DNA of 47,681 nt from Ministeria vibrans ATCC 50519 (lineage: Eukaryota; Protista; Filasterea). Below the pieces are notes generated by a model that worked only from the letters and a program-made list of their open reading frames with translations, searched no databases and was not told the DNA's origin. How positions within the stretch are numbered: the first letter of the stretch is position 1; each line of letters begins with the position of its first letter. This document shows, piece after piece, positions 1 to 47,681 of this stretch. The stretch lies in assembly GCA_943704425.1 (NCBI GenBank), contig CALSCP010002221.1, forward strand, positions 1 through 47,681, read 5' to 3'. The translations under genes and the position numbers were made by a program.

Positions 1-55
<55 letters not shown>

Positions 56-139
56 TAAAAGGAAGAAAGTGACAGAGAGTGTGAGAGAATCAAAGTGATA
101 GAGAGAGTCGGAAATTAACATTCCTCCCGTTTTGGTCAG

Positions 140-1056
140 ATCATTTTGGGGACTGGACATGACATGCGGGTGGACTGGTGGGCTGTCGGAGTGGTTACGT
201 TTGAGATGCTTATTGGCGTGCCTCCCTTTTATGATGGAAATCTACAGGTGAGTATATATTATATTGTTTGTGAGTGTGTGGAACTGAACATTTTCTTTAG
301 GCGACTTTTGAGAACATTTTGGCGCGAAAGATAGATTGGCCCGATGAACTATCGCCGCTTGCACGGGACTTTATTGACAAGCTACTTACAGTGGACTCTG
401 AAAAGAGACTGGGCAGGTAAAAAGTAATTGTGTGGGTGCGCTCATCTTTCTCTCCCTCCCTTTATCTGTGTTGACTTTTTTTTCTGATCATTTTATTTTT
501 ATTGTGTGTGTAAGTAGTATGGGCGCTGCTGAGGTCAAGGCTCACCCGTGGCTGGCTGACATTGACTGGGCCAATCTGGCGACACAACAGCCGCTCTTTG
601 TGCCTGCTGTTGAGGACGATGCTGACACTGCCAATTTTCAGGACACGGAGAGTGCAATTGTATGAATAAGAAAGAAAATGGAACGAATTCTAATGGATAT
701 ATGTTTGTGTTATAGGAGGGAATGGGAGCAGGCGAAGATGATGGAGATGAGATGACAGAGGAGCAGACGAAAATGTTGCACGATCCAGAAGGGTATGCAT
801 GCATGACAAACGAAGAATGCAGTCGCAGAGAAAAAGTGGATTGTGTGCTGATATTATTGCATTGTGTGTGTCTGTGTGTGTGTGTGTGTCTGGTTTTTAG
901 GTTTGGGAATTTCTCGTTTAAAAATCATTCATTGCTGGATTTGGAAAACAAGGCGGCAGCAGCAGCAACGAGTGAGACACAGTCAAAGCCAAGCAAAGAA
1001 GTGGTACGCTTTAGCGCTCTCTTTTTTTCTGTTTCTTTTTCTTTTCTGTTTCTTTT

Positions 1057-1152
<96 letters not shown>

Positions 1153-1714
1153 CGTCCTGTTTGTATTTACTGAATTGTTTTATTGTTTGTTTGTCTTTGG
1201 TCTCTTTTTTTCACTGCGTTAGGTTGTGAAGCCGAAGAAGAAGGGAAAGAGGAAGAAGGAAGAGAAGGAGATGAAAATTGATGTGCCAATGAGGTGTCTT
1301 ATGGCTGAGGTACTATCGCACACACACACAAAGAAAGACAAACACGCACATGCCACTGACACACACTGATAGGATAATCCTGTGACACAACGGATTGCGG
1401 AAGGGCTGATTAAGCAGATGGGGATTGAGCTTGAGCAAGCGTACAATGGTCTTGAAGCGGTTGAGAAGGCGTCCAAGACGCGGTTTGATTTGATTTTCAT
1501 GGACATTATGATGCCCGTCATGATGGGCACAGACGCGACCACCAAGATACGTGAAGGGGACGGGCCCAACAAGAAGACGCCCATTGTTGCCTTTACCGCC
1601 ATTGGGGACTCCAAGGAGGTCTGTCAGCACAACGGCTTTGATGATTTGCTCGTGAAGCCCTTTACCAAGGCCGAGTTATATAAGGTCGTGTTAGAGCACA
1701 CTCCGAAAATCTAA
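140..1714 (+). CDS. RIM15: Rim15/Greatwall(MAST)-type AGC Ser/Thr kinase with C-terminal response-regulator receiver domain (3' part, multi-exon; 5' outside window)
   Basis: Spliced exons give the kinase C-lobe DWWAVGVVTFEMLIGVPPFY...KRLG and AGC C-tail EVKAHPWL.DIDW..L.....FVP. They also give the Rim15-like motif FGNFSFKNHSLLDLENK and a REC domain CLMAEDNP...FDLIFMDIMMP...TPIVAFTA...LVKPF. GT-AG introns keep phase. Confidence 0.85.
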
Positions 1715-2277
1715 AAAAGTAGTATTCTAATGCACTATAGTAACAATTTTAATATTACAATTATTGTTACTCTAATAAATGAATTCAAGCTTTTATTGTT
1801 GTGACGAGTATTATACATTATAGCCTCATGACCAACGGGTTGTATCTCTTGAGTCTGTTGACTGTTGAGTGGCGAGCAATCCGTCGCCTAGTAAGATCAC
1901 ATTAGTCATTGCATTTTTCTTTGCACTGTTTTTTGACCGATTTTTATTTTCGACTTTTTTTTTAAGGACTTTCGCAAGAGGGTGATTTTTTTTCCTCCGA
2001 GTTCGTGTGATGATCAGGTAGAGTAAAATCAGTAAATGAGTGAAGGACTCAAGGACCAAGGTACTTCACTGACTTTCCCAGAACAATATCAGCGAATTCG
2101 GTGAAAACTAAAACTGACTGTGAAACAGATGATTAATTAATTTTTTATATTATTTCTGTTTAATTATTTTTTTTGGTTTTCTCCCTTCCCCCATTCACAC
2201 GAGAGGCTTTCTTGCCGTGTGCCTGCCATCCACCCCCTCACTTCCCCCTCTCGTGCACCGCCAGCCGACGCAGTCTC

Positions 2278-5200
2278 ATGGGGCGCGTTGTTTTCCTCTG
2301 CGCTCTCCTCTGCCTCTTCGGTCTCCCGCAAGTTCGCGCGTCATCGTGCACGCCGCTTCCAGTGCCGGGTGGCGCATCGATCACCAGGGACACACACATC
2401 GCAGCAGTCACCGTGCCCACCACCCAGCTCGTGGTCGTTTTCTTTACGGTATGTTAGATCGGACAGAGTTTGACGTAAAAAAGAAAAAAAAAAATATTGG
2501 AAATCTATAACGATCGCGCTTGCTTCCGCCGCGCCGCACACATCCTGTGACGATGTGGACAACAACGAATCGCGACTGATACCGTCTCATTTGGGTTTCG
2601 CTGAGGCGTGGTGTGCGTTTTGGTTTCGTTCTGCTGATGTTGTCATCTTCACACCTTCTTGCAGACGCCGGAGCTCAAGGCATACGCATGCAATGTTGAC
2701 GATACAGACGGGTCCACCTGTACCGTGCACGATATCGACAGTCTGGTCGGCGAAAATGGCTCCGCGTTGGGGTCACTCTCGGCAGTTGTGACGTCAACTT
2801 CCATCGTGGTCGTCGCTGAGAACATGGATCTGTACAGCCGCCCCGTCTTTTTCACCTGTCAGCATGACTTGAGTGCATGTATGTATATCAGTGGGAAATC
2901 GGCGCTGTACAGCGCGGGACAGGGAATGGTGAGTGTAATCTGTGACGTCTTTCTTCTGCCGCCTCTCCTCACCGCCTTCTCGTCTGCCTAGTCTCCCCGC
3001 ATGGTCACCAGCGGCCAGGATCTCTTCATAGTGTCTGGTTTAGATGCAGCGGGACCCCTCCTGACGCGTTGTGATACCTTACTTGTCGCGTGCACTGTGG
3101 TGCGACTGGACCACAACTACCCCTGGATTGTCTGGTCGCACACGGACGGTTACGACATTACGCTCGACACCAGGCGCGACGATGTGGTCATTGTTGGTCG
3201 CGACACGACCCACGCGAACGAGTCGAGTGTCATTCGCTGTAAAATGTCACTGACGCACAGCTCAGACTGTGAGTCGAGTGTCACCGTCGCCAGCGTCGGC
3301 GGTGCACCTCCCAACCCCACCAACACGGGCTTCCTCTCACGCGTCAACTTTCAAGACGAGAAGAAGCGCATTGTAGTGTCATCACTGGACGCAAGCACCC
3401 CCAGCGCACCTGTGTTGACCATCTCTCTGTGTGACGACACCATGGACTGGTGCTTCGTACTACAGCCTGACAACACACCACGCTACTTTTCGAATTACTC
3501 CACGGCGCTCCTGGACGATATTGGTCGATTCTTTGCCTTTGGGCGACAGAGCACTGGTTCATCGGCACTGGTTCAACTCACCTGCTCATCTCCTCAGCAA
3601 GGGTGCCACTACACTGAGAACCCCAACTTGGAGGTGAGCGACGCGCACGCACCTGTCCTCGCCTGGCACGACTCCACCCTCTTTGTCTCCTTCCTTGACG
3701 CGAGCGACTCAAATATTGAACTTGTCCGCTGCCCTGCACTCGCGTGTATCTCCAACCCGTGCCAAAATGGCGCGTCGTGCTCGAGCACCATCGACGGCAC
3801 TGAAACGTGTGCGTGTGTCGAAGGGTACACGGGCGTCCACTGCGACACCCTCATCGACGTATGCGCCTCGTCGCCTTGCCTCAACGGCGGCTCGTGCACA
3901 CAAAACGTAACTACGTTTGCCTGTGACTGCATCCTTGGCTTCAGTGGCTATGTGTGCTCCACCAATGTGACCCTGCTCGCCTCCACTACCACCTTCCTGC
4001 GCTCTGTCAACTCCACCACCCTCCTCTCCAGCGCGCTCTACTCCTCGGCCATGGACGCCTCCATGGATTCCGTCATGGACCTCGCTATCGACGACGCCTG
4101 GAAGACCGACTCGGACGAGACCACCGAGAGTACCCTCAAGACGATGAGTGACACTCTCCTCTCCGTCATGCGCTACGCCCTCCTCACCTCTTCCCGTGTC
4201 AACAACACCGAAATTTCTACACCCTCAGACACAGACACGGCGTTGCTGACCCAGGCCAAGCGACTCGCTCAGAACACCTTCCTCACCGTGAGCCACGTGC
4301 TCAAGCCACAGAACATGCGCATTGTCACAAAGGTCAACCAGGGCTCGCGTCTTGCCTATGCCAATGAGTGCTCTCTGCGCGTCCTTAGCGTCGTCGAGGC
4401 GTGCAACAACGTCTCCAGCTTGACTGCCGGCACACTCTCCGCCACCGTTTCCCGCATTAGCTCCGCCACCAACCTTACAGGATTATGGCGCTCGCGGAGC
4501 TCCTCTCAAGCTTTTGTCAGTGTCCCGTCCTCATTTGGCGCTGAAGCGGGCTTGGCCACGCGCAACCAGTGCGATCTTTCAGTTGAGACGGCCCTCTACG
4601 AGACTTCCCCGTTCCCCATTGTCGCTGCTGATGCACTACACACGCCTCTCTCGGTTGCATCGCCTGTGCTTTCCTTCGCTATCAACAGCGACTCGCCCAT
4701 TGAAAACCTGAGCGATGCCGCGAGTGTCCTCATTACTCTTCCCATCAGCAGCATCAGCAGCGCCACCACAGGCACTCCTCAGTGCTACTTCTGGTCCTAC
4801 CGTCTCCAAGGCTGGTCTCGCGACGGCTGCGTCAAGACAGCCGAGACTCCCACATCTATCACGTGCCGCTGTAGTCATCTCACCAACTTCGCCGTGCTTT
4901 TTGACCCAACCTCGTCTCTCGACGCCTCATCGAGTGTTTACCGTGCCACCGAAGTGCTCAGCTGGATCTCGTGCATTGTCTCGTCGCTGGGCTGTCTCGG
5001 CTTTCTCATTATGTACTCGGTGCTTCCGCAACTGCGCAGCTTCTCTGTTGTCTTCACCATGCACTTGTGCGTCGCCCTCATTGGCGTCAACATCCTTGTC
5101 GTTGCCGCACTCGAACAGACCGCTATCCCTCTCCTCTGTCGCTCCCTCAAGCTCGTTCTCTACTACTTTCTTGTCGCTGCCTTCTTGTGGATGCTCACCA

Positions 5201-6729
5201 TTGCCGTGTACATCTACCGCACACTCGAGCGGGTACCAAAGGAGACGCGCACGCAACGACGCACCATTGTCCTGCTTGTGTGGGTGCTTTCGCTTGTCCC
5301 GCCGATCATTGTCGCTGTCATTGACACGGTCATTGGCGACACGACCAGCTCGACCATTTGTTGGTTTGGCACGCAGACGTCGCTTCTTGCCGCCTTTGTC
5401 ATTCCCTTGGGCGTCATTCTATTGTTCAATGTGATCATTCTCGCGCTCAGTCTGCGCATCTTCTACCAGTCCTTCCGCGCACGCACCTCTGCGTCCCTGT
5501 CGCGTCGTCGCCAGATTCTCATGCACATTCGAGTGGGCGCACTTCTCGCTGTGACAGTGGGCGCTACATGGGTTGCAGCGTACGTCGCACTGGCTGCCGA
5601 CGTTGCTGCGCTCTGGCTGCTCTTCACCATTCTCAATGGCTGTCAGGGCGTTGTCATCTTTGCCGCGTACTGTTTGCCGAAGCGTGTCCGTCGCGAGTTC
5701 CGTCTCGTCTATGCATCGTGGCGCAGCGAACGCGACTCGCAGCGCTCCAAGTCCAGTGGACACCATCAAGACGAGAAGCACGGGAAGCAGAAGAGCAAGG
5801 AGCAGCAGAAGAAGGACCATACTAAGAGCAAGAGCAAGAGCAAGAGCAAGAGCAAGACGTCCGAGACCACAAGCGACAACCACCGTGGCTCGCCAGTGGC
5901 CCTGCGTGGTGCTGAGGCCCGCTGCCCCAGTTCGCCTCCCGCTGCGCATGTGGGAGGTCGTGTCTTTGGTGACCCTTCCTTGTCCGTTGTTGTGGCGAGT
6001 GGTGCTGGCACACCGCCCCGCTCTCCGTCGGCTACGCAACAGCAGCAGCAAGAACAGCTGCAACGTAAGTTCGTGTCGTTTTCACGTCCACCTTTGAGCG
6101 GTGCGTTTGACCAACCGGCGACTATGGCACAGTCTGAGTGGATGACTCACTCGCATGCAGTACGCGCAAGTGAGATGTTGGGCGAGGGGATGGGTCAAGG
6201 CGGAGGTGGAGGCGTCATTGAAGACCACGATACGGCGAGCGAATGTGCGTCCGAGTGGATGACGCAGAGCATGACCTCTGCGGCGTCTCATCACACCGCC
6301 ACCAAGGCAAGTCCCAGTGCGAGTGCGGGACGCAAGTCGCGTCTCACCAGCTACATCACTCCCAACAACTGCGATGCGGATATTTTCGAGCTTTCCGCGA
6401 TTGGTGAGGCGCCGCAAGTGTCACGGTCACGTTGGTCCCCGCCCGTCTCCACCTACGAGCACAACCCGACCGAATGGGTCTCGATGAGCGACGACGACCT
6501 TGCCTCGCTGCAGCTCGAGCCCCTTATGAGCACCGCCTCCCCCTTATCCTCTCCGCATCTCACTCGCGCCCCCCCTTCTCGCGAGTCCTCCACCCACAGC
6601 AACTCCATTGCCGCCCAGCTCGTCCGCCTTCGCCCCACGGATCTCCTTAGCTTGTCTAGTACTACTCCAACCGTCATCTGTGCTTTGGAAGAACCCGAGG
6701 CCGAGTGGTACTCTAGCGAGTTCTTCTGA
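2278..6729 (+). CDS. Adhesion GPCR (signal peptide, Cys-hairpin repeats, 2 EGF-like, GAIN/GPS, 7TM, long low-complexity tail); exons 2278-2448, 2665-2928, 2992-6729
   Basis: Signal peptide MGRVVFLCALLCLFGLPQVRA; EGF repeats CISNPCQNGASC and CASSPCLNGGSC; GPS motif CYFW...W..DGC...CRCSHL/TNFAVL; seven hydrophobic helices with class B2-like LNGCQGVVIF. Introns are phase-0 GT-AG. Confidence 0.92.
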
Positions 6730-6944
6730 GATTGTATACTTCTCTCTCAACTTTTAACTGTTTTTTGTTGTTCTTGTAACATAATATTATTATTAAGCCG
6801 TTCATCATTAAAATACACGAACATCAGTCATTCTGCGCCATACTTCAAATTTTTTTTTTTTGTAAATTTCGGTTGAGTTGATTCACGCTTCATTTTTTTC
6901 TTCGATAAATGGGAGAGAGAGAGAGACAGAGAGGGACAAAAACG

Positions 6945-8565
<1,621 letters not shown>

Positions 8566-9037
8566 CTGTTGAAGACGATAGAAAACGACAAAATGTTGAG
8601 TTTTTTTATATATATAATATATTATTGATGAAGACATTTTAACAACCATCATAAATGATGGAAAGTGATGCGACACGAGGAGGGGGCGAGAAAAGGAAAA
8701 TGACAAAGCGAAAAGGAGAAAACAAGAAAAATGAAAATGACAAATGATTCCCAAGAAACACACTGGGGGCAGAATCAAGCCAGGCGGGTGGACGAGATCC
8801 ATCGGATGGTACGATGGGACGATGCGAGGGCATGGAGAGGGCGGGCTAGCAAGGGGAACGGGTTGAAAGCGCGACGACACGTTCCTTTGCGTTTTTGGCG
8901 ACTTGCCAGCGGTTGAGCGAAGGGGTTTTGGAGCGTACACTGTTCGCATAGAACCCATGTAGGCAGTGGTGGATCGAAAATGCTCGATGGAGGCCATAAA
9001 GTAACGCTTTTTTCGAAATGAATCGAACGAGCGAGAG

Positions 9038-9082
<45 letters not shown>

Positions 9083-9131
9083 TATTATTATTATAATTAT
9101 GATTAATACGTTTGAGTGTTTGATACACATA

Positions 9132-10439
9132 CCCTTGAGCGCAAGCATACGATCAAAGCTAAACTTGTAGTCTTGCGTGCGTGTGTTGGACAAGTCGGCA
9201 TACTTGACGGCGCCGTACGCCACCGACTCCATGGCCAAGCGGTGCGCCTCGTCGCTCAGTCCCTGGTCGCCGCTATCTCGGCTCGCCTCGTCTGCACGAT
9301 TCAACGCCTCGTCCAGCAGATCCACCAGACGCACGGTGTCGCCCGAGCGCGTTTTGAATTTCTATAAAGATAATTCAAATGATCCCTCTTCACCTCCCTC
9401 TGTTTGTCTACCTTTGAATCTTCACCGAGCACCACACCAAACGCAACATGGTCAACGCGCGTCTTGTCTGCGCTGTAGTAGCCCGCACGACGAGCACACT
9501 TGAACACATTCTCAAAGTGCAACGACTGACCCTACACCACCCAACAAAAATGCAAAACACATTCTTAGTCATGTGATGTCAGTCAATCGTTCCCCTTTCC
9601 TACCGAGTCGACAACGTAGATGAGCCAGTCGGCCTTGTCCTCCTCTAGCCGGTACTTGAGTGCCGCCATGTCACTTGTGTCGTACGTGAATCCGCCATCC
9701 GTCTTCACCACAGTCAATGGCACGCCTACGCCACAACAGTCCTCGTCTCAGGCAAACCAACTCCAGCAATGTTGTAACTATCATCATCTCACCTTCGTGC
9801 TTCTCGTCAGTAAACATGAGATACCTTCCCTCCTCCAACTCCAGCAGACCCTTCTTCTTGAGGTCCTCCACCACGCAGCCCATCTGGCTCTGGTAGAAGC
9901 TCTCACCGCGCTCCGTCAGCGTCACCTCCAGTCGCTGGTAGATTTTCATAAACTCGGCGCGGCTCACGTCGCAGATGAGCGTCCAGCCTTTACGCGTCTT
10001 GGCGTCGCCCGCCTGCAGCTGCACGACCCGCTCGTAAGCCCGCTTCTTAAAGTCGGGCTCCTCGTCAAACCGCCTAACAGGGACAAAGTCAGTGGATTGT
10101 GCTGTGTCGATTCTGTAGACCAAACACTCGTAGACACTGATTGAGATGAAATCGCGATCGATTCGTTTGAGGGATTCGCTTGCAATTTAAGAAACACCCT
10201 CCTTTCCAGTTTGAATGTAGTAATGAAAGTGATTTTCAGTTTTTCACACACACGCAGAGTGCCCCCAAAATTAATTAAGAAATTGATACAATAATAATTT
10301 AATAGAATAAAAATAAACGAGAGCTAAAATAATAATAAAAATTATATTAGACGAAAATAACTTACGTTTTGGATTGCTTGTAAAAAGCCTGAAGATCACC
10401 AATGGGAGGAGAGACAGTGTCGTAGTTAGGGAACTTATC
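9132..10439 (-). CDS. RARS1: Cytosolic-type arginyl-tRNA synthetase, internal fragment (both ends missing in assembly)
   Basis: [92 protein letters not shown] across spliced exons. Confidence 0.92.
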
Positions 10440-10473
10440 CTACACACACACGGGTAAGTCACACAGAAAAACA

Positions 10474-10583
<110 letters not shown>

Positions 10584-10599
10584 NNNNNNNNNNAAAAAA

Positions 10600-10638
<39 letters not shown>

Positions 10639-10669
10639 CTCATTTGCAAAAAACGGGCGATTTCGTCAG

Positions 10670-12797
10670 GTGTTTATGGTGGGCGCAGGGGGCATTGGCT
10701 GCGAGCTGCTGAAGAATCTGGTTCTGTCGGGCTTCCGTGACATCCACATTATTGATTTGGACACGATTGGTAAGGGCAGACGGCTCTGGAGACAATCGCT
10801 GATCGTCTGTGTTTCGTCCGTTGGCCGTTTCGCTCGCGCGCTCTCTCTCTCTCTCTCTCTCTTTGTGCTCAGACGTGAGCAACTTGAATCGCCAGTTCCT
10901 CTTCCGAAAGGAGCATGTGGGCAAGTCCAAGGCAGTCATTGCTCGAGGTGAGCGGCACAGCGAGTGGAGAGCGACAAACGCACTTCTCACTCAGTTATTG
11001 ATTGATTGTCTGTCTGTGGCGCAGAGAGTGCACTTCGCTTCAATCCCAATGTCAATATTGTGGCGCATCATGGAAACGTCAAGGTGAGCGCCCCACCCCA
11101 CCCCACCTCACTCCCCCTGCCATTAGAGACGAAGAGGAGGGCGCTGCGAGTGCGACTGATCATTTCGCTGTTCTCCTTGTCTCTTAGTCGACCGAGTTTG
11201 GCGTGCGCTTCTTCAAGCAGTTCTCACTCGTCTTCAATGCACTGGACAACGTGAGCGCACGTCGCCACGTGAATCGCATGTGTCTTGCTGCTGAAATTCC
11301 TCTTATTGAAAGTGGCTCGGGCGGTTATGCGGGGCAGGTATAGAACAAGTGTGGCTAAAGCGTCTGACGGATGAAAACTCTTTCCCATGTTTCAGGTGAC
11401 TGTCATCATGAAGAACAAGTCTGAGTGCTACGAGTGCAACCCCAAGCCAGCACCCAAGCAGCACGCAGTGTGCACCATTCGCAACACACCCAGTGCGCCC
11501 GTCCACTGTGTCGTCTGGGCCAAATTCCTTTTCCAACAGCTGTTTGGGCGCGCCGACGACGAGAACGACGTGTCGCCCGACATGGTCGACCCTGAAGCGG
11601 CCAACGAGGACGGTACGGCGACAGCAGCACCATCCAATGAACACACAACACTGCGGACGTGGGCCCACGAGCAGCAGTTTGACCCTGAGACTCTCTTTGA
11701 CCGGCTGTTCCACCACGATGTGGCATCGTTGCTCGCAATGGAGCGTCTGTGGCAGCGCAGACGCAAGCCAAGCATGCTGTGCTACCACGACGCCCTCAGC
11801 TTGTAAGAAGAAGAAGAATATTTCTTCCTCACGTGAATGCGTGGTTGAATGATTTTTGAACATAGGGAGGAAACGGGCGCCAGTGATGCACCAGAGACGT
11901 CCAAGAGTGAAAAGGACACAAAGCTAACGGCACAGCGATTGTGGACAATGCGGGAGTGCGCACAGGAGTTTGTTGCCACCACTAAACGACTGAGGTGGGG
12001 GGAGATTGATTGGCACCGTACCATTCGAATTGAATAGACTCATTTTGGTTGTTGTTGTTAGGGAGCGATTTGTTGCGCTTGAGTCGGAATATGCACAGAA
12101 GGGGAGTGATCTGGGGGAAGTGGCCCTGGACTGGGACAAGGACGACGTAGACGCACTGCGCTTTGTATGTGCTGCGTCCAATCTGCGCTCAAGGGCCTTT
12201 GGCATTCCCACAAAAAGCCTTTTTGATGTCAAGTCTATTGCGGGTAAACAGGTGACTGGTCCAGAGTGAGCCTTGATGGTGTGATTGGATTGTGTAGGGA
12301 ACATTATTCCTGCAATTGCGACTGTAAACGCAATGGTGGCGGGACTAGTCGTGATTGAAGCGATCAAAATCCTCACACACACTCCCTCGACCGACTCCTC
12401 TCCTCGGCGAGCGAGACGAGTGCGAATGTGAGTGAGTGCCGTACGACGTATCTGACGCGTCAGCCGAATCGTGTCAAGCGCCTGTTGTTGGTCTCGCCAC
12501 TCTATCCGCCTAATAAGAACTGCTTTGTTTGCTCTCGTCATGAACTGAGTGTCACGCTTAATCTCAATCAGATGCAATTAGGTCAGTGGCGCAAAAGGAA
12601 AAGCCAAAAATAATGATTAATTATTTTATTATTTTTATTTTTATTATTATTATCAATATTCTTATTATTTTATTAATGTCGATTGTGCGTAGGGAATTTT
12701 GCTGAGAAGGTTCTGAAAGAGCGACTGAACATGAACGAACCGGAGTTGATGAAAGGCGGAACGTAACCAGAGCGAAACAGGAAAGAGAGAACCACTA

Positions 12798-12857
<60 letters not shown>

Positions 12858-13354
12858 CTTCTCTTGCAGGATTTTAGTGTCGTGCGAAGAAGAAGATGAG
12901 AGTGGGGATGAACGGAAGCGACGAGAAGGACAGCTGTTGAAGACGTTTAACAGTGTTGGAGTGTGTGATGGGGAGGTGTTGGCTGCGTCGGATGCATTAC
13001 AAGTACGAAATCACACCGATTTGTACAGTCAGACAATGAGAGACGCTTGAACTCTCTCCTATTTGTGTGCAGGATCTTGATTTGAACATCTCCATTATTC
13101 ACTCTGAAGAGCTGTGCGGAAGTGAGTTTCTGTTTGAAGGAGAAGTACCGGAAGCGAAACGAAGCGCAACAGCAACAACGACAGCGACAGCGAATGAAAC
13201 GGATGTCAAGGTGGACTCTGACGATGAGCTGTGTGAGGTGACGACTGTCGTGCGCAGTAAGAAACGAAAGTCCGATGATGAGAGTACTGCGGATGGAGGT
13301 GTTGTTGATGACAAGGGTGCCACTGTGATTACAGTAAAAAAAGCAAAAATTTAA
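10670..13354 (+). CDS. UBA2: SUMO-activating enzyme subunit 2 (first exon lost near gap)
   Basis: [43 protein letters not shown], catalytic [43 protein letters not shown], and an acidic/basic C-tail. Confidence 0.95.
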
Positions 13355-13564
13355 TTCTGTTTCATTGTCATTCGGAAGATGTCTTTTTTTTTTTTTTTTT
13401 TTTTNNNNNNNNNNGGGGGGGGGGTTTGGAACGAAATATTGTTGCTTAAAAGCGAGCAAATGCGCCGGAACTGTTCTTTCCAGATCTGCGAGAGGACTCT
13501 TCGCCAACCGCCTAAACATCCAAAGTGATGATGATGAGAAAAGACAGCACGAAAAATATGGAAC

Positions 13565-15693
13565 TCATACGAAAGTGGTGGATGATTTTCCAGTGTGGAC
13601 TGTTGTTGTTGTGGTGGTCTTGACAGCACCGCCGCCACTGCTGCCACCACCACTGCTGCTATGCATTGACATGCCGTTGGTTGCACCGCCGCCACTGGTA
13701 GAGTACGTGACTGTCCTCTTGACGGTGCTGTTGCTGCTGCCGCCCTTGCCGCCAACAATGGGTGGAAGAGACCCACCGCCACTCACAGTCACACTCGAAC
13801 TGCTCATACCACCACCACCACCACCACCACCACCGCCGCCGCTGCCGCTGCCGCCACCGCCGCCACCACCACGGCCTCCACCGCCACCACCGCCCAATCC
13901 AGCAAAGACATCGCCACTGAACACTGCCGATGACTTATGCTTGGCCAACACCTGATCGGCCTCAATCAGACTCGCTCCAAATCCACCGCCGCCTCCAAAC
14001 GAAATTCCCAGACGCGACTCCTCCGCCATCAAAAGCTGCGAGTACTTTTCAATCTCAGCCTTGAGCATTCCAATGACCTAATGACAGATCGAATTGAGAG
14101 GGGGTGAGGGAGGAGAAGTAGCGGGGTAAATTCGCACCATGACAAGCTCTTGGTAGAAGGACGCTTGCACGTTGAGCTGCGAGTGGATCTCGGTGATGCG
14201 CGACTCGTACATGCTCGACTGTGATGAAATTTGTCCTCGTGCCTCACTCAGGAGACCCTCCAGCTCGATAATGCTACAAGAAAAATAAAAATAAATCACT
14301 GCTCTTTTGGAACGTTCTGTGCGCTTACCGTCGCTCGAGTTTGTGGATCGTGTCGTTGCTCGCATTGAGGTCAATGCGGTAGCGACTGAGCTCATCCTGA
14401 AGTGCCTTAATCTCAAGCGAGAGGGAGCGTGCCTGTTCAATGGCTGCCTGACACTCAAGACGAATGGTCTGGATCTCCGATTCGTACTTGGCGCGCATTT
14501 CCAACGACGCGCGGTTTGCGTCCTCAATCGCCTGCTGACGCACCCCATCCACCGCAATTCGCACTCGCTCTTCAAGTGTACGCGCAAATCCGGCTTCAGC
14601 ATCGCGAAGCTTTGCCTATACGTGAGAAAAAAATAGGAAAAAAGAAACACCAAACCAATCAGCGCCACTTTTTTTTTTTCTTTTTTAAAAAACGAATCGA
14701 AATACCTCGAGATCATTGATGATGCATTGGAGGCGCTGAACCTCTTCGGCATGGACCTTTTTAAGGAAAGCCAGTTCGTCACGGACGCCCTGAAACTCGG
14801 TGACTTGACGGACGGTGACTTCATAGTCGTGACGGATTTTGTCGAGGTCACGGCGAGCGTCGTCGAGGTCGCGACTGAGACGACCACAGTCGTTCTTGAG
14901 GGAACGGTTCTCCTCGGTAATGGTGGTGATGGTTGTCTCGTAGCTGTGGCGATCGTTGCCGAGCGAGCGCATTTCAGCGCTGAGCTGATCACGTTCGCGT
15001 GTGACACCATCGAGCGACCCGCGCAAGTCGCGAATCTGAATAAGAAGCGCATCGCGTTCGCGCGCCAGCTGGTCTGCGTTGCCTTGACGGCCCTCGAGCG
15101 CGCGGTACTGCGACAGCAGCTCCTCGTACATGCTCTTGAGACGCGCCGCCTCCGCACCGCCACCTCGCAAGTTGTCAATCTCCATGCGCAACTGTGCAAT
15201 GAGCTGCTCACCCTCGCCGTGACGACGACGCAGATCGTCAATGGTGGCCGATTGCTGCGAAATGGTCGACTGGCACGAAGACACTTCGTTGCGACTGTTG
15301 GACAGGTCGCAGCGCAGCTGGTCAATCTCCTGCTGAAACGTCATCGACATTTTCTGCATCTCTTCCAGATGAAAACGCTTGAAAGCCTCCAACTCTGCCT
15401 CGAGCGACATGTTCTTCTCTTGAATCTGACGGCGGCGAGAAATGTACCTGAAAAATTATTATTATTATTAATATTATTATTATTAATATTATTATTATTA
15501 TTATTATGATTGTTATAATAACTATTAATTTGGTATATTGGGCGTACGTTTCAAGACGGCTGTTGAGGTGTGACAGCGATGATTCTTGCATGGCAAGTGA
15601 CTTGACACCTTCCGAAGCTTGCGTCACCGTGACCGAATAGGAACCGCTCGCCTGTTACCAATGTGCATAATAATAAACAAACAACACGTTATT

Positions 15694-15733
<40 letters not shown>

Positions 15734-16081
15734 GCTCCGCCGTTGTACATACTTCCTCCACCACCACCTCCGCTGAGGTTGGAAGAAGTGCGCACTGTAC
15801 GAGTGGTTGTGGACGAGACACCGCCGCCACCACCACCACCACCACCGCCACCGCCACCGCTGCTGCTGCTCATGTGCATGCTGCTGTTACCATAGCCACC
15901 CGAGCCACCCATCACCTGAGAGAGGGAGGGNNNNNNNNNNGGGGGGGGGAGGGGGGGAAGAAGAAAAGGTCAGAGGGAGGGAGTTGCAAGGAGAGTGGCT
16001 TCGTACTCGACTGCTGCTGGAACTCTGATGGCCACCGCTGCGGCTGCCACCGCCGCTTTGGTACGAATATGTCGTTGTCGT
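13565..16081 (-). CDS. Intermediate-filament protein with Gly/Ser-rich head and tail (exons ~16081-16007, 15917-15733, 15651-15548, 15447-14706, 14615-14329, 14273-14138, 14077-13565; start codon unresolved, possibly 16198)
   Basis: Splicing produces the helix-initiation motif LNSRLETYI, the coil-1B end motif DELAFLKKVHAEE and the helix-termination motif EIEKYSQLLMAEESRL, with heptad coiled coil between them. The head and tail carry poly-Gly/Ser loops. Confidence 0.85.
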
Positions 16082-16903
16082 CTGTGTGCAAAAACAGAAG
16101 AATTGTTATTATTATTATCAGAAGGAAGATATAGACGCAAGCCGAGGCAGCACAAATGCGATCAAAGAAAACAAAGTGAACCCATGTGCTTGCGACATTG
16201 GTTTAAAGAAAGCGCTGCATTGCGCATGGCGCGCAGTTTGATGCTTTTTTTTCCTGAAAATGTTCTCTCCATAGCAACCAGTGGAAAAAGCCGCTGAGAC
16301 TCAAGCTGATTGTGCAAGATGTGCAGAAAAAAGTGATGTAGGAGACCAACTGAATGTGTTGGAACGGAGATCAAGCGGAATAGAGGAAGTGCAAAAGCGC
16401 TTTGTGAGTGAAGGGGGTTTTTACTTGGTTGCCATGGAGAAAAGTGAGAAAAAAAAACGTGCAGGAGAACTCTTAGCAGACAAACAAGAGCGAGTAGTGC
16501 AATGTGCATTGAGGGATGTCTATTGAATGGTGGAGGGGCCCTTGATTTTGAGGGATTGGAGAGTGGACGAGGAAGGTGAAAGGAAGGTGTAAAAATGCCC
16601 ATGTTCATATTTAGCCGGGATGGGTGTGATGCTATACCTTCTTGGATGACATGCCTTTTTGTGTGTATCGATGAGGTTGAGACAACAAGCAATAAGACTG
16701 GTCGGTTGAAATTTTTTTACTGATAATTGGGAACTTAATTAAAAGAGTTTGATAAGAAAAAAAAACCCACTTCCGTCTTCAGCATTGCGACTTGGGTCCT
16801 GGAGGCTGGAAGACAAAACCAACCTTTGTGTGATCGTTCTATATTGCTGACTTTGCAGTCGATCAATCTCTTTTCACAGTTGAGATAAATAATTCGCGTT
16901 GCT

Positions 16904-17702
16904 ATGTCAACCGATTCCCAAAGACGCTACACCCCTCGCGTTCTTCTTCACAACTGGTTTGAAGACCGTCAATGGAACGAGGCAAATCGTGGTGCCGATC
17001 GGCCATTTCGCACGGTATAGACAATGGAGAAAGTGAAAGAGAATCCCTAAAATGGAATGTGCAAATTCTGTGCAAATACTCGCAGACAACCAGCGGTAGA
17101 CACAGCCTCTCCGGCCTACACGACGACTTTTGGCACAAGCGGGCGAGTCTGCGAGAGGCCAAAGAATTGCGCAATCGACGGTGTGACTGAATTGGAGTGT
17201 GTTGAACGAAACCACAACTTTTGACACTAATTCATCATCTCTCTTGGGATCTGCTTGTCTCGACCAGACTGAGTCTTCCCGAGCAAACGACGACTCTTGG
17301 CGTGGGCGCTGAGCGAGATTGGTTGGTGTCGCATGCGCACGAGACATACACCCCCCCTGCACGACACGCGTACTCGCAGCGAGAGCACGGCTACGTCAAG
17401 GCACCTGTGAGTGCGTCCGAGCCGGTGCGACATCGGCCGTGCACCGTGTCCTCCTTTGATCGACTACCCCCACCGTCGGTATGGATATGCGAAGCGCATG
17501 ATAGGAGTTTACATTGGGCGTGTCCTCACATTTTGAGTTGCAGGACTGCTATTCGTACAAGAATGGCGCAACGGGATTCTACGGCACAGCAACGCGATAT
17601 GCCTACGAGGCGTATCGTCCCGACACGAGTGGATCGTGGAAAAAAACACAGACTCGTTTTAACACCATTGGCGAGTCGTGGAAAGGACATGGTGGGGTTT
17701 GA
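16904..17702 (+). CDS. Small 4-exon protein with N-terminal NWE-like motif; probable ciliary microtubule inner protein (CFAP68/95/107-like)
   Basis: ATG at 16904 gives MSTDSQRRYTPRVLLHNWFEDRQ. Three phase-compatible GT-AG introns join it to TTSGRHS..., LSLPEQT... and DCYSYKNG...HGGV*. Confidence 0.55.
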
Positions 17703-17865
17703 TTGACTTTTGAAGCAAATCTGTCAGAGTTGAACTTTGAATAAAAAAATTACTTTTTTTTATCTCTGTCGTCATTTTTCCAGCTATCTGGGAGATTTGA
17801 AACCTTGAAATTCTACACCCTACTACATAAGCACAGCGCCCGTTGTACCCCCCTTTTTTTTCTCT

Positions 17866-20785
17866 ATGCGTGTTCTTGCGACAACCGCCACTCTCGACGA
17901 AAACCAGCGCTTCCTGGTCTGCGGCCTCGCTCTGTGCCTCCTGCCACCCGCCCCCAACCTCACCGGGAAGCGCCTGAACGACTTCCTGGCCACGGTCGCG
18001 GACGATGACGAGGAGGTGACGGCTGCCGACGGTGAAGTTGCGATCAAGCGTGAACTTCGTCTGCTGCACAAGCTCAAGGAGCAGGCGCCGTCGATGAGCG
18101 AAGAAGACTGGTCCACTACGTTTGCACAGTTGATTCTGGTCCATCTGCGCATGGCTAGCGAATCCAAAGCGCGTCCCTTGTTGATTTTTTTGACGGATGA
18201 CTTGGACAACCGCGAAAAAATCATCGAAAGTTTTGCGGCGCGCATTCTCATCGACGGGCCCGAAGTACCCTACCATTTGCTGCAGGATCTCATCTTCCTC
18301 TCGTTGCGCACCGGCTGCTACGATGCGCGCGCGCGTACTCTCCTGCGGCGGCTCTGCCAGGCATTCAATCTTCCCTTTCTCATTGCGCAGGTACACACTC
18401 GTTACACATAATTGTGTGTGTGTGAAACACTTGGGGTATTTTTTAGGCGGCGGAAGAGAACGCAATTGAAAGCATTATTGAGCAGTCGCAAGAATCGGAT
18501 GAGCAGCGAGACGAGCGCCTTGCCAAGGAGAAGAGGGCCAAGCACAAGCGATGGGCACTCTACACGTTGGGCGCAGGTGCGAAACAAAATTGCGTTTGTG
18601 TGTGTGTATGTATATAATTATATATATACATGTATATGTGTGTGTGTGTGCTAACACAGGAGTGTTTAGTGGCCGGTGGCACAGTCATAGGACTCACAGC
18701 GGGCTTGGCGGCACCTGCGATTGCTGCCGGTAAGGATGTGGCAAGTGAAGCGATACCTTGCTGAATTCAATGACTGTGTTGGTACAGGAGCGGGAGTCGT
18801 GCTGGGCTCGTCATCTGGTGCGTTTTTGGCAACCACTGGCGGAGTTGCACTGATTTCGACAATTTTTGGCACTACCGGAGCCTCATTGACTTCGTATGCG
18901 TTACACAAGCGAGTTGGTGACTTGAAGGAATTCCGGTTTGTGGCGGTGAGTATGAAAAAGTGCTCAAGGCAGCGTTGATTCTGATGCTGATTCTGTGTGT
19001 GTTTGTATATATATATATGTGTGTGTAGGTTCGAGCGGAAGAGAGAGGAATGGACGTGGTGATTGGAGTGAACGGATGGATCAAACGGAAGAAAATTGAG
19101 ACGGAGGAAGAGCAGAAGATGGTCAAGGCGCTGGAAGAAGCCGCTCGGAAGGCGGAGAAGGAGCAGAAGAAGGATCAGCCTATTGAAGCAGTGGCGTTTG
19201 ATGCGGACAGCTTTAGCGACAGTGCGAAAGCTGCTGCCGTTGCTGCCGTTGCTGTTGATGCTGGTAACCCACAAGCAGAGAGTGAGGCGGTGGCTGTGCC
19301 AACCGATGTGCCAGTTGAAAGCAAGGGCGCAGTGCCAACCGAATCGAAGACGCAAGGTTCGTTGAGCGTGTTGTGTTGTGTGTATGTCTTTGTGTGGTTA
19401 GTGTATATGTGCTTTGTGTATGGTGTTCTTCCTGTTGGGTGTGTGTGTGCACGTGCCTGTAGCTGTGCTTTTGACTTTTTTTTGTTTGTGATTGTGTGTC
19501 TGCGATTTGTCTCTGACATGCGAGGGTTTGTTTACTCACAGCGAAGAAGAGAAAGACACTGGAGAGAGAAGAAGCAGATGACGAGCTTGTGCGACGCGTC
19601 TGGAACCACTCTGCGACACTCGAACGGCTGACGAACAGTGGCGAAGTGTTCACGATTGTGTACGACAGTGACTTGATGAGCAAGATTGGAACAGCGTTCT
19701 ACATGCTTGTTGGCAATGCAGCGTTGAGTCAGGCGGCATCCAAGGCGCTTGCGGCGACTGCACTGTCGGGATTGCTCACGGCCATTGCTTGGCCACTCAC
19801 GCTCATCGGACTGTCACCCATCATTGATAACGTAAGATTGACAATGGTAGTGTGAGAGTAAAAATTTCGAGTGTGGTGAGTGTGTGAGGTGATTGGGTAG
19901 GATACGATTTGTGTGGGAGTGAGCGTGAGAGCGACCGTACCAGTTCTTGTCTTACCTCCCTTCTCGATTCTACCTCTTTTTTGTTTGTCGGCTTAGACCT
20001 GGTCCAATGCTCTGTCTCGGGCGGACCATGCTGGACGAGCACTTGCGAATGTGCTGTTGACACGGGTGCAAGGCCATCGCCCGGTGACATTGGTTGGCTA
20101 TGGGTTGGGTGCGCGTGCGGTGTTTGCATGTTTGTTGGAGATGCAGTCGCGATCGCGGAACAGTGGCATTGTCGAGCGTGTGGTGTTGATGGGATGTCCT
20201 GTTGTGCTTGATCAGAAGCAGTGGGAGCGTGCGAGTCGTGTGGTAGCTGGGCAATTTGTGAATGCGTACAGTGAAAAGGACTGGCTGTGTCGCTTTGCGT
20301 TTCGCACGGTGCTCTTGACACGTTCGATTGCGGGGTTGTCACCTGCACCGACTGTCAACGGACGCATTGTCAATGTAAATGTGACGGACATTGTCAAGGG
20401 ACATTTGCAGTATGAGCCTATGGTGGATGCGGTGCTGGAGCGGTGTGGGTTTGTCCTGCAGAATGAGTCGAGGGGTGCGAAGAAGGGGGAAGAGGAGAGT
20501 GCCACGGAGGGGCACACTGAGACGGAGAAGGAGAAGGGTGAGACCGAAACGACTGAAACTGAGGAGGACAGTCAAACCGAGAAGGGCGAGACCAAAACGA
20601 CTGGAACTGAGGAGGACAGTCAAACCGAGAAGGGTGAGACCGAAACGACTGGAACTGAGGAGGACAGTCAAACCGAAAAGGGCGAGACCGAAACGACTGG
20701 AACTGAGGAGGACAGTCAAACCGAGAAGGATGAGATCGAAACGACTGAAACTGAGGAGAAGAGTACGACTGAGAGCGACGAGTAA
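17866..20785 (+). CDS. TMCO4: TMCO4/DUF726 (Mil1-like) membrane protein with alpha/beta-hydrolase-like domain
   Basis: GCYDARAR.LL; GGTVIGLTAGLAAPAIAAG; RVGDLKEFRF; IDN.WS....RA..AG; RPVTLVGYGLGARAVF; VVAGQFVNAYS..DW; GHLQY. Confidence 0.9.
20531..20770 (+). repeat. 48-bp coding tandem repeat (EKGETETTGTEEDSQT), about 4-5 copies, in TMCO4 tail
   Basis: The unit gagaagggtgagaccgaaacgactggaactgaggaggacagtcaaacc is repeated with few substitutions. Confidence 0.9.
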
Positions 20786-20805
20786 AAATAAAAACAAAAA
20801 AGGCT

Positions 20806-23457
20806 TTAAAGTTGCTTGATGCACTGCTCAAGGGCTGAGGCGATCTTGAGCACCGTATGGTCATCGCCTTTGCGCCCGACAATCATCAGTCCGACATCAG
20901 GGTGTGACTTGGGGCAAAGCGGCACAGTGCACGCGGGATGACCAGTGACGTTGAACGGCGCTGTGTTATCAATCATGTTGAGAGCACTTCCAAAGTAGGT
21001 CGCACTGCTAGTCGTTGCATCAGTGGCGGAGGGGATGGGAGTGGCAAAGTTAGGCGTGGTCGGCATCAGAAGTACAGTGTGTATCTCGAGTGCAGTGTCA
21101 TATGCGCTGGTCAATGTACGCGCCAGATTCTGCCCTTTCGCGTAGAACATGTTACCATAGTGACGTTGGAGCCAATCACCGAAGAGCGAGAAGACCTGGT
21201 TGGTCTTGCTCATGGTGGTCACGCGGGCTTCGTTGCTCACGCCACTGTGCATGGCACTTACGAGACCCGTCACGTAGGCCCCTAAAAGCAAGACAAGCAA
21301 AAAGTTAAAGTTTGGCGTAGGCTGCTAGGGGTTGTACCCTTCGCGCCCGTGGGCTGCCCTCCTGCGCGCATTTGGGTCTGAAAGGCACCTGGTAGACCAA
21401 TGGCAGTCCAAATATGTGTTCCGTCAGCATGAGCGGGCACAGAGGTCTCACTGAACGACACCCCGTGCAATTGTGAGAGTGTACGATGCACTAACTCACT
21501 CACAGGAGCTTCTTTGAACCCTTCCTGTGATCGTCAATGTTTTCAGTTGTCCAAAACATTCTCTCTCACTTACTTTGAGAGTGGCGCACTTGACCTCCTT
21601 CAACAGCGCAAGTGCCTCCGCATGAGACGTACAGAGCCCCTCAGAGTACGCAGGGACAGCACTGCGCTCCACTGCGTTCTCACCCTGGCGTCCCCCGTCC
21701 AACCCGTCTCGCCCCGCCATCACCTGCAGCATCAGTGCAGCATCATGCACTGTTTTCGCTAAAGAAAAAACAAGACAAGTTATTCGAGTGTGAGTGGTCT
21801 TTGTGAGAGTGTAAATGTACCGATCGGGCCAGCATGGTCAATCGTGGGCTCAATTGCGAAGATGCCTGTGTACGGTACAAGACCCCACGTAGGCTTGTGC
21901 GCCACCAGACCATTCCATGCGCCGGGGATTCGGATGCTGCCTCCTTGGTCGCATGCCACACCCAAGTCAGCGTAGCCCAGTGCACTGTATGAAAAAGATA
22001 GAGAGCGAGAGAGAAAATCAGAGAGACACCCGTGAGACAAGACGTACACCAAAGTTGCACTTCCACTGGAACTGCCACCAGCCTGACGGCCGGGCAAGCG
22101 GGCGTTCAATGTGGGTCCAGAGGCACAGGTAAAAGAGCCACCGCTCAGACAGAGGTCTTCACAACTGCTTTTGCCGACAATCCGTGCGCCCGCCTAGCAG
22201 ACACAATACTTTGACTAATGTTTGCATATCCGGTGTTGTTACGTCAAGCAGTCTTGTGACGACCGTAGCGTCCTCTCGAGCAGTGTAGCCATCCAGCATA
22301 GACGAGCCGTTGCGCAGTGGGAGTCCCGCAATAGCGACATTATCCTGAAACACAAAACGACATAAACTGGTGTGTCTCTCTATACTTTGTTTCTCTCTCT
22401 CTATCACTTTGTTTCTCTCTCTCTCTATCACTTTGTTTCTCTCTCTCTCTATCACTTTGTTTCTCTCTCTCTCTATCACTTTGTTTCTCTCTCTCTATCA
22501 CTTTGTTTCTCTCTCTCTATCACTTTGTTTCTCTTTCTCTATCACTTTGTTTCACTCTCTCTATCACTTTGTTTCACTCTCTCTATCACTTTGTTTCACT
22601 CTCTCTATCACTTTGTTTCTCTCTCTCTCTATCACTTTGTTTCTCTCTCTCTATCACTTTGTTTCTCTTTCTCTATCACTTTGTTTCACTCTCTCTATCA
22701 CTTTGTTTCACTCTCTCTATCACTTTGTTTCACTCTCTCTATCACTTTGTTTCTCTCTCTCTATCACTTTGTTTCTCTTTCTCTATCACTTTGTTTCACT
22801 CTCTCTATCACTTTGTTTCACTCTCTCTATCACTTTGTTTCTCTCTNNNNACTCTCTCTATCACTTTGTTTCACTCTCTCTATCACTTTGTTTCTCTTTC
22901 TCTATCACTTTGTTTCACTCTCTCTATCACTTTGTTTCACTCTCTCTATCACTTTGTTTCTCTCTCTCTATCACTTTGTTTCTCTCTCTATCACTTTGTT
23001 TCTCTCTCTATCACTTTGTTTCTCTCTCTCTGTCTCTCTGTCTCTCTGTCTCTCTCTCTTCACCTTGACGACGACAGTTTTTCCTGCCAAAAGGCCCTCA
23101 TCAGCGCCTTTAATGTCACAGTGCCACGCCCAGCCAATCTAAGTCGACGAAGAAGAGAGGAGAGTTGAAGTTTCACAAGAGACACAACAACAACAACAAC
23201 AACAACAACAAAAATTAGATTGTATCACTCACCTGAGCGTCTTTATCGCTCGTCGGTGCGTGTCCAGGGAGACGAGGATACCTCGTTTCCAGGAGAGGCT
23301 CCGGCATGCGATTCACAAGCTCGAGAGAGTGGAAAAAGGCGGCAGAGCCTTCAAGGAGAAATTGCAGATCGTCGTCGCTTGCATGAACTCCTTGCTCCTT
23401 GGCGAGCACCCGCAGGTCTTCAATCGTTGGTTTGGCGACAGTGGTGGCGCGGTACAT
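20806..23457 (-). CDS. Amidase-signature family enzyme (multi-exon)
   Basis: GKTVVVK/DNVAIAG (catalytic Lys), [18 protein letters not shown] (nucleophile Ser), [37 protein letters not shown]. Confidence 0.92.
22375..23030. repeat. Intronic minisatellite, unit ATCACTTTGTTT(CT/CA)n of about 22-26 bp, more than 25 copies
   Basis: Directly visible tandem array inside an amidase intron, with a 4-N gap. Confidence 0.95.
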
Positions 23458-23728
23458 AAAGGAATAAAAAAGTATTAAGTGAATTAATTTTTAATTTTTT
23501 AGTCATATTTACAAAATGTCCAAACTCCAAAGAGAATTCACTCAGAGTTAAATCCATACACACACGCGCACACACACTGAGTGAGTGAGTGAGTGACACA
23601 CACAGCACACTGCTAGTCTGATAGTGGTCATTAGTTGATATGTCAAACATACATTTTACACTAATTTATCCATTCTAACTATTATTATAACGTCAATTTC
23701 GTACATTTCATATTCAATATCATTCTGA

Positions 23729-24725
23729 TCATTTTGTGGCAAACATGCGCCCTCCCCTTCCGCCCCTCCCAAACGACACCGACTGTGGCACACGGACACG
23801 GACCGACTCAGCAAACTCATCCGCAAGCGTATCCATTGCACTGTCATCACACTCCGCTGCTTTCCTCCTCCTCTCTTTCCCCTTCCCCTTTCTTCGCTCA
23901 GGCGTGCTCTCCGTCGTCTCCATCGAAGCACTCCCCCCATTCTCCTCTTCCTCTTCATCCGCCACCAGTGCCATCATTCGCTTCTTCTCCTTCTCCTTCT
24001 GTCGTCTCCGCTGCGTCTTACTCAGCACCGGCACTCCATTCGTCACAGGAGCTGCACTGCTCCGACTCCCAGTCGTTTCGCCCATTGTTACATCCGAGGT
24101 GGTGGTCTCTTGTTTTTTCCCTTCAAACTGTTTGCGACCCACCACGCGAAAGTCTTCGGGGTAGCAATGTACGGTCACCTACAGATTCTAATAAGCAACA
24201 CATGCATTTCTTGTCGTGCTCTCTACCAAATGGTCTTGTCGTCTGTCCTTTGTGACAAACGTCTCGTTGCACTGCTCCACCACACACGCAAAAGAGGCTG
24301 TGCCTCGCTCAAGCATCACCTGGAAGAGCATGTCGTGGGTCTCAAGCAGGTGCAGGTCGAGGAGATGGGCGTTGGGGAAGACGCGCTTGCACTTGGCACA
24401 CACATGAAAGTGTGAGGTGTTGTAGTGCGACTCAAACGCAGCCGTTGTGCCAAAGCGAGCGCCACAGCCCACTTCAGAGCACTCTATCAGCCTCGACGAC
24501 GCGCGGCTGGGCGATTCCTTTGCACTGTGCGTGTCGGGCGAGAGCAGCCCGTAGATGCTGTGGCCCTGGCTGTCGATAGTCTGAGTGTGTGTGTGTGTGT
24601 GTGTGTGAAACATTTGAATGTAAACATGTGCCGCTCTCTACCTGTTTCAGTGACGCAGCCCGTCTCATGTTTTCAGCATCAAAGAAAGGGTCATCGTGTG
24701 CTCGAGGACGTCGTATGGGGAACAT
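23729..24725 (-). CDS. ZNF511: ZNF511-like C2H2 zinc-finger protein (3 exons)
   Basis: N-terminal RR....DPFF; C.EVGC...F......HY...H; C..CKRVFP..HLLDLHLLETHD..F; C.VEQC...F.....R.DHL...H.YP..FR; C-terminal VPQSVSFGRG. Confidence 0.85.
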
Positions 24726-24792
24726 ACCATGAACAAATATGATCTAAATTCTAAATGTAAATCGACTTTCAGACGTTTCAGTTATTTTTGTC

Positions 24793-47681: not shown

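What the first reader, a model, noticed from the sequence alone, without database searches (positions are those of the whole stretch)
13565..16198. Keratin/desmin-like intermediate-filament protein lacking all lamin features, in an apparently non-animal eukaryote
Seen after splicing: all three IF hallmarks. These are LNSRLETYI (consensus LNDRLAxYI), DELAFLKKVHAEEVQRLQ (very close to type III/keratin EEIAFLKKxHEEE) and EIEKYSQLLMAEESRL (consensus EIATYRKLLEGEESR). The head and tail are Gly/Ser loops with aromatic anchors (SGGYGNSS, SFGGGGGFG, TVKRTVTYSTSGGG, ending TTTTTTVHTGKSSTTFV), like epidermal keratins. There is no lamin Ig-fold tail, no obvious basic NLS and no CaaX. The introns share the AAT/poly-T style of neighbouring genes, so this is unlikely to be contamination. 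Known: cytoplasmic IFs are considered animal derivatives of lamin, and recognised protist IF homologues such as Dictyostelium NE81 are lamin-like. Inference: an independently evolved or pre-metazoan cytoplasmic IF cytoskeleton with convergent glycine-loop end domains. This is the best candidate for an undescribed system in the window.
Basis: partly seen in the sequence, partly recalled or inferred. Interest (0 to 1): 0.88.

Follow-up and report, generated by a model that had tools for sequence, protein, structure and literature searches.

The report
Lamin-less intermediate-filament protein in a protist
A small, flagellated, non-animal relative of animals carries, besides a normal nuclear lamin, a second, transcribed intermediate-filament gene with glycine/serine-rich ends and none of the lamin's nuclear features, so it is a candidate for a cytoplasmic intermediate filament outside animals.

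Summary
A nine-exon gene on the minus strand (13446-16081, start codon unresolved) encodes at least 699 aa. It has a Gly/Ser/Thr/Tyr-rich head, a rod of about 425 aa carrying the three intermediate-filament (IF) landmarks, and a Gly/Ser tail.

- **Family:** Pfam Filament passes its cut-off on the largest exon alone (54.8 bits against 40) and on the coil-2 ORF of a metagenomic orthologue (43.7 bits).
- **Expression:** spliced contigs from three public runs confirm five introns. The orthologue ends ...GLGRF*.
- **Lamin features:** there is no NLS, S/T-P site, lamin tail domain or CaaX. The same genome has a canonical lamin on another contig.
- **Organism:** the genome (29.7 Mb) has integrin beta and tektin, but no Wnt, TGF-beta or nuclear-receptor hit, and only 9 homeodomain hits. 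It is a flagellated unicellular opisthokont, probably filasterean-like, and not Capsaspora.
- **Rod geometry:** the coil-2 half matches the lamin (189 against 190 aa). The coil-1 half is about 65 aa longer.
- **Dimer:** a parallel in-register dimer is predicted (0.48; best control 0.00).

Cytoplasmic location and filament assembly are inferred, not shown. The N gap lies in a presumed intron and no read spans it. It is not a keratin or desmin orthologue. I rate it a new variant of a known kind.

The parts
16154..16198 (-). Candidate first coding exon (ATG at 16198). This is the only phase-0 option near exon 2 and its donor (GTGCTG) is weak. It is doubtful.
Evidence: enumerated ATG-to-GT phase-0 options. 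The spliced runs have no depth at 16108-16211.
16007..16081 (-). Exon 2: 25 aa of Ser/Thr/Gly/Tyr-rich head (TTTTYSYQSGGGS...). It has no ATG and an in-frame stop lies upstream of its acceptor.
   Evidence: It resembles the orthologue's head (..TTSYTTTSKSSS..). It has no RNA support because the region was skipped as repeat.
15916..16006 (-). Presumed intron 2 (GTACGA...CTCTCAG), containing the assembly gap at 15931-15940 in a poly-C tract. Its length is only estimated.
   Evidence: Sequence reading. No read spans it and no other copy exists in the genome.
15733..15915 (-). Exon 3: 61 aa of Gly-rich head (43% Gly). It contains an alternative start, ATG at 15912.
   Evidence: Loose ends of the spliced contigs at 15652 run on into 15734 and beyond.
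15548..15651 (-). Exon 4: the end of the head (SGSYSVTVTQASEGV) and the start of the rod (..LSHLNSRLE-T).
   Evidence: The contig piece 15544-15652 joins 15443 in run X9.
14706..15447 (-). Exon 5: 247 aa covering the rest of coil 1A, an extended coil 1 and the AFLKKVHAEE motif.
   Evidence: Pfam Filament 54.8 bits against a cut-off of 40 and 59.6 bits. The AF2 model has helices at 2-95, 97-119 and 124-246. A parallel in-register dimer is predicted.
14329..14615 (-). Exon 6: 95 aa of coil 2.
   Evidence: Filament profile positions 170-244 at 16 bits. Spliced on both sides. Colinear with the orthologue.
14138..14273 (-). Exon 7: 45 aa of coil 2 (..FYQELVM).
   Evidence: Joints 14273/14329 and 14075/14136. 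47% identity to the orthologue.
13571..14077 (-). Exon 8: the rod end (EIEKYSQLLMAEESRLGIS) followed by 146 aa of Gly/Ser tail with conserved islands.
   Evidence: No Pfam family matches it.
13512..13570 (-).
   Evidence: A joint at 13510/13570 is seen in runs X9, X13 and X11, while the DNA run X4 is unspliced.
13446..13511 (-). Exon 9: the last 21 aa (AVGEESSRRSGKNSSGAFARF) and the TAA stop at 13448-13446.
   Evidence: The C-terminus resembles the orthologue's ..NGGLGRF*. The contigs reach only 13457, so the stop codon itself is not covered by RNA.

Best explanation
This is an expressed, single-copy, divergent member of the intermediate-filament/lamin superfamily in a flagellated unicellular opisthokont that is not an animal and is probably filasterean-like.

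It has the tripartite IF plan:
- a low-complexity Gly/Ser/Thr/Tyr head of at least 103 aa;
- an alpha-helical rod of about 425 aa with the IF consensus motifs at both ends;
- a Gly/Ser tail of about 167 aa.

It lacks everything that makes a lamin nuclear: CDK1 sites, NLS, the Ig-fold lamin tail domain and CaaX. The same genome keeps a canonical lamin.

**Shown:** family membership, gene structure, transcription and splicing, absence of lamin features, presence of orthologues, and the non-animal gene content of the genome.

**Inferred:** the rod forms parallel in-register coiled-coil dimers that assemble into filaments. Without an NLS these would lie in the cytoplasm or cortex. The glycine-rich ends would mediate lateral or network contacts as in keratins. 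The gene would have arisen from a lamin-like ancestor outside the animal lineage.
For: **Family membership**
- Pfam Filament exceeds its gathering score on exon 5 alone (54.8 bits; 59.6 bits) and on the orthologue's coil-2 ORF (43.7 bits, profile 91-312).
- Together the pieces cover profile positions 3-313 in order.
- Three landmarks are colinear with the organism's own lamin.
- From the DxLxFxKK motif to EExRL there are 189 aa, against 190 in that lamin.

**Transcription**
- GT..AG joints or spliced pieces appear in runs X9, X13 and X11 from three studies. DNA run X4 is unspliced.

**Absence of lamin features**
- No NLS-like, S/T-P or CaaX motif in any exon, whereas the lamin has SP x2 in its head, RKRRR and the start of an LTD.
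- LTD hits in the genome: only a weak match (20.7 bits, below the cut-off) inside a 1718-aa open frame on contig C1670. The lamin's own partial LTD, cut by an assembly gap, scores 17.6 bits on its ORF.

**Conservation**
- L008 (a metagenome contig, 68% GC) encodes the same head-rod-tail plan with conserved tail islands and the same kind of C-terminus.
- L009 is a closer relative, about 54% identical.
- The gene is single copy.

**Dimer**
- ipSAE 0.48 against a best control of 0.00.
- The runs agree in at least 82% of contacts and partner pLDDT is at least 72.
- The mark was reached by 21 of 30 proteins solved as pairs of one chain and 0 of 23 solved as single chains (microbes).
- On eukaryotes it was reached by 17 of 29, but by only 1 of the 7 with no older solved relative.
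- Contacts are residue i to residue i, with 3-4 spacing along all 247 residues.

**Organism**
- for gene content.
- ATP synthase beta is 85-87% identical to animals and Syssomonas.
Against: - No localisation or assembly data exist.
- The 5' end and start codon are unresolved, so an N-terminal signal cannot be fully excluded in this copy. The orthologue's head, read from its ATG, also has none.
- Pairwise similarity to solved IF rods is marginal. The ESM Atlas returns only generic coiled coils.
- The coil-1 half is about 65 aa longer than in the lamin, and the AF2 model breaks it at positions that do not match canonical L1/L12. Canonical IF assembly geometry is therefore not guaranteed.
- A dimer pass for a coiled coil may partly reflect model memory of solved IF or coiled-coil dimers.
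- The species is hidden, so I could not check whether the gene is already annotated or described under its name.
Confidence: 0.6

Rival explanations
1. It is a nucleoskeletal protein after all: a second, atypical lamina component that enters the nucleus without a classical NLS, for example by co-assembling or piggy-backing with the canonical lamin, or during an open or semi-open mitosis.
For: It shares LNSRLExYI and EExRLGIS with the organism's own lamin, and its coil-2 half has almost the same length (189 against 190 aa). Heterotypic rod pairing is therefore conceivable. Koreny and Field (PMC5630835) show that lamin homologues vary widely in their motifs.
Against: Neither this copy nor the orthologue has any basic cluster, CDK1 site flanking the rod, or membrane anchor. 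Only two SPTK sites occur, in the orthologue's tail. The coil-1 half is 65 aa longer than the lamin's, which argues against in-register heterodimers.
Confidence: 0.2
2. It is a generic long coiled-coil protein whose IF-like motifs are convergent, so it is not a true IF homologue.
For: Exon 5 also gives sub-threshold matches to many coiled-coil families. phmmer against 1.84 billion representatives finds no named IF at E<=1e-3. The Atlas neighbours are generic coiled coils.
Against: Filament is the only family above its curated cut-off, by seven orders of magnitude in E-value, and independently so in the orthologue. The three landmarks are in the right order and, for coil 2, at the right spacing. 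The best PDB matches after one generic protein are vimentin coil 1B and keratin 10 coil 1B, aligned on the AFLKKxHEEE motif.
Confidence: 0.08
3. The gene or the genome is metazoan (contamination or a reduced animal), which would make this an ordinary invertebrate cytoplasmic IF.
For: ATP synthase beta on the same contig is 85-87% identical to animal proteins. An adhesion GPCR, an LRR_8 protein and an ECT2-like GEF are neighbours.
Against: There is no Wnt, TGF-beta or nuclear-receptor hit and only 9 homeodomain hits in 29.7 Mb, while integrin beta and tektin are found by the same method. No animal IF is a significant relative. The lamin resembles the Capsaspora lamin printed in PMC5630835 (Table S1) more than the other lamins visible there (comparison by eye).
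Confidence: 0.04

Closest known systems
Nuclear lamins of unicellular holozoans (for example Capsaspora XP_004365259; Kollmar 2015, PMC4448529; Koreny and Field 2016, PMC5630835) and this genome's own lamin on contig C409
   Same: An IF rod with the LNS(R/K)LExYI start and the LLExEE(K/S)RLG end, a long coil 1B, and the same length for the coil-2 half (189 against 190 aa).
   Different: No S/T-P sites, NLS, Ig-fold tail or CaaX. The head and tail are Gly/Ser low-complexity sequence. The coil-1 half is about 65 aa longer. Intron positions are not shared with the lamin gene.
[quoted passage not shown]
   Same: A non-metazoan duplicate of a lamin-type gene that has lost nuclear signals, already suggested to work outside the nucleus.
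   Different: Those were found through lamin or tail-domain homology. The Creolimax sequence visible shows no glycine-rich ends. The present gene has no LTD at all and belongs to a different lineage. Orthology between the two was not tested.
LTD-less lamin derivatives in animals: vertebrate type I-IV IFs, the Amphimedon and Adineta lamins that lack the IG domain and CaaX, and the tail-less copepod lamins (Lepeophtheirus, Eurytemora) (Kollmar 2015)
   Same: Loss of NLS, LTD and CaaX from a lamin-like ancestor. The Gly/Ser-rich ends with scattered aromatic residues recall epidermal keratins.
   Different: Vertebrate cytoplasmic IFs have a coil 1B shortened by 42 aa, whereas here it is lengthened. 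There is no sign of type I/II pairing and only one gene. Sequence similarity is only at profile level. The organism is not an animal.
Cilin and nematocilin (preprint 10.1101/2025.08.21.671432)
   Same: Proposed ancient lamin-derived cytoplasmic IFs. That preprint states that cytoplasmic IFs are metazoan-specific.
   Different: Nematocilins keep the IG (lamin tail) domain plus a conserved C-terminal region (Kollmar 2015), and cilins form a clade with them. The present protein has neither.

Membership tests
Intermediate filament protein family (Pfam PF00038 Filament) | A match to the Filament profile at or above the curated gathering score | tested here: met
   Exon 5 alone scores 54.8 bits against 40, and 59.6 bits with its neighbours in frame. 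The orthologue's coil-2 ORF scores 43.7 bits.
Intermediate filament protein family (Pfam PF00038 Filament) | Conserved helix-initiation motif (LNDR[LF]AxYIxKVR) and helix-termination motif (EIATYRKLLEGEExR) at the two rod ends | tested here: met
   LNSRLETYISRRRQ spans the confirmed E4/E5 splice, and EIEKYSQLLMAEESRL is in E8. Both are conserved in L008.
Intermediate filament protein family (Pfam PF00038 Filament) | Canonical rod length and subdomain spacing (about 310 aa, or about 352 aa with the 42-aa coil 1B insert) | tested here: not met
   The rod is about 425 aa. The coil-1 half has 221 aa between landmarks, against 156 in the organism's own lamin. The coil-2 half is canonical (189 against 190). 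Helix breaks fall at 96 and 120-123 of exon 5.
Intermediate filament protein family (Pfam PF00038 Filament) | A parallel in-register coiled-coil dimer as the building block | tested here: inconclusive
   This is a prediction only: ipSAE 0.48 against a best control of 0.00, at least 82% contact agreement and pLDDT at least 72. The mark was reached by 21 of 30 solved homodimers and 0 of 23 single chains. It may reflect model memory.
Intermediate filament protein family (Pfam PF00038 Filament) | Self-assembly into filaments of about 10 nm | not testable with these tools
   This needs recombinant protein and electron microscopy.
Nuclear lamins | A classical NLS after the rod | tested here: not met
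   No K[KR]x[KR] motif or basic run in any exon or in the orthologue. The organism's own lamin has RKRRR.
Nuclear lamins | Ig-fold lamin tail domain (PF00932) | tested here: not met
   No Pfam hit in the tail. The genome-wide LTD search finds nothing on this contig.
Nuclear lamins | A C-terminal CaaX box | tested here: not met
   The RNA-supported C-terminus is ..GAFARF* with no Cys. The orthologue ends ..GLGRF*.
Nuclear lamins | CDK1 (S/T-P) sites flanking the rod | tested here: not met
   No S/T-P in any exon.
Keratins / type III (desmin, vimentin) IFs | A short coil 1B (without the 42-aa lamin insert) and clear sequence orthology | tested here: not met
   Coil 1 is longer than in lamins. 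phmmer against PDB gives vimentin 1B at E 0.014 and keratin 10 at E 0.042 only. No named IF appears at E<=1e-3 among 1.84 billion representatives.

The most novel reading that the evidence does not exclude
A lineage of unicellular relatives of animals evolved, or inherited from a pre-animal ancestor, a true cytoplasmic intermediate-filament system. A lamin-type rod lost its NLS, Ig tail and CaaX and gained keratin-like glycine-rich end domains. If so, cytoplasmic IFs are not an animal-only invention, and the glycine-loop design arose at least twice.
Probability: 0.4. Interest if true: 0.85.

Novelty: new variant of a known kind. Interest (0 to 1): 0.62.

Why it matters
Current literature treats cytoplasmic intermediate filaments as an animal innovation derived from lamins (the PMC9145010 introduction; the 2025 Cilin preprint, which found no orthologues of ctenophore cytoplasmic IFs in choanoflagellates). 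The only earlier hint outside animals is a lamin duplicate in ichthyosporeans.

This locus gives a concrete, transcribed gene with at least two orthologues in a non-animal genome, next to an intact lamin. That is a natural pair for testing three things: whether loss of NLS, LTD and CaaX is enough to make a cytoplasmic filament; whether glycine-rich ends are a convergent solution; and what such a filament does in a single flagellated cell.

If the protein proves to be nuclear or non-filamentous, it is still an unusual lamin paralogue with a rod extended by about nine heptads.

Tried and rejected
- All searches were run exon by exon, by reference.
Whole-protein HMM scores, full-length homologue searches and a full-length fold were therefore left out.

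**Searches that found little or nothing**
- phmmer of exon 5 against 1.84 billion representatives gave 16 hits. Only P0002 and P0003 are real relatives and P0001 is the gene's own ORF.
- The search for homologous proteins with the orthologue's coil 2 found nothing.
- A metagenome-contig scan with alignment A1 matched 600 patterns, but none was confirmed.
- The ESM Atlas returned only generic coiled coils.
- PDB phmmer with the orthologue's whole ORF hit only Gly-Ser linkers. Its coil 2 alone gave nothing significant.

**Naming the organism**
- Run and organism names are coded.
- ATP synthase beta gives only 'animals plus Syssomonas' at 85-87%.
- The TauD-HD neighbour has a patchy distribution, with best hits in Tetraparma and an oomycete.
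- Accession and sample codes were found in no paper.
- Motifs of this genome's lamin are absent from the lamin tables of PMC5630835 and PMC4448529.
- Capsaspora was considered and rejected, because its lamin sequence differs and tektin is present here.

**Other**
- A third IF gene was rejected. L004 and L005 are generic or repeat coiled coils.
- Synteny with L008 could not be judged because the neighbours have no Pfam families.
- Closing the N gap failed: reads were skipped there as repeat and there is no second copy.
- A phylogeny with reference lamins and cytoplasmic IFs was not possible.
Full report
**What is there**

The finding lies on the minus strand. Reading the sequence and laying public contigs on it gives this gene model in window coordinates:

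| Exon | Coordinates |
|---|---|
| E2 | 16081-16007 |
| E3 | 15915-15733 |
| E4 | 15651-15548 |
| E5 | 15447-14706 |
| E6 | 14615-14329 |
| E7 | 14273-14138 |
| E8 | 14077-13571 |
| E9 | 13511-13449, stop TAA at 13448-13446 |

That is 2097 coding bases, or 699 codons, counted from E2. Each exon was translated and searched on its own, by reference.

**RNA evidence**

Run X4 carries the locus unspliced, so it is DNA. Runs X9, X13 and X11 come from three different studies and carry it spliced.
- GT..AG joints are reported at 14075/14136 and 14273/14329.
- Contig pieces join 14614 to 14705 and 15443 to 15544. The second has a four-base GTAC ambiguity, which is compatible with the canonical intron 15448-15547.
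- Loose ends at 15652 continue with the sequence at 15734 and beyond.
- All three spliced runs also show a joint at 13510/13570. The real C-terminus is therefore ...SSTTF|AVGEESSRRSGKNSSGAFARF*.
- The contigs reach only 13457, so the TAA itself is not covered. However, the metagenomic orthologue ends in a contiguous ORF with ...NGGLGRF*, which supports this end.

**The assembly gap and the 5' end**

The gap at 15931-15940 lies in a poly-C tract, 15 nt upstream of the CTCTCAG acceptor of E3 and downstream of a GTACGA donor after E2. In the model it is intronic.
- No contig spans it, because the whole stretch 15692-16107 was skipped as repeat for all four runs.
- The genome holds no second copy.
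- Continuity across the gap is therefore not shown.
- E2 has no ATG and an in-frame stop lies just upstream of its acceptor.
- The only nearby phase-0 option is 16198-16154, with a weak GTGCTG donor. Otherwise translation could start at the ATG at 15912 in E3.
- The orthologue has ATG|GTATGT and then a head that begins ..AHASATQTSRK..TTSYTTTS... An E2-like segment is thus coding there. The start in this copy stays open.
- Both gaps in this stretch (this one and 13406-13415) adjoin homopolymer runs. A homopolymer error in CATGGGTTC is therefore possible, but I did not test it.

**Is it an intermediate-filament protein?**

Yes, at family level.
- On E5 alone, Pfam Filament scores 54.8 bits (E 1.5e-14), above its cut-off of 40. 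The next family (ATG16) has E 3.5e-7 and is below its cut-off.
- The six-frame genome search gives 59.6 bits for the two E5 stretches.
- E6 matches profile positions 170-244 weakly (16 bits).
- The orthologue's coil-2 ORF independently passes (43.7 bits, profile 91-312). Its head-plus-coil-1 ORF matches profile 3-114.
- Pairwise similarity to solved IFs is marginal: vimentin 1B (3UF1) E 0.014 and keratin 10 1B E 0.042, both aligned on the AFLKKxHEEE motif.
- No named IF is found at E<=1e-3 among 1.84 billion representatives.
- It is therefore a divergent member, recognisable by profile and architecture. It is not a keratin or desmin orthologue.

**Rod geometry**

- From D of DELAFLKK to L of EESRL there are 189 residues, against 190 for the same landmarks in the organism's lamin.
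- Between Y of the xYI motif and that D there are 221 residues, against 156 in the lamin. The difference is +65, about nine heptads.
- Pfam matches E5 twice over profile region 33-109.
- A second copy of the F-x-K-x-H-x-EE motif (AFKRFHLEE) lies 20 residues after the xYI motif and is invariant in the relatives.
- An AF2 model of E5 (pLDDT 88.5) is helical over 2-95, 97-119 and 124-246. The breaks fall at a GGG and at GRQGN.
- A two-copy prediction passes the tool's mark. ipSAE is 0.48 and the best of three controls is 0.00. The runs agree in at least 82% of contacts and partner pLDDT is at least 72.
- That mark was reached by 21 of 30 proteins solved as pairs of one chain and by 0 of 23 solved as single chains. 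On eukaryotes it was reached by 17 of 29, but by only 1 of the 7 without an older solved relative.
- The contacts are residue i with residue i, at 3-4 spacing along the whole exon. This is a parallel in-register coiled coil.
- It is a model, may reflect memory of solved coiled coils, and does not show binding.

**End domains and missing lamin features**

- The head (E2, E3 and the first 17 residues of E4; 103 aa) is 32% Gly, 25% Ser, 11% Thr and 5% Tyr.
- The tail (167 aa) is 33.5% Gly, 19% Ser, 9% Thr and 4% Phe.
- The tail is not only low complexity. Islands such as G-x-SL..AD...HKS, [RK]TVT..TS.G, a TTTTT run and the terminal G..[AG]RF are shared with the orthologue.
- No exon contains K[KR]x[KR], a basic run of four or more, an S/T-P site or a C-terminal Cys. 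Pfam finds nothing in the tail.
- The orthologue, read from its ATG, also lacks an NLS-like motif.

**The organism has a normal lamin too**

Contig C409 (L007) carries a seven-exon gene.
- Its head has two SP sites.
- It has LNSRLENYI, DSLVFAKKEH, ..KTYQKLLELEEKRLGIS, an RKRRR NLS and the start of an Ig-type tail. Filament scores 38.1 bits on the last rod exon and LTD scores 17.6 bits.
- A gap of about 1.4 kb then cuts the tail, so its CaaX cannot be seen.
- These are the only two IF-family genes detected. The two other weak Filament hits are generic coiled coils, and the gene itself is single copy.
- The two genes share no intron positions.

**What organism?**

Names are coded or withheld, but several lines of evidence bear on it.
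- The assembly is 29.7 Mb in 2860 pieces.
- The same exon-wise search that finds three integrin-beta genes (224, 190 and 183 bits) and a tektin (168 bits) finds no Wnt, TGF-beta or nuclear-receptor zinc finger. It finds only nine homeodomain matches. The tool warns that an empty result is not proof of absence.
- Window neighbours include an EGF-GPS-7tm_2 adhesion GPCR, an LRR_8 protein and an ECT2-like GEF.
- ATP synthase beta is 85-87% identical to animal proteins and to Syssomonas.
- It is not Capsaspora. That species' lamin, printed in Table S1 of PMC5630835, differs. I take Capsaspora to be aflagellate from my own knowledge, and here tektin is present.
- By eye, the lamin is closer to the Capsaspora lamin (MSSP...EKE.L.[WF]LNS[RK]LE.YI; LLE[LV]EEKRLG) than to the Creolimax or Salpingoeca sequences visible in the same passage.
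- My reading is a flagellated unicellular opisthokont, probably filasterean-like. This is an inference, not a placement.

**Relatives**

Only three lineages are known to me.
- This genome. A metagenome contig (L010) is 99.2% identical to it over 900 bp, introns included.
- L009, an 801-bp contig of assembly GCA_025491055.1, about 54% identical in coil 1A and 58% in the head-rod junction.
- L008, a 4-kb JGI metagenome contig at 66-69% GC, 34-47% identical along the rod, with the same head-rod-tail plan and differently placed introns.

Conservation across such different base composition argues for a real gene under selection.

**Comparison with what is known**

- Kollmar 2015 (PMC4448529) and Koreny and Field 2016 (PMC5630835) found single classical lamins in Capsaspora and Monosiga.
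- Reviews and the 2025 Cilin preprint still treat cytoplasmic IFs as metazoan-specific.
- I found no paper describing an LTD-less IF protein with glycine-rich ends in a unicellular relative of animals. The library is open-access only, and the species name is hidden from me.

**Verdict**

The gene is a genuine IF-family protein without lamin features, beside a true lamin, in a non-animal genome.
- Cytoplasmic filaments and an independent or pre-metazoan origin remain inferences.
- I rate it a new variant of a known kind, with moderately high interest.

Noticed in passing
L007:3933-5996 (G000:C409): A canonical lamin gene of seven exons, with SP sites in the head, an RKRRR NLS and the start of an Ig-type tail. 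An assembly gap of about 1.4 kb cuts the tail domain, so the CaaX end cannot be read.
   Followed up: partly
window:25448-27148 (+): A single 566-aa ORF fuses a TauD/TfdA dioxygenase to an HD domain (phosphonate-breakdown type). Its best named relatives are a bolidophyte alga (Tetraparma, 50%) and an oomycete, followed by bacteria. This is a patchy distribution for a holozoan-type genome.
   Followed up: partly
window:14706-15446 (-), residues 21-29 and 225-234 of exon 5: The F-x-K-x-H-x-EE motif occurs twice in the rod (AFKRFHLEE and AFLKKVHAEE). Pfam matches profile region 33-109 twice. This suggests that the extra ~65 residues of coil 1 arose by partial internal duplication. BLAST of the exon against itself shows no residual repeat.
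   Followed up: partly
window:13406-13415 and 15931-15940: Both 10-N gaps in this stretch adjoin homopolymer runs (T/G at the first, C at the second). The assembly seems to break at homopolymers, so homopolymer-length errors elsewhere, for example in CATGGGTTC near 16183, are possible.
   Followed up: no
L010 (ENA metagenome contig, 900 bp): A metagenome assembly holds a contig 99.2% identical to window 14602-15501, including intron sequence. Coded runs labelled as several other organisms and as 'algae metagenome' also hold the locus. The organism therefore turns up in samples not labelled as it.
   Followed up: partly
window:3001-6729 (+): A 1242-aa open frame encodes an adhesion-type GPCR (EGF, GPS and 7tm_2 domains) in a genome without Wnt, TGF-beta or nuclear-receptor hits.
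   Followed up: no
G000:C1670:93375-93692 (L006): The only LTD hit from the genome-wide search is a weak one (20.7 bits) inside a 1718-aa open frame, probably a large surface protein rather than a lamin. The lamin's own partial LTD, cut by an assembly gap, was not returned by that search.
   Followed up: no
L008:133-170: In the metagenomic orthologue the start codon appears to be an exon of its own: ATG followed at once by GTATGT and an intron of about 31 nt.
   Followed up: no
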